Assembly (NCBI GenBank): GCA_965203905.1
Contig: CBDBDQ010000005.1
Span: 256,001-320,000, forward strand
DNA: 64,000 nucleotides
Source of the DNA: Spirochaetia bacterium
GTDB taxonomy: Bacteria; Spirochaetota; Spirochaetia; SZUA-6; Bin103
Reading direction: 5' to 3'
How positions within the stretch are numbered: the stretch's first letter is position 1; each line of letters opens with the position of its first letter. The translations under genes and the position numbers were made by a program. This document shows positions 1-64,000 of this stretch, in pieces. The notes below the pieces were generated by a model, which was not told the DNA's origin, did not search any database, and saw nothing but the letters and a program-made list of their open reading frames with translations.

Positions 1-1
1 C

Positions 2-622
2 GGAGCCGGCGTACTCGTAGGCGTAGCCGATGCCGCCCTTCACGCCCAGGGTGGCGATGATGGAGAGGATGATGTCCTTGGCGTACACGCCGGTGCCGAG
101 GGCTCCTTCCACGCGGATGCGGCGCACCTTGGGCTTGGTCACCGCCAGCGTCTGGGTGGCCAGCACGTCGCGCACCTGGGAGGTGCCGATGCCGAAGGCG
201 ATGGTGCCGAAGGCGCCGTGGGTGGAGGTATGGGAGTCCCCGCAGGCGATGGTCATGCCCGGCTGGGTGAGGCCCAGCTCCGGCCCGATGACGTGGACGA
301 TCCCCTGGTACTCCGAGTCCAGGCCGAAGAAGGCGATGTCGTGCGCGGCGGCGTTGCGCTCCAGCGCCTGGTACATCTCCTCGGCCAGCGGATCGCTCAG
401 CGGCCGCTGCTGGCGGTCGGTGGGCACGATGTGGTCCACCGTGGCGAAGGTGCGCTCGGGGTGCAGCACCGGCAGGCCGCGTTCCTCCAGCATCTGGAAC
501 GCCTGCGGCGAGGTCACCTCGTGCACCAGGTGCAGACCGATGAACAACTGGGTCTCGCCGGTCTCCAGGGTGCCGACGGTATGCAGATCCCAGATCTTGT
601 CGAACAACGTAGCTTGCGACAT
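2..622 (-). CDS. leuC: 3-isopropylmalate dehydratase large subunit (5' part; runs off window)
   Basis: The reverse strand from the ATG at 622 reads [16 protein letters not shown]...[13 protein letters not shown]...ATVDH...[10 protein letters not shown]...[13 protein letters not shown]...GIGTSQV, the classic LeuC motifs. Absent from the ORF track because it is open-ended. Confidence 0.95.
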
Positions 623-744
623 GGGTGCCTCAAGGTATCGCAACGGCGCCCCGGCGACAATGCGCCAGCAACCACGCTTCATGTATGCCGCGTAGCGACC
701 TGCCGAACGCCGAGCACACTGCCGCAGGTCCGCAACCTATGCTG

Positions 745-1455
745 CTACCCTTCCTTGATCACCCGTCCCGAGCCCGAGGTGCGCACGTCTACCCGCGTCG
801 GTGAACCACGGTAGCGGATCGTTCCCGACCCCGAGATGCTGCCGGTAAGGTCGCCGCTTCCCAGCGTCAGCAGCCCATCACCGGAACCTCCGATCCTCAC
901 TTCCGCGCCCGTAAACGTGCACCCTCGCAGGTCAGCCGAGCCCGAGCCGCTGATGCTAACAGAGACGCCATCTCCCTTACAGGCCGGGGCTTCGCCGTGG
1001 ATGAAAACGTCTCCCGAACCGCTGATCGAGATCGTGGCGCCAGCGAGCTTACAACCCTCTACGGTGATGTCGCCGGAGCCGGAGACATCGGCCTCCAACG
1101 CGCCCACCCGGCAACCGTTCACATGTACACTTCCCGAGCCCGACACGCCGAGTTCCAGCGTCGGCGCCTCGAACCCGTGGGCGGCCACCTGACCACTGCC
1201 GCTGACCTGAACCCGTTCCAGCTCTGGCAGCGACACCCGTGCGCGCAGACTCACGCGCCGGAACCACCTCGCCCCTTGCCGCAGGCCGAACCGCAGCGTG
1301 TTGCCGCGCAGTTCCACGCGCACGTCGTCGCGCACGTTGTCGTCGACCTCCACCTCGACGGCGAAGGCTCCCGGCGCTGCCTCAATCCGAGGAAGCAGCG
1401 CGATACACACCCGCAAGCGAGCGGACGGGACAGCACCGATCCCGTTTCGCCCCAC
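745..1455 (-). CDS. DUF2807 / head GIN (putative autotransporter adhesin) beta-helix protein; N-terminus uncertain or truncated
   Basis: VEVDDN..V.VE.RG.TL followed by repeated xSGSGx beta-helix units, ending SGSGTIRYRGSP...SGSGRVIK. Confidence 0.8.
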   Translation of the reverse strand: MGRNGIGAVPSARLRVCIALLPRIEAAPGAFAVEVEVDDNVRDDVRVELRGNTLRFGLRQGARWFRRVSLRARVSLPELERVQVSGSGQVAAHGFEAPTLELGVSGSGSVHVNGCRVGALEADVSGSGDITVEGCKLAGATISISGSGDVFIHGEAPACKGDGVSVSISGSGSADLRGCTFTGAEVRIGGSGDGLLTLGSGDLTGSISGSGTIRYRGSPTRVDVRTSGSGRVIKEG

Positions 1456-1522
1456 TCGCTCAGTTGACGAGGGGAGTCATATGGGGTAGCAGTGGCGGTC
1501 AGGACTTTTTGAGGAGGTTCCC

Positions 1523-3586
1523 ATGACTCACACAGCCAGATACGTCGTCGCCACCTTGGCGCTGCTGCTCGTCGGCGCCCTGCCACTGGCGGCAAGCGGT
1601 GCCGAGGAGGAGGGCGCGATGGGCGCCCAGGCCAACATGGCACTCAGCACGGTGGAGGGCGAACCCTACGTCGACCATATCCACGCCACGCCCGAGGCCT
1701 ACGCGGCCGCGACCGGAAACACCATCGACCGGTTCTTCGAAGCGCCGATGCTGGCCGCCCTGGTAGCCGAGGGCAAGTTGCCGCCGGTGGAAGAGCGCAT
1801 TGGCCAGGATCCGCAGGTGGTGCGTCCCGCGTTCGAAATCGGTCAATACGGCGGTGTGCTGCAGGATGCCGGTCCCGAATTCGAGTCCGGCCAGATCATC
1901 GAGGAGTCGCAGCAGCCGATGGCGAAGTGGCCGCCGGATGCATCGGTCTTCTTTCCCAACATCCCGAAGTCATGGGAGCTTTCAGCCGACGAAAAGGTGT
2001 TCACCCTGCACCTCCGGCGCGGCATGAAGTGGTCCGACGGCGACGACTTCGACGCCGAGGACTTCGAGTTCTTCTACGAGAGCATTCTGAAGAACGAGGC
2101 GATCACCGCGATCGTACCCGAGCCCCGCGAGCGCTATCGCCCGGGCGGCGAGCTGATGACCATGCGCGTCATCGATCGCTACACGGTCGAGTACACCTTC
2201 GCGGTTCCGTTCTTCAACGCGACCCGGGGCGGCTGGGCGCGCGGGCGTGCCTTCGCTCCGGCACACTACCTCGGCCAGTACCACGTCGATCACAACCCCG
2301 ACGCGGCCAGCTTGGCGAAGGAGGAGGGCTACGAGACCTGGATGGAGGCGTTCGCCGCCCACCACTCCGACCGCGGGCACACCGGATCCCTGCCGGTGGC
2401 CTATCGCTTCACGGACCTTCCGGTAACCGACATCTTCGTGCTCAAGGAAGACAATCCCGGCGTGCAGTATTGGGAACGCAATCCCTACTACTGGAAGATC
2501 GATACCGCCGGCAACCAGCTCCCCTACGCCGACGGGGTGCAGCAACTGAAGCTGGAGAACCCGGCCCAGGTCATTCCCGGCAAGGTGATGGCAGGGGAGA
2601 TCGACTGGCCCGGCTTCTGGATGATGGATCCGGCCGAGTTGCCGGTCTACCGGCGCAATGAAGACTCCGGCGGGTACCAGGCCCACCTGTGGACCAACGA
2701 ATCCACCTCCACGACGCTGGCGATCGCGTTCAACTACACCCACAAGGATCCGGTCAAGCGGGAGATCTTCAACGACCTGCGGTTCCGTCAGGCAATGTCG
2801 CTGGCGATCAACCGCCAGGAGATGAGCGACAAGCTGTTCCTGGGCCAGGTCGAACCGTTCATTCCGTCGGTGCCGCGCCACTGGACCGGCTTCGAGGACT
2901 GGATGGCCACGCACTACGCCGAGTACGACGTGGAGCGCGCCAACGAGTTGCTGGACGAGATGGGCCTGGAGTGGGATGCCGATCGCAAGTGGCGGCTGCA
3001 GCCGGACGGCAAGCCGATCTTCATCGACGGCACGCACCTGCACTCCAGCCAGACCCTCATCGACGCCATCGACCTCCTGGCCACCTACTGGGCGGCAGTC
3101 GGGGTGAGGATGGAGCCCAAGCGGGTGCAGTATCCGCTGTGGTTCGAGCTGGGACAGGCGAACGAGCTGGACGCCGCGTTCGATCGTACCGGCGGCGGCG
3201 CCGAGGTCACGGCCCAGTCAGCCTACCCGTTGCGCCTCATCCCGCCGTGGCACTGGATTCACTGCTGCCCCGTGGCGGCCTATCCGTGGGGCCAGTGGTA
3301 TCACAGCGGCGGCGCCGAGGGCGAAGAGCCGCCGCCCGAGATCAAGCGCCTGTTTGAAATCACCGACGAGTGGCTGGCGGCCCGGCCCGGCACGCCCGAG
3401 TACGAGGCGGCGTCGAACGAGCTGCTCACCCTGAACGTCGAGGGCATGTACCTGGTCGGGACGGTGAGCAATCCGCCGGTGGTGGTGGCCGTGAACAACC
3501 GTATCGGCAACGTGCCGGAGAAGAGCTTCTTCCTGCTCAGCGCCGCGGAGCCGTTCAACATGGACACGCTCTACATCAAGCAGTAG
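1523..3586 (+). CDS. ABC transporter substrate-binding protein, family 5 (peptide/nickel-like)
   Basis: Signal peptide; EAPML...GKLPPVEER; KWSDG..F.AED; RNPYYWKID.AGNQLPY; FRQAMSLAINR. GAGGAGG RBS at 1511-1517. Confidence 0.93.
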   Translation: MTHTARYVVATLALLLVGALPLAASGAEEEGAMGAQANMALSTVEGEPYVDHIHATPEAYAAATGNTIDRFFEAPMLAALVAEGKLPPVEERIGQDPQVVRPAFEIGQYGGVLQDAGPEFESGQIIEESQQPMAKWPPDASVFFPNIPKSWELSADEKVFTLHLRRGMKWSDGDDFDAEDFEFFYESILKNEAITAIVPEPRERYRPGGELMTMRVIDRYTVEYTFAVPFFNATRGGWARGRAFAPAHYLGQYHVDHNPDAASLAKEEGYETWMEAFAAHHSDRGHTGSLPVAYRFTDLPVTDIFVLKEDNPGVQYWERNPYYWKIDTAGNQLPYADGVQQLKLENPAQVIPGKVMAGEIDWPGFWMMDPAELPVYRRNEDSGGYQAHLWTNESTSTTLAIAFNYTHKDPVKREIFNDLRFRQAMSLAINRQEMSDKLFLGQVEPFIPSVPRHWTGFEDWMATHYAEYDVERANELLDEMGLEWDADRKWRLQPDGKPIFIDGTHLHSSQTLIDAIDLLATYWAAVGVRMEPKRVQYPLWFELGQANELDAAFDRTGGGAEVTAQSAYPLRLIPPWHWIHCCPVAAYPWGQWYHSGGAEGEEPPPEIKRLFEITDEWLAARPGTPEYEAASNELLTLNVEGMYLVGTVSNPPVVVAVNNRIGNVPEKSFFLLSAAEPFNMDTLYIKQ

Positions 3587-3612
3587 GCGCGCCGGGCCGG
3601 CGCGACTGCACT

Positions 3613-3655
3613 GAGAGGGGCCCGAGCAGGTTCGCCAGCCGCTCGGGCCTCCCTC
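3613..3655 (+). terminator. GC-rich stem-loop between SBP and permease genes (terminator or mRNA-stabilising hairpin)
   Basis: gagaggggcccgagc...gctcgggcctccctc inverted repeat directly after the SBP stop; no poly-T tail. Confidence 0.5.
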
Positions 3656-3668
3656 GGTACACCAACCG

Positions 3669-4661
3669 ATGACCAGCTACATCCTGCGCCGCGTGATCTA
3701 CATGCTCCTCCTCATGTGGCTGCTCACGGTGGTTTCGTTCGTAATCATCCAGTTGCCCAAGGGTGATTACGTTTCCACCATCGCCCTCAAGCTGTCGATC
3801 CGCGGCGAGGAGGTGAGCAGGGAACTGCTCGATGGCCTGCGCCGGCGCTACGGTCTCGACCGCCCGATGCACATTCAGTATCTCAAGTGGTTCGGCAACG
3901 TCCTGCAGGGCGAGTTCGGACATTCGTTCCTGCTCGGCAAGCCGGTGCACGAGGTCATCGGCGAGCGGCTGGCACTCACCATGCTGATATCGGTGTGCTC
4001 GCTCGCGTTCACCTACTGCATGGCGATTCCCATCGGGATCTACTCCGCGACCCACCAGTATCGTCCGGGCGACTACCTGTTCATGGTGCTCGGATTCATC
4101 GGTCTGGCCACGCCGAACTTCCTGCTCGCAGTCATCTTCATGTTCTTTTCTCTCGAGGTGGGCCTGAGCGTGGGCGGGCTGTTCTCTCCGGAGTACATGC
4201 GCGCCGGGTGGAGCCTGGGGAAACTGCTCGACCTGGTGAAGCACCTGCCGCTCCCGGTAGTGATCGTGGGGACCGCGGGTACCGCCGGCCTGATCCGGAT
4301 CATGCGCGGACAATTGCTGGACGAGCTGGAACGCCAGTACGTGATCACGGCGCGCGCCAAGGGGGTCCGGGAAGGTACGCTGCTGTTCAAGTATCCGGTC
4401 CGCGTCGCAATCAACCCCATGATCAGCACCGTGGGCTGGCTGCTGCCCACCATCGTGTCCGGAGAGATAATCGTTTCCCTGGTGCTGGGGCTGCCAACCG
4501 TGGGTCCGTTGCTGTTCACGGCGCTCACCAGTGAGGACATGTTCCTGGCGGCGACGTTGCTGCTGTTTCTCAACTTTCTCACGGTGATAGGCACCTTGAT
4601 CTCGGACATCCTGCTGACCATGACCGATCCGCGGATTCGATTTACCGCGCAGAACGCATGA
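3669..4661 (+). CDS. ABC transporter permease (OppB/DppB-like)
   Basis: YILRR N-terminus, YGLDRP..QY..W, EAA-type loop YVITARAKG, DPRIR C-terminus. Confidence 0.93.
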   Translation: MTSYILRRVIYMLLLMWLLTVVSFVIIQLPKGDYVSTIALKLSIRGEEVSRELLDGLRRRYGLDRPMHIQYLKWFGNVLQGEFGHSFLLGKPVHEVIGERLALTMLISVCSLAFTYCMAIPIGIYSATHQYRPGDYLFMVLGFIGLATPNFLLAVIFMFFSLEVGLSVGGLFSPEYMRAGWSLGKLLDLVKHLPLPVVIVGTAGTAGLIRIMRGQLLDELERQYVITARAKGVREGTLLFKYPVRVAINPMISTVGWLLPTIVSGEIIVSLVLGLPTVGPLLFTALTSEDMFLAATLLLFLNFLTVIGTLISDILLTMTDPRIRFTAQNA

Positions 4662-5782
4662 GTGCCCCGGCAGCCGAGCGCAGCGATGCCGACGCCGCGG
4701 TCGAGGCCTACTACATCGCCTCGCAGTGGCAACTCATGTGGCGCAAGTTCCGGCGTCATCACCTGGCGATCGTCGGGGCGATCATCCTCGGGGTGTTCTA
4801 CCTGACGGCAGTCTTCTGCGGCTTCTTCTCGCCCTATCCGCCCGATCAGTTGATCGGGGACGCCGGCCACCATCCGCCGTCCCGCATCCGCCTGTTCCAC
4901 GAAGGACGACTGGTGGGTCCGTTCGTCTATGGCATCGCCTCCGAGGTGGATCAGGAGGCGTTCATCAGGGTCTACACCGAGGATCGCAGCGTTCGGTTTC
5001 CGCTGCGCTTCTTCACGAGCGGTGCGGAGTACCGTCTGCTCGGGTTGTTCCCGAGCCGGGTGCGGCTGTTCGGCGTGGAAGCGCCGGGTGCGGTGTTTCT
5101 GTTCGGCAGCGACAAGCTGAGCCGCGACCTGTTCTCGCGCACCATCTGCGCGGCCCGCATTTCGCTCTCGATCGGGCTCCTGGGCGTGGCGTCCTCGTTC
5201 GTCATCGGGGTCGCTTTGGGGGGTCTCTCGGGCTACTACGGCGGACGCGTGGACATGCTCATCCAGCGCATCATCGAGTTTCTCATCTCCATTCCTACCA
5301 TTCCACTGTGGATGGCACTCGCCGCCGCGCTGCCCCGCGAGTGGAGCGTGATTCAGATCTACTTCGCCATCGTGCTGATCCTGTCGCTGGTGAAGTGGGG
5401 CGGACTGGCGCGGGTGGTGCGCGGAAAACTGCTGGAGCTGCGGGAGCACGACTTCACGATGGCTGCGCGCATCGCCGGGATGCGTGAGATCGGCATCATC
5501 GGCCGCCACCTGCTCCCCTCCTTCGCCAGCTACCTCATCGTGCACCTGACGCTGGCGGTACCCGACATGATCATTGCCGAAACGGCGCTCAGCTTCCTCG
5601 GACTCGGGATGCAGAGCCCCGCGCTGAGCTGGGGAGTATTGCTGCAGCGGGCGCAGAATTTTCGCAGCATCGCCGTGTTTCCGTGGCTGCTGATCCCCGC
5701 GCTGTTCGTGGTCATCACCGTTATGGCGTTCAACTTCCTGGGCGACGGCCTGCGCGATGCGGCCGATCCCTACAAGCGATGA
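4658..5782 (+). CDS. ABC transporter permease (OppC/DppC-like)
   Basis: ASQWQLMWRKF, GSDKLSRDL, ETALSFLGLG, FNFLGDGLRDAADPY; ATGA overlap with the upstream gene. Confidence 0.93.
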   Translation: MSAPAAERSDADAAVEAYYIASQWQLMWRKFRRHHLAIVGAIILGVFYLTAVFCGFFSPYPPDQLIGDAGHHPPSRIRLFHEGRLVGPFVYGIASEVDQEAFIRVYTEDRSVRFPLRFFTSGAEYRLLGLFPSRVRLFGVEAPGAVFLFGSDKLSRDLFSRTICAARISLSIGLLGVASSFVIGVALGGLSGYYGGRVDMLIQRIIEFLISIPTIPLWMALAAALPREWSVIQIYFAIVLILSLVKWGGLARVVRGKLLELREHDFTMAARIAGMREIGIIGRHLLPSFASYLIVHLTLAVPDMIIAETALSFLGLGMQSPALSWGVLLQRAQNFRSIAVFPWLLIPALFVVITVMAFNFLGDGLRDAADPYKR

Positions 5783-5783
5783 T

Positions 5784-7505
5784 TCACCCGTTCGCCGGGA
5801 GCGTCCGCAGCAAACCTCGAGGCGTGATCACGACCGTCTGCCGGGTGGCCACCTCGACGAACTCGGTGCGCGATCCGTCGGGCCAGTCCACCCGCAGTTC
5901 GGGGACGCTGTCGGCCTCCGCGAGTCCGAAGTGGGCGGACAGCTCGGCGACGCTGAGATAGGTGCTGCCGCCGTGTATCAGGCGGTGCTGCCACTGGTCT
6001 CCCAACCGTACCGACACCCGCGCGCCGAACCCGTTCGGAGCCAGGTGAGGGTGCCCGCCGGTGTCCAGAAACACCCGCAGCCATGCCGTGCGTGGGCCGC
6101 CCAGGTCGTTCCGGTACAGGTTGACCGGCCCGAGCTGATTGAAGATCAGGATGTCCTGGTCGCCGTCGTTGTCGAAGTCGGCGTTGACCAGGCCGCGCCC
6201 CTGCCCGGTGTGTGACAGCCCGTGGGCGCCGGAGGCGTTGGCGAAGAGGAGCGGTCCGGAGCCCGCCTGGCGGTTCAGGTACACGCGCGTGATCTCGTGG
6301 TCCCACTCCAGCTCGTAGTCGAGGTTGCGTTTCGGCCAGCCGTTGGTGGCCACGAGGTCGAGGCGCAGGTCGTGGTCGAGATCCACGGCCACCGTGCCCC
6401 ACCCCCAGCCACCGTCGCTGACCCTGGCCTCGCGTGCCGCTTCGACGAAGCGGTGCTGTCCCCGGTTGAGGTACAGCATGTTGCCGCTGCCCACCAGGCG
6501 CACCGGCTCGTCCACCTGCACCGAGGTGACGTACCAGTCGAGCAGCCCGTCGTTGTCGAGGTCGCCGACGGCGCTGCCCATGCCGTTGGCATCGAGGCCG
6601 GTGCCGGAGACGGGGGTCAGGTCCGAGAACGTCCCGTTGCCGTTGTTCCGGAAGTAGCGGCTCATGCCGAAGTCGGCCACCAGCAGCAGCTCGGGGTAGC
6701 GGTCGCCATCCATGTCGGCGAAGGTGGCGCCGAAGCCCATCACGTCCGTCTCCACGCCCGCGCCCCCCGTCACCAGCGCGAACGTGCCGTCGCCGTTGTT
6801 GCGGTACAGGACGTTGCCGAACGAGCCGGGCAGGTAGCCGGTCACGAACAGGTCCAGGTCGCCGTCCAGGTCGTAGTCACCGAAGGCCGCCCCCATGCCG
6901 TCCGCGCTGTCCCGCGAGGAGTATGCGACTCCCGCACTGCCCGCTACCTCCGTAAAGGTGGGCACGCCCACGCCGCGCTCACTCACGCCGCCGGTCCCAT
7001 TGTTGCGGTAGAGCCGGTGGCGGCCGGGCACGGCCGGCACTCCCGCCTCGCCCAGGCTGGTGACGAACAGGTCGAGCCAGCCGTCCCCGTCGTAGTCGCC
7101 GACCGCGGCACCGATGCCACGGTGGGCTGCCGCCAGCCCCGCCTCCCGCGCGTGGTCGCTGAAGGTGCCGTCGCCGTTGTTCAGGTAGAGCGCGTCCGGA
7201 GCGCCGCCTCCGGCGAGGAACAGCAGGTCCTGCCAGCCGTCGTTGTTGAAGTCGCCCACGGCGCCGCCGCCCCCCATCGCCGGAACCCCGTCCGGCAACG
7301 GCGCACGGGCCGCGGTTAGCGCCGCGGCGCCACTGACGTCCGTGAACCTGAGTTCGCCGTGGGCGTCGCTGGCGGCGGCATGAAGCGCGACGGCGAGGAC
7401 CGCGGCGCCCAACCTGCTCCGTGCGCTGCAACTCGCCCTGCCGGCCGGCGCCTCGCACGACCCGCGCGGCCGGAGGGCGACTATGCTGCCTGCGCCGGAA
7501 GTCAC
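5784..7505 (-). CDS. CRTAC1-family protein (FG-GAP repeats + ASPIC/UnbV domain)
   Basis: Repeated GDxxxDGxxDL / LYRNNGDGTF units and C-terminal GARV...GGSTYLS...HFGL...VDWPDG; exact start uncertain. Confidence 0.9.
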   Translation of the reverse strand: MTSGAGSIVALRPRGSCEAPAGRASCSARSRLGAAVLAVALHAAASDAHGELRFTDVSGAAALTAARAPLPDGVPAMGGGGAVGDFNNDGWQDLLFLAGGGAPDALYLNNGDGTFSDHAREAGLAAAHRGIGAAVGDYDGDGWLDLFVTSLGEAGVPAVPGRHRLYRNNGTGGVSERGVGVPTFTEVAGSAGVAYSSRDSADGMGAAFGDYDLDGDLDLFVTGYLPGSFGNVLYRNNGDGTFALVTGGAGVETDVMGFGATFADMDGDRYPELLLVADFGMSRYFRNNGNGTFSDLTPVSGTGLDANGMGSAVGDLDNDGLLDWYVTSVQVDEPVRLVGSGNMLYLNRGQHRFVEAAREARVSDGGWGWGTVAVDLDHDLRLDLVATNGWPKRNLDYELEWDHEITRVYLNRQAGSGPLLFANASGAHGLSHTGQGRGLVNADFDNDGDQDILIFNQLGPVNLYRNDLGGPRTAWLRVFLDTGGHPHLAPNGFGARVSVRLGDQWQHRLIHGGSTYLSVAELSAHFGLAEADSVPELRVDWPDGSRTEFVEVATRQTVVITPRGLLRTLPANG

Positions 7506-7544
7506 GATCCTCTGATCTGGCGCCGGCTGGCCACCGGCGGGCTC

Positions 7545-8342
7545 CTAGGCGAGCATGTCCTTGAAGGCGCCCGGCGGCACCGGAACGGGCCGGCCGAGCA
7601 TCCACTGCCACATCTCGGTGCGCAGCTCCCACTCCTTGTAGTGGTCGGAGGAGTGGTCGACGGGTCCGACGTGCGCACGGATGTGGCGCGGGGCGACTTC
7701 CGGGAGCGTTTCCGGCTCGTGGTTCCAGCTCGGCTCCGTCGGCGTGGACGTCCGGTCGAACAGGAACTTGAGCATGTAGCGGTAGCGGCCGGTCAGGTTG
7801 CGGGTGGCGGCGTGCCAGAGGTCGTAGTGGGTGATGGCCACGGTCCCGGCGGCCACCGCCAGCGGCACCTGGCCCTTGATGTTGGCGTAGGTCGCCAGCC
7901 GCTCGGTGGGGGCGTTGCGTAAGTGGGTACCGGGCATGATGATGGTCGGTCCCTGCTCGGGCGGTACGTCATGCGGGTAATACATCGCCAGCACGCACCA
8001 GACCTGGTGATGGCGTACGTTGGTGCCGTCCTGATGCCAGTTCTGGCTGCGTGACCCGGGCGCGTTTACGTGCAGGTGGCGATGGCCATTCATCACGTAG
8101 TCGCCGCCGAGGAGGCTGATCAGCGCGCCGCGCACCTCCGGGTGGGCGTAGACCTGGTGCAGCAGCGGGACGGAATCGAGGATTTCGTTGCCGACGCGCT
8201 TCACCTCGCCGCACTGCTCGGCGATCGCCTCGTTGAGGCCCTCAGGGTACTCGGGGTGCAGCAGGTGATAGCCGTGGGTGATGAAGCGCAGCACCTGGTC
8301 GTCGGATAGCAGCCGTGGCGGCTGCGTGCTCAGATCAGTCAT
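7545..8342 (-). CDS. Phytanoyl-CoA dioxygenase (PhyH)-family Fe(II)/2OG dioxygenase
   Basis: F...GY N-terminus, WHQD iron motif, GPT..MPGTH, distal WHAA..N; start taken at MTDL (8342), overlapping the upstream gene. Confidence 0.88.
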   Translation of the reverse strand: MTDLSTQPPRLLSDDQVLRFITHGYHLLHPEYPEGLNEAIAEQCGEVKRVGNEILDSVPLLHQVYAHPEVRGALISLLGGDYVMNGHRHLHVNAPGSRSQNWHQDGTNVRHHQVWCVLAMYYPHDVPPEQGPTIIMPGTHLRNAPTERLATYANIKGQVPLAVAAGTVAITHYDLWHAATRNLTGRYRYMLKFLFDRTSTPTEPSWNHEPETLPEVAPRHIRAHVGPVDHSSDHYKEWELRTEMWQWMLGRPVPVPPGAFKDMLA

Positions 8343-8748
8343 CGTACTCCTCCATTTTCTCGAGGATGAACTCATGTCCCATCAGGTCGATCTCACGATC
8401 GTCGAACGGCGCCCGCTGCTGCGGAAAGTGGACCACGCGCCAGCCTTCAACTATGGCGTCGTGGACGTTGCGGTAGGGCAGCTCGGGAGCCTGCGGATCG
8501 ATCTCGGTGACCGCCCCGGCGACAGGCTCGTGGATGGCGGCGGCCACCAGGTTGGCGTGGATGCTCGGCGTGTTGGCGTGCAGGTACAGCAGCCGCTGGC
8601 GCAGCCGGCGGCGGGAGCCGCGGGCATCGGCCAGTAACCGGTCGAGGTCGCTCTCGCTCAGGCCGCCTCCCGCCTGCAGTTTGCGGCGCGCGGCGTCCAC
8701 CCACGCGGCGACTGGATCGGCTGGGGAAGGCTTCGAGGCGGCTGACAT
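8335..8748 (-). CDS. Hypothetical protein coupled to PhyH gene
   Basis: 137-aa ORF with host-like codon usage, overlapping the PhyH start; RQRLLYL...PYxNVHDAIVEGWRVVHFP...EFILEK. Confidence 0.75.
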   Translation of the reverse strand: MSAASKPSPADPVAAWVDAARRKLQAGGGLSESDLDRLLADARGSRRRLRQRLLYLHANTPSIHANLVAAAIHEPVAGAVTEIDPQAPELPYRNVHDAIVEGWRVVHFPQQRAPFDDREIDLMGHEFILEKMEEYDD

Positions 8749-8790
8749 CGCGAATGCTCGTGTCCACTACCCTACCCCATACCCGGAAGA

Positions 8791-8846
8791 AGTACGACCC
8801 CACCCGGCCAGCCGGCGGCCGGCTGAGGTCCGGGTGGGGTCGTACT
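8791..8846 (-). terminator. Long stem-loop downstream of SBP gene
   Basis: agtacgaccccacccgg ... ccgggtggggtcgtact, a 17-bp perfect inverted repeat with an inner cagccgg/ccggctg stem. Confidence 0.6.
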
Positions 8847-8859
8847 CAACTCGGGTCGT

Positions 8860-10884
8860 TCAGCTCTGGTCGAAGAACCACTGATAGGCGAATACGCCGT
8901 TGTTGAGGTGGGTCGTGTGCTCCTTGAGCATCACGTTGCGGAGCGTGTCGCGGCGCAGCCGCACCGAGGGTGGCGGTCCCACGACGCCGACATACCACAG
9001 GTTCTCCACCCGCAGGTCGTACGCCTCGCGCGCCAGGCGCACCCGCTCATCGGCATCCTGAGTGACGGGGATGGTCTCCCACAGGTTGTACCACTCCCGC
9101 ACCTCGGCCGGCGGCTCCTCGCCATGCTCGCCATCGGTCTGGAACCAACGCTTCCATTCGCGTCCCCAGAACTGGCTTCCGGCCCACCAGTTCACCTGAG
9201 TGAACAGAATGTCGGTCCTCGACATGTCGATCTTCCACAGACTGATGTGCGACTCGTTGGCATCGTAGCGCTGCCACAGCCCGCCTCCGGTCAGCTCGTC
9301 CACCGTGGTCTTGACGCCGATGTCGTTCCAGTGGGAGGCGATCAGCTCGGCGGCCCCGGCGTGGCTCCCGAGGCGGTTGGAGATGGTCAGGATGACGTTG
9401 AGCACCTCGCCGTCGGGACGCAGCACGAAGCCATCCTCGTTGCGCTTGAGCCCGATGTCGTCGAGCAGCCTGCGGGCGCGTTCGGGATCGTACTCGGCAA
9501 ACGCGCGCGCCCGGCTCTCGTCGTATACCGGCGAGTTGGCCGGGGCGGCGGCCTGGGTCGGCTCGGCCAGTCCCAGGTAGGCGAGTTCACTCACCTCCTC
9601 CCGATTGATGGCCAGTGACATTGCCTGCTTGAAGGTCACGTTGCTGAACAGCTCCCGCAGCACGGGGTCCGGCACCGTGTGATTGAACAGCATGACCACT
9701 TCCAGCGTGTGCCAGTTTTCCCACGCCGGTAGCGACGTGTCCAGGACATAGTTGTTGGCCGCCACGCTCTGACTGAGTATTCCGATTTTGTCGACGCTCA
9801 CGTCGATGCAGGAAAAATCCACGTCTCCGCTCAACAGGCGGCCCGCCCGCAACTCCTCGTCCTCGGAGACAATGGCCACGACACGGTCCAGGTAGGGCAG
9901 TTGATTGCCGGCGGTGTCGATGGCCCAGAAGTAGGGGTTGCGCGTGAACGTGGCCCGCTCCGGCGAGAAGTTCTCGAAGTCCCAGGCTCCCATCTGCGGG
10001 ATCTCGGGATTCCGTATCCAGCCCTGCCGGGCCATGAAGAGTTGAAACCAATGCTCGAACCCCGCCTCCTTGGCCAGCTTGTTGGCGTCGGCGTTGTGCT
10101 CCAGGTGAAACTGCTTGAGGTAGTGAGCGGGACGGTAGGAGCCGTGGTTCGACCACGCGGAGCCCCATCCGGTGCCGGCGGAAAAGGCATACTCGGCGGT
10201 GGCCCAGGGTTGGGCAAAGCTGAACTGCACCGTATAGTCGTCCACCTTGTCCACCTTGACCGGCACGCCCCCGGGCTTCCAGATACCGGGATACACCGGG
10301 AACAGCTCCTCGTTGCCATACATGTCGACGAAGTTGAACACCACGTCGTCGGCCGTGAACGGTGCGCCGTCGGACCACTTGAACCCGCTGCGCAACTCGA
10401 TGGTGAAAGAGGTAGCGTCGGCACTGGATTCCCACCGCTTGGCCAGACCAGGCCAAGCCCCGGCGGTGAGGTCCGAGCGCTGCGCCTGGAGGATCTCCCC
10501 GGAAGCCATGTGCTGCTGTAGCCGGTCGATGAAGTCAGCCCGCCAGAGAATCGTGTTGACGGTGCCGCCGTAGGTGCCGATCTGCTCGTCGGGGCGCACC
10601 ACCAGCGGTTCCTCGCCCATGCGCTCCTGCAGCGGCGGGAGCTGTCCCGCGGCCACCTGCTGCGCCAGCGTCGGCGCCTCCTGCCACGAGTCGATGCGGT
10701 TGCCCGTTTCGGCCTCGTAGGCGGCCGGCGTGGCCCACAGGTTGAAGCCGAGCCGCTCCTCCTCCATGGCGCCGCCCGCCGCACCCTGCTCCGGTTCCGC
10801 TTCGCCGCCGGCGAAGACCAGGCTGCCGGCGCACAGCCACACCGCAACGGTCGCCATTCCTGCCTTGATCCAGTTGAATCTCAT
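8860..10884 (-). CDS. ABC transporter substrate-binding protein, family 5
   Basis: Signal peptide (VFAGGEAE), EAPTL...GQLPPLQER, KWSDGAPFTADDV, RNPYFWAID.AGNQLPY, FKQAMSLAINR. Confidence 0.93.
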   Translation of the reverse strand: MRFNWIKAGMATVAVWLCAGSLVFAGGEAEPEQGAAGGAMEEERLGFNLWATPAAYEAETGNRIDSWQEAPTLAQQVAAGQLPPLQERMGEEPLVVRPDEQIGTYGGTVNTILWRADFIDRLQQHMASGEILQAQRSDLTAGAWPGLAKRWESSADATSFTIELRSGFKWSDGAPFTADDVVFNFVDMYGNEELFPVYPGIWKPGGVPVKVDKVDDYTVQFSFAQPWATAEYAFSAGTGWGSAWSNHGSYRPAHYLKQFHLEHNADANKLAKEAGFEHWFQLFMARQGWIRNPEIPQMGAWDFENFSPERATFTRNPYFWAIDTAGNQLPYLDRVVAIVSEDEELRAGRLLSGDVDFSCIDVSVDKIGILSQSVAANNYVLDTSLPAWENWHTLEVVMLFNHTVPDPVLRELFSNVTFKQAMSLAINREEVSELAYLGLAEPTQAAAPANSPVYDESRARAFAEYDPERARRLLDDIGLKRNEDGFVLRPDGEVLNVILTISNRLGSHAGAAELIASHWNDIGVKTTVDELTGGGLWQRYDANESHISLWKIDMSRTDILFTQVNWWAGSQFWGREWKRWFQTDGEHGEEPPAEVREWYNLWETIPVTQDADERVRLAREAYDLRVENLWYVGVVGPPPSVRLRRDTLRNVMLKEHTTHLNNGVFAYQWFFDQS

Positions 10885-10979
10885 TTCCTGTTCTCCTGAT
10901 TACCTGTTGGACGCGAGCCTGGCGTCCCTATTCCAATCCTGGTCGACTATTTCCTGTTCACCTCCTCGTCCCATGCTGA

Positions 10980-12077
10980 CTACTTGTACGGATCGGCGGC
11001 ATCCCTGAGCCCGTCGCCGACGAAATTGAAGGCCAACACGGTGACAATCACGAACAGCCCCGGAAACATGAGCCAAGGGTAGAGCACTATGGTCTGCAGA
11101 TTCTGCGAATCCTGCAACAGCGTTCCCCAGCTTACCGCGGGCGGGCGGATCCCCAGGCCGAGAAAGCTGAGCGCCGTCTCACCGAGAATCATGGCCGGTA
11201 TCTTCAGCGTCACGCTGACGATGAGGTAGCTCAGAAACGAAACCAGCAGGTGGCGCACGATGATGTTGCTCTCGGTGGCGCCGGCCAGAGCGGCCGCCAT
11301 CACGAAGTCGGCCTCGCGCAACTCCAGCAGCTTGCCGCGCACGACACGGGCGAGATCGGTCCAGCCGACTACCGACAGGATGATGGTGATGGCGAAGTAG
11401 ACCCGAATCGACGACCATTCGGCGGGCAGCGCGGCGGCCAGCGCCATCCACACGGGAATCGTCGGCAGCGACATCAGGAACTCGATGATGCGCTGGATCA
11501 CGAGATCCGCCACGCCACCGTAATAACCCGATATCCCGCCGAGGATCACGCCGAGGAAGAAACTGAGGGCAACTCCTACCAGGCCCACGGTGAGGGAAAC
11601 CCGCGCCGCGTACAGGTTTCTGGTCAACAGATCACGGCCAAATTTGTCGGCGCCAAGCAGAAACAGCGGATGTCCCTCGGCGCCGACGAAGTGGATGTCG
11701 GCAGGGAACATCCCCAGCACCAGATACTCCTCGCCGCGCACGAAAAACTTGATCGGAAAGGGCGTCGAGCGGTCCACCTGATAGGTGATCAACATGGTGC
11801 TGCGGTCGATCTGCTTCTCCATTCCATAGACGAACGGAGCGTGCAATCTTCCCTGGTGCAACAGGCGTACGCGCTGGGGCGGAGCGAAAGCAAACTTGAT
11901 GTGGCGTTGGGCCGGCACCGACGGCGAGAAGAACCCGCACAGCATGGCGACCAGGTACACCGCCAGCATGACGGCGGCAGCGGCCACCGCCAGCTTGTGC
12001 CTGACAAAGCGGCGCCACATGAGCTGCGACTGCGACGCCACGAAATGACGCTCGTCGGCGGCGATACGGTCGCTCAT
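10980..12077 (-). CDS. ABC transporter permease (OppC/DppC-like)
   Basis: Start MSDRIAAD at 12077; ASQSQLMWRRF, GADKFGRDL, ETALSFLGLG, GDGLRDAADPYK. Confidence 0.92.
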   Translation of the reverse strand: MSDRIAADERHFVASQSQLMWRRFVRHKLAVAAAAVMLAVYLVAMLCGFFSPSVPAQRHIKFAFAPPQRVRLLHQGRLHAPFVYGMEKQIDRSTMLITYQVDRSTPFPIKFFVRGEEYLVLGMFPADIHFVGAEGHPLFLLGADKFGRDLLTRNLYAARVSLTVGLVGVALSFFLGVILGGISGYYGGVADLVIQRIIEFLMSLPTIPVWMALAAALPAEWSSIRVYFAITIILSVVGWTDLARVVRGKLLELREADFVMAAALAGATESNIIVRHLLVSFLSYLIVSVTLKIPAMILGETALSFLGLGIRPPAVSWGTLLQDSQNLQTIVLYPWLMFPGLFVIVTVLAFNFVGDGLRDAADPYK

Positions 12078-13069
12078 CGGGCCACCCTCTCGAAGCGGAT
12101 GCGGGGATCCACCACCACCAGCATGAGGTCCGAAACGAGCGTGCCGATGACCGTCAGGAAACTGAGTAGCATGATCGTGCTGCCGGCCAGGAACATGTCC
12201 TGCTGCAGCAGCGCGGTGAACACCAGCGGGCCGATGGTGGGCAGACCGAGCACGATCGCGACGATGGTCTGTCCCGACACGATTGCGGGCAGCAGCCAGC
12301 CGACCGTGCTGATCACCGGATTGAGTGCCACGCGAACCGGATACTTGAGCAGCAGACGACGCTGAGTCAAGCCCTTGGCACGGGCGGTGATCACGTACTG
12401 CTTGCCCAGTTCGTCGAGCAGGGAACTGCGCAGCACGCGGATCAGCGACGCGGTACCGGCCATGCCGATGACGATGACGGGGACCGGCAGGTGCTTGAGC
12501 AGGTCGATGACCTTGCCGAGGCTCCATGGGGCGTCGATGTACTCGCCCGAGAACAGTCCCCCGATGCTGAACCCGAACAGGTAGAAGAAGGCCACCATCA
12601 GCGCCAATGCCAGCAGAAAATTGGGCACGGCAAGACCGATGAAGCCGATCACGGTAACGACGTAATCGCCGAATCCATACTGATTGGTAGCGGAGTAGAT
12701 GCCGATCGGGATGGCGATCACGTAGACCACGAGGAAGGACAGGATCGACACCGTTATGGTGATTGGAAGACGCTCGGCAAGGAGCTCGGAAACCGGCCGG
12801 TTGAAGGTGAAAGAGACGCCGAAATCACCGTAGGTCATCTTCCGTATCCAAAGCAGGTATTGCGCGTGCAGTGGACGGTCGAGACCATACTGTTTGGTCA
12901 GCGATGCGATCATCGCCTGATCGACGGCTTCGCCGGTAGCCTCCAACTGGGAGATGTACTCGGTAATGTAGTCGCCGGGTGGCAGTTGGATGAGGATGAA
13001 GGAAACCGCTGACACCAGCCACAGCACGAAGACCATGTAAACGATGCGCCGGAGGATGTAGCCTGCCAT
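12074..13069 (-). CDS. ABC transporter permease (OppB/DppB-like)
   Basis: YILRR, LPPGDY, YVITARAKG, DPRIRF. Confidence 0.93.
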   Translation of the reverse strand: MAGYILRRIVYMVFVLWLVSAVSFILIQLPPGDYITEYISQLEATGEAVDQAMIASLTKQYGLDRPLHAQYLLWIRKMTYGDFGVSFTFNRPVSELLAERLPITITVSILSFLVVYVIAIPIGIYSATNQYGFGDYVVTVIGFIGLAVPNFLLALALMVAFFYLFGFSIGGLFSGEYIDAPWSLGKVIDLLKHLPVPVIVIGMAGTASLIRVLRSSLLDELGKQYVITARAKGLTQRRLLLKYPVRVALNPVISTVGWLLPAIVSGQTIVAIVLGLPTIGPLVFTALLQQDMFLAGSTIMLLSFLTVIGTLVSDLMLVVVDPRIRFERVAR

Positions 13070-13148
13070 CGGTTGCTCCCACTGTCGTGCCGAAGACCGG
13101 CGCTGTCAAGCTGAGGTGGTCCCGGTCTGTTGGGCAGTCCGAAGGGTA

Positions 13149-13177
13149 AGGTTAAGGTGTATCCCGTTGGTTGTCAA
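13149..13177 (-). promoter_or_regulatory. Putative sigma70 promoter of the second ABC operon
   Basis: Minus strand TTGACA (13177-13172), 17 nt, TAACCT (13154-13149), about 80 nt upstream of the 13069 start. Confidence 0.5.
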
Positions 13178-13199
13178 CCCACCCCTCCATGCTCCAAAC

Positions 13200-14610
13200 A
13201 GGCGGCGGTAACGGGGGGTGGGGATACGGGGGCGGGGGGTGTTTGATCCTGTGGATATGTGGATAACTCCCCGCTCCGAATTGCACACCCGCTTGCCCCC
13301 TGACCCGGTATCCCGCAGTTGCCACCCGCTCCCCATGTCCGCTACGCCACCTGCTGTCCGGGCGCCGCGGCGCCTCGGTAGGCCTCCACCGGCGTCCGTC
13401 CACCCAGCGCCGAGTGCGGTCGCACGTCGTTGTAGAACTCGATCCACTCCTCGATCACCCGCTGCGCCACGAAGGGTGGTCGGATCGAGTCCCGGCGGTG
13501 CCCGACCGGTTCTCACCAGGTGGTTCAGGATCTTTTTGATTTGCACGGGATTCTGGATCACTGCGATCACGGGATTGCCTGCGGCAATCCTCTAACCGAG
13601 CTCCGCAGCGGGGGCAGACAAGTGGGTCGACTTCGTAGACCCGAGCGAGCAGGCGGGCCAACGTAATAACGCATGCCGACGTTCACGCGCGTCGGGAGCG
13701 TCGGTTTCCGTTGCGGGCACCTTTGGGCTCTCGGCCCTGTTGGATGCGGTGGCGGCATTCTGGTCATTTTGACTCGTCCATCCTGGTGGCGCCCGCTGGA
13801 GAACGTAGGGCATGCGCGTCCAGTGGCCCTTGATCCGCGAGGAGTACAAACCATAACGACGAATGAGTTGCACCCGCGCCGGTGGGATGTGCTGTAGAGT
13901 TGCCGCAGGCAATCTCCGAGCTCGGCAAGGAAGTCCAGAGCGTCGAAGAGGTGCACGATTTCTGGCGCTGGCACTCCCAGCGCTTGAAATAGTCCGAGTA
14001 CGTAGTGTGGAACAACACACGACCTTTGAAAGATTCATAGCGGATCTTCTTCCAGCGCTTGCGCGGAGATCGCAGCGCGTGAGACGTATTCAGCCAGAGA
14101 TCGCTGCACACCTTGATCGAGGATGCGAACTGAATTGTCAATGCTAAAGCCGGAGTGCCGCCAGGAGAGCATGTTACGCGCGAAGCGGCGGTCGAGTAGC
14201 TTCTGATCCACCAGCAACGCGACCACACGGCGACGCAGCAGCTCGGTCATGGCCTGCAGGTGGCCAAGCGGTATGTACACGAAGGTACCCTGATCGTCGA
14301 AACCGCCTTCCAAGACGATTGCGTGGAAATGAGGGTTCCAGCGCAACATGTCGCCGAATGTCTGGTGAGCGATTACGACACCGGTCCGAATCGGCCTACC
14401 GGCAGCTTGATGATAGAACTCCTGGATGATGTGGTAGATCAGCCGCGAGACATGGCCAAACAGCCGGCGGTCGTGGCGGAAGAAGATGCGCAGCGCCTTC
14501 GGCAGGGCGAACACGAACTGGCGCTGCGGAAAGTTCAGAAGCACCTCGTCGGTGAGATGCTCGGCAAATAAAAGCGTCCGTTTCTGGCTACACGACGGGC
14601 AGAGGTAGAA
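13200..14610 (-). mobile_element. IS91-family (rolling-circle) transposase remnant, frameshifted and 5'-truncated
   Basis: Fragments in successive frames: FYLCPSCSQKR, RQFVFALP, HQTFG..L.WNPHFHAIV..GG (HUH), WRHSGFSID, LAEYVSR, QHIP...IRRYGLYSSR, ARLLARVYEVDPL.CP.CG, IQNPVQIKKIL.HL. Element ends could not be defined. Confidence 0.88.
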
Positions 14611-14703
14611 TCAGTTCACAGTGTGGCGCCAGGCGAGTCCGTTCGCTACGCGCCGCGCAACAGCTGGCGACCGATCGTCGGGGCCGCGGGTGGTTTCACG
14701 GTG

Positions 14704-14812
14704 GGTCTCGCAGGCCGTCAGCCATGAAGTCGAAGCACAGCTGCGTGACGACCACGAAGATGCTGGTATCAGCAGCCACGGGTGCAGCCACGGAGCTATG
14801 CGCGTCCGATAC
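14704..14812 (-). pseudogene. Remnant of the 3' end of an OppC-like ABC permease
   Basis: Reads LHPWLLIPA, then in a shifted frame IFVVVTQLCFDFMADGLRD, matching the C-termini of the two intact permeases (e.g. FPWLLIPALFVVITVMAFNFLGDGLRD). Confidence 0.6.
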
Positions 14813-15685
14813 TGTCTTGTCTGTCAGGAATGGGCGTAGGGCTGCGAGCTGGAATCGGCTCGAGCAAAGCAAGCCGCTGCGACGTCAGGCGGGAGCGGAG
14901 CCCATCTGACATGTCGTAGTTGAAGCGCGCCCGCAGGTGCCTCGCAGAGTAGCGATATATGACCGCGCGCCGATACCCGTCGTTCGTGCGTTCCGCCGAT
15001 CCGTGTGTAATGGCGTCGGTGAAAAACAGAGCATCCCCCGCCTTGAGGTGCATCTCCTTCATACCAAGCGCGGTGCCTGCCGCCTCGGTTCCACTTCCAG
15101 CCGAGACGATGCCTTTGCCGTCTTCCATGAGGCGGGGATGGACCTCAGTCGTCTTGTGACTTCCGGGTACCAGCACGGTCGGGCCGTCCCCGGGACCGAT
15201 ATCCTCCAGCGCCATGAGCACGTTGATCTGCCCGACCATCCACTCGCCGGTATTGTGCTGTCGAAATGTCAGATAGCTCAGCGGCGCATGGCCGCCGCAG
15301 TGAATGTACAGGTGGCCGCCCCTCCCGCGCACGTTCAGGAGGTTCTCGTGAATCGACACTCGGTTGACAGGATTATGTACTTCTTCGCGAGGTCGATCCA
15401 AGCTGGGTGGTCGATCAGTCGCTCGAACACTGGCCCAGCCTCCACGATATTCTGGAAGTTGACGCCGTCGTCGATGCCATAACTGTGTGTTTCGACGTGC
15501 CCGATCCACCGACTTCGGGCCTCTTCGCCTGCACCTTCCTGCGGCCGCTCCACGTAGTCCCAGTGCGCATCCACCCAAGCGTTCAACTCGGCGAGGTCGG
15601 CACCCGAGATCGCATTCTCCAGTAACAGATAGCCGCGCAAGTCGAAGAGATAGTCGTTGTGTCGTTCATCAACGGAATGGGTCAT
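14796..15685 (-). pseudogene. PhyH-family dioxygenase split by a 1-nt frameshift near 15375
   Basis: N-half YLFDLRGYLLLENA...FERLIDHP (ORF 15335..15706) and C-half YIHCGG...LEDIGPGDGPT.LVPGSHK...AGDALFF..AITHG (ORF 14796..15578) join at TAC-AT/AAT-CCT. Confidence 0.82.
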
Positions 15686-16007
15686 CAAGGTCCCTTTAGT
15701 TTGCATTCTGGATCATCGAGTGCATTGATGGCAACACCAGGTTCCATGCCAACACTCTCGCATGCTCGCTTCGTTCACTGAGACTTGGGAGAGACCTGAG
15801 TCTCCGACAACCTGCGAGGAACGGCATCGCTGCCGCTCCCCGCCGAAGCCATCCTGCCGGGCTGAGTCGTTCGCCTGGTGCGCTGGCCGCGTGCGCCGCG
15901 GTGGCCGCGGGATCCGCCGGCTTCACTGAACCGGCAGCGGCCGGTAGAATGGAAGCCCCGGTCGCCAGCGATGGTCGCCGGACTCTGTCGAACACGGGAG
16001 CAGCGTC

Positions 16008-17282
16008 ATGTTCATGAACCGGTCCGTACTGGATTGGCCAACCGGCGTTTCCGTCTACCAGCCAGACAAGTGCTACAATGGCTACACGGTCGTGAATCCG
16101 TTCATTTCCCGGACCGCGTATCTGATTGATATGAGCGGCCGGGTGGTGCACACTTGGCAATGCCGCGAGGTGGACGAGGAGGGCGACCCGCTCTATCCGA
16201 TTTTCGTCGAGAAACAGGCTGCTGACGCCTGGATGAGCCTGCGCTGGCGGGAGCCGGCAAAGGCGCCGCGGCTGTCACCCCCGTATCCGCAACACAGCGT
16301 GGCGCAGCTGGCCTGGGACGGCAGCGTGGTGTGGCGCTATGACCCGCCCGCGGGGAGCGTCCCGCATCACGACCTGGAGCGGCTCGAGAACGGCAATACC
16401 CTGGTCCTGATGTTGCGCATGGAGCAGCTGCCACACATTTCCGATCGCCTGATGCAGAACATCGTGTTTGCCGAGGTGGATGCGGAAGGACGCACGGTCT
16501 GGGAGTGGAACGCCGGCGACCACTTCGACGAGTTCGAATTCTCCGCCGCGGCGCGCAGCCTGATGCGCGAAAAGGGCGGCGACATCTTTCATGACAACAC
16601 CGCCACCGTGGTGCCCGGCAATGCCCTGGGCCGTCGTGACACGCGCTTCGCCAAGGGCAACATCCTAGGCAGTCAACGCAACACCAACCTGATCTACATC
16701 ATCGACAAGCAGAGCGGTGAGGTAGTGTGGCAGTGGGGCACCGGTGAAGCTCAGCTCGTGGGCCAGCACCACCCCACCATGTTGGCAAACGGAAACATCC
16801 TGATCTACGACAATGGGGGCCAAGCCGGGTACCCCACCAGGTATCGATTCAACTCACGACTGCTGGAGATCGATCCGCTCACCGGTGACACGGTGTGGGA
16901 GTACGGCTACGAGTATTACCAGCGTCAATCATCGAAATTCCTGTCATCTTCGTGGGGCTCGGCGCAACGGCTCCCCAACGGAAATACCTTCTCGCTCGAT
17001 ACCCACAAGGGGCGGCTGTTCGAAGTAACCCCACTTGGGGAAATCGTCTGGGAGTACATCAGTCCGTTCCCGTGGGGTACCACGCTGGTGGGGCACGGCG
17101 CCCATCACAACCAGAATCTGACCAAGACCGAATACGGAATGTATCGCGCTTTCCGCTACGGCTACGACGAGGTGCCGCAGGTCGATCCCGAGTATCGGGG
17201 CAGAGATGGCGCCGCCGCCGTATCCGCTACGCCTGCGAAGCTGCCGCCGCGGATGGGTCTTCCGTCGACCGACCTGCCCTGA
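16008..17282 (+). CDS. Arylsulfotransferase (ASST)-family protein
   Basis: LIDMSGRVVHTW, PHHDLERLENGNTL, FHDN, GQHHP, DNG, SAQRLPNGNT, GEIVWEY beta-propeller motifs. Confidence 0.88.
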   Translation: MFMNRSVLDWPTGVSVYQPDKCYNGYTVVNPFISRTAYLIDMSGRVVHTWQCREVDEEGDPLYPIFVEKQAADAWMSLRWREPAKAPRLSPPYPQHSVAQLAWDGSVVWRYDPPAGSVPHHDLERLENGNTLVLMLRMEQLPHISDRLMQNIVFAEVDAEGRTVWEWNAGDHFDEFEFSAAARSLMREKGGDIFHDNTATVVPGNALGRRDTRFAKGNILGSQRNTNLIYIIDKQSGEVVWQWGTGEAQLVGQHHPTMLANGNILIYDNGGQAGYPTRYRFNSRLLEIDPLTGDTVWEYGYEYYQRQSSKFLSSSWGSAQRLPNGNTFSLDTHKGRLFEVTPLGEIVWEYISPFPWGTTLVGHGAHHNQNLTKTEYGMYRAFRYGYDEVPQVDPEYRGRDGAAAVSATPAKLPPRMGLPSTDLP

Positions 17283-17287
17283 CGGTG

Positions 17288-18190
17288 ATGGCAACACGAA
17301 CAGCGTACCGCGAGCTGACGGCGGACCAGGAGCGGCAGTTTCTCGACCACGGCTACGTGGTGATCGAGCAGGCCGTGGCGCGCGACCTGGCCGAACAGTG
17401 GCGCGACCTCGCCTACCGCCGCCTCGGCTACGATCCGCACGATCCCGCCACCTGGCTGGAGCCAAAGGTCCACCTTCCGGTCATGAACCGCAGAAAGGTG
17501 TCCGAGGTCGCGCCGCGCGCCTGGGCCGCGATCTGCGACCTGCTCGGCGGGGAGCAGCGTGTCCGCACCGGGGCGGACTACTCGTTCGGCGACTCCTTCA
17601 TCATCAACTTCCACCACGGCGCCGACCAGCCGTGGCAACCGCCCTCGCCGCAGGTCGCGGGCTGGCACAAGGACGGCGACTTCTTCCGCCACTTCCTGGA
17701 CAGCCCGGAGCAGGGGCTGCTGACCATCGTGGTCTGGTCCGACATCGAGCCGCGCAGCGGCGGCACCTTCGTCGCCACCGACTCGGTACGGCCGATCGCA
17801 CGGCACTTGGCGAACCATCCGCAAGGTCTGCTCCCCGCCGAGGCCGGGTTCGGCGCGCTGATCGAGCACTGCTCGCGCTTCGTCGAGCTGACCGGGCGCA
17901 CCGGCGACGTGGTGCTGCTCCACCCCTACATCCTGCACTCCGCCTCGTACAACCCATCCGGCAGGCCGCGCTTCATCACCAACCCGGCGGTGGCGCTCAA
18001 CGCTCCCATGAACTTCAGCCGCAACGATCCCGCCGACTATTCGCTGGTGGAACGCGCCGTGCTGCACGCCCTCGGCGTCGAGCGGCTCGAGTTCCTGCAT
18101 ACCGCACCGCGCGCACGCGTGGTACCGGAGCGCGAAGCGATCCAGGCGCGCATGCTGGCGCAGGAGAAGCAGCGCCTCGGCATCTCTTGA
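17288..18190 (+). CDS. PhyH-family dioxygenase
   Basis: Start MATRTAY; QFLDHGYVVI, GWHKDGDFF, GGTF, G..GDV.LLHP..LHSAS.N. Confidence 0.87.
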   Translation: MATRTAYRELTADQERQFLDHGYVVIEQAVARDLAEQWRDLAYRRLGYDPHDPATWLEPKVHLPVMNRRKVSEVAPRAWAAICDLLGGEQRVRTGADYSFGDSFIINFHHGADQPWQPPSPQVAGWHKDGDFFRHFLDSPEQGLLTIVVWSDIEPRSGGTFVATDSVRPIARHLANHPQGLLPAEAGFGALIEHCSRFVELTGRTGDVVLLHPYILHSASYNPSGRPRFITNPAVALNAPMNFSRNDPADYSLVERAVLHALGVERLEFLHTAPRARVVPEREAIQARMLAQEKQRLGIS

Positions 18191-18292
18191 CCGGTTACCT
18201 GAACGCCGGCTCACGGTCCGCTCACGAATGCCTGACCCGTTGCTTGAGAGCCAACCTGGGGCTGCGTCGGGACAGCCGGCGCAGGAGGAACC

Positions 18293-19450
18293 ATGAGACA
18301 GAGTGACCAGCCGACCGCACCCGGCGCGGCACGGCTCCTGCTGACGGCGGCGCTGGCGCTGGGGGCGTGTCTGGCGCACGCCAAGGATCCGAGCTACGTC
18401 GGCTCGGTACACACGGTCGGAACCGATGCGGTGGGCGCGGTGGCGCGCGGCACCGTGTTTCTGGACGCCAATCGCAACAGCCGGCTCGACACGGGCGAAC
18501 GCGGGATCGCGGACGTGGACAACCTGGACGAGCTGTACGCGATCGTCGGCGACCGGCCCGCGCTGGGCCTGTCGGGACACACCCACACCATCGAGCAGAT
18601 CATGCCCGGTGAGCACTTCCACGGCTGGCAGGAGAACACCGGCACCGGCCCGGCGCAGTTCCACCAGATCGTGACCGGCGCGGTGTCGGGCTCCTGGTGG
18701 GCCGGCGACCTGGACGACGCGGGCATCCCGCACGCCACCCAGCGCCTGGGCTCGCCGCGCGGCTACTACGTGCTCGACTTCGACGGAGCCGACTACGTGG
18801 ACACCTACCTGAGATTCGGCGGCAGCGCCGACCAGCAGTTCCATGCCTCGTTCAACACGCCGCGGTTCCGGCGCTGGGCGGCGGACCTGTTCGCCTACGT
18901 CGACCTGCACGGCGCGCCCTCCGAGGTTCCGCCGCCGGTCACCATCAACGACCTGGGCGACATGAACATGCTCACCCACGCCGACCTGGGCGGCGGCACC
19001 TGGGTCGCGGTCAACGTGTGGAACGGGTCGCGGCAGAGCATGGTGTCGGTGGCGGTTGACGGCGGTGCGCCGATCGCGGCCGCGCGCACGCAGCCGGGCA
19101 CGGGCGAAGGTTCGCTTTCAGGCCCCGAGTACGCCGACCCGTGGGCGGTGGCGCTGCAGTCGACCAACGGGCGCATGGCCGTGCGCAACGACCGTGGCGG
19201 CGACGACACCGCCGGCTTCACCACCTGGCGCGGGACTCGCTGGAGCGGGGTAGCCGGCCCGTTCCAGGCGTGGATGCTGACCCGACGCTCCAGCCATCTG
19301 TAGCGCGCCGACCTGCCCGCCGACCTCGCCCCCGGCGTGCACACATTGGAGGTATCCACCACCGACCGCTACGGCCGTACCTTCCGCGCCACCAGTACCT
19401 TCGAGGTGGTGGACCGCATCCCGGAGATGGGCTGGAACGGCGGATTCTGA
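18293..19450 (+). pseudogene. Secreted calcineurin-like metallophosphoesterase (MetallophosN/C type) with internal deletion and premature stop
   Basis: Signal peptide and GTVFLDANRNSRLD.GERGIADV jump directly to the distal SGHTH and GAVSGSWW motifs, so the DxH/GD/GNHD core is absent. After the in-frame TAG at 19301-19303 the frame continues RADLPADLAPGVHTLEV.TTDRYG..F to TGA at 19450. Confidence 0.78.
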
Positions 19451-19526
19451 AGTTGGGGAAGACGCCCCGGCGCGCGCTGCCAAGGCGGACCGAGCCTTGC
19501 CGGGCGGCGCCGGGCGCGCCCCTCCG

Positions 19527-20537
19527 CTACCCGGCCGGGTCGGCGGCGAGCGCCAGCAGCCGTGCGCTGTGGGCGTTCATCTCCTTCCACGCCTGGGGCA
19601 GGCTCTGCGGTGCTTCCCAATGCTCCCTGGTCGCTTCGTAGAACTTCTTCAGGCGGTAGCAGGGGACGCCGGGGAAGGTGTGGTGCTCGGTGTGCCATTC
19701 CATGTGCCAGTACATGAACGAAGTGAAGGGGTCGACCTTCACCGAACGGCAGCTCTTGCGGAAGTCGTCCGCCTCCGGTTCGCGTCCCACGTGCATGGTG
19801 GCGTGCACCAGGGTGTGGTACCAGCGTGCGCCGTAGAACTGCGGCAGGCTCACCACCACGATCAGAAACCACTCGCCGGCTGCGATCGCCCACACCGCGA
19901 ACGCCACGTGGAGCAGGAACTGCGTGAGCGAGCGCCAGTACGCTTCGCGGCGCTCGCCGTCACTGGCCTCCTGGTACACGTAGCGTTGCCACACGCTGCG
20001 CCGCGGGTTGCCCAGGTAGGGGCGGAAGATCGAGTAGACCTGGTCGTACAGTGCGGTCACCAGGGCGCTGACATCCACAACCTGGAACGCCTGCTGCAGC
20101 ACCTGCTCGGTGGTCTTGACCTTCGGGTGCACGCGCTCGCCCTCGCTGCGGCGGTGCAGCGTGTAGCGGTGGTGGTACTTGTGGCTCATGCGGTAGGTGG
20201 CGAGGTTGGAGTTCCAATGGACCACCCCGAAGATCCGCCCGAACAGGTTGTTGAGCCAGCGCGACCGGAACATGGTGCGATGCGACAGCTCGTGAGTCTG
20301 CGGACCGAAAGCGAACAGGCCGCCGTGCAGGTAGAGCGCCAGCGCCATCAGCACCCACTGGCCGGTGCGGTAGAACCAGTAGCAGAGCGCGCCCGAGGCC
20401 GCCAGCACCGCCAGCACGCCGAGCGAGTGCCACAGACCCTGCAGGTCGCTACGCCGCATGAACCGCGCCAGAAGCTCGCGGTCGATCGGCGGCCGCTTCC
20501 ATTGCACCCTGATCGGGGTGTACGGATAGGAGCTCAT
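19527..20537 (-). CDS. Fatty acid desaturase-family membrane di-iron enzyme
   Basis: Three His boxes HELSH, HKYHH and HTEHH plus transmembrane segments. Confidence 0.88.
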   Translation of the reverse strand: MSSYPYTPIRVQWKRPPIDRELLARFMRRSDLQGLWHSLGVLAVLAASGALCYWFYRTGQWVLMALALYLHGGLFAFGPQTHELSHRTMFRSRWLNNLFGRIFGVVHWNSNLATYRMSHKYHHRYTLHRRSEGERVHPKVKTTEQVLQQAFQVVDVSALVTALYDQVYSIFRPYLGNPRRSVWQRYVYQEASDGERREAYWRSLTQFLLHVAFAVWAIAAGEWFLIVVVSLPQFYGARWYHTLVHATMHVGREPEADDFRKSCRSVKVDPFTSFMYWHMEWHTEHHTFPGVPCYRLKKFYEATREHWEAPQSLPQAWKEMNAHSARLLALAADPAG

Positions 20538-20625
20538 TTCAGCGCCTCAATATACACATCGGCGCGCTGCGTGTCGCCCACCACGGCCGCTGTGCAACCG
20601 CTGTGCCGCCATGGCGAGCGGCTGG

Positions 20626-21495
20626 CTACTCCACCGCGCCCTCGTCCGCGGGTTCGCCTCGCGGCGCTCTCGACAGCAGCCTGGAAAGCGCCGCCACCAC
20701 CAGGAAGATGGCCACGCACACCAGGGCCACCGCCGCACCCGACGCGACGCTGAAGTAGTAGGAGAGATAAAGTCCGACCACGCCCGAGACGATGCCGACT
20801 CCCGCGGCCACCAGCACGGTGTGGTGAAAGCGGCGCGTGATCTGCAGCGCCGCGGCGGCCGGGGCGACCATCAGGGTCACCACCAGTGCGATGCCGATGG
20901 TCTGCAGCGCCACCACGATGGCAAGGGCGATGAGCAGGTACTGCAGATAGGTGAGCGCGGTGCTCTTGAGCCGGAGCGAAACGGCGAACACGCGGTCGAA
21001 GGTGACCACCACCAGCTCCTTGTAGAGCAGCACGACGACCGCGACCACGATGAGCGACACCGCGCCGACCCGTACCAGGTCGGCGTTGGTCACGCTGAGC
21101 AGGTTGCCGAACAGGAAGTGCAGCAGATCCACGGCGAAGTTGCGCGCGGTCGAGATGATGGCGATACCGAGGGCGAACATGCCGGCGTAGACGACCCCCA
21201 CCGCTGCATCCTCGCCGACCCGCGAGCGGTGCACCAGGGTGGCCATGCCCAGCGAGGCGAGGAGGGCGGTGGCCGCAGCCCACCAGAACAGGCGGTTGCG
21301 GTCGGCCCCGCCCAGCAGGTAGCCGACGGCGATGCCCGGCACCAGGGAGTGGGCCAGGGCGGTGCCGATGTAGGACATGCCGCGCAACACGGCGAAGGTG
21401 CCGACCAGGGCGCACACCGATGCCACCATGGTGACGGCGAGCAGGGCCCGGCCCACGAAGGGGTAGGCGAGCGGAGCCAGCAGCAGGTCGATCAT
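20626..21495 (-). CDS. Zn/Mn ABC transporter permease (ZnuB/MntB-like)
   Basis: Start MIDLL; G.FAVLRGMSYIGTALAHS..PG, EDAAVG, LLHFLFGNLL, TFD..FA... Confidence 0.9.
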   Translation of the reverse strand: MIDLLLAPLAYPFVGRALLAVTMVASVCALVGTFAVLRGMSYIGTALAHSLVPGIAVGYLLGGADRNRLFWWAAATALLASLGMATLVHRSRVGEDAAVGVVYAGMFALGIAIISTARNFAVDLLHFLFGNLLSVTNADLVRVGAVSLIVVAVVVLLYKELVVVTFDRVFAVSLRLKSTALTYLQYLLIALAIVVALQTIGIALVVTLMVAPAAAALQITRRFHHTVLVAAGVGIVSGVVGLYLSYYFSVASGAAVALVCVAIFLVVAALSRLLSRAPRGEPADEGAVE

Positions 21496-21496
21496 C

Positions 21497-22309
21497 TCAC
21501 GTCGAGGTGGCGATCGGAAGTTCCGGCGGGCTCTCGGGAACGCCTTCGTCGGTGTCGTTGCGGCCCGGAGAATCGCCGTAGGCGGCGGCCAGATGCTCGG
21601 CCACCAGCACCTGGCCGGGGGGACCGACGGCAATCACCCGCCGATTGAGCAGCATTACCTGTTCGAGGTGGTGCGCGACTGCAAGGTTGTGGGTCGAGAC
21701 CATGACCGCGATGCCCTTGCCCACGGCGTCAAGGGTGGCGGTGAGTTGCGCGCCTGCCTCTGCGTCGAGCCCGGCGTACGGCTCGTCGAGCAGCATGATC
21801 TCCGCCTCTTGCGCCAGGGCGCGGGAGATGAACATGCGCCGCCGCTGGCCACCTGAGAGTTCCCCGATCTGGCGCCGCCGCAAGTCGCTAATCGCGACCC
21901 GCTCCATGGCTTCGGCGACGATCGCGCGGTCACGGCGCCGCAGGAAGCGCCCGTATCCTACGCGTGCGGTGCGCCCCATGGTAACCACGTCCTCCACCGT
22001 CGCTGGAAAACGCCAGTTGAGGTTGGCGTTCTGCTCAATGTAGGCGATGCACACATGGCGCTCCGACTGGCTGCCCGAGACCTTCACCGAGCCCGCCGCT
22101 GGCCGGTGGATACCCGCGATCACCTTGAACAAGGTGCTCTTGCCGGCGCCGTTGGGGCCTACCACGGCGGTGCGTTCGCCGCTCTCCAGACGGAACGAAA
22201 CCCCGTCGAGCGCACAGCGCCCGGCATAGTACGCCCGTACCCCGTTGAGCTCGAGGGTTACCGCACCCGCGACATGGGCCGGCTCACGGCTGCCGCTGCG
22301 GCCCTTCAT
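21497..22309 (-). CDS. Zn/Mn ABC transporter ATP-binding protein (ZnuC/MntA-like)
   Basis: GPNGAGKST, W.FPATVEDVV.MGR, LSGGQ, LLDEP; start uncertain (MKGRS at 22309). Confidence 0.9.
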   Translation of the reverse strand: MKGRSGSREPAHVAGAVTLELNGVRAYYAGRCALDGVSFRLESGERTAVVGPNGAGKSTLFKVIAGIHRPAAGSVKVSGSQSERHVCIAYIEQNANLNWRFPATVEDVVTMGRTARVGYGRFLRRRDRAIVAEAMERVAISDLRRRQIGELSGGQRRRMFISRALAQEAEIMLLDEPYAGLDAEAGAQLTATLDAVGKGIAVMVSTHNLAVAHHLEQVMLLNRRVIAVGPPGQVLVAEHLAAAYGDSPGRNDTDEGVPESPPELPIATST

Positions 22310-22386
22310 CACCGACGCCACGGGAATGAACCGTCGACCATTAGCGCGGACTTTCTGCCTGTTTTCATGACGTTCCACAACATACT

Positions 22387-22407
22387 TCGAGATATCATTA
22401 TCATTAG
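22387..22407 (-). promoter_or_regulatory. Putative Fur-family (Zur-like) operator upstream of znuC-znuB
   Basis: Minus strand CTAATGATAATGATATCTCGA; 16/21 identical to the site upstream of znuA (30416-30436). Confidence 0.55.
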
Positions 22408-22542
22408 TAGCCCGCCCCGGCAACCGCTCGTTTCGACCACCCGGCCGGCGTGGACGCCGCGCCAGCCGAATCGCCAGTTGCCAGCAAATTGCCTACTCCC
22501 AAATTCTCCCCCAATCAACGCCTAAGCACCGAATTTCCTCTT

Positions 22543-22761
22543 ACGAATTCGCGAATCGGCGGACGAATCTGCAGGTTCGCGATTTCGCGATGGATGGGTC
22601 GCATAAGGGATGGCTCTAGAACCGGTGCAATTAATCGTTTTCCTACAATTAATTGTTGAGAATAGTCTGCATCTCGTGCCAGTGAGATCAGGGGGCCAAA
22701 CCGTCAAATTCGCGAATTCGCGTATCAGTCGTAAACCCACAAGAAATTCGCGATTTCGCGA
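22543..22761. repeat. Four tandem TTCGCGA-containing motifs in an AT-rich intergenic region
   Basis: acgaattcgcgaat (22543), ttcgcgatttcgcga (22576), aattcgcgaattcgcg (22707), aattcgcgatttcgcga (22745). Confidence 0.7.
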
Positions 22762-22882
22762 CTTGACCGATAAGAGTGTCATCTCGAGTCTATACAAGCC
22801 TTGGGAACGCAAATCGATGCCTTACAATAGTTTGTGCAAAGATCAAGCATATATGGCGAGGATCGGGGCTCATGTTTTTCAA

Positions 22883-22910
22883 TTGACAAGGTTGCCAGAG
22901 TCCGTACAGT
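22883..22910 (+). promoter_or_regulatory. Putative sigma70 promoter of the permease-hflKC operon
   Basis: TTGACA (22883-22888), 16 nt, TACAGT (22905-22910); GAGGA at 22922. Confidence 0.55.
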
Positions 22911-22942
22911 AGCTCAAATTTGAGGATAGCGATACGGACTGG

Positions 22943-25219
22943 TTGTTGAGCATATTCACCGGATTCTTCGATTTTCTCTGGTCGTCGTTCCTGTTGCTGG
23001 CGCCCATGCTGCTGCTGGGCCTGTTCCTGGCCGGGGTGATTCACGTCATGATTTCGCGGCAGTCCATTCTCCGCTGGCTGCGCCACGACAGCTTGAAGTC
23101 GGTCAGCACGAGCGCGGCGGTCGGAGTGCCGATACCGCTGTGCAGTTGCTCGGTCGTGCCGGTGGTCGCCGAGATGCACCGCAAGGGCGCATCGCGTTCG
23201 TCCTGCATGTCGTTCCTCATCACTGCTCCAGAGACCGGCGCCGACTCGATTCTCATTACCAACGCGTTCTTCGGATTCCTGGCCGCGGTTGCGCGTCCCG
23301 TGATCAGCTTCATCACCGCGGTGGTGGCCGGCATCTTCTGCATCGGCCTGATCCGCGGCCGTCCTGCGCCGCACCACGACCACGACCACGACGATCATGA
23401 CCATGAGCACGACCACCACGGACTCGGTCATGCGGGCCATGACCACGCCGAGCACGAGCCGCTGCTGCCCGGCAGCGACGATTGCTACGTACGGCCCTCG
23501 CAACTGAAGGCAGCCCTGACCGGCTGGGCGCGGAGAACGGTGCAGAGCGTCACCGAGAGGATAGGGCGACGCAAGACCGTCACCTGGGTCAAGCCCGACT
23601 TCTACCGCTCGGCTCCTGTCGCCGAGCAACCCCGCGCCAGCCACAGCGGACCGCCCAATGGTGCCGAGGACCTGGATTTTAAGCACATCATCAAGCACGT
23701 GTTCCGCTACGGGTTCGTCGAGATAGCCGACGACATCCTGTTCTCGCTGCTGGTGGGCGTCGCCCTGGGAGGCGTGCTCTACCTGGTGATACCCAGCGAA
23801 CTGATGGCCAACGAATACGCACGCTGGATCTCCTATCCGATCATGGTGCTGGTGGGGGTGCCACTCTACATCTGCGCCTCGGCGAGCACACCCATCGCCG
23901 CCGCGCTGGTCGCCCGCGGCGTCAGTCCGGGGGCAGCGCTGATCTTTCTCATGACCGGACCGGCTACCAACACCGGTACCATCGCGATCATCGCCAACCA
24001 GTTCGGTGCCCGCTTCGCATCGGTGTATGTGACCGTGGTCATCGTCGTGACCGTCGCGATCGGCATCCTGGTCGACACCCTGGTGCTCGCCGCCGGTGCC
24101 ACCCTCTCGGTCAACCTGGGTGCCGTCCAAGCTCCGGCCATCGAGATCCTGGAATGGACCGGTGCCTTCCTCCTCATCGCCCTGATTATCTGGCGGTTCC
24201 AGGCCGGCGCCCTGAAGAGCGGTTACCAGGATCTGGTGTCCAACCTGCGGACCTTCTCCCCGCCCTGGAAGCGCCTCTTGCGCCGTCTGACCCGCGGGCG
24301 GCGGCTGGCCGGAGTGATCTCTCCCGCTGCGCCGCTGGGCATGTCGCTCTGGATTCTGCTGATCGTGGCGTTTCTGGCCACCGGCTTTACCGCGGTGCCT
24401 CCGGCGGCGGTGGGCTACGGCCGGCTGTTCGGTGCGGTGGTCTGGCGCGACCTGCCACCGGGCCTGCACTACCTGGCGCCGCGGCCGCTGGCCAGCGTCG
24501 ACCACTGGCCGATCCGGGAAGTGAAGTCGGTCACCAACGATGTGCCGTTCGAGTACCTGTCGGGCGAGTTGAACCTGCTGTCGCTCACGGTGAACGTGCA
24601 GTACCGGGTGCGGGATCCCTACGTCTATCACTACCGGACAGAGGATCCGGAGCGGGCGATTACCGACAGCGTGCGCGACGAGGTGCGTGCGTTTGTGGCC
24701 GTCGGCGACCTGAATCAGCTGCTCAACGTCCGGCGGGAGGAGTTGGAAGCGACGATTCACCGGTTGTTCTCGGGCTCCTCGGACTCGACGGCCCCGGTGC
24801 TGGATGCAGTCGAACTGATCAAGGTGAATCTCGTGGCCGTCCAGCCGATCGCTGAGACGATGAGCGCGTTTCGGGAAATCTCCAGCTCCCAGGAGGACCG
24901 CGAACGCATCATCGTCGACGCGCAGCGGTTCATGGTCACCTTGATTCCGAGGGCCCACGGTAACGCGGTGTACGAGGTCGAGCAGGCGGCCGGCGAGGCG
25001 TTCCGGAACGTGACCGCGACCGCCGCGGAGGCCGATGCCATCCGCGTGGTGTCGCGGGCGGTGCAAGCGGCCCCCGACGTGCTCCAGAGCATGCTCTGGC
25101 GCGAGAAACTGGAAACGGCCCTCGCCGGCGACAACTACAAGATCATCGTCCCGAGTCAGGACAGCCTGGCCAAGGTGGCGCTGTGGAAGCGATCGGCGGA
25201 GGAGCACACGGACCGATGA
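22943..25219 (+). CDS. SO_0444/DUF318 (ArsP-like) metal permease with His-rich loop, fused to a C-terminal HflK-type SPFH domain
   Basis: VPIPLCSCSVVP, TAPETGADSI, HHDHDHDDHDHEHDHH loop, GVPLYICASASTPIAA, GPATN; then GFTAVPP..VG...LFG....LPPGLHY, LSGELNLL..VNVQYRV, AFREISS.QEDRER..AQ...IPRA.G.A. Confidence 0.88.
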   Translation: MLSIFTGFFDFLWSSFLLLAPMLLLGLFLAGVIHVMISRQSILRWLRHDSLKSVSTSAAVGVPIPLCSCSVVPVVAEMHRKGASRSSCMSFLITAPETGADSILITNAFFGFLAAVARPVISFITAVVAGIFCIGLIRGRPAPHHDHDHDDHDHEHDHHGLGHAGHDHAEHEPLLPGSDDCYVRPSQLKAALTGWARRTVQSVTERIGRRKTVTWVKPDFYRSAPVAEQPRASHSGPPNGAEDLDFKHIIKHVFRYGFVEIADDILFSLLVGVALGGVLYLVIPSELMANEYARWISYPIMVLVGVPLYICASASTPIAAALVARGVSPGAALIFLMTGPATNTGTIAIIANQFGARFASVYVTVVIVVTVAIGILVDTLVLAAGATLSVNLGAVQAPAIEILEWTGAFLLIALIIWRFQAGALKSGYQDLVSNLRTFSPPWKRLLRRLTRGRRLAGVISPAAPLGMSLWILLIVAFLATGFTAVPPAAVGYGRLFGAVVWRDLPPGLHYLAPRPLASVDHWPIREVKSVTNDVPFEYLSGELNLLSLTVNVQYRVRDPYVYHYRTEDPERAITDSVRDEVRAFVAVGDLNQLLNVRREELEATIHRLFSGSSDSTAPVLDAVELIKVNLVAVQPIAETMSAFREISSSQEDRERIIVDAQRFMVTLIPRAHGNAVYEVEQAAGEAFRNVTATAAEADAIRVVSRAVQAAPDVLQSMLWREKLETALAGDNYKIIVPSQDSLAKVALWKRSAEEHTDR

Positions 25220-26145
25220 ACAGATCGGGGAAGCTGAGGAACAGAGTCGTAGCGGTGGTCGTGGTGCTGGCAATAACGGTGGTCGCAGCCGACAGCTTCT
25301 ACATCATCGACGAGGCGCAGCAGGGAGTACTGACCCATTTCGGCAAGATCCGGCTTCCCGTTCGGCAGCCCGGCCTGCACCTCAAGTTTCCGCGTCCCAT
25401 CGCAAAGATCTACAAGGTCGACCGGCGTATCCATACCCTGGACGGAATGGTCCAGGAGCTGATTACCGAAGACCAGAAGAACGTGCTGGTGGACGGGTAC
25501 CTGCTGTGGCAGGTCTCCGATCCGGTCAGGTACGTGGAAGCGATCCGCACCGAGGCCAATGCCGTCGCCCGCATACGCGACCTGTACCTTTCCAGCAGCG
25601 GCATCGTGATCAGCAACAAGGCACGCGACGCCTTCGTCAGCCTGGGGCTGCTGCGCGAGGAGCAGCACATCGCGGCCCAGGAAATCCTCGACCGGATCAG
25701 GCCGGTTGCCGCCGCCGAGTACGGCATCGACATCATCAAGGCCGGGATCATCGAGTACACGTTGCCACCCGAGAACCGGCCGAGCGTCATCCAGCGCATG
25801 ATCTCCGAGCGCGCCCGCATCGCGGCCCGCTACCGCAGCGAGGGCGAAGAGATGGCACTCCGCATCGAGGCCCTGGCGATCAACGAACACGAGAGGCTCA
25901 TGGCCAACGCCCATGCGGAGGCGACGGCCATTCTCGGCCAGGCGGAGGCCGAGGCAATGGCGCTGCTGGGAGCCGCGTACCGGCAGGACCCCGATTTCTA
26001 CAAGTTCATCCGCGCACTCGACAGCTACGACGCGATCATCGACGACCGCACCACCCTCCTGCTGCCGGCCGACAACGAGCTGTTCATGTATCTGGACGCC
26101 AACCGCATTCCGGCGCCGGCGGAAGTAGCACGCGCGGATGAGTGA
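25216..26145 (+). CDS. hflC: HflC-like SPFH protein
   Basis: Single N-terminal TM, QQGVLTHFGK...PGLHLK.P, ITEDQKNVLVD, LP.EN..SV.QRMISER.R.A..YRSEG, AYRQDPDFYKFIR.L.SY; ATGA overlap with the upstream gene. Confidence 0.88.
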   Translation: MNRSGKLRNRVVAVVVVLAITVVAADSFYIIDEAQQGVLTHFGKIRLPVRQPGLHLKFPRPIAKIYKVDRRIHTLDGMVQELITEDQKNVLVDGYLLWQVSDPVRYVEAIRTEANAVARIRDLYLSSSGIVISNKARDAFVSLGLLREEQHIAAQEILDRIRPVAAAEYGIDIIKAGIIEYTLPPENRPSVIQRMISERARIAARYRSEGEEMALRIEALAINEHERLMANAHAEATAILGQAEAEAMALLGAAYRQDPDFYKFIRALDSYDAIIDDRTTLLLPADNELFMYLDANRIPAPAEVARADE

Positions 26146-27565
26146 CGCAACCCAGCTACCGCCGAGCACGCGCATCATCCATGCCGTGTTCGACTATGCC
26201 GGGAAGCACAAGACCCGGATTCTGGCGCTGGGCGTCGCGCTGGCATTGCTGATGCTGGTGGCCAGCGGTTTCTACATCGTCAAGAAGGAAGAGCGCGGTG
26301 TTCGGGTGCGCTTCGGGAAAGTGGTCACGGCAGAGGTCGAACCCGGTTTGCACTACCGTATCCCCCTGATCGAGCGCGTACACGTGCGCAAGGTGATGCG
26401 GATCGAACGCCAGCTCATCGCCAGCCAGGGGGGCGCTAGCGGTTCTGCCGCGTTCACCATCCTGTCCGGCGATACCAATCTCCTGGAGATCGACCTGGTC
26501 GTGCAGTACCGCATCGAAAACCTGCGGGACTACCTGTATGCGTCGTCGGATCCACACCGCCTGCTCGCCATGGTGGCGCGCGAGCGACTGGTCGACATCG
26601 TGGGCAGGAACTTCGTCGACCTGATCTTCACCCAGAACCGCGACTACATTCAGCGTCACCTGACGGAGGGGACCGCCTTCCACCTCGAACAGTACGGCAT
26701 CGGCGTGGAGATCGTCTCGCTGAACATCGTCGACGTGCGCCCGATCGCGGAAACCGTTGCCGCCTTCCGGGACGTCAACGACGCCCTCGCCGAGCGCATG
26801 CAGGCGGTGAGCAATGCCCACCGCCTGCGGGAACAGCTCCTGGCCCGCTCCCGCGGTCAGGCGGAAGCGCTGCTGCTGAGCGCGAAGGCGAAGGCGGTGG
26901 AGCGTATGGTACAGGCGCGGGCCAGCTCCACCGCGTTCTCGGCGCTGCTCGGCGAGTACCGCGTGCAGCCGGAACAGGTGGCGATCACACGCTACTGGCA
27001 GCGCATGCGGACCATCTTCGCCGAGGCGCACCTGGCGGCGGTCAATCCGGATGCCGAATCGACCATCGACATCAACATGCTGGACGGCATCGCGGCGTAT
27101 CCGCCTACGGCCGTGCCGCCGGACGTGATGGCGGCTGCCGTGCCCGACGAATCGGCGGATCGGCCGCTGCTGACCACGCTGCGACCGCCGGGAATGCATA
27201 CGATCGAGACCGTGGACGCGGATAAGCCGCTGCTCGACGGGCAGTTCCACGAGCCGCTCGCGGAACGCGACCACGGTGCCGCGCACCCGAGGTCGCTGCT
27301 GTTCGACACCCCGTCGATCTTTCGCCACCGGCATGTCGTCACCCGCCGGATCCAGCCAGCCGCGCCGACGCCGGCGGGGGTGCCGAGCGCCGCGGTCGAA
27401 CCTGCGGACCAGGTGAAGGACGCCGCCGCGGCCGAACCGGCGGCGGCGGAGCCTGCCGCGGAACCGGCGCCAACCGATCCGGAACCAACGCCGCAGAGCA
27501 AGGAACAGCCCTCGGTGGAGGCTCAGCGCGTATCGAACAAGGGTGATTATGGCACGAATGAGTGA
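26138..27565 (+). CDS. hflK: HflK-like SPFH protein with long Pro/Ala/His-rich C-terminal tail
   Basis: SGFYIV..EERGV.VRFGK...EPGLHY, LSGDTNLL.IDLVVQYRI, V.AAFRDV..A, ARSRGQA, EY...PE..ITR.Y...M; tail with AAAEP repeats. Confidence 0.87.
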   Translation: MSDATQLPPSTRIIHAVFDYAGKHKTRILALGVALALLMLVASGFYIVKKEERGVRVRFGKVVTAEVEPGLHYRIPLIERVHVRKVMRIERQLIASQGGASGSAAFTILSGDTNLLEIDLVVQYRIENLRDYLYASSDPHRLLAMVARERLVDIVGRNFVDLIFTQNRDYIQRHLTEGTAFHLEQYGIGVEIVSLNIVDVRPIAETVAAFRDVNDALAERMQAVSNAHRLREQLLARSRGQAEALLLSAKAKAVERMVQARASSTAFSALLGEYRVQPEQVAITRYWQRMRTIFAEAHLAAVNPDAESTIDINMLDGIAAYPPTAVPPDVMAAAVPDESADRPLLTTLRPPGMHTIETVDADKPLLDGQFHEPLAERDHGAAHPRSLLFDTPSIFRHRHVVTRRIQPAAPTPAGVPSAAVEPADQVKDAAAAEPAAAEPAAEPAPTDPEPTPQSKEQPSVEAQRVSNKGDYGTNE

Positions 27566-28727
27566 GCGTCCGGCACGGCGGCGGGGCTCGGTGGCGGCGC
27601 TCTGCCTTGTTCTGCTGGCAACTTCCCTGCCGGCGGCCGCGGCGCCGGGGATAACCGCCAACGCGATCGTGTTCGGGCAGAGCGCGAGTCTGACGGGGCC
27701 GAACCGGAAGCTCGGGATCAACTACCGCGCCGGCATCGAAGCCGCCTTCAGCGAGCGCAACCGGCGCGGCGGCGTTGGCGGCAGGCTGCTCGAAATCCGC
27801 TCACTGGATGACTCCTACGAGCCGGAGCATGCGGCCGCCAACGCCCGCTGGTTCGTGGAAAGGAACGACGTGTTTGCCGTCATCGGCGGAGTAGGTACGC
27901 CTACCGCCAAGCGCATCGCTCCGATCCTGCGGGCGGCGCAAGTACCCTTCGTCGGTCCCTTTACCGGGGCCGACTTCCTGCGTAGCGCCGAGCGCTTTCC
28001 CAACGTGGTCAACCTGCGCGCCGGGTATCTCGACGAGACGCGCGTCCTGGTCGACTTCATGATCCGCGAGTTGGGAACCCGGCGCTTCGGGATCATCTAC
28101 CAGGACGATGCCTTCGGCCGCTCGGTCCTCAGAAACTTCCACTCCGTGCTCGACAGCTACGACCTTCCGCTGCTGGCTCGATCCACCTTTTCGCGCAACA
28201 CGCATGCGGTCCATACCAGCCTGTTCACCCTGGCCAAGGCCGATCTGGACGCTCTGCTGCTGGTGGGGAGCTATCCCGTCAATTCGCTGATCATCAACCT
28301 TGCCCAGGCCCTGGGACATGAGTACGTGATGGCCAACCTTTCGTTCGTCGACTCGCAAGCCCTGCGGGAGCTGGTGGAAGTCCCGAGCGAGCGCATCCTG
28401 GTATCCGAGGTAGTACCCGACCCGCAGGACACCAGCCGGGCGCTGGTGCGACGCTTCCGGAACGCCATGGCGGCGCACCACCCGGAGACGGATGACCTGA
28501 TCGACGCGGTGTCCCTGGAGGGATACGTCCTCGGCAGGTTCGTGATCGACGTACTGGACCGGATGGAAGTCGAGTTGACCCGTGAACGTTTTCTGAGCAC
28601 CGCGCTGTCGCCCGATCCGGTTGCCATCGATGACTGGACCATTCGCTTCGAACCCGGAACCAATGTCGGCTCCGATTACATCAGATTGACCAATCTGGGC
28701 GGCGATGATGACACACAAGGGGAGTAG
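27558..28727 (+). CDS. Periplasmic binding protein, Leu/Ile/Val (type 1 PBP) family, orphan
   Basis: Signal peptide, FGQSASLTGP..LG...G..AAF..N..GGVGGR...DDSYEP, GGVGTPT, NLRAGY.DE, YQDDAFG, SLEGY. Confidence 0.85.
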   Translation: MSERPARRRGSVAALCLVLLATSLPAAAAPGITANAIVFGQSASLTGPNRKLGINYRAGIEAAFSERNRRGGVGGRLLEIRSLDDSYEPEHAAANARWFVERNDVFAVIGGVGTPTAKRIAPILRAAQVPFVGPFTGADFLRSAERFPNVVNLRAGYLDETRVLVDFMIRELGTRRFGIIYQDDAFGRSVLRNFHSVLDSYDLPLLARSTFSRNTHAVHTSLFTLAKADLDALLLVGSYPVNSLIINLAQALGHEYVMANLSFVDSQALRELVEVPSERILVSEVVPDPQDTSRALVRRFRNAMAAHHPETDDLIDAVSLEGYVLGRFVIDVLDRMEVELTRERFLSTALSPDPVAIDDWTIRFEPGTNVGSDYIRLTNLGGDDDTQGE

Positions 28728-28730
28728 CGG

Positions 28731-29219
28731 TTGAAGAAGCTGGAGGAATTCTCCACCGAGGAAACCGGCGAGGAGTGGTTACGCGAACTCTATAAGGTCA
28801 TAACCATGCGGCGCAGTTCGATGTTCCGGCTGATCACCGAGTCGGTACGGCTGCTGCTGTTCGGCAATGGCGGCGGCGTGGCGCTCATCATCGGGTTCAT
28901 GAGCGCCTTCGGCGGCGCTGACACCGCCTCCTTCCACTGGCTCGCGCTGCTGACGCTGGTCCTGTTCGCCTGCGGAACCCTGGTCGCGGCGCTCACCATG
29001 CTCCTGGTGACGGCGGTGTCGGTGCAGGAAGCGCACGGAGCGGAAAAAGGACTGAAACGGTTCGTCGACGGTGATACGGACCGCACCCAGACGCTGTTCA
29101 CCATCGAGCAACATACCTTTCGACTCGCCGATTACGCCACGCTCTGCGGGATTGTCAGCACCGGCGCGTTCCTGCTCGGCGGCCTCGGCAGCATCGTATT
29201 GCTGATCGTGTTTTTCTAA
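28731..29219 (+). CDS. Hypothetical membrane protein (about 3 TM)
   Basis: Starts 3 nt after the PBP stop with a GGAG RBS; hydrophobic segments LLFGNGGGVALIIG, WLALLTLVLFACG, FLLGGLGSIVLLIVFF. Confidence 0.7.
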   Translation: MKKLEEFSTEETGEEWLRELYKVITMRRSSMFRLITESVRLLLFGNGGGVALIIGFMSAFGGADTASFHWLALLTLVLFACGTLVAALTMLLVTAVSVQEAHGAEKGLKRFVDGDTDRTQTLFTIEQHTFRLADYATLCGIVSTGAFLLGGLGSIVLLIVFF

Positions 29220-29234
29220 ATCCGCACGGACCAT

Positions 29235-29322
29235 CCGCGAGTTAGGCCACCCACTCGCGGCCTCGAAGCCAAGCGGTTCAAGTGATTCGCCGCATGGCGG
29301 CAGCGGAGCGACCGCCATGCGG
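29235..29322. terminator. Two hairpins between convergent genes
   Basis: ccgcgagt...actcgcgg and ccgcatggcgg...ccgccatgcgg inverted repeats. Confidence 0.5.
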
Positions 29323-29333
29323 TTGGCGCACGA

Positions 29334-30398
29334 TCAAGGTGCCAGTGCGGCCACGATCCGTTCGACGTTGGTGCGCATGAAGTCCTGATAGGTGGCGGCA
29401 GGGCCATCGGGTTCGCTCAGCGAACCGGTGTAGATGGCCACCAGCTCAATGCCGAGGTCGTCGGCAACGGATTCTGCGATTTGCGGACTCACGGTGGTGC
29501 CGACGAAGATCGCGGGAGTGCCGTGTTCAGCGATCGTCTCCCGCAGTTGCGCCAGATGGCGCGCGGACGGCTCGGACGCCGTGCTGACGCCGGGTACGAT
29601 CGTCTCCAACAACCGGAAGCCGTAACGCTCGGCGAAGTAGCCCATTACGTCATGATCGGTCACCAGGAGGCGACGCGCTGCGGGGACGGCGCTCACCTGG
29701 TTCCGGATCCATGCATCCAGCTCATGCAACTCGCTGCTCAGCGCGGCCGCGCGGGCGGCGTAGCCGGCGGCGTGCTCGGGGTCCACCTCGGAGAGTGCCT
29801 CCGCGATTTCGTCCGTCCACCGGGCGACCAGCGTGGGATCCATCCACACGTGCGCATCGAATTCTCCATGATCGTGTTCCTCGTCGTGGTGGTCTTCCTC
29901 CTCGTCGTGGTGATCTTCCTCGCCGTCTTCGTCTTCTTCCTCGTCGTGGTGGTCTTCGTCGGCGTCTTCGTCTTCCTCGTCGTGATGGTCTTCGTCACCC
30001 TCCTCGTGCTCCTCTTCCTCGGCATCATCCATCCTGCGGAGGGGCAGGTGCGCGGAGACCTCCACCAGGAGACGCGGCTCGGCGGTCTCCAGCAGGCTGC
30101 CGAGGAAGTCGGCCTCGAGCCCGGCGCCGTTGGCAAACACGACATCGGCATCGGCAACCTGGCGCAGGTCACGTGGAGTCGGGTGAAACACGTGCGGATC
30201 GACGCCCGGAGCCAGCATCACGTACAAAGAGATCCGGTCCCCGCCAACACCGGCGACGATGTCGCCGACAATGGTGGTGGTCGCTACCACGGCCACCTGG
30301 TCGCCCGCAGGCTGCTCGCCCGCCGGTGAAGCGAAGAGGCAGGCGGCTGCAAGTGCGAGCACGGGGACCAGCAGCGCGGTCTTGGAAGAGAAGAACAT
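29334..30398 (-). CDS. Zn ABC transporter substrate-binding protein (ZnuA/AdcA-like) with His/Asp/Glu-rich loop
   Basis: VVATTTIVGD, GVDPH.F.PTP, NGAGLE, DAHVWMDP, LVTDHD..GYFA.RYG, EPSA; long acidic/His loop. Confidence 0.92.
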   Translation of the reverse strand: MFFSSKTALLVPVLALAAACLFASPAGEQPAGDQVAVVATTTIVGDIVAGVGGDRISLYVMLAPGVDPHVFHPTPRDLRQVADADVVFANGAGLEADFLGSLLETAEPRLLVEVSAHLPLRRMDDAEEEEHEEGDEDHHDEEDEDADEDHHDEEEDEDGEEDHHDEEEDHHDEEHDHGEFDAHVWMDPTLVARWTDEIAEALSEVDPEHAAGYAARAAALSSELHELDAWIRNQVSAVPAARRLLVTDHDVMGYFAERYGFRLLETIVPGVSTASEPSARHLAQLRETIAEHGTPAIFVGTTVSPQIAESVADDLGIELVAIYTGSLSEPDGPAATYQDFMRTNVERIVAALAP

Positions 30399-30415
30399 GC
30401 AGACAGGCTATTATA

Positions 30416-30436
30416 TCGCGAGGTCGTTATCAATAG
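30416..30436 (-). promoter_or_regulatory. Putative Fur-family (Zur-like) operator upstream of znuA
   Basis: Minus strand CTATTGATAACGACCTCGCGA immediately followed by a perfect TATAAT (30415-30410). Confidence 0.55.
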
Positions 30437-30508
30437 ACCATCGTGCTTTGCGCGCTTTGACATGCTTTGACCGCGACTCTCCGGCACGGTAGGTTTCCAC
30501 GCCAAGCC

Positions 30509-31825
30509 ATGCCCTTCGCCGCCGACTCTCCCCTTCCCCGCATGCGCCACGTCGACGTGATCCCGGTCGAGCTGCAGGGCCGGCAGGCGTTCTACCTGCG
30601 CGACCCGCTGGCGTTCGCCCCGGAGCCGCTGGTGCTCGGCACCGCGGGCTTGTTCATCGTGTCCCAACTCGACGGCCGGAACAGCGCCGCTCAGGTGCGC
30701 AGCGCCGCGTTGCGGCAGTTTCCGGACAGCGACATCGGCCTGGCGGAGATCCGCGGGTTGCTCGCCGTGCTGCGCAAGGGCTGCTACCTGGACGACCACG
30801 TGGCTGCGGCGCGCATAAACCGGGTACGCGCCGAGTTCGAGGGTGCAGAGGTGCGCCCGGCGTGGCACGCCGGCGCGGCTTACCCGCACGACCCGCGAGA
30901 GCTGGCGGCGATGCTCGACCGCTTTTTCGCCGCCGCGCCGGCACAGGCCGCGGAGGCCGCAGTGGCGGCGGATTCCACGCACCAGCTTGCCGCCGTCCTG
31001 TGTCCGCATATCGACCTGCGCGCCGGCGGCGAGATCTATCCTCCCGCCTTCCGGGCGCTGGCCGCGGCCGCCGCCGGGGAACCGCCCGTCGAGCTCTACG
31101 TGATCCTCGGGGTGGCCCACCACGGCGGCACCGAGCCGGGCAAGAGCTTCGCCATCGCCACCGACAAGCACTACGCTACCCCGCTCGGGCAGGCGCCCGC
31201 AGACCGCCGCCTGATCGAAGAGTGGTCGCGACGCGCCGGCCGCGACGTCACCGAGCGGCAGTGGCTGCACCGCACCGAGCATTCGGTGGAGTTTCCGCTG
31301 CTGTTTCTGCAGTACATCCAGGCCCAGGCGGACTTGCCGCGGTACACGGTGGTGCCGGTCCTGCTTGGCGGCGTGGACCACTACGTGCACGCCGGGGAGG
31401 ATCCGCTGCAGGCGCCGGAGGTCGCCGCCGAGCTGGCCGCATTGCGGGCGGCGGTGAACGCCAGCGGCAAGCGCGCGCTCTATCTGTTGAGCGTGGATCT
31501 GGCCCACATCGGTCCGAAGTTCGGCCACGGCGAGCGGATCGACGATGCCGCCGCGGCCGCCTGCGAGCAGGCCGACCGCGAACTGCTGGGCTACGCCGAG
31601 CACTTCGACGCTACCGGCTTCACCCGCTCCTTGCACGCCGACCGCAACGGCCGCAACGTGGACGCCGTCTCCGGCCTGTTCTCGCTCTACCCGCTGCTGG
31701 CCGGCGCCGAGTGCCGCGGTTCCCTGCTCAGCTACGGCCAGAACCGCCAGCCCGACACCGGCTCGCTGGTCAGCTACGCCAGCATGGCCTTCTACCGCAC
31801 CGCCACGGAGCCGGACCATCACTGA
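30509..31825 (+). CDS. AmmeMemoRadiSam system protein B (MEMO1 family) with N-terminal extension
   Basis: RPAWHAG.AYP, PHIDL..G, ILGVAH, TPLG, HRTEHSVEF..LFLQ, SVDLAH.G, VSYAS. Confidence 0.87.
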   Translation: MPFAADSPLPRMRHVDVIPVELQGRQAFYLRDPLAFAPEPLVLGTAGLFIVSQLDGRNSAAQVRSAALRQFPDSDIGLAEIRGLLAVLRKGCYLDDHVAAARINRVRAEFEGAEVRPAWHAGAAYPHDPRELAAMLDRFFAAAPAQAAEAAVAADSTHQLAAVLCPHIDLRAGGEIYPPAFRALAAAAAGEPPVELYVILGVAHHGGTEPGKSFAIATDKHYATPLGQAPADRRLIEEWSRRAGRDVTERQWLHRTEHSVEFPLLFLQYIQAQADLPRYTVVPVLLGGVDHYVHAGEDPLQAPEVAAELAALRAAVNASGKRALYLLSVDLAHIGPKFGHGERIDDAAAAACEQADRELLGYAEHFDATGFTRSLHADRNGRNVDAVSGLFSLYPLLAGAECRGSLLSYGQNRQPDTGSLVSYASMAFYRTATEPDHH

Positions 31826-31858
31826 GTCCGCGCCGGCAGGGCATGACCGGAGGCATCG

Positions 31859-32218
31859 ATGAAAGCCCGAAACCCGATCGTCATCCACTACGTGCATGAC
31901 ATGAAGCGCGCAACGACCTTCTACACCGAGGTCTTTCGAGTAGTGCCTGCGTTCGAGTCGCCCGGATGGACGACCCTCGATTTCGGCGCCATTCACCTCG
32001 CGTTGCACATCCTCCCTCAGTCAGGTGACGCGGAGGGAACGCTGCCCCACGCCGGATTGAACCTCGAAGTGGACAGCATCGAAGAAATGCAGGCTGACAT
32101 CGAGCGCCTCGGCGGGCGGCTGATCGAGCTGCGAGAACCGGATGCCGGTGTCCCGGTGCGCGTTGGCACGTTTCGAGACTGTGAGGGCAACGGCTTCGAA
32201 CTCCGCCAGCAGCCATGA
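31859..32218 (+). CDS. VOC / glyoxalase-family protein
   Basis: V.DM.RA..FY..VF, LEVDSI, F.D.EGN.FEL. Confidence 0.85.
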   Translation: MKARNPIVIHYVHDMKRATTFYTEVFRVVPAFESPGWTTLDFGAIHLALHILPQSGDAEGTLPHAGLNLEVDSIEEMQADIERLGGRLIELREPDAGVPVRVGTFRDCEGNGFELRQQP

Positions 32219-32285
32219 TGTGTCGTTGTCGCGTGCAACCGCTACGAAGAACCGGTGTATCGTGTCCGGCAAGGAGGCATCCGAC

Positions 32286-33110
32286 GTGAACGAGATTCAG
32301 CGCTACGAGTTTGACCGGCAGGGGTTTCTGGTGATCGAGAACATGCTCACGGCGGCGCAGGTGGCGAGCCTGGCGGCCGCGGTCGACGCGCTCGAGGAGC
32401 ATGCCGTGGCCCGGCTCGACGCACCGCCGCGCAAGCGCAGTCCGTGGGGCGCGGAGTACCATCGCGACCCCGACCTCGGGTACCACGTCCAGGGCGCCCG
32501 GGAGGAGGGGAAAACCGTCATCATCGAGGATTTCTGGAACGCCGATCCCGCCTTCGACCTGCTGATCGCGCACGCCCCGACCATGGACTACGTCAGCGCG
32601 GTGATCCAGGGACGCGCCACGATCAACAACTCGGAGATCCGCATCCGCTACCGCGGCAACCAGAGCACCAACCACGGCGGCACGCGCGCGGTCAACGGCA
32701 AGTACCGCTACAACGTCAACCCGGTCGGTATCGATTGCATGATGGTGCGCATGGTCTACTTCCTGCACGACGTCAGCAACGAGCAGGGCGCGTTCTGCGT
32801 CGTCCCCGGGACCCACAAGGGCAACTTCGACTGCCCCTACGACACCAACGATCCCGACCTGGAGCCCGGCGTGGTCGGACTGGAGGTCAAGGCCGGCGAT
32901 GCCATCTTCTTCACCGAGGCGCTGCGCCACGGCGGACTGACCAACCGCTCGCCGCAGGTACGCAAGACCCTGCACGTGGGCTACGGCCCGCACTTCATGA
33001 TGTCGCAGAACATCGCCACCATGGACGAGCCGCCCTACCTCACCGACGCCACGCGCGCGCGCCTGACGGCGGCGCAACTCGACCTGTTTCTCGCCTACCC
33101 CGCGCCCTGA
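32286..33110 (+). CDS. PhyH-family dioxygenase
   Basis: GTG start after AAGGAGG; YEFDRQGFLVIEN, NHGG, YFLHDV..EQG.F.VVPGTHK, AGDAIFFTEALRHG. Confidence 0.87.
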   Translation: MNEIQRYEFDRQGFLVIENMLTAAQVASLAAAVDALEEHAVARLDAPPRKRSPWGAEYHRDPDLGYHVQGAREEGKTVIIEDFWNADPAFDLLIAHAPTMDYVSAVIQGRATINNSEIRIRYRGNQSTNHGGTRAVNGKYRYNVNPVGIDCMMVRMVYFLHDVSNEQGAFCVVPGTHKGNFDCPYDTNDPDLEPGVVGLEVKAGDAIFFTEALRHGGLTNRSPQVRKTLHVGYGPHFMMSQNIATMDEPPYLTDATRARLTAAQLDLFLAYPAP

Positions 33111-33383
33111 GCCGCCCGCTGCGACTCACGCCGGACCGTGACCGTACCGAAGCGCCAGCGAGGGATGTTCCAGCGCGCTCTACACGCGGACCCTGCCATC
33201 GCAATGCCATCTCCGCGTCGGCGATAGCCACGCCGTGTGCCGTGACGGCCCTGGGCTGCGCCGAGCTTGCTTTTCATCAATCGCAGTAGTCGTCTACCCC
33301 GGTAAGCGGTAGGATGAGAGTCACGCAGTGCCAGCCGACTTCGCGCAGCAGATAGAACATAAGCAGACAGGAGGTCAATCAGG

Positions 33384-33848
33384 ATGTCCAAACGGCTCGA
33401 GAAGATACTCAAAAAAAAACTGAAACAACAAGAAGAATCCATGATCGATCATCAGCAAGTCCGGGAGGCATGGATTTCCAGTTGTGCGAATCTCATGGCA
33501 ACTATCACTGACTGGTTGATACCGCTTCAAAATCAACGCCTCTTGGAGATCCAATCCGAGACGATTCCAATCTCCGAAGACCAGCTCGGAACGTATGAGG
33601 TAGATGCACTTCGGATTGTTTTTCTTCAACGTGACATCATAAAGATCAGGCCTGTTGCACGATTCATTATCGGTGCCAGTGGCCGTGTTGACGTTGTCGC
33701 GGGAGGGACATATCTCGTAATGTTGTTGACGAAGGAATCCGGCAAATGGGTCTTTGCCAGGAGAAATATACAGCTCAGACAGTTTGAGACATGGCCCTTT
33801 AACAAAGACACATTCGATGAGTTTCTTTCTCAATTTCTTGAAGAATGA
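33384..33848 (+). CDS. Hypothetical protein (AT-rich, foreign), first gene of a two-gene module
   Basis: GGAGG RBS; 154 aa; visibly lower GC than the flanks; W....L...I.DWL...E..GTY..L.I...PVARFIIGASGRVD. Confidence 0.75.
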   Translation: MSKRLEKILKKKLKQQEESMIDHQQVREAWISSCANLMATITDWLIPLQNQRLLEIQSETIPISEDQLGTYEVDALRIVFLQRDIIKIRPVARFIIGASGRVDVVAGGTYLVMLLTKESGKWVFARRNIQLRQFETWPFNKDTFDEFLSQFLEE

Positions 33849-34390
33849 GCGACTCGGTCAGTTCGCGATTCACTGAGGATACCCTGCTAGATGACTATTA
33901 CATCGTCTCCGAGAGTATCAAGACGCTAAGTGGTTTCCGTGTCATGTATCTAACACCCAACGAACTGCGTGATCTTCGCGAAGCATTGCTTGACGAGGTC
34001 AAGAAAGACTACTCATTCAAACTCATCACACTATTGGAGGCGCGCATACGAGAGGACTTCCTCGTCTCTTTGAGAAGAAGAAAACGTGACCCTGTGAGTA
34101 GATCGTACCGTGCTCTGTGTGCTCAGTTTCGACGAGATACTCGTCAGGTTGGCCAGCAAGACCTACAAGCATGTAAACGCATATCACTGAAACCTATCTT
34201 GGACAACCTAAGAGCTTGCTTTTCTGCGACAAACAACGAGTTTGGAAGAGTGTGTTCGCTAACCAAGGGGTACTTCACTTTTCGACACTGGTATGCCCAT
34301 GGCAGGACGCGGGCTATGCCAGTTGTTCCCGATCCCGATGATGTTTATATCGTATACAGTCAATTCAAGGACAACGTGTTCGACAGATAA
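33845..34390 (+). CDS. Putative HEPN-domain protein (RxxxxH)
   Basis: Helical 181-aa ORF, ATGA-coupled to the upstream gene; N-side LLEARIREDF and C-side FRHWYAHG (Rx4H). Confidence 0.6.
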   Translation: MSDSVSSRFTEDTLLDDYYIVSESIKTLSGFRVMYLTPNELRDLREALLDEVKKDYSFKLITLLEARIREDFLVSLRRRKRDPVSRSYRALCAQFRRDTRQVGQQDLQACKRISLKPILDNLRACFSATNNEFGRVCSLTKGYFTFRHWYAHGRTRAMPVVPDPDDVYIVYSQFKDNVFDR

Positions 34391-34449
34391 GAAATCTCTA
34401 CGTGGTCAGTGTAGCTTTTCCACGGATGCATGCTTCAGCCGGGCGCCGC

Positions 34450-35556
34450 TCAGCGCGCCAGCCAGGCGCTGAAGCGTTCGTTCATGTCGTCACCGTGGTC
34501 GCTCCACCAGCGCCAGTCGTGGTGCAGCGCACGGGTCAGGTTGGCCGGCGTGGTCGGCATGTGCGGTGCCATCTCCACCCCCGTCTCCACGTGCGTGCCG
34601 ACCAGCGGCGTGCCGGAGCGGCGCACGGGACCGTAGGAGATGTACTTGCTCACCGCCGCCATCGACTCGGGCCGACCGGCGAAGGCGATGAACCTGCGCG
34701 CCGCCTCCAGGTTGGGCGCACCGGCGACGATGACGAGCTGGCTGTTATCCAGGATCTGGCCGTCCCATACGATCTCGAACGGCTGGTTCTCCAGCACCTG
34801 GGCGTTGAAGATGCGGCCGTTGTAGGCGGTGCTCATCACCACCTCGTCGTCGGCCAGCATCTGCGGCGGCTGCGCACCCGCTTCCCACCACACGATGTGG
34901 TCCTTGATCGTATCGAGCTTGCGGAACGCGCGATCGACGCCCTCCGCCGTCTCGAGCGTGGCGTATACCTGGTCCAGCGGCACGCCGTCGGCGAGCAGCG
35001 CGATCTCCAGGTTGTCGCCGGGCACGCGCCGCATGCCGCGCCGGCCCGGAAACCGCTCCAGGTCGAAGAAGTCCTCGATGGTGGCCGGCCTGGCGCTCGG
35101 GAAGTGCTGCGGATGATAGGCGTAGATGGAGGAGAAGAAGATCGTGCCCATCCCGCAGTCGGTGAGGGTGCCGGGTACGAAGTCCTCATCCACGGGGCTG
35201 CCGTCCGCGCCCGGCGGAAGGTCGCCGGGTTCGATGAACTCCAGCAACCCCTCGTCGCAGCCGAGCACCGCGTCGGCCACGTTCAGGTCGACCACGTCCC
35301 AGTGCACGTTGCCGGTCTCCACCTGGGCCCGGATCTGGGCCAGACCGCCGTTGTAGTCCTCCAGCCGCACCTCGATCCCGGTGGCCTCGGTGAACGGCTC
35401 GTGATACGCCTGCTGGCAGGCCCGCGCATAGGAGCCGCCAAAGGAGACCACGGTCAGCGCCTGGTCGGCTGCAACCGGCACGCTCAGGGTCAGTACCGCC
35501 AGCAGTGCCGCGACACAGCCGGGCAATCGGAAGATACGCCGTTGGATCGTTCTCAT
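34450..35556 (-). CDS. Polyamine-type ABC substrate-binding protein (PotD/PotF-like), orphan
   Basis: LTVVSFGGSY, GLAQIRAQV.TGNV.WDVV, DFFDLE.FPGRRG, ALLADGV, AYNGR, ERFSAWL. Confidence 0.88.
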   Translation of the reverse strand: MRTIQRRIFRLPGCVAALLAVLTLSVPVAADQALTVVSFGGSYARACQQAYHEPFTEATGIEVRLEDYNGGLAQIRAQVETGNVHWDVVDLNVADAVLGCDEGLLEFIEPGDLPPGADGSPVDEDFVPGTLTDCGMGTIFFSSIYAYHPQHFPSARPATIEDFFDLERFPGRRGMRRVPGDNLEIALLADGVPLDQVYATLETAEGVDRAFRKLDTIKDHIVWWEAGAQPPQMLADDEVVMSTAYNGRIFNAQVLENQPFEIVWDGQILDNSQLVIVAGAPNLEAARRFIAFAGRPESMAAVSKYISYGPVRRSGTPLVGTHVETGVEMAPHMPTTPANLTRALHHDWRWWSDHGDDMNERFSAWLAR

Positions 35557-35761
35557 GCGTCCCAATGATGAAGCTGCTACGCTCTCGTATCAAGCGCTCG
35601 GCGCCACGCCGCCGCCTGCATCAGAGGTCGGCACAACTTCACGTCGCGCGGCGGACGACAGCACGCCCGGACGGAGCGCCGGCAGGAGGTCTCTCCCGGG
35701 TGCGGCGCTCGGCGAGCGTGCGCCTCCGCGCTCGAATGCCGTTCGCGCCCGTGAGCTTCCA

Positions 35762-37165
35762 TCACTCCTGGATGTAGGCGTCGGTCTCGGCTGTGGAACG
35801 CAGGGTCGGATGGTCCGACCCAGCGACTGCCTGGGCCATCCGGACACTCGCGGACAACCTCAAATCGACGTCTACGGCCTCGTCGAACGCGATACGGGCC
35901 AAGTCCGTCAGCCGCCCGACCCAGGCATCGACCTTGTTCAATGCGGAGCGGAGTGCGTCATTGTCGGCGAACGGCTCACTCGTCGCTGTCTCGCAGGCCT
36001 CGATCCGCTGCACCAGCTCCGGTGCAGTATCCCCAAGGACGCCACCGAGCGCCGCGGCGACTATCTTCCCGGCAGTGCTGCCGAGAAAGGCACCGAGCAG
36101 CGGAAGGGGAATGATGATCTGCCCGGCCGCCGCTCCCAGGGCCACGAGCGCCGCGTCGGACGCAACCGTGAGCGAAAGATCCACGAACTGTGTGGCGTCG
36201 ATCTTCTCGGTTCGGTATTGGCCGACCAAGTTGCCGATGCCGATCAGACCGCTTACGAGTGCCCCCGCGAACGGTGCAGCAAGATCGGTCGCGTTGGTAA
36301 GCAGGTAGAGGGCGCTGCCTGCCACCGCACCGGCAGCGGCGCCTCGGGCGGTGTGCAGCCCCACGTCCTTCCAGTCCTCTGCCGAGAACCCGCCCCGAAA
36401 CGGGTTCCTGCCCGCTCGGATCTTGTCCCAGACCGCCTGTGCGAGGCGCACGCCGGCGCCAGCTGCAACACCGCTGCCCACGCCGGCCACCGCTCCGTCC
36501 AATGCCGGACCATATGCGCCGCGCGCGATGTCCTGCAGCGCTTCGTGCTCCTCGGCGAGCACGTTCTCCGCGTCCTGGATGGTATCGTGGACGCGACCCT
36601 GCTGAACCTCGTCGTAGTTCGCTTCCCCCGGAGCCACGAGTTGGTCCAGCGGTCGACCGGTCTTCTGCTCCAGCGACTCGACTTGGCGCTGAACGCTCGC
36701 AACGGTGTGGTCCGACAAGCCGTCTATCGTCCCGGCTTGCCTGAGTTGCGCGAGTTGCTCGAACTGGTCCTGCGGAATGTGGTAGCGCCCGCCCTCCGTC
36801 GCGAAGTCTGCGTTTCGGTCAGCGTGCGACGCGACTCCGTCGAGGGTGTCAGGCAGGCTCTTGTAGTACTTCGACTGGACGTCGCCGCCATCGACGTAGT
36901 CCACGACAGCGAGCCGACCAACGCCCTCGAACGTGGCGGTAGGCGTCCGCTGATGCAGCACGTCGAATGCTCGACGGACCCCGACGTGGACCTGTTCCGC
37001 GATCTCGCCGTGTTTGGTGCTTGCGTTGCCCAGTATGTGCTCGGGCGCGTTGACGAAGTTCTCCACAACCTGCATCTCGCGCAGTGCGTCCCGGAACGCC
37101 TGGTCCTGCCGCCACAGGTCGGCGGCAAGGGCGTCGGCACGCCCAGCCGCGTCGACCGCCGTCAT
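35762..37165 (-). CDS. Hypothetical protein: N-terminal nuclease-like region (GEIAE...D...QSK) plus Gly/Ala-rich hydrophobic helices
   Basis: Start MTAVDAA at 37165; TKHGEIAEQV, VVDYVDGGDVQSKYY, YHIP.DQ; glycine-zipper-like segments GVGSGVAAGAG, GAAAGAVAGS, GAAAGQIIIPLPLLGAFLG. Confidence 0.75.
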   Translation of the reverse strand: MTAVDAAGRADALAADLWRQDQAFRDALREMQVVENFVNAPEHILGNASTKHGEIAEQVHVGVRRAFDVLHQRTPTATFEGVGRLAVVDYVDGGDVQSKYYKSLPDTLDGVASHADRNADFATEGGRYHIPQDQFEQLAQLRQAGTIDGLSDHTVASVQRQVESLEQKTGRPLDQLVAPGEANYDEVQQGRVHDTIQDAENVLAEEHEALQDIARGAYGPALDGAVAGVGSGVAAGAGVRLAQAVWDKIRAGRNPFRGGFSAEDWKDVGLHTARGAAAGAVAGSALYLLTNATDLAAPFAGALVSGLIGIGNLVGQYRTEKIDATQFVDLSLTVASDAALVALGAAAGQIIIPLPLLGAFLGSTAGKIVAAALGGVLGDTAPELVQRIEACETATSEPFADNDALRSALNKVDAWVGRLTDLARIAFDEAVDVDLRLSASVRMAQAVAGSDHPTLRSTAETDAYIQE

Positions 37166-37218
37166 CGCAGCCGCCGTCTGGGCCGCCACGTGCGGACCGG
37201 TACGGTTGGGCGAGCGCA

Positions 37219-38127
37219 CGCTTCCGCGCGCGAAAGCGGGTTCACGCCCGTGAGCAGATCCTGGCCGAGGTTGCGGCGTGGCTCGACGCCTACGGCGCGC
37301 TGGAGACACTTCTTGATGCTGCCGAGCCATTCACGGTCGAGGGGCTGTCCGCGCCCGGCCGCGACCCCGCCGCTGTTGCACGGGTTGCGCGCGAGCGGTT
37401 TGGTCTCGAACCGCACCAGCCGGTACAGGATATCTGCGGCCTGCTGGAGCAGCACGGCGTCAAGGTTCTGCTGCTGGACACCCGGCGGGACTCGTTCTTC
37501 GGGTTGAGCGTCGGGCCCGAAGACGGCGGGCCAGCAGTGGTGGTGAACACCTGGGACCGGATATCCGTCGAGCGCTGGATCTTCACTGCCGTACACGAGT
37601 TGGGTCACCTGTTGCTGCATCCTGCCGAGTTCGACAGCAACGCCACGCACCTGCCGACAGACACGGAACGTGAAGCGGACGCTTTTGCGAGTGAGTTCCT
37701 GATGCCGGATGCGACATTCGAGGCCGCCTGGGTCCAGACGGACGGGCATCCCCTGGTGCTGCGGGTCTTGAAGGTCAAGCGGATTTTCCGCGTGAGTTAC
37801 AAGACCGTGCTTTATCGGCTGGTGGCGTCCCGGCGGGCGACCAGCGAGGTGTGGAGCGCGTTCCAGCACCAGCATCGTCTCTACTTCGGGAGCACATTGC
37901 GGAAGGCCGATGAACCGGTCGCGTTGCAACAAAGCGAGTTCGCCTGGCACTGGGGCCGCTCCGGGGAGCCGGAGCGGCTGTCGCGCCATGACTTCGTTGA
38001 GGACCGCCTGTCTCGCCTCGTGCGCAAAGCTCTGCAGGAGGAGCACATCTCCCTTGGCCGCAGCGCGGAGATCCTCGGTCTGAGCCGGGAGCAGATGCGA
38101 CAGCGCGTTCGTGAGTGGGTCAACTGA
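37219..38127 (+). pseudogene. ImmA/IrrE-family metallopeptidase lacking its N-terminal XRE HTH
   Basis: RFRARK..REQIL, GVKV, ISVERWIFTAVHELGHL (HExxH), EREADAFASEFLMP, ISLGRSAEILG; the upstream in-frame sequence is not HTH-like and has no credible start. Confidence 0.75.
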
Positions 38128-38150
38128 AACGATCCGCTCCCACTGTTCTC
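38115..38150 (+). pseudogene. 5' stub of a PIN-like gene following ImmA
   Basis: GTG-GGT-CAA-CTG-AAA-CGA-TCC-GCT-CCC-ACT-GTT-CTC overlaps the ImmA stop and joins in frame, via TTCTC, to 46953 onward. Confidence 0.45.
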
Positions 38151-38191
38151 CTATCCGGGACGTACGAGCGATCCTGGTTCGATTGACCTGT

Positions 38192-40099
38192 TCAATTCAA
38201 CCCCATCTCGGCCAGAAATCGTGATCGTCTTTTTTTCCATCCGAAGTAACGTTCCGAATACGTCATGGTAAGCGTCGACTGTGCCCTGGTGATGGCTACG
38301 AAGCAACCGCGGCGTTCCTCTTCGAGTTCCCTGCTACCGGATCCACTTCGTGTCGAGTGATACGACGGCAACTGATCCTCGGCGAGACCCACCAAGTAGA
38401 CGTGGGGAAACTCCCGTCCTTTGGCCAAGTGAATCGTCAGGCACGGTATCGCATCGCGCTCAGGCGGTATCACTTTGGGCCGCAGATCCATCTCTTGCAG
38501 GAACGTGCTGAGTGTTGGGGTGCCGTTTACTTGTCGACACACCTCCCGTTTCAGATTGTTCCAAATTTTGATCTCTTCCTCGCCATCATCCAGATCTTCG
38601 TCGGTTCCTTCGGACTCGCTCTGCCGCTCAAGTTTATGGTACCAATCGAAGACCGTGTCGACGAATTCCTGGTAGTGGATCCGTTCTACAAGCTGGTTAC
38701 GCAACGCTTCCAGCAATGGCGCCGAATCCGAGGCGGTGGAGTCCGTTTCGGCGACCTCAAGAAAACCCTTCAGTAGCGATCCTCCGTGCGCTTCACTCTC
38801 CGCGTCCGCATCTTCTACCCTTACGTCGATCGCAGTCAAATAGAAGAAGGCTTTACAGAGTATCCCGATCTGATCACGATCCCGCGGAGCTATTGCAAGT
38901 CGCAGCGCTGCCTGAACGAAGCGCAGGGGCGGTGATCTGAGGTCGTGTCTGCGTTTGATCAGGTAGGTGACAATACCGGCATGTCGCAAAGCATCGGACG
39001 CAGTCTCCAGAAGTTTGGCATTACGAGCCAATACTACACAATCATCCGGACGGAGCGAGCGACGCCGAATGTCCCTAGCGATCCACTCCATTTCGGCAGA
39101 ATGATCCGAAAAACGCATGACTCGAATGGAGTGGTTATCAAGCGTCGGAACCATGGATCGCAGGGGTTCCTTGCTCGACGATCGTTCAAGGTTGAACCGG
39201 ATGAGATTGTTCGCCAGTTCAATCACCGCAGCGGGACACCGGTAACTATCGGGGAGTTGGATGACCCGCATCGCATAGTCGCGGCGGAGTTTTTCGAGCC
39301 GTGCGGGACTGGCGCCGTTCCACTGGTAGATGATCTGGTCGTCATCCGCGACAACGAAGAGATTGGGCTTGTCCGGCGGACAGAGAAATCGCAGAATCAA
39401 GTCCTGACACTTGTTCGTATCCTGGTACTCGTCGACACAAACGTACGGATAGACTATGTGGTAATGTCGCGCCACTCTCGGTCGTTCGCGAAACAGGCGC
39501 AAGCAGCAGATCAGAAGGGCGCCGTAGTCCAAATAGTTGTAACGGATCAGCGTGTCCAAGTAAGCTCCGTAGACGTCACCAATCCAGCGTCTTGGAGAAC
39601 CGGAAAACGGTATCGGTGTGTCAGCACCTCCGTCGTGACCCTCGCGGTACAGATGATCGATCATCCGCACCATGCCGTCGGACCGTACGTTCGGTATGTC
39701 AGGGCAGCGGCTCTCGCGGATCACCTCGTCAAGCACTCGCAGTCGGTCAGCGTCTTGGGCGAGTATCTCGAAGTCTGGACGCAGGCCCAGGTGGCTCCCA
39801 TGTTGGCGCAGTACTTCGGCGCAGAACGAGTGAAACGTCGTCAGCCGTGCCCTGCGCGTCTCCGGACCAAGGAGAGACTCCACACGGTTGCGCATCTCGT
39901 CGGCGGCTTTCGTCGTGAAGGTGAGGGCGAGTACGCGGAACCGCGCGTCGATACTCTCTCGAATCAGACGTGCCACCCGCATGGTTAGGACGAATGTCTT
40001 ACCGGAACCTGGACCGGCCAGGACCAGAAGCGGGCCGGCGTTCCACTGCACCGCCTGTCGTTGGTTTGCGTTTAGCTTGCCCAATTCGTGTATCATCAT
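38192..40099 (-). CDS. UvrD/Rep-family SF1 helicase (GajB-like partner of OLD nuclease)
   Basis: LN.NQ, AGPGSGKT, LTFT.KAA, TFHSF, VDEYQD, DDDQ.IY.W.G, YRC, TIH.AKG.EF, EERR..FVA.TRA. Confidence 0.92.
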   Translation of the reverse strand: MMIHELGKLNANQRQAVQWNAGPLLVLAGPGSGKTFVLTMRVARLIRESIDARFRVLALTFTTKAADEMRNRVESLLGPETRRARLTTFHSFCAEVLRQHGSHLGLRPDFEILAQDADRLRVLDEVIRESRCPDIPNVRSDGMVRMIDHLYREGHDGGADTPIPFSGSPRRWIGDVYGAYLDTLIRYNYLDYGALLICCLRLFRERPRVARHYHIVYPYVCVDEYQDTNKCQDLILRFLCPPDKPNLFVVADDDQIIYQWNGASPARLEKLRRDYAMRVIQLPDSYRCPAAVIELANNLIRFNLERSSSKEPLRSMVPTLDNHSIRVMRFSDHSAEMEWIARDIRRRSLRPDDCVVLARNAKLLETASDALRHAGIVTYLIKRRHDLRSPPLRFVQAALRLAIAPRDRDQIGILCKAFFYLTAIDVRVEDADAESEAHGGSLLKGFLEVAETDSTASDSAPLLEALRNQLVERIHYQEFVDTVFDWYHKLERQSESEGTDEDLDDGEEEIKIWNNLKREVCRQVNGTPTLSTFLQEMDLRPKVIPPERDAIPCLTIHLAKGREFPHVYLVGLAEDQLPSYHSTRSGSGSRELEEERRGCFVAITRAQSTLTMTYSERYFGWKKRRSRFLAEMGLN

Positions 40100-40100
40100 G

Positions 40101-41798
40101 TCACTCGTTGGCTAACTCAACAGCCTTCTCAAGAATACCCTGCAACACCTGTGGGACCGGAACTTCGGCGGCGTTCATCTTCAACGCCGCCTCGACCGCC
40201 ACCGATGGCTTGCTATAGCCCCTTGGCAGCGCCGCCAGCACTTGTTTCCAATAGGCCGCTGTGCCGTGGTCAGCCACAGGTTGTCTCTTCTGTGACGACA
40301 TCCGGGACTCGTACAGCTCGCCGAAACCATTCTCGCACAGAAACTGTTCCACGTTCTCGTACGGAATAGTCAACCGGTCAGCCTCTGCCGAACCGCCGAA
40401 CTGCGCCCGCACGGTGTTCTCGTACTTCCTCCGCCCACTGTCGCCATCGACGACGCAGTACCACGAAATGCCCAGTTGGTTGGCGATCTTCGCCAGCATC
40501 CCTACGGCGGTCTGGCCGAACTCCACGCACCGCACTCCGGTGCGCTCCAAATCCAGATCAAGTGCGTTGGCAGCTCCCGAAAACAACGCAGTCTCGGTCT
40601 CGCCCTCGACCAGCAGCCAGCATCTTGCAAACAGCAACTCTCCACGGCTCCGCCGGACGTGGAAGTCGAACTTCCTCATCTCCTCGGGGTCGAACGTATC
40701 GCGCCGGATACGGTGAATGTCGATGCCCGCCTGCCGACGGACGAAACGGCGCACTGAGAGCGGGTCGACACCTGCCAGAAGATCCCCGCTGTGGCTCGAC
40801 ACCAGCTTCTGTCCTGGCAACCCTTGAACGATCTGCATCAGAGCCCGAATCGCGGATGGATGGAGATGCGCTTCCGGCTCTTCCAAACAGGTAATCGGCT
40901 CGGCACTTGGATCGAGCTCGGACAATCGGCTCCGCAGAAACGTACCGAACAGCAACAGCACTGCCAAGCTCTGCGTGCCCTCACCTTGGCGGTCTACCGG
41001 GATCTTGGCACCGGCAGGCGACGTGAGACTGACCTGCGTCCGGGACAGCAGCGAGAACAGCTTGGTCGGCAGCGCGTCGATCCCAACCGCGTCGCCGCCC
41101 CCGAAGTCGATCACTCGCTTGGCGTCCTCCAGCCCCGTGCGGACTTCACTCAACGGACGATGTGCGGCAATGAGCTGGTCGTTCAATTCCGCAAACTCGT
41201 GCTCCAGACGTTCTCGATCAGCTTTCGGGAGGCTGGACTCGGACAAGAAGTTGCGCCAGAATGGTCCTCGCGAGCCGAAGTGGGCCGCTGCGTCACGCAG
41301 CGCCGACAGGTAGAATACGGGGGCCAGCCGCTGCAACGTGTTGAGTTGGGCAGCACTCGTTGCCGGTCCAGTCAGCGGACTCCCTTGAGCATTCAGAAAC
41401 GCCCACTCACTGATGAAGTCGTTGGTGTCGCGATCGAAACCCGATCGCACACGAAACTGGACGCGATAGCGGTCATCATCTCCCAATACCGCGACGTTGC
41501 CTAGCTCCTGGATGACATCGTCATGCCACGACTCCGTCTCAGGTTCTACGAAGAACAGCTCTATGACGATGGCATCGGAATCCGCTGGAGTCGCCGCATC
41601 GTCCCTGAGATGATAGTCATACTCGTGGAACACGCGCCCGCTACGCGCGCGAAGCTGGCTGAGACAGATGCGAATCGCATCGAGGAACGCGGTCTTTCCG
41701 GTGTTGTTCTCGCCGATGAGGATGGTCGTGTCGTCGAGGTCAACGCTGATCTCTCTAATGCAACGAAAGTTGCGAACTCTCACTTTGCTCAACTGCAC
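40101..41798 (-). CDS. OLD-family ATP-dependent nuclease (ABC ATPase + TOPRIM), GajA-like
   Basis: NFR.I, GENNTGKT, G.GTQS, EEPEAHLHP, SSHS, LLFAR..LLVEGETE, VVDGD. Confidence 0.92.
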   Translation of the reverse strand: MQLSKVRVRNFRCIREISVDLDDTTILIGENNTGKTAFLDAIRICLSQLRARSGRVFHEYDYHLRDDAATPADSDAIVIELFFVEPETESWHDDVIQELGNVAVLGDDDRYRVQFRVRSGFDRDTNDFISEWAFLNAQGSPLTGPATSAAQLNTLQRLAPVFYLSALRDAAAHFGSRGPFWRNFLSESSLPKADRERLEHEFAELNDQLIAAHRPLSEVRTGLEDAKRVIDFGGGDAVGIDALPTKLFSLLSRTQVSLTSPAGAKIPVDRQGEGTQSLAVLLLFGTFLRSRLSELDPSAEPITCLEEPEAHLHPSAIRALMQIVQGLPGQKLVSSHSGDLLAGVDPLSVRRFVRRQAGIDIHRIRRDTFDPEEMRKFDFHVRRSRGELLFARCWLLVEGETETALFSGAANALDLDLERTGVRCVEFGQTAVGMLAKIANQLGISWYCVVDGDSGRRKYENTVRAQFGGSAEADRLTIPYENVEQFLCENGFGELYESRMSSQKRQPVADHGTAAYWKQVLAALPRGYSKPSVAVEAALKMNAAEVPVPQVLQGILEKAVELANE

Positions 41799-42100
41799 GC
41801 TGAGCCCTCCACAAGGCAGTCGTTCTCGATGTTCATGGATGTTACCGCGATCCGACGTGCGCTGTCAACTGACGCTCGAAAGTTGAAGTGGTCTCTCGAA
41901 TGCGGCAGCGCTCGGTCTTCCAGTGCAGGTGGCGGACCTCGGGGAAGATCGGTGGCAGACGAAGGAAGCCGCGCCTCGTTCATAGTCGGCGCTATGCAGT
42001 GATCGCTCCGTACGTCCGGCAACGCCTGTTCGATTGCCGTGACGTCGCGTTCGTCGAGTTGGTAGAGAGAGTAGACGATCTCGTTGAGGCGCCGTTCAAC
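41789..42100 (-). pseudogene. C-terminal remnant of a Type IIG/Eco57I-like restriction-modification enzyme
   Basis: ERRLNEIVYSLYQLDERDVTAIE resembles the typical I/LD.LVY.LY.L..EE...IE tail of these methylases; truncated at the junction with the duplicated phyH fragment. Confidence 0.45.
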
Positions 42101-42104
42101 GGCC

Positions 42105-42272
42105 GACCAACCGCTCGACGCAGGTCTGTAAGACGCTGCACGTGGGCTTCGGTGCGCATTTATGATGTCGCAGAACATCGCCACCATGGACGAGCCGCCC
42201 TACGTCATCGATGCCACGTACGCGTGGTTTTGATAGAAGAAACACACAGCTCAGAAAGTTTGAGACATGGCC
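42105..42272 (+). repeat. Degenerate composite copy of 32939-33059 (phyH 3' part) joined to 33747-33796 (AT-rich hypothetical gene)
   Basis: gaccaaccgctcg...atgatgtcgcagaacatcgccaccatggacgagccgccctac shared with 32939+; cagctcaga(a/c)agtttgagacatggcc shared with 33771+. Confidence 0.85.
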
Positions 42273-42477
42273 AACCATCGCGAACAGCAGCACCCCGACT
42301 CATTCATTACCTGGAATGGGATAAATCGTCACTGGTTGAAGCGGGCTCCCACCCAGAATTTGGCCCGACTTGTGGTCTTCCATCAAGCGCAGGAATTGCA
42401 GTAGATCTCCGAGGCCGTTGATCAAGCTGGGGATGCTCTGCCGCGTGCTCCACGATATCGGTGCCATTCGCGCAACT

Positions 42478-42497
42478 CCAACCAACCAACCAACCAA
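42478..42497. repeat. (CCAA)5 tetranucleotide repeat upstream of mcrB
   Basis: ccaaccaaccaaccaaccaa, 9 nt before TTGACT (42507), which is followed after 17 nt by TCCAAT. Confidence 0.8.
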
Positions 42498-42558
42498 GGG
42501 GCGCTATTGACTTTCCTTGTGCCCCCGACTCCAATGTCAGCCACTGACGGAGGGTGAA

Positions 42559-44682
42559 ATGTCGAACATCGAGGCCACTCGAAAGGCTCCAGCCATGTTA
42601 CCGCCGGGCGCTGTCGACCGCTGGCGCGAGCGCTGGCAGGAAGCGCAGCACGATGCCACATGGGTTGAGCGACACAGACTCCTAGATGCCAAGCGTACGG
42701 AGACGCTTCGGGAAATCAACGATCTTGTGCAGCAGTTCCTCCACCGCGACTTGGCGGTTTCCGAGTTCAGGGAGACTTTCGACCGAAAGACCAGAAACGA
42801 ATGGGATCTGTTCGGCCTGAAGGGCCTGTCAGGAGGGATGTTTCTGAACAAGCTGGTCAAACACCTGCCCGACCAGGAAGAACTCACGCGCGAGTTGCAG
42901 GCGGCGCTAGCGGTCCCCGTCGACGATGACACGGCTCACCTAAAGATCGATGATCTCGCAAGATTCCTGGACCGGAAAATCCACGAAGGTTCGGCGTCTA
43001 GTGCCGACCTGCAACCGAACCGTGCGCCATTCCTCCTCAGTGCGGTCTGGCACTTGCAGCAACCGGACCGCTGGCCGATCATCTACCGCTCTGCCCGGAA
43101 GGCACTCAGGGTTGACGGCGTGCTCGGTACTGACGTAGCCGGTGGCGACGGGTACCTGGAATTCTCGCGCGTGTTCACCGCGCTGGCTAATGGCCTCGGC
43201 ATCGCGTTCTGGGACCTTGAGCACCTCTGCGCTCGCGTTGAGACCGCCGAGGCTGACGCAGACGACGAAGGGCAGGTAACCGGCGACGACGAGGAAGTCT
43301 CCCAGGGAGAACGAGTGTGGCTGTTCGCCCCGGGGCGCGCCGCATCAGAATTCGACCGGTTCTACCAGGAGGGCATCATTGCGATTGGTTGGGAATCGCT
43401 TGGAGACCTTTCCAACTATTCGGATCGAGAAGCGATCCGACGTGCACTCCGCGAGATAGAGGGCGGCAATTCAAGCCGAACGCACGACTCACTTGCCTGT
43501 TACCAGTTTGCCCATGAGATGCAGGTTGGCGACCTCGTGTTTGCGAGGCGCGGTCAGCGACAAATCGTCGGCTTCGGACTCGTCACATCGGCGTATCAGC
43601 ACAGGCCGGACCGTCGCGTCTTCACGCACGTGCGATCCATCGAGTGGAAGAAGCGGGGAGAGTGGGAGCCGCGGGCGCGTCCGCTCGTGACGAAGACCCT
43701 TACCGAGATCGGGAAGTATCCGCGCCTCGTCGCGGACATCCGCCGCGCATTGGGGCTACTGGACGACGGCAGTGACGACAACGGCGACAAACCCGAGATT
43801 CGACCGCCCTACCTTCTCGAACATGCTCTCAACGAGGTGTTCATGTCCCGCGCGCAGATCGAAGAAGCGCTGGCGCTGCTACGGTACAAGAGAAACCTCG
43901 TTCTGCAGGGTCCACCGGGCGTCGGGAAGACGTTCGTTGCCAAGCGTCTGGCATACTTGCTGGTAGGGGAGAAGGATCCGCAGCGCATCTCCCAAGTGCA
44001 GTTCCACCAGTCGTATGCCTATGAGGACTTCGTGCAAGGTTACCGACCGGTCGAGGATGGAAAATTTGCTCTCGCCGACGGCCCATTCCTGCGCTTCTGC
44101 GACCAAGCTCTGCAAGACCCGGAGTCGCCCTACGTGATGCTGATCGACGAAGTCAACCGCGGCAATCTCAGCAAGATCTTTGGAGAACTGCTGCTGCTCA
44201 TCGAGGCCGACAAGCGCAACGCAACGTGGGCAACGACGCTTGCGTATGCGAAGGAGGATGAAGCGCCCTTCTACGTCCCGAACAACCTCTACATCATTGG
44301 CACCATGAACACTGCCGACCGGTCCCTGGCACTGGTCGACTACGCATTGCGGCGTCGCTTCGCATTCTTCGACGTGGAGCCCGCATTCGAACACGCCGGC
44401 TTCGTTCACAAGCTGGCAAGTCTCGGCGTGGAGCCCACGTTGCGCAACCGCATAGTCGAACGATTCAAGCTGCTGAACGAGCGAGTCGCGGATGACCAGA
44501 ACCTGGGCGGCGGCTTCCGCGTTGGTCACAGCTACTTCTGTCACTCCGACGGGAAAACAGCGGACGAAGCGTGGTACCAACGCATCGTTCGGACCGAGAT
44601 CAAGCCGCTGCTGGAGGAATACTGGTTCGACAACGCCAGCCGCGCGGACGACGAGGTAGCGAGCCTGTCGGGCGACGATTGA
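42559..44682 (+). CDS. mcrB: McrB-family AAA+ GTPase with two N-terminal putative DNA-recognition domains
   Basis: GPPGVGKT, QFHQSYAYEDFVQG, IDEVNRG, GTMNTADRS, DYALRRRF, GHSYF. Confidence 0.9.
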   Translation: MSNIEATRKAPAMLPPGAVDRWRERWQEAQHDATWVERHRLLDAKRTETLREINDLVQQFLHRDLAVSEFRETFDRKTRNEWDLFGLKGLSGGMFLNKLVKHLPDQEELTRELQAALAVPVDDDTAHLKIDDLARFLDRKIHEGSASSADLQPNRAPFLLSAVWHLQQPDRWPIIYRSARKALRVDGVLGTDVAGGDGYLEFSRVFTALANGLGIAFWDLEHLCARVETAEADADDEGQVTGDDEEVSQGERVWLFAPGRAASEFDRFYQEGIIAIGWESLGDLSNYSDREAIRRALREIEGGNSSRTHDSLACYQFAHEMQVGDLVFARRGQRQIVGFGLVTSAYQHRPDRRVFTHVRSIEWKKRGEWEPRARPLVTKTLTEIGKYPRLVADIRRALGLLDDGSDDNGDKPEIRPPYLLEHALNEVFMSRAQIEEALALLRYKRNLVLQGPPGVGKTFVAKRLAYLLVGEKDPQRISQVQFHQSYAYEDFVQGYRPVEDGKFALADGPFLRFCDQALQDPESPYVMLIDEVNRGNLSKIFGELLLLIEADKRNATWATTLAYAKEDEAPFYVPNNLYIIGTMNTADRSLALVDYALRRRFAFFDVEPAFEHAGFVHKLASLGVEPTLRNRIVERFKLLNERVADDQNLGGGFRVGHSYFCHSDGKTADEAWYQRIVRTEIKPLLEEYWFDNASRADDEVASLSGDD

Positions 44683-45781
44683 CCGTGGCAGTTCCCGTCA
44701 GGAACATCTACTACCTGCTGTGCTACGCATGGAATCGGCTTGAGGCGCGTGAACTGGTTGACGTGGGGGCCGTGTCCGGAAACCGCATCGAGAACCTGCT
44801 TGGCTCCGTCCTGTCTCACGCGGTCGCGGATCTGATCCGTCGCGGTCTTGACCGAGGTTACGTTCCGTTCGAGGAGGAAGGACGTCGGTTGCGCGGCAAA
44901 ATGCTCCTGTCCGAAGTAGTGAAGCGGACGCTTCTGCCACGTGGCCGCGTCGTCTGTACCGTAGACGAGCTCAGCCATGACGTGCCGCACAACCGGCTGA
45001 TCAAAGCAGCCATGGCCGTGTTGGTTGCCTTGCCGGGGTTGGATCAGGAGCTGCGAGTCACGCTTCGCAGTCTTGGCCATCGCATGGGCACGGTCGCCGA
45101 CATAGACCTGTCGCCAGCGGCCTTCCGTCACGTGCAACTGCATCGCAACGTTGCGCGCTACGCGTTCGTGGTCAACCTGTGCAGCCTGATCGCGCGCAGC
45201 CTGCTACCCGACGAAAAGAACGGCGGCAAGCGGTTCCAGCCGTTCACGGCCAGCGAGCAGGAAATGGGCCTGCTGTTCCAGGCATTCGTCCGTAACTTCC
45301 TCAAGCGCGAGCAGGACCTGTTCCAGGTCTCAGGGCGCTCCGTGCCGTGGGACGTCGACCCGGCGGACGAAGCGGACTCGGCCTGGCTGCCGCAGATGCT
45401 GGTGGACGTGATGCTGACCAGCTCCCACCGGCGCGTGGTTGTCGAAACGAAGTATTACGCGACCCCGTACCGGAAGCACTACGGCACGAGGAAGCTCATA
45501 TCCGGTCACCTCTACCAGCTTCTCACGTATCTGTCGCAGCTGCGCGCCACTCCGGGTCCGGCGCGCCCGTCGGCGTGCTGCTGTATGCGGGCGCCGGAGA
45601 GCTGCCACGGCTCGACTATCGGTTGGGCGGTCACAGGCTGCTCGTTCGCAGCGTCGACCTGAGTCGTGACTGGCCTGACATCCACCGGGGACTGATCGGG
45701 CTCGCGCATGAACTTGGGCAGCGGGAGGTGATGACTCCGGGATACCGGACCGCGCCTGTTGGGACTGATGCGAAGGTCTGA
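44679..45781 (+). pseudogene. mcrC: McrC-family restriction component, frameshifted near 45562
   Basis: PVRNIYYLL.YAW, GLDRGY, LFQAFVRNF, VDVML, VETKYY, HLYQL.TY; the conserved tail GVLLYA...SVDLSRDW..I continues in another frame (ORF ending 45781). Confidence 0.85.
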
Positions 45782-45803
45782 TATTACGTCTACGTTGGTC
45801 GGC

Positions 45804-46952
45804 ATGAAGGCAACTGAGCAGCGCCTTTTCACTCCCGGCGACGGCGCCACGCCGCCGGCCCTCACCGGACGCGAGCGGGAGGAAGCCGTGTTGACGCGGT
45901 GCCTGGCGGACCTGCTCGACGGCAGCTCTCCCCCGCACAACGTCGTGCTGACGGGGCCGCGCGGCATGGGCAAGACCGTGCTGCTCAACTGGTTCAAGCG
46001 CGCCTGCCGCGAGCGGGAACGGGAAGTGGACGTGGTGAGCCTGACCCCGGACGACATCAGGACCTGGGACGCGTTGATCGAGGTTCTGTCGCCGCCCGGG
46101 ATGTCGAGGCTGCTGCCCCGGAAGCTTGGCGTGGCGGCGGTCGGCTCGGTCGAATGGGCGCCGCCGTCGCGAGTTGTGAGGAACCTGCAGGCGGAGTTGA
46201 CCGTTCGGTGTCGGAAGAAGCCGCTGGCGGTGCTGCTCGACGAAGCGCATACGCTCGACCTGGAGGTGGGCAGAACGCTGCTCAACGCCAGTCAGCAGGT
46301 GCGCGACGAGGCGCCGTTTCTGCTGGTGCTGGCAGGCACGCCGGGACTGGCCGCGCATCTTGGCGCCATGAACGCGTCCTTCTGGAGTCGCTTGGGAGAG
46401 GGGCGTCTGGGCATCGGCTTGCTGAGCGACGCGGCCGCCCGTGCCGCCCTGGTCGAGCCGCTCGTGGCCCATGACAAGGAGATCGACGCCGACGCGCTCG
46501 CCACGGTCATCGACGACAGCCAGCGCTATCCGTACTTCATCCAACTCTGGGGCGATGCGCTCTGGAAGCGGCATCTGGTCACCGACGCGACCCGGCTGAC
46601 CGCCGCCCACGCGGCGGCTGCACGGAATGACGTGGACGCCAGGGTCACCGACTACTACGACGACCGGTACCTGGAGCTGGATCAATCTGGCTGGCTGGGT
46701 GTTGCCGAGCGTGTGGCCGATCGCTTTCGATCCATGTCGACGATTACCTACGAGGAGTTGAAGGTAGCGGTCGCCGCCGGCCTGGCTGCCAACGCCGGCA
46801 CGGGGCAGGTGCATGAGGCCCTGAATGCCCTGCAGCGCCTGGGCTTCGTCTGGCGCCCACCCGGACAGCTTCCCCCGGTTCGCTACGAGCCTGGAATCCC
46901 CTCGCTGATGGGCTACGTACTCGACCGCGCCGTGGAGACAAAGTTCTCATAA
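45804..46952 (+). CDS. Stand-alone AAA/P-loop ATPase (AAA_16-like)
   Basis: FTPG.G.TPP.L.GRERE, GPRGMGKT, LLDEAH, LAGTP, YPYFIQL.G. Confidence 0.85.
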   Translation: MKATEQRLFTPGDGATPPALTGREREEAVLTRCLADLLDGSSPPHNVVLTGPRGMGKTVLLNWFKRACREREREVDVVSLTPDDIRTWDALIEVLSPPGMSRLLPRKLGVAAVGSVEWAPPSRVVRNLQAELTVRCRKKPLAVLLDEAHTLDLEVGRTLLNASQQVRDEAPFLLVLAGTPGLAAHLGAMNASFWSRLGEGRLGIGLLSDAAARAALVEPLVAHDKEIDADALATVIDDSQRYPYFIQLWGDALWKRHLVTDATRLTAAHAAAARNDVDARVTDYYDDRYLELDQSGWLGVAERVADRFRSMSTITYEELKVAVAAGLAANAGTGQVHEALNALQRLGFVWRPPGQLPPVRYEPGIPSLMGYVLDRAVETKFS

Positions 46953-47040
46953 TTCTCTTGGCCGACGCGGACGTGCCCATCGACTACCGCGATTCCGAAC
47001 TGGACGCGCTGACGCTGATCGGGGGGGGCACGTTAGTCGT
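46953..47040 (+). pseudogene. Remnant of the N-terminal part of a PIN-like gene
   Basis: LLADADVPIDYRDSELDALTLIG resembles the first strand/helix (hhhDxxhhhD) of PIN-like proteins encoded after XRE-ImmA genes; it breaks at the G8 tract 47021-47028. Confidence 0.5.
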
Positions 47041-47055
47041 GAGTGCGGGATGCTG

Positions 47056-47355
47056 CTATGAGGGCCGTCCGGTCCGCCACTCCCATGGCCGGAACTGGGT
47101 TTCCGCGAACACGTCCGCCTTGCCGTAGGGACTGTCAGCGAGGAACGCTCGCGCCGCCTCCAGGGAAGGCGCTGCGACGGTCAGGAGCAGGCCGACGATG
47201 GACTCCGAGTCATCAGACAGTGTCGGGCCGCCGTTGTGAACGACGACGCCGGGATGGTCGGGATGATTACGCAGATAGTCGATAAAGGCGTCCTGAAGCT
47301 CGCTGCCTGCCTGCACCCGTCCCGGCTTGTGAGTGACATAAACGACGATGTACAT
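47056..47355 (-). CDS. YciI-family protein
   Basis: 99 aa; GGPTLSDD...G.L..V.A.S.E.A..F.ADSPY. Confidence 0.8.
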   Translation of the reverse strand: MYIVVYVTHKPGRVQAGSELQDAFIDYLRNHPDHPGVVVHNGGPTLSDDSESIVGLLLTVAAPSLEAARAFLADSPYGKADVFAETQFRPWEWRTGRPS

Positions 47356-47409
47356 CGGAAACGACGCTACGCCGGAGCATCGTCTGCTGTCAATATCTGG
47401 ACAGGCAAT

Positions 47410-49194
47410 TCAGGGTCGCATCGACGCCGCTCGGGTGACGCTGCGGACGGTCCCGGGCCGCTCCACACGGACGGTCACGATGTCCGTATCGTGGTACTGC
47501 TGATGGTGGACCGAGGAGGACAGGTGACGTAGCAGCCGCAGCGAGACCTCCCGTTCGACCAGGGCTCCGGCGGCGGCCTCGCCCAGTAGCGCAATTCGGT
47601 CCTGGAGGTTCTCCTTGCCGGTCGCGGCCGCGAACTCCAGCACCGCTCCACCATCTTCGCCGCGTGCGGTGAGGAGCAGACGCCGCTTCCCGGTGTCCGC
47701 ACCAGGCTCGCGCTGTTGCTGGAGCGTCAGCAGCGCCTCTTCGCACACGGCATCGAGTCGCTCCGCCATCGCTGCATCCCAGCCTCTTCGCGACGCGAAT
47801 GCAGCGGTGAATTGCCGCAGCTCGTGCAGGGCCGAGGGATCGAGATCCACCTCTATCCGGCGACGCCGAGGCTTGGTCAGTTCCACGAACATGGTCATGA
47901 CGACCGCTACGATGCCGCCGGTCAGCATCCCGTTGCGCAACAGGGAGCCGGCAAATTCCGAGACCTGCCCGGCAAATACCGCGTCGCTGTGAAAGCCCAC
48001 GCCGACCCAGAACGAGACCCCGGCGATCATGCCTTTGCGATAGTCGATTCCATCCTGAATGATCACCCTCATGCCGACGATGAAGATTGTCGCCATGGTG
48101 ACGGTAACGAACGCCGCGATGACCGGCCCCGGTATCGCAAGGATCACGGCAAGCGCCCTGGGCACGAACGCCAGCGCGATCAGCGCCGCGCCGAGCGCGA
48201 GGCCGACCCGGCGCGAGCTGATCCCGGTGATCTCGACCATCGACGCACCATGCGGGCGGAAGCCGAGTGGCATCGCGCCCGCAAGGCCGGACAGCAGATT
48301 GCCCACTCCGTCGGCAGCCACGGCGCCCTGTACCGCCCGGAAGTCCACCGCCCGGCTCCCGGCCCACGATACGCGCTGGATCGCGACGGCGCCGCTGATG
48401 GTCTGAATCGTGCACACCAGGGCGATGAACACGAAGGCGGGCAGCAGGGTCCAGAACTCGGGCCCGAACTGCAGGTCCGGGGCCGACCATTCGGGCCTCG
48501 GAATACCGAACCACGAAGCGCGGACAATCCGCTCTACGTCATAGAGACCGAACACGCCCGCGACCATCGAGCCCGCGATCATTCCTATTACCGGCGCCCA
48601 CAGTCGCACCCGTCCCCTTGCCGTCAGGGTGATGCCGGCAATGACGGCCAGGGTCGTTACCGCGCTGAGCGGCGCGGCCAGCGCCGGCGTGCCGCCCGGC
48701 ACATTCTTCAGTTGGTCGAACATCACCGGCATGACCGTGACCGGCGTGAGCATGAGTACCGTCCCCGTGACGGTCGGTGTGAGGATGCGTCGGAACAGCG
48801 AGAGGCGCGTCGAGAACACGAACTGGACCAGGGAGACGATAACCACCATGGTTGCGAGCAACGCCGGGCCGCCGGCGGCGAGAGCGGCTATGCTGACCGC
48901 GATGGCGGCCCCGGATGTCCCGATCGCGAGGATGTAGCCGGCGCCGAAGCGGCCGATGCGCCGTGCCTGGAGCATCGTGGTCACCCCGCAGAACGCGACG
49001 GAGGCGAACACGGCCCACAGCAGCACGTTCTCGGACTGACCGGCCCCCCTGAACACCACCGTGGGAATCATCACGGCTCCGGGCAGTACCAGGCAGGCAA
49101 TCTGCAGGGCGAGGCCCACGCTGAGGGAAACCGGGATTCTGGCGTCGGGATGGCGGCGACCCGCGGAGCGCTGGTCGGATTCGTCGAGTCCCAC
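47410..49194 (-). CDS. NCS2 (xanthine/uracil/vitamin C) permease with C-terminal degenerate HATPase/RsbW-like domain
   Basis: LALQ, G..T.LQ...GRFGAG, TPTVTGTV, ADGVG..LSGL.G, TG.SSRRVG, L.NGM..G; soluble tail with W..AM.ERL..VCEE.LL and SLRLLR.L. Confidence 0.8.
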   Translation of the reverse strand: MGLDESDQRSAGRRHPDARIPVSLSVGLALQIACLVLPGAVMIPTVVFRGAGQSENVLLWAVFASVAFCGVTTMLQARRIGRFGAGYILAIGTSGAAIAVSIAALAAGGPALLATMVVIVSLVQFVFSTRLSLFRRILTPTVTGTVLMLTPVTVMPVMFDQLKNVPGGTPALAAPLSAVTTLAVIAGITLTARGRVRLWAPVIGMIAGSMVAGVFGLYDVERIVRASWFGIPRPEWSAPDLQFGPEFWTLLPAFVFIALVCTIQTISGAVAIQRVSWAGSRAVDFRAVQGAVAADGVGNLLSGLAGAMPLGFRPHGASMVEITGISSRRVGLALGAALIALAFVPRALAVILAIPGPVIAAFVTVTMATIFIVGMRVIIQDGIDYRKGMIAGVSFWVGVGFHSDAVFAGQVSEFAGSLLRNGMLTGGIVAVVMTMFVELTKPRRRRIEVDLDPSALHELRQFTAAFASRRGWDAAMAERLDAVCEEALLTLQQQREPGADTGKRRLLLTARGEDGGAVLEFAAATGKENLQDRIALLGEAAAGALVEREVSLRLLRHLSSSVHHQQYHDTDIVTVRVERPGTVRSVTRAASMRP

Positions 49195-49197
49195 GTC

Positions 49198-50514
49198 CTA
49201 CTCCAGGCCCGGCAGCCAGAGACAGATGCCGGGCAGCCACACGATGATCGCGAGGACCACGACCGCGCTCAGCACGAACGGCACGACGCCCTTGAATGAC
49301 TCGCCGAGCGGGGTCTTCCCGTCCAGGGCGTTGATCACGTAGACGTTGAGGCCGATCGGCGGGGTGATCAGGCCGATCTCGACCGCGATCACGGCCAGAA
49401 TGCCGAACCAGATGGCGATCTCCTCCTCGGTATAGCCGAAGCCGAGCCCGGTCACCAACGGAAACAGGGTCGGCACGGTCAACAGGATCATGGCCAGGCT
49501 GTCCATGACGCAGCCGAGGACCAGGTAGACGAGCACGATCCCGATCACGATCGAAATCGGCGCGAGGCCCGAGCCCGCCAGTGCGTCTGCCAATGCGGTG
49601 GTGACCTGGGACAGCGCCAGGAAGCTGTTGAATATCTCGGCGCTGATAAGGATGAGGAAGATCATCCCGGTGACCTGCGCGGTTTCGAGCAGGCTCGAGA
49701 CGAAGGCCGACCAACTCAGTCGGCGGGAGGCGAGCGCGACCAGCGCGGTCGCCGCAACCCCGATCGCCGCAGCCTCGGTCGGGGTGAAGACGCCGAAGTA
49801 GATTCCGCCGATGACCAACAGGAAGATGGCCGCCACCGGCCACCCCGCGGCCAGGCTGCGGATGCGTGCGGGGTACGGAAGCGCCGGAGCGGGCGGCCCC
49901 GAGTCGGGCCTGAGCCGGACATGGACCGCGATCGCGACCGCGTAGCCGAGGGTTGCGATGATCCCCGGAAGCAGCGCGGCCAGGAACAGCTTGCCGACCG
50001 ACTGTTCGGTGATGACCGCGTAGATCACCAGGATGATGGACGGTGGTATCAGGATGCCGAGCGTGCCACCGGCTGCCAGAGTGCCGGTGGCCAACGCTCC
50101 CGAGTAGCCGTGGCGTCTCATCTCGGGCAGCGCCACCGAGGCCATCGTCGCTCCGGTGGCGATCGAGGATCCGCATACGGAGCCGAACGCCGCACACCCG
50201 AGAACGGTGGAGACGGCGAGTCCGCCGCGGCGATGACCCACCCAGGCACGAGCAGAGTCGAACAGCGAGCGGCTGAGCCCGGAACGCGTCGCCAACTGGC
50301 CCATCAGAAGGAAGAGCGGCAGCACCGACAGGGTGTAGCTCGATACCCGGCCGAACGGTGCGGTGTTCAGCAGATTGAGGAACGCCGGCCATCCCGCCAG
50401 CGAGGCGAAGCCGAAGCCACCGACGACGAACATCGCCACCGCCACCGGCATCCTGAGTGCGATCAGCACCAGGCAGACCGCGAACAGGAGTCCGGCGAAC
50501 TCGATGCTCGTCAT
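49198..50514 (-). CDS. dctM: TRAP transporter large permease
   Basis: LPLFLLMG, GSSIATGATM...PEM...GY, GGTLGILIPPS, FTPTEAA, ITPPIGLNV. Confidence 0.93.
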   Translation of the reverse strand: MTSIEFAGLLFAVCLVLIALRMPVAVAMFVVGGFGFASLAGWPAFLNLLNTAPFGRVSSYTLSVLPLFLLMGQLATRSGLSRSLFDSARAWVGHRRGGLAVSTVLGCAAFGSVCGSSIATGATMASVALPEMRRHGYSGALATGTLAAGGTLGILIPPSIILVIYAVITEQSVGKLFLAALLPGIIATLGYAVAIAVHVRLRPDSGPPAPALPYPARIRSLAAGWPVAAIFLLVIGGIYFGVFTPTEAAAIGVAATALVALASRRLSWSAFVSSLLETAQVTGMIFLILISAEIFNSFLALSQVTTALADALAGSGLAPISIVIGIVLVYLVLGCVMDSLAMILLTVPTLFPLVTGLGFGYTEEEIAIWFGILAVIAVEIGLITPPIGLNVYVINALDGKTPLGESFKGVVPFVLSAVVVLAIIVWLPGICLWLPGLE

Positions 50515-51047
50515 CGCCGCAGGGCGCGAACGTGACGGCTGACCACCAGGACGCAGATCGCGGTCAGCAGTCCGGCTCCAAGCAGCGCCGGGAAGTAGGC
50601 CCAGTGGAGTGGAATGCCCAGGAACAGGGTGGTCTCGCCGTCCTGGAGCTTGTGCATGCCGCCGACGAACAGGCGCCAGGTGATCAGGCCGGCAACCAGC
50701 GTGAAGGCGAAATTGTGAACCGTGGCCAGCGCCGTCTTGTGCCGAGCACGCAATCTGCCGGTGAAGAACTCCACCACGATGTTGCCGCTCCTGGCGTGGC
50801 AGTGCGCGAAGAAGGCGAACACCGCGATGCCGCAGGCGAGCTCGGTGAGCTCGTAGTCGCCCGGGATCGGGGCGTTGAAGAGATAGCGCCCGAGGACACT
50901 GATCACGGTCATCAGCACGACTCCGATCATCAGCATGCCACCGGCAATCGCAACCATTCGGGCCAGCCGTTCCAAGTGGGCTCCGATGTGATGGTCTGGC
51001 AGATGTGGGTCCGGGCCGCGCGCGGTAGGCCTACCGGCGGAGGTCAT
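50511..51047 (-). CDS. dctQ: TRAP transporter small permease
   Basis: Four TM segments, V.GRY.FN.PI.G..EL, GNIVVEF; start uncertain. Confidence 0.88.
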   Translation of the reverse strand: MTSAGRPTARGPDPHLPDHHIGAHLERLARMVAIAGGMLMIGVVLMTVISVLGRYLFNAPIPGDYELTELACGIAVFAFFAHCHARSGNIVVEFFTGRLRARHKTALATVHNFAFTLVAGLITWRLFVGGMHKLQDGETTLFLGIPLHWAYFPALLGAGLLTAICVLVVSRHVRALRR

Positions 51048-52080
51048 CGCCGTATTCGGCGACCAGGCGCCTGGCATCGGCGAGCATCGCCTCCCCGTCA
51101 TGGCCCATGGCGTTGACCTGCTCGACCCAGCCGTCGGTCACCGGCTCGAGGGCGGTCCGCCAGCGCTCGCGCTCCGCTTCCGCCAGCGGAACTATCGAGT
51201 GGCCCTGCTCCAGCGCGATTGCCCGGCCGGGCTGCTCATCGTCCTGCCACAGGCGCCCCAGTCTTTGGGCCAGTTCTATTCCCGTCGTGTCGTCGATGAT
51301 CGTGCGGATCTCTGCCGGCAGTCCATCGTAGCGCGCCTTGTTCATGGTCATCAGGAACAGGGCGCAGGAGAAGGAAACCTCGGTGTGGTACCGGGTCACT
51401 TCATGCAGGCGAAAGGGCCGCATGATGGTCCAGGGGATCAATGCGCCTTCCACCACGCCCCGCGAGAGCGCCTCGTAGACCCTCGGGACGGGCATGCCGA
51501 TCGGCACGGCGCCAAGCGCTTCCAGCATCACGGCGCTGATTCGCGAGGGGGCTCGTATCGTCAACGCCTGCAGGTCTTCCAGCGTGCGGACCTGCCGGTC
51601 GGCGGTGTGGATGTGGCCGGGCGCTGCCGCATGAAACACCAAGGGATGGGTATCCCCGTACTCGTCCCGCAGCCACTTCCCGTAGAACTCGTGCAGCGCC
51701 TGACTGGTCGCCTCCGCGTCACCGCAGACGAAGGGCAGTTCGAACACCTCGGTCAGCGGGAATCTCCCCGCCGAGTAACCGGGGAGGGTCCAGACGATAT
51801 CGACCACGCCGTCGCGCGCCTGCCCGTAGAGATCCGCCGGCCTGCCGCCGAGCTGCATCGCCGGGAATACCTGCACCTCGACCCGGCCCTCGGTGCGCTC
51901 CTCGATCTCCTCGGCCCATGGTTGCAGAAACAACTGAACGGCGATCGACCTGGGCGAGTTGAACGTGTGCAGCCGAAGCGTGATTGGCTCCGCGCCTGCG
52001 TTGCTTGCGAACACGCAGAACAGCGCCGCAACGAAGGCGGGAAGCGGAACGTTGACGACGGCTCTGCGAATAACCCCCAT
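51031..52080 (-). CDS. dctP: TRAP transporter substrate-binding protein
   Basis: FP.MQLGG, ARDGVVDI.W..PGY..GRFP, DL..L.IR, ALGAVP..MP...YEAL.RGVV.G. Confidence 0.92.
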   Translation of the reverse strand: MGVIRRAVVNVPLPAFVAALFCVFASNAGAEPITLRLHTFNSPRSIAVQLFLQPWAEEIEERTEGRVEVQVFPAMQLGGRPADLYGQARDGVVDIVWTLPGYSAGRFPLTEVFELPFVCGDAEATSQALHEFYGKWLRDEYGDTHPLVFHAAAPGHIHTADRQVRTLEDLQALTIRAPSRISAVMLEALGAVPIGMPVPRVYEALSRGVVEGALIPWTIMRPFRLHEVTRYHTEVSFSCALFLMTMNKARYDGLPAEIRTIIDDTTGIELAQRLGRLWQDDEQPGRAIALEQGHSIVPLAEAERERWRTALEPVTDGWVEQVNAMGHDGEAMLADARRLVAEYGDDLRR

Positions 52081-52348
52081 CGGTTGCCTCGCTTGATCCT
52101 AACCGAGCGCTCTCAACGAGCTACTGAGCTATCCTGCGACGATCATCCAGCACATTCTCTGAACTGTACCGGGTTTACCGGACAGAGTGTCAATGGCAAT
52201 CGAGAAGTGCACCGGCGTCGTTGCCGATGCGGGCCAGGTCGGCGGGGGGACCGACTGCCCCGGCGCACAGCCGCAGGAAGCGCTGGAACGTAGGCAGATC
52301 CTCGACGTTGGGCAGTTTCGGGGCAGCGTTGCGCCTCGTCGACCACCG

Positions 52349-53818
52349 CTAGTAGGACTGCTGGTCGGGGTCGATCTCGTCGACCCAGGCGCTGATGCCG
52401 CCCTCCAGGTTGACCACGTCGCGGAAGCCGGCCTCCTGCATCTGGGCCACGGCGTTGGCGCTGCGGCCGCCCATCTTGCAGTGCACGACGTAGCTGGCCG
52501 CGGGATCGAGCTCGTCGAGGCGGTCGGGCAACTCGCCGAGCGGGATCAGCTCAGCTCCCTCGATGTGGTTGATGTCCGCCTCCCACGGCTCGCGTACGTC
52601 GATGAGCTGGAACCGCTCGCCGCGCTGGAGGCGCCCCTGCAGCTCGAATACGTCGATCTCGCGGATGCCGCCTTCGCCGTCGTCCGCCGCGCCGTTCCCC
52701 GCCGCGGCCTGCCCGCCGCTGCTGCCGTCGAATGCCGGCACGCCGCAGAACTGCTCGTAGTCGATCAGCTCGGTGACCGTCGGGTTTTCGCCGCACACCA
52801 CGCAGTTGGGGTTGCGGCGCAGCTTGAGTTGGCGGAAGCTCAGCTTCAGGGCGTCGTAGATCACCAGCCGTCCGGCAGCCACGTCGCCGATGCCGAGCAG
52901 CACCTTGATCACCTCGTTGGCCTGCAGCGCGCCGACCACGCCGGGCAGCACGCCCAGCACTCCGCCCTCGGCGCAGCTCGGCACCAGTCCGGGCGGCGGC
53001 GGCTCGCTGTAAAGGCAGCGGTAGCAGGGGCCGTCCTGGTAGTTGAACACCGAGATCTGGCCCTCGAAGCGGAAGATCGACCCGTACACGTTGGGCTTGC
53101 CGGTGAGCACGCAGGCGTCGTTCACCAGGTAGCGGGTCGGGAAGTTGTCGGTGCCGTCCGCAACTACGTCGTAGTTCCGGAACAGCTCCAGGGCGTTGGC
53201 CGAGGTCAGCGGCTCCTCGATCGGCTCGATGGTGATGGTGGGGTTGAGGTCGGCAAGGCGGTCCGTTGCCCGCTGCAGCTTCGACTCTCCCACCTGCGAG
53301 GTGCCGTACAGGATCTGGCGCTGCAAGTTGGTCTCGTCGATCTTGTCGAACTCGACGATGCCGATACGGCCGATGCCGGCCGCGGCCAGGTACAGGGCCA
53401 GCGGCGAGCCGAGGCCGCCGGCGCCGATCAGCAGCGCGGAGCTGGCCTTGAGCCGTTCCTGGCCTTCGACGCCCACATCGGGGATCAGGATGTGGCGGCT
53501 GTAGCGCGCCAGCTCGGCGGCGCTCAGGGAAGCCGCGCCGCTGCCGCCGGCGATGGAGGGTACGATGGAGATGGTGTCGCCGCTCTTTACGGCGGTATCC
53601 TCGCCGTCCTGGTAGCGAATGTCTTCCTCGTTCACGTAGACGTTGACGAAGTTGCGCAGCGAGCCGTCGGCGCCGAACAGGTGCTTGCCCAGCTCGCCGT
53701 TGGCGGCCGCCAGTTGGCGCAGCACCTCACCGACGGCCCCCTCGGTGTCGACGCTGACCGTGTCCTGGTTGTTCAGGAAAGGCCGCAAGGGCGTGGGAAT
53801 GTGAATGGTAATGGCCAT
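52349..53818 (-). CDS. MoaD/CysO-like ubiquitin domain fused to MoeB/MoeZ E1 adenylyltransferase and rhodanese
   Basis: IPTPLR...FVNVYVN.EDIR...GDTISIVPSIAGG (Ubl) + RYSRH, GAGGLGS, CYRC, PSCAEGGVLG, NCVVC (ThiF) + DVREPWE, HCKMGGRS (rhodanese). Confidence 0.92.
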   Translation of the reverse strand: MAITIHIPTPLRPFLNNQDTVSVDTEGAVGEVLRQLAAANGELGKHLFGADGSLRNFVNVYVNEEDIRYQDGEDTAVKSGDTISIVPSIAGGSGAASLSAAELARYSRHILIPDVGVEGQERLKASSALLIGAGGLGSPLALYLAAAGIGRIGIVEFDKIDETNLQRQILYGTSQVGESKLQRATDRLADLNPTITIEPIEEPLTSANALELFRNYDVVADGTDNFPTRYLVNDACVLTGKPNVYGSIFRFEGQISVFNYQDGPCYRCLYSEPPPPGLVPSCAEGGVLGVLPGVVGALQANEVIKVLLGIGDVAAGRLVIYDALKLSFRQLKLRRNPNCVVCGENPTVTELIDYEQFCGVPAFDGSSGGQAAAGNGAADDGEGGIREIDVFELQGRLQRGERFQLIDVREPWEADINHIEGAELIPLGELPDRLDELDPAASYVVHCKMGGRSANAVAQMQEAGFRDVVNLEGGISAWVDEIDPDQQSY

Positions 53819-53931
53819 GATCGTTACGATAATAATGCCGAACCGGAGCGGCGCCAAACACCGCAGCCCGCGCCCCCGCCCTCGCGGCACGCTGTGTGCA
53901 ACATCGCGCCACCCGACTATAATCCGGCGCC

Positions 53932-55101
53932 GTGAGCCCTGCCGAGTCGACCATCACATTGGGACTGGAGGAAGAGTTCTTCCTCGTGGACCCGGAATCG
54001 CGCGACCTGATTGCCGATCCCGACCCGGCTCTGTTCGAAGCCTGCGAGCGAGACAGCGGCCCGCACAAGGTGGTGCACGAGTTGCTGCGCACCCAGATCG
54101 AGACCAATACGCGGGTGTGCACGTCGGTGGCCGACCTGCGCACCGCCCTGCGCGAGACCCGGGCGCTGGTGATCGGCACGGCGGCGCGGTTCGGTGCCGC
54201 CGTGATGGGCGCCTCGACCCATCCCTTCGCCCAGTGGAGCGCCCAGGCATTTACCCCGAAGGAACGCTACGGGCGCCTCGCGATGAGGTTCCAGGAAGTG
54301 CTGCGCCGCTACCTGGTGGGCGGCATGCACGTCCACGTCGGCTTCGGCAATGCCGACTCGCGGGTTCGCGTGATGACCGCGCTGCGCCGCTACCTCCCGG
54401 TGCTGCACGCACTGTCCACCTCCTCCCCGTTCAACGGCGGCCGCGAGACCGGCTTCAAGTCCTACCGCCTGATGCTGATGGGCGCCATGCCGCGTACCAA
54501 TCTGCCGCCCCCGTTCCGCTCCCGCGCGGAATACGACCGCCTGGTCGCCGACTACCGGGCGCTGGAGTTCATCGACGACGGCAGCGAGCTGTGGTGGGAC
54601 ATGCGCCCGGCGGCGCGCTTTCCCACCGTGGAGATGCGGATCTGCGACATCTGTCCGCAGCTGGAGGACGCGTTGAGCATCGTGGCCCTGTTCGCCTGCC
54701 TGGTGCTCCGGCTGCTGCGCCAGGATGCGGATTCGGGACTGCCGCCGGAACCGCCGACCGAGCTGATCGCCGAGAACCGCTGGTACGCGTCGCGCTACGG
54801 CGTGGTGGCGTTCCTGGGCAACATGGACGCCGGTGGCCGCATCGACATCGACGAGTACGTCACCCGGCTCGTGGCCGACCTCGCGGAGGAAGCCTCCGTC
54901 CTGGGCTGCGAGCAGGAGCTGCAGGGAGCAGCGGAGATTATCCGCCGCGGCACCGGTGCCGACCGCCAGCTCGACCTGTTCCGACTGCGCCGGCACGAAG
55001 GCGACAGCGTCCCCGAGGCGCTGCGCGCCGTGGTGGACCTGGTCATCGCCGAAACCCGCGAGGGAGTGGACGCAGCGACCGCCGCGGAACCGGGCGCGTA
55101 G
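53932..55101 (+). CDS. Carboxylate-amine ligase (YbdK/GCS2, glutamate-cysteine ligase-like)
   Basis: TLGLEEEF, QIETNT, STHPF, GMHVHVG, ALS.SSPF, WWD.RP, TVEMRICD, ENRW.A.RYG. Confidence 0.92.
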   Translation: MSPAESTITLGLEEEFFLVDPESRDLIADPDPALFEACERDSGPHKVVHELLRTQIETNTRVCTSVADLRTALRETRALVIGTAARFGAAVMGASTHPFAQWSAQAFTPKERYGRLAMRFQEVLRRYLVGGMHVHVGFGNADSRVRVMTALRRYLPVLHALSTSSPFNGGRETGFKSYRLMLMGAMPRTNLPPPFRSRAEYDRLVADYRALEFIDDGSELWWDMRPAARFPTVEMRICDICPQLEDALSIVALFACLVLRLLRQDADSGLPPEPPTELIAENRWYASRYGVVAFLGNMDAGGRIDIDEYVTRLVADLAEEASVLGCEQELQGAAEIIRRGTGADRQLDLFRLRRHEGDSVPEALRAVVDLVIAETREGVDAATAAEPGA

Positions 55102-55242
55102 GCCTACACCAGCCGGTGCAGGAACGGCAGCGCCGGCTGAACAAGGACGGGCGGGCGGATCGGGCGGCAGTGTCGCGCCCGTCCAGGACGAGAACGAGGG
55201 TGGTGCGGTGAACGGGTGTCGGGTTATGTTGTGAGTGCATCC

Positions 55243-57015
55243 ATGGCCAGTGATCAGCCGCTCATCGTGCAGGGCGTGGACACGCTGCTGCTGGAGGTGG
55301 CCAGTCCCCGATTCGAGGAGGCGCGGTCGCAGCTCCTGGCGTTTGCGGAGTTGATCAAGGCGCCGGAGCACGTGCACACCTATCGCGTCACCGCGCTGTC
55401 GGTGTGGAACGCGCGTGCGGCCGGCGTCACCGTGGAGCAGATCGTCGCCACCCTGCGCGAGTTCAGCCGCTACCCGGTGCCCGCCGCGACGCTGGCGGAG
55501 ATCCGCTCCCACGCCGCCCGTTTCGGCAAGCTGCGGCTGCTGGCCGGGGATGACGGGCTGGTCCTGGAATCCAGCGATGACGAAGCGCTGGAGATTGCGC
55601 GGCGCCATCGCGAGGTGTCCAAGTGGCTCGGCGAACCGATCGGCCGGCGCGCGTTCCAGGTGGACGCCGAGAAGCGCGGCCTGCTCAAGCTGGCACTGGT
55701 GCGCGCCGGCTTGCCGCCCAACGACGAAGCCGGCTACGCCCGCGGCCTGCCGCTCAGCTTCTCCCTGCGCGAGCACACGCTGAGCGGGCAGCCGTTCGCG
55801 TTGCGCGACTACCAGGCAGACGCCGCGCGCGCCTTCGACGACGCTCGCCATACCGCTGGCGGCAGCGGCGTGATCGTGCTGCCGTGCGGCGCCGGCAAGA
55901 CGGTGGTCGGCCTGGCCTGCGCGCACGCCCTCCAGTGCACCACCCTGGTGCTCTGCACCAGCGTCACCGCGGCCCGGCAGTGGATCACCGAGACACTGGA
56001 CAAGACCACTCTGGATACGGAGCAGGTAGGCATTTACGCCGGTCCCGACCGCGCCTTGCGGCCGTTCACGGTGGCCACTTACCAGATGCTCACCTACCGC
56101 CGCCGGGCCGATGAGCCGATGACCAACCTGGAGGTGTTCGACCGCGGCAACTGGGGCCTGATCATCTACGACGAGGTGCACCTGCTGCCGGCGCCGGTGT
56201 TCCAGGTCACCGCGGCCCTGCAGGCGCGTCGACGGTTGGGGTTGACCGCGACCCTGGTGCGGGAGGATGGCCGTGAGGACGATGTATTCGCCCTGATCGG
56301 TCCCAAGAAGGCCGACGTCCCGTGGCGCGAGCTGGAGCAGCAGGGCTGGGTGGCCACCGCCCGTTGCACCGAGGTGCGCGTGCCGCTGCCACCGCAACGG
56401 CGCCTGAGCTACGCGGCGGCCGGCCCGCGCCGGCAGTTCCGCATGGCGGCGGAGAATCCGGCCAAGACCGCCCTGGTGCAGGCGCTGCTGGAGCAGCATC
56501 GCGACGACCTCATCCTGGTGATGGCGATGTACGTCGAGCAGATCAGGGAGCTGGCCGGCGCACTCGCCATCCCCGTGCTTACCGGCACCTCCTCCCAGAA
56601 GCGGCGAGACAAGCTGTTCGCCGCGTTTCGCAACGGTGAGATTCGGCGCTTGGCGGTGAGCAAGATCGGCAGCCTGGCGCTCGACCTGCCGGAGGCCAAC
56701 GTCGCCATCCAGCTCTCCGGCACCTTCGGCTCGCGCCAGGAGGAGGCGCAGCGCCTCGGCCGCATCCTGCGCCCCAAACAAGACGGCGGTCAGGCACACT
56801 TCTACTCGCTGGTCAGCGCCGCCACGGTGGAGCAGGAGTACGCGATGCACCGCCAGCGGTTTCTTTGCGAGCAGGGCTACGAGTACGCCATCGTCGACGC
56901 CGAAGCGCCCGCGGACGCGGCTGACGACAGTGGCGCCACGCAGGTTACCGCCGGAGCGGGCCACGAGCCCGTTTTGACACTGGTTCGTCCCGGCGGCGGC
57001 AGTCGGTCTCGGTGA
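55243..57015 (+). CDS. DNA repair helicase XPB (ERCC3/Rad25 family)
   Basis: PLIVQ, FAEL.KAPEH.HTY, LRDYQ, LPCGAGKT, DEVH, GLTAT..REDG, GSRQEEAQRLGRILR. Confidence 0.93.
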   Translation: MASDQPLIVQGVDTLLLEVASPRFEEARSQLLAFAELIKAPEHVHTYRVTALSVWNARAAGVTVEQIVATLREFSRYPVPAATLAEIRSHAARFGKLRLLAGDDGLVLESSDDEALEIARRHREVSKWLGEPIGRRAFQVDAEKRGLLKLALVRAGLPPNDEAGYARGLPLSFSLREHTLSGQPFALRDYQADAARAFDDARHTAGGSGVIVLPCGAGKTVVGLACAHALQCTTLVLCTSVTAARQWITETLDKTTLDTEQVGIYAGPDRALRPFTVATYQMLTYRRRADEPMTNLEVFDRGNWGLIIYDEVHLLPAPVFQVTAALQARRRLGLTATLVREDGREDDVFALIGPKKADVPWRELEQQGWVATARCTEVRVPLPPQRRLSYAAAGPRRQFRMAAENPAKTALVQALLEQHRDDLILVMAMYVEQIRELAGALAIPVLTGTSSQKRRDKLFAAFRNGEIRRLAVSKIGSLALDLPEANVAIQLSGTFGSRQEEAQRLGRILRPKQDGGQAHFYSLVSAATVEQEYAMHRQRFLCEQGYEYAIVDAEAPADAADDSGATQVTAGAGHEPVLTLVRPGGGSRSR

Positions 57016-59027
57016 AGCTGGCCCAGCTCGAGTGGCAGCGGTTCCTGACGCTGCTCCCCCAGTGGGACGCACTGGAACCCGACCTGCGCCTGGAGTGGCT
57101 CAAGCTGCAGCCGGCCAAACTCTACACCGTGGCGTTCCCAGGCCAGAACCAGGCGCTGGTCAGTGGTGGCTGGCTCACTCCAATCGGTGGCGAGCACTAC
57201 GAGGTGCCGCGCCGGCGCCGCTATTTTCATCGCGTGTTGCGCGCCTTGTCCCGCGTGCCGGTGTTGGACGACTACGGACACGGCGACCTGGAGCTTCTGG
57301 TCGAGTATGTGACCGAGCACTACTCACCGCGCGACTGCGCAACGCTCGGTCGCACGGACGCCGCGACCGGGCGCGCCGAACTGGCCTCGGAGATGGACTG
57401 CGAGGAGTGGTTACGCGATTTTCTCCTCTGGGAGGGTCCCGGCCCGCGCGCAGAAGGACCCGCGGAACGATGGCGCCGCGCGATGCCGGCGGCCATCTCC
57501 ACGGCGCGCGAGATGATCGAAACGGTGCAGGAGCACGGCGCACCGGTTTCCCTTGCCGAGATGCTCGCGGTGGCGGACCAGACCTCCCAGCGGAACGCCC
57601 TGGCGCTGGGGTTGGGTTTCGTGTCCAGGGAGGCCTTGCTGCTGTTCGGACTCGATGCAGGGGCGCAGCCCTTCGTCGGTTTGTGGCGGGCGTCCCGCTC
57701 CACGCCGGGCGCGGATGTCCGCGCTCCGGCGCCCGAGTTCGTCGACACGCTGCCGCTGTTCTGCCGGCCGCTGCTGGTGGACGACATGGCGGCTCTGCTG
57801 GTCGAATCGATGGCGGTACCGCCGCGCCTCAAGGCCGACCGCTCCACGCTGTTTGCCCGCGCGCGCGAGGCCATCGGCGCCGCGCTCACGGCGTTGCCGG
57901 GCTGGATCAGGTCCGATGATGGACCGCTGGCCATCGAAGTGCGTGTCGACATGGCCGCGCTGTCTGCCCGCCGGCTCGGGCTGGCGGCAGTCACGGGTAC
58001 CCGCGGCAAGGATCTCAGCCTGACCGTGACGGAGCACGGCCGCCATTGGCTGACGCTCGACGCCCAGGCACGACTCAAGCAGGTGCTCGACATGGTGCGC
58101 GAGGGAGCCGAAGAGTTCTGGTATTCCGGCGAGGAGTCGCCGTACGCCGGCGGCCGGGAGAGCGAGGTTGCGGCCCTGAACCTGGGCCTCGACTACCTGC
58201 CGTACGACCCCGGCCTGGAGTATCCGTGGGTCCACCGAGTGGATTGTCGCGCGGCCGTGACCGATGCCTTTCGCTCAGTCGCGGACGCCGCCGTGGTCTG
58301 TCTGGCCGATTTTGTCGGCCGGGAGTGCCGCGAGCGCAATCCCCTGACCGCTATCGCCTATATGCCCTACCTGCACGAAGGAGACATCGCGGAGCAGTGG
58401 CAAACGGCGTTGTACAGCTTCTTCAACCGACGGCTGATTGCGCTCGGCGGGGTGGCCCTTGGCCCGCTGACCGACGGCCAGGTCGGGTTCCGTGTCACCC
58501 CGGCCGGCAGGTATCTGCTGGGAGAGACCGATCAACTCCAGTTGGGCGCGCCCGAAGAGACCGGTGACGTCCTGGTGCAACCCAACTTCGAGATCGTGTT
58601 TCTGGCGCCGTCGGTGGAAGCCCAACTCCGCGCCCGTTCCCTTGCGGAGCCGACCGACGCGCTGGAAGGCTCGGATTCGGTGGGCACGCTGTTCGTCCTG
58701 CGCCGGGAATCGGTGCAACGCGCCGTCATGGCGGGCCAGGACAGGGACCGCATCATCGCCTCACTGCACGAACTGTCCAAGCATCCGCTGCCGAAGAACG
58801 TGGAGCGGCAGGTCAGTGCGTGGGCCTCGGAAGTGCGTTGGATCGAGGTTCGCCCGGCGGTCGTGGTGGACTGCGGCGACGCCGAGACGGCCGCCCGGGT
58901 GCTGGCCGTAGCCGGCAAGGCAGGCCGCAACCTCTCCCCCACCACGGTGGAATTGCTCTCCGGGACCAAGCTTACCCCGGCGATCCGCAAGAAGCTGCAG
59001 GCCGCCGGCATCTTCATACGCCAATGA
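57012..59027 (+). CDS. XPB-associated helicase-domain (Helicase_C_3) protein
   Basis: Coupled to xpb; C-terminal VQPNFEI...L.RESV.RA...G.....L..LS.HPLP.NV...W motif. Confidence 0.8.
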   Translation: MKLAQLEWQRFLTLLPQWDALEPDLRLEWLKLQPAKLYTVAFPGQNQALVSGGWLTPIGGEHYEVPRRRRYFHRVLRALSRVPVLDDYGHGDLELLVEYVTEHYSPRDCATLGRTDAATGRAELASEMDCEEWLRDFLLWEGPGPRAEGPAERWRRAMPAAISTAREMIETVQEHGAPVSLAEMLAVADQTSQRNALALGLGFVSREALLLFGLDAGAQPFVGLWRASRSTPGADVRAPAPEFVDTLPLFCRPLLVDDMAALLVESMAVPPRLKADRSTLFARAREAIGAALTALPGWIRSDDGPLAIEVRVDMAALSARRLGLAAVTGTRGKDLSLTVTEHGRHWLTLDAQARLKQVLDMVREGAEEFWYSGEESPYAGGRESEVAALNLGLDYLPYDPGLEYPWVHRVDCRAAVTDAFRSVADAAVVCLADFVGRECRERNPLTAIAYMPYLHEGDIAEQWQTALYSFFNRRLIALGGVALGPLTDGQVGFRVTPAGRYLLGETDQLQLGAPEETGDVLVQPNFEIVFLAPSVEAQLRARSLAEPTDALEGSDSVGTLFVLRRESVQRAVMAGQDRDRIIASLHELSKHPLPKNVERQVSAWASEVRWIEVRPAVVVDCGDAETAARVLAVAGKAGRNLSPTTVELLSGTKLTPAIRKKLQAAGIFIRQ

Positions 59028-59039
59028 GCCTCGTCCCGG

Positions 59040-59483
59040 TCAGGGACGGACGACCAGTTCGTCGGTCAGGAAGCCGGCGCGGTCGGTATCGAGCAGGAAT
59101 GCGCCATTGGCGACGACCCGCGGCGACGCTCCTTCCATACGCCGGATCGACACGATGACGTAGACGAAGTTGGGCTGGGCCAAGTCCAGGTCGGTGGCGC
59201 TGGGACGCGCCGGATGTTCCGGATGGGAGTGGTAGAAACCGAGCAGGGTCTGGCCGGTGGCGTCGGCCGCGCGCTCGGCGGCCAGGTAATCAAGCGGAGA
59301 AACCAGGTAGCGCCGCTTGCGATCGGCCTGCGAGCGGTTGTCGATCGGGAACAGCCGCTCCACGGTACGCGCCGCGCCGCCCTCGGCAACCGTGCCGATC
59401 AGCGCGCCCACGCACTCCTCCGGGTATGCCTCGCAAGCGTGCCACTCAAGCGTCGCGAAAAGGGTCTTCGGTAACGTAGTCAT
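59040..59483 (-). CDS. M67/JAB (Mec-like) metallopeptidase
   Basis: YPEECVG, GFYHSHP.HPA.PS.TD (JAMM motif). Confidence 0.92.
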   Translation of the reverse strand: MTTLPKTLFATLEWHACEAYPEECVGALIGTVAEGGAARTVERLFPIDNRSQADRKRRYLVSPLDYLAAERAADATGQTLLGFYHSHPEHPARPSATDLDLAQPNFVYVIVSIRRMEGASPRVVANGAFLLDTDRAGFLTDELVVRP

Positions 59484-60375
59484 CGTTCTCCCAATATGGA
59501 TCGTCGAGGTACTTCAGCGAGTTGTCGGGAAACAGGGTGGCCACGGTGGCGCCGGAGTTGCCGCGCGCCACCTCCAGCGCCGCCCACAGGTTGGCCGCCG
59601 CGCTGGGGCTCAGCGCGTAGCCGAGGTAGCGGCCCGCGGCGATGGCGTAGCGGTAGGCGGTTTCGGTGTCCGCCTCCAACAGCTCGTCGGCCACCGCGGT
59701 GTCGTAGATTCCCGGCACTCGCGCCGTGGGCATGTGCTTCCAGCCCTCCAGGCCGTGGATCGGGTTGTCCGGCTGCACGGCGACGCAGCGCACGCCGCGT
59801 TCGCGCAGGTAGCGGGCGGTGCCGATGAAGGTGCCGCTGGTGCCGAGGCCGGCGACGAAGTGGGTCACGGCGCCCTCGGACTGGCGCCAGATTTCGGGAC
59901 CGGTGGCGGCGTAGTGGGCGCGCCAGTTGTGCTCGTTGTTGTACTGGTCGGGGTAGAAGTAGCGTTGCGGATGTGCCGCCGCCAGCTCCGTGGCCTTGCG
60001 CTGGGCCCCGTCCGTACCCTCAAGGTTGGACGTAAAGGTGGAGCGGGCGCCGTAGTTGGCGATGATGCGCTTGCGCTCGGGGGTGACGTTGGCCGGCATC
60101 ACCAGCTCCACCGGCAGCCCCAGGGCGCTGCCGAACATCGCCAGCGCGATCCCGGTGTTGCCGCTGGTGGCTTCGAGGATCGTCTGTCCCGCCAGCCGGC
60201 CGTCCGCCAGGGCCGCCTCCAGCATACCCTTGGCGGCACGGTCCTTCACCGAGCCGCTGGGGTTGTAGAACTCCAGCTTGGCCAGAACCCGCGAACGGGT
60301 GATCGACTGCGAAATCTCCACCAGCGGCGTATCGCCCACCAGCCGGGCCAAGCGCTGGAACGCCCGGGTGCGCAC
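59446..60375 (-). CDS. cysM: PLP-dependent cysteine synthase (CysM-type)
   Basis: GDTPL, KLE..NPSGSVKDR, EATSGNTG, DQY.N, TGPEIW, GLGTSGT. Confidence 0.9.
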   Translation of the reverse strand: MRTRAFQRLARLVGDTPLVEISQSITRSRVLAKLEFYNPSGSVKDRAAKGMLEAALADGRLAGQTILEATSGNTGIALAMFGSALGLPVELVMPANVTPERKRIIANYGARSTFTSNLEGTDGAQRKATELAAAHPQRYFYPDQYNNEHNWRAHYAATGPEIWRQSEGAVTHFVAGLGTSGTFIGTARYLRERGVRCVAVQPDNPIHGLEGWKHMPTARVPGIYDTAVADELLEADTETAYRYAIAAGRYLGYALSPSAAANLWAALEVARGNSGATVATLFPDNSLKYLDDPYWENDDYVTEDPFRDA

Positions 60376-60381
60376 CGACTC

Positions 60382-62847
<2,466 letters not shown>

Positions 62848-62885
62848 CGCCTGTCACTCCACCGCGTAATGCGGATTCATTCTCG

Positions 62886-64000
62886 CTACAGCTGCACTTC
62901 CCACAGCACGTCGCGCAGCGCTTCCGACACCGTGGGATGCGGGAACACGATCTCGCGCAACTCCTCCACCCGCAGCTCCGCCTCGATCATGGTGGCGGCG
63001 CCGAAGATGATCTCCGAGGCGGGGGTGCCAATCATGTGCACCCCGAGCAGCACGTGGCTGTCGGCGTCGACGATCACCTTGACGATCCCGCGCGGCGTCG
63101 GCTGCACGCGCAGGGGCGACGTGACGGCCACCGCATCTGCGACACCGGAATCGCCGGCGCCGGGGGGTGCCAGGTGCTCGGCCAGGAAGCGGCCGTTGGC
63201 GGCCAACGGCATGCGCGCCACGCGCACACGCCGCCCCGAGGCGCGCGCGGCTTCTTCCGTCAGGCCGACCCCGGCGATCTCCGGCAGGGTGTAGACCACC
63301 CAGGGCACGGCGTGATAGCGCATGCGGTTGCTGCCCGGGCGCGCACCGGCGATGGCGTCGGCGGCCACCTCGCCCATGCGCGAGGCGGCGTGCGCGAGCA
63401 GCGAGCGGCCGGTGACGTCGCCCACGGCGTAGAGCCCGGCCACGTTGGTGCGCATGAACTCGTCCACCGTGATGCCGCGGCGGTTGAACAGCGCGCCTAC
63501 CGTCTCCAGTCCCAGCTCCGTCGCGTTGGGGACGCGCCCGGTAGCCAGCAGCACCAGGTCGGCGGCTTCCTCCCGCTCCCCCGCCGGGGTTTCCAGCGTC
63601 ACCCCGGAAGCGGTGACCGCGGTAACCCGCGAACCCAGGTGCCACACCACCTCCGGCAGCGCGCTCTTGAGCTGGCGCACGATGTCACCGTCGACGCCCG
63701 CCAGAATCTCCTCCAGCATCTCCACGACTACCACGTCGACGCCGACCGCGTGAAAGTAGCTGGCGAACTCCATCCCGATATAGCCGCCGCCCACGATCAC
63801 CACCCGCGCGGGCAGCTGCTCCAGCTGCAAAGCGCCGGTGCTGTCGACCACGTGGGGGAGGTCGGCGCCGGGGATCGGAGGCCGCGCGGCGCGCGACCCG
63901 GTGGCGATGATGATGTTACGGGCGCCCAGCTCGCGGCCGTCCACGGTCAGCCGGCCGCGACCGGCAAGGCGGGCGCTACCGGCCTCCACGGTGACGCCGT
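62886..64000 (-). CDS. lpdA: Dihydrolipoyl dehydrogenase (3' part; runs off window)
   Basis: IIATGS, GGGYIGME, GDV...LAH, VYT.PE.A.VG, HPTVSE. Confidence 0.92.
   Translation of the reverse strand, partial: GVTVEAGSARLAGRGRLTVDGRELGARNIIIATGSRAARPPIPGADLPHVVDSTGALQLEQLPARVVIVGGGYIGMEFASYFHAVGVDVVVVEMLEEILAGVDGDIVRQLKSALPEVVWHLGSRVTAVTASGVTLETPAGEREEAADLVLLATGRVPNATELGLETVGALFNRRGITVDEFMRTNVAGLYAVGDVTGRSLLAHAASRMGEVAADAIAGARPGSNRMRYHAVPWVVYTLPEIAGVGLTEEAARASGRRVRVARMPLAANGRFLAEHLAPPGAGDSGVADAVAVTSPLRVQPTPRGIVKVIVDADSHVLLGVHMIGTPASEIIFGAATMIEAELRVEELREIVFPHPTVSEALRDVLWEVQL

Follow-up and report, generated by a model that had tools for sequence, protein, structure and literature searches.

A permease::HflK fusion heads a conserved five-gene cassette in a bacterial zinc locus, pointing to an undescribed organisation of metal transport in the membrane

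Why should a metal permease be joined in one reading frame to a protein of the HflK family, and what would such a fusion do inside a zinc-transport locus? The question arises from a window of 64 000 nucleotides (C5:256001-320000) of a Spirochaetia genome. A preliminary description of the window had proposed that an SPFH cage is repurposed here to enclose or cluster a secondary metal transporter. The features concerned are as follows.

20626-22423, minus strand: znuC-like ATPase and znuB-like ABC-3 permease genes, divergent from the cassette
22506-22870, unstranded: copy of a dispersed repeat, about 350 bp (blastn of 22424-22942 against the genome)
22883-22910, plus strand: promoter-like TTGACA-16-TACAGT (consensus match, 33 nt ahead of the fusion ORF)
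22943-25219, plus strand: fusion ORF, 758 aa
22943-24190, plus strand: permease domain of the SO_0444/ArsP_1 type, residues 1-416 (profile matches, nine hydrophobic segments)
24191-24400, plus strand: K/R-rich linker and HflK-type membrane anchor (hydropathy, conserved linker residues)
24401-25219, plus strand: HflK-like SPFH domain, K' (TIGR01933 and solved-chain match)
25183-26145, plus strand: HflC-like protein C', 320 aa (one N-terminal TM segment, Band_7 match)
26138-27565, plus strand: second HflK-like protein, K'', 475 aa (one N-terminal TM segment)
27543-28727, plus strand: LivJ-like periplasmic type-I binding protein with signal peptide, 394 aa (Peripla_BP_6)
28731-29219, plus strand: orphan membrane protein, 162 aa (three hydrophobic segments)
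29334-30398, minus strand: ZnuA/AztC-like zinc-binding protein, convergent with the cassette

The ORF listing agreed with the description in placing five abutting or overlapping genes at 22943-29219, all on the plus strand. In the 758-aa product of the first gene, residues 6-377 matched Pfam ArsP_1 with 157.5 bits. Residues 13-416 aligned to positions 2-348 of the 351-position NCBIfam profile for SO_0444 family Cu/Zn efflux transporters (NF033936), and their 319.4 bits exceed its curated equivalog threshold of 300 bits. All the landmarks attributed to this DUF318/ArsP-like permease were present, namely the CSC and YIC motifs (PLCSCS, residues 65-70; YICASAS, 309-315), a loop spanning residues 138-255 (23354-23707), with His concentrated at about 144-172, and the junction to an HflK-type SPFH domain. 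All 12 aligned fusions have C67-S68-C69; the Cys-Ser-Cys motif is described in 10.1101/2022.07.06.499078. The linker, with nine K/R between residues 425 and 454, is probably cytoplasmic and leads to an anchor at about residues 466-486; K' would face the periplasm. K' scored 105.8 bits against hflK TIGR01933 (residues 502-740), under the cut-off of 159.4, and residues 473-736 aligned with the HflK chains of E. coli structures (E 1.2e-14). Of the two Pfam profiles suggested for checking the ORF, ArsP_1 was recovered as above and Band_7 gave no match on this fusion copy at E ≤ 0.01; PF03773 and PF01145 occurred together in 114 of the best 120 fusion homologues. Public records name permease fusions 'SO_0444 family Cu/Zn efflux transporter', which hides the architecture.

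C' scored 169.5 bits against TIGR01932, above its cut-off of 134.4, and K'', whose last 150 or so residues form a tail rich in Pro, Ala and Glu, scored 150.8 bits against TIGR01933, again under 159.4. The cassette has the layout of HflK, in which an N-terminal anchor precedes the SPFH domain and an hflC gene lies next door. The binding protein matched Peripla_BP_6 with 143.4 bits, and its best solved relative was 4kv7 (E 5e-47). No Pfam or NCBIfam family matched the 162-aa membrane protein, which carries a conserved N-terminal EEWLRExYKV stretch and had 301 homologues; among the 120 listed, lengths were 159-164 aa and names 'hypothetical' or lacking.

The fear that the fusion was an assembly artefact or unique to this contig proved groundless, the fusion being widespread. 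All five genes occurred in identical order on a single strand in 75 of 80 related loci, and the remaining five end within the cassette, cut by contig ends. Median identities across these loci were 62 % for the fusion, 69 % for C' (range 61-73 %), 55 % for K'', 58 % for the binding protein and 64 % for the small protein; K'' was found in 78 loci, the binding protein in 76 and the 162-aa protein in 75. The last two proteins had been suggested as possible accessory parts, but they are not optional, since both were present in all 75 loci extending that far. The permease::HflK' cassette points to a previously undescribed organisation of metal transport in the membrane.

The cassette has spread widely, the 80 related loci belonging to MAGs assigned to about ten phyla. 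Many of the isolate labels appear to be those of sponge-symbiont MAG sets, one of them being APA_bin (PMC11706023). This hints that sponge symbionts share a selective pressure acting on metal handling.

The three SPFH genes are not the housekeeping ones of this genome, which has a separate canonical pair, hflK (301.1 bits) and hflC (314 bits), at C5:2490051-2492188. The window contains no ftsH, as had been stated, and both ftsH genes lie far away at C5:4056105 and C5:4603580. In the phylogenetic tree that had been called for, the split between K and C was supported at 100, C' grouped with HflC proteins, and K', C' and K'' each stood on long branches apart from their housekeeping relatives. These results bear on a reading in which the cage formed by the trio would hold FtsH, placing the fused permease beside the protease so that its level could be reset fast as metal supply changes. 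The position of all three proteins in the HflK/HflC branch would suit this, as would the K' domains linked to other transporters (below), which pass the hflK cut-off with 242, 208 and 189 bits. Two MAGs also keep a role with FtsH in consideration, since G001 (labelled Latescibacterota) had no hflK-family match outside the cassette trio, and the matches of G002 that pass the cut-off all sat in transporter-linked trios. The retained canonical pair, the long branches, the low score of K' and the lack of a linked ftsH in the window argue against FtsH-coupled turnover, which we consider quite doubtful.

The K' domain was not confined to ArsP-type permeases. Its 51 long relatives comprised 33 ArsP-type, 16 CDF and two P-type ATPase proteins. 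A search with the CDF fusion returned 364 proteins at E ≤ 1e-20, both domains being present in 119 of the best 120, and such genes were found in named organisms, e.g. Kouleothrix aurantiaca and Sedimentibacter. Public records annotate the CDF::HflK fusions as 'FtsH protease activity modulator HflK'. CDF::HflK' was followed by HflC' and HflK'' in all five loci with enough flank, and G002 possesses a set of P1B-ATPase::HflK', HflC' and HflK'', so that the transporter::K'-C'-K'' layout recurs with three transporter families. The same HflC'-HflK'' partners after CDF and P1B fusions therefore indicate a general, undescribed module. This recurrence lends strong comparative support to the idea that a metal transporter is hard-wired into a ring of SPFH proteins; the original metal-complex interpretation is thereby supported in part, the accessory status of the last two proteins having fallen. 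In the CDF and P1B-ATPase fusions the cytoplasmic C-terminus of the transporter would meet the cytoplasmic N-terminus of HflK, a junction that is consistent with the established topology of both families. Metal export is the normal role of both.

The locus itself had been described as a Zn/Mn ABC locus, and Zn-type ABC genes were indeed found on both sides of the cassette. The ABC-3 permease (20626-21633, minus strand; PF00950, 225.1 bits), the AztA/MntA-like ATPase (21497-22423, minus strand; true start probably near 22300) and the ZnuA/AztC-like protein (PF01297, 274.5 bits; long His/Asp/Glu-rich loop) together have the make-up of a ZnuABC-type importer, that is, a cluster A-I protein with such a loop, an ABC-3 permease and an ATPase. 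A complete fusion was present in two of 40 relatives. The cassette lies between znuA and znuC in the window genome and in G011; G012 and G006, of the same genus, have contiguous znuA-znuC-znuB and no cassette. The uninterrupted operon in these cassette-free genomes identifies the cassette as a lateral insertion. Among G000, G004 and G005, cassette proteins were 45-68 % identical and housekeeping HflK/HflC 27-39 %.

The dispersed repeat, which holds TCGCGA palindromes and ACAATTAATTGT, takes up most of the sequence separating znuC from the fusion gene; blastn against the genome returned 16 further pieces matching at 66-79 %, with as many as 13 stacked over 22506-22870. Promoter-like sites were not above chance (two sites against 1.4 expected from shuffles), and no Zur box was identified upstream of the window's fusion gene. 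Across the related loci a Zur-like pattern occurred in 7/80 upstream regions and in 3/80 AT-rich control windows, in a post hoc and weak test.

Metal-transport genes also occurred in the wider neighbourhoods. On the same strand as the cassette, a znuA gene ended ≤ 800 bp upstream in 12/80 loci and a ZIP gene started ≤ 600 bp downstream in 35/75 complete loci. A Zur-like gene lay within 10 kb in 5/80 loci and a CusA/CzcA-type RND pump in 37/80; the pump was directly upstream on the same strand in ten, nine of which also had the downstream same-strand ZIP gene. The znuABC, ZIP and CzcBA neighbours point to zinc homeostasis.

The pumps raise the possibility of detoxifying Cu/Zn efflux, in which the permease would export excess metal, the ring would stabilise or cluster it, and CzcBA would carry the metal across the outer membrane. 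This would agree with the NF033936 score, with the ten directly upstream HME-RND pumps and with the use of exporter families in the sister fusions. It would also agree with SO_0444, which adjoins a ZntR-like regulator, is required by cells growing under ZnSO4 or CuCl2 stress and has been proposed to act in efflux (PMC3219624). Efflux leaves unexplained, however, the obligatory periplasmic binding protein, the ZIP importer genes downstream and the insertion in or next to znuABC operons, and no MerR/ZntR-type regulator was seen among the approximately 20 flanking ORFs scanned in the window. Nor does it account for Pseudomonas aeruginosa, whose zinc-limitation-induced hflK/hflC paralogues beside a P-type ATPase, mentioned in the preliminary description, are indeed published. 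Loss of znuA raised PA2437-PA2439, the neighbours of the P-type ATPase HmtA, 9- to 14-fold (PMC4542158). Zn depletion made PA2435, PA2438 and PA2439 more abundant, with p-values that ranged by method from about 0.01 to 0.18 (PMC11761036). We consider detoxifying efflux unlikely and lean, by roughly two to one, towards uptake or allocation over it.

Our preferred reading, with a probability of about 0.5, is that the cassette is a laterally acquired module of zinc-group metal homeostasis with a ring-borne permease, expressed when zinc is scarce. The cytoplasmic C-terminus of the permease would pass through the basic linker and the HflK-type anchor into periplasmic K', which would build a hetero-oligomeric ring of the HflK/C type with C' and K''. 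Such a ring would carry several permease copies, their number set by the K':K'' ratio, with the LivJ-type binding protein and the 162-aa protein as obligatory partners. The cassette lies inside the znuACB operon; it is most likely expressed with the zinc-acquisition genes at low zinc, and most likely serves dedicated metal transport, not housekeeping FtsH control. This reading is weakened because the permease passes the cut-off of a family founded on SO_0444, a proposed efflux protein (PMC3219624), because its CDF and P1B sister transporters are normally exporters, because RND pumps lie within 10 kb in 37 of 80 loci and because the window's fusion gene has no identified Zur box.

The exporter-type transporter families and the uptake neighbours would be reconciled if the transporter were a caged exporter. 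HflK and HflC form a closed periplasmic vault, as in the solved structures matched here (7vhp, 7wi3 and 9cz1), and zinc might under scarcity be pumped from the cytoplasm into that vault, loading the binding protein or exported clients with no loss to the bulk periplasm. This would fit the zinc-depletion induction in P. aeruginosa, but HmtA is reported as an importer (PMC4542158), and the conserved residues of the binding protein resemble a small-molecule, LivJ-type pocket with a single HxxH. We hold a caged exporter to be as unlikely as detoxifying efflux.

A fourth possibility, by analogy with TRAP/TTT systems, is uptake of an organic or chelated ligand in place of the free ion, in which the LivJ-type protein would hand an amino-acid-like metallophore or organometal compound to the ArsP-type permease. 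The ArsP family includes organoarsenical carriers (10.1101/2022.07.06.499078), the cassette's binding protein belongs to the amino-acid/small-molecule type, and the three-part layout is invariant. Yet the cassette lacks any protein of the TRAP or TTT families, its frequent neighbours included no genes for metallophore synthesis, and hydropathy leaves the small protein almost without a periplasmic face; chelate uptake seems to us the least probable of these readings.

The role of bacterial SPFH assemblies beyond HflK/C-FtsH is a long-standing question, and a covalent fusion directly names an SPFH client protein. The occurrence of three metal-transporter families with the same K'-C'-K'' set argues for a functional rule, not an accident. 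A bolder and rather improbable idea is that HflK/C-type vaults are a general chassis for metal transporters, three unrelated families of which would have been joined to HflK so as to move metal into or out of a closed compartment of membrane and periplasm, here a zinc hand-over chamber for the dedicated binding protein under scarcity; if this were true, such vaults would not be FtsH regulators alone. Tractable test systems are offered by P. aeruginosa PA2434-PA2439 and by the CDF::HflK genes of Kouleothrix aurantiaca and Sedimentibacter.

Among known systems, TRAP and TTT transporters likewise pair a large permease with a co-encoded small membrane protein and a binding protein in the periplasm. 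None of the three corresponding cassette proteins belongs to the DctPQM or TctABC families, the likeness being one of analogy only; membership was rejected, the binding protein being Peripla_BP_6, the permease ArsP_1 and the small protein without a family. In the E. coli HflK/HflC-FtsH complex (7vhp, 7wi3, 9cz1), HflK aligns with both K' and K'', and HflC with C'; all have an N-terminal anchor, then the SPFH domain, and adjacent genes. The cassette differs in having three subunit types instead of two, one of them fused to a nine-segment permease, in K' and K'' falling under the hflK cut-off, in lacking linked ftsH or hflX, and in a genome that retains its own canonical pair. Shewanella oneidensis SO_0444 resembles the cassette permease in NF033936 score, CSC motif and second-half Cys motif, but stands alone at about 350 aa beside its ZntR-like regulator, whereas the cassette permease is fused to SPFH and has an obligatory binding protein and a zinc-uptake operon setting. 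The CDF::HflK fusions have the K'-C'-K'' order in common with the cassette; their CDF membrane domain is without the usual cytoplasmic C-terminal domain and, unlike the cassette, their loci are without the binding protein and the 162-aa protein. P. aeruginosa PA2434-PA2439, likened here from published descriptions, resembles the cassette in that a heavy-metal transporter adjoins three HflK/HflC-family genes; this cluster is up in zinc depletion, its transporter is of another family and its genes are unfused. The P1B-ATPase set of G002 is the fused form of that same layout.

The cassette comprised five overlapping or abutting ORFs on one strand of the window:

22943-29219, + strand: the complete five-gene cassette
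Gene 1, + strand: fusion of 758 aa in a single open frame, a permease part followed by an HflK-like SPFH part (K')
Gene 2, + strand: HflC-like subunit (C'), TIGR01932 at 169.5 bits, over the cut-off
Gene 3, 26138-27565, + strand: second HflK-like subunit (K''), 150.8 bits, slightly under the cut-off
Gene 4, + strand: Peripla_BP_6 (LivJ-type) binding protein with a signal peptide
Gene 5, + strand: membrane protein of 162 aa, matched by no family

The preliminary description had proposed that gene 1 joins a permease with CSC and YIC motifs and a His-rich loop to an HflK-type SPFH domain, and family searches bore this out. Residues 6-377 matched Pfam ArsP_1 (157.5 bits) and residues 13-416 the NCBIfam family NF033936, 'SO_0444 family Cu/Zn efflux transporter' (319.4 bits; curated cut-off 300); PLCSCS was located at residues 65-70 and YICASAS at residues 309-315, together with the His-rich loop. 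Residues 502-740 matched hflK TIGR01933 at 105.8 bits, under the cut-off of 159.4, and solved chains of Escherichia coli HflK matched residues 473-736 (E 1.2e-14); Pfam Band_7 gave no report for the SPFH part. A hydropathy script, the sole basis for the topology, predicted nine hydrophobic segments in the permease, followed by a K/R-rich linker (nine K/R between residues 425 and 454), one membrane segment and the SPFH domain. Combined with the known orientation of HflK in the membrane, this pattern predicts a cytoplasmic linker and a periplasmic SPFH domain. K'' ended in a low-complexity tail of approximately 150 aa (residues ~330-475) rich in Pro, Ala and Glu.

Of the 8000 candidates scored in a word-indexed search with the fusion, 719 proteins reached E ≤ 0.001. 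The 120 top-ranking ones were 738-860 aa long with 60-100 % identity; query coverage was at least 95 % in all but one of them, 114 contained both PF03773 and PF01145, and those that had been named were recorded as 'SO_0444 family Cu/Zn efflux transporter'. Scanning one genome per species for the locus gave 249 loci, and the best 80 were retained for comparison. In 75 of these the order of the five genes was identical and all lay on a single strand, and the remaining five loci stopped inside the cassette; median identity to the window was 62 % for the fusion, 69 % for the HflC-like, 55 % for the HflK-like, 58 % for the binding and 64 % for the small protein. The full-length homologues and fixed gene order rule out an assembly or gene-calling artefact, and the fusion is not unique to this contig. 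The same fixed order shows the binding protein and the small protein, earlier thought to be possible accessory parts, to be core parts of the cassette. The 162-aa protein had 301 homologues; the 120 of them listed were 159-164 aa in length, had no Pfam domain and were either 'hypothetical' or without a name. In one locus (L074, 14616-17899), a gap of approximately 3.3 kb lay between the HflK-like gene and a partial match to the binding protein (42 % identity), whose gene may be interrupted at this locus. An apparent triple fusion including ZIP (protein P0024) was rejected, since the Pfam ZIP label falls on an extra-long His loop. The tree of the fusion was shallow, its rows being labelled with about ten phyla and requiring 14 label changes against a minimum of nine; the labels are those of the submitters and near-identical rows sometimes bear different ones, so that the phylum count is approximate, and some labels are probably inconsistent.

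The SPFH genes of the cassette were not the genome's only hflK and hflC. A canonical pair (301.1 and 314.2 bits, respectively) was present at C5:2490051-2492188 on the same contig, and two ftsH genes (C5:4056105 and C5:4603580) lay megabases away from the window. Phylogenetic analysis alongside housekeeping HflK and HflC, as had been suggested, separated K-type from C-type subunits with a support of 100 and placed K', K'' and C' each on long branches. With one housekeeping HflK in the tree, the transporter-linked K' and K'' formed a clade (support 94); when three were included the branching was not resolved (supports of 2-83), and a single origin of all of them is not claimed. A third adjacent SPFH gene pair of the window's genome, G000 (430 and 321 aa; G000:C5:3304453-3306707), formed its own long branch apart from HflK and HflC. 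In a metagenome-assembled genome labelled Latescibacterota (G001), the hflK family model matched three proteins, all of them the cassette's trio, and found no separate housekeeping hflK.

As first described, the cassette lies inside a Zn-type ABC locus, flanked on the left by an ABC-3 permease and ATPase and on the right by a ZnuA/AztC-like protein carrying a long His/Asp/Glu loop, all on the - strand. Two of 40 relatives possessed the full fusion, namely a genome of the same genus (G011, 89 % identical) and one of the same family (G018); by rank, this corresponded to 1/10 same-genus, 1/13 same-family and 0/17 same-order genomes. The G018 fusion (L174, G018:C1:1563090-1565366, - strand) was found in three separate pieces, one with an internal TAA, and is either a decaying copy or the product of assembly errors. 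In two other genomes of the genus (G012 and G006), znuA, znuC and znuB formed an uninterrupted run on a single strand; the window and G011 had the cassette between znuA and znuC, on the opposite strand. In G011 a gene for a 350-aa multi-pass membrane protein and a GPP34-like gene (L180, 14922-15974, - strand) separated the cassette from znuA. The window lacks both genes at this position; the insertion thus ends differently on its right side in the two genomes. Comparison between the window's genome, G004 and G005 gave identities of 27-39 % for housekeeping HflK and HflC, and of 45-68 % for K'', C' and the fusion. No integrase or transposase was found within the inserted segment. Judged on gene order and sequence identities, the cassette is a lateral insertion and its SPFH genes are paralogues.

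Zinc-related genes also neighboured the cassette elsewhere. In 12 of the 80 loci, a same-strand znuA gene ended no more than 800 bp before the cassette, and 23 loci had a znuA gene within 10 kb. A same-strand ZIP-family gene began no more than 600 bp after the cassette in 35 of the 75 complete loci, and five of the 80 had a Zur-like gene within 10 kb. This neighbourhood speaks for a role in zinc homeostasis. A CusA/CzcA-type RND pump (1054.5 bits) was present within 10 kb in 37/80 loci, which counts against a reading as pure uptake; it was directly upstream in 10 loci, nine of which had the ZIP gene downstream. GPP34 (Golgi phosphoprotein 3-like) genes occurred near the cassette in 11/80 loci (for example, L078 17430-18941 and L180 15859-16575), with four matches elsewhere in the window's genome; a 2025 paper links this family to sponge symbiosis (PMC11706023). 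Transporter::SPFH fusions seem to be enriched in metagenome-assembled genomes associated with sponges.

The 519-bp spacer 5' of the fusion (22424-22942) consisted largely of a single copy of an intergenic repeat, approximately 350 bp long and dispersed through the genome, with paired TTCGCGAnTTCGCGA palindromes; blastn detected 16 more pieces matching it in the genome (66-79 % identity), and Rfam had no match. Copies included:

22506-22870 of the window: copy 5' of the fusion
G000:C5:250304-250627: copy elsewhere in the genome
G000:C5:3286667-3287019: copy elsewhere in the genome
G000:C5:5799845-5800199: copy elsewhere in the genome

The TCGCGA palindromes and ACAATTAATTGT in this spacer belong to the repeat and were therefore ruled out as regulator sites. 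No convincing Zur box was found 5' of the window's fusion gene, where the region was poorly conserved relative to G011, and an Rfam search of 20000-31000 gave nothing relevant. Fur-family-type AT-rich palindromes preceded the cassette in several loci labelled alphaproteobacterial and also occurred close to znuA genes in the neighbourhood. The pattern GTTATANTATAAC, chosen after viewing the regions, matched 7/80 upstream regions with up to two mismatches, against 3/80 AT-rich control windows, and these matches are only suggestive of Zur-like sites.

The SPFH part alone (window:24350-25216) was searched against 1.84 billion representatives, giving 2459 matches at E ≤ 0.001. Among the 150 best listed, 51 proteins of at least 480 aa with the SPFH match starting after residue 200 were examined, and blastp against reference domains assigned their N-terminal parts to ArsP-type permeases (33), CDF transporters (16) and P-type ATPases (2), in agreement with Pfam scans of 26 and 25 of them (ArsP_1 in 23 and 9, Cation_efflux in 1 and 15, E1-E2_ATPase in 1). 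Three unrelated metal-transporter families are thus joined at their C-termini to an HflK anchor:

L088 5520-11055 (G002:C1:523519-529054), - strand: P1B-ATPase::HflK set
L093-L095, L097 and L099: CDF::HflK loci (protein P0160 and 363 relatives)

Downstream of the ATPase fusion (1013 aa; TIGR01525 at 555.9 bits, with a CPC motif; HflK domain at 207.7 bits) came genes for an HflC-like (220.1 bits) and an HflK-like (238.5 bits) protein, and then an unrelated gene of 170 aa; a TonB-dependent receptor gene adjoins the set. G002 also carried the SO_0444 cassette, and every above-cut-off hflK match in this genome belonged to the ATPase-linked trio. Six metagenome loci contained the full CDF::HflK fusion, and in all five with a readable flank HflC-like and then HflK-like genes followed 3' on the same strand. 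All three types of transporter::HflK fusion are accompanied by an HflC' and an HflK'' of their own. The CDF fusion is common: 364 of 8000 candidates reached E ≤ 1e-20, and 119 of the best 120 had both domains. Its sole name in public records is 'FtsH protease activity modulator HflK', including those for Sedimentibacter sp. and Kouleothrix aurantiaca, and it extends to monoderm lineages (Sedimentibacter, as well as entries with Chloroflexota and Actinobacteria labels). The CDF part consisted of the membrane domain alone, lacking the usual cytoplasmic C-terminal domain, and no ZT_dimer match was obtained among the 25 members scanned. By established topology, the C-termini of CDF transporters and P1B-ATPases are cytoplasmic.

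Weighing the neighbouring genes together with the published zinc-depletion data for Pseudomonas aeruginosa and the SO_0444 phenotype, we therefore give a probability of about 0.5 to the cassette being a transporter of zinc-group metals that is tethered to a ring and acts together with zinc-acquisition genes, in which K', C' and K'' would assemble as the ring tethering the permease. As to direction, uptake or allocation is rated more likely than detoxifying efflux; SO_0444 itself, the founder of NF033936, is required when cells are stressed with ZnSO4 or CuCl2, and an efflux function was proposed for it (PMC3219624). The boldest reading that the evidence permits, in which the permease pumps zinc from the cytoplasm into a periplasmic space closed by the SPFH vault under scarcity, appears improbable.

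The literature searched, covering main texts, contained no description of SPFH-transporter fusions or of the five-gene cassette. An unfused layout of HmtA plus trio was sought in 151 genomes from the order that includes genome G046, where generic P1B-ATPases dominated the matches. What is already known is the families of the cassette's parts and the P. aeruginosa cluster, which is in print and is not characterised there. The suggested Pseudomonas parallel is in print: according to PMC4542158, the SPFH genes PA2437, PA2438 and PA2439 were upregulated 14.4-, 10.6- and 9.0-fold, respectively, and the P-type ATPase HmtA (PA2435) 5.6-fold in a znuA mutant, the PA2434-PA2439 cluster having a weak putative Zur site, and zinc depletion likewise raised PA2435, PA2438 and PA2439 in proteomics (PMC11761036). 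This cluster, compared with the cassette by its published description, resembles it in setting three SPFH genes beside a metal transporter.
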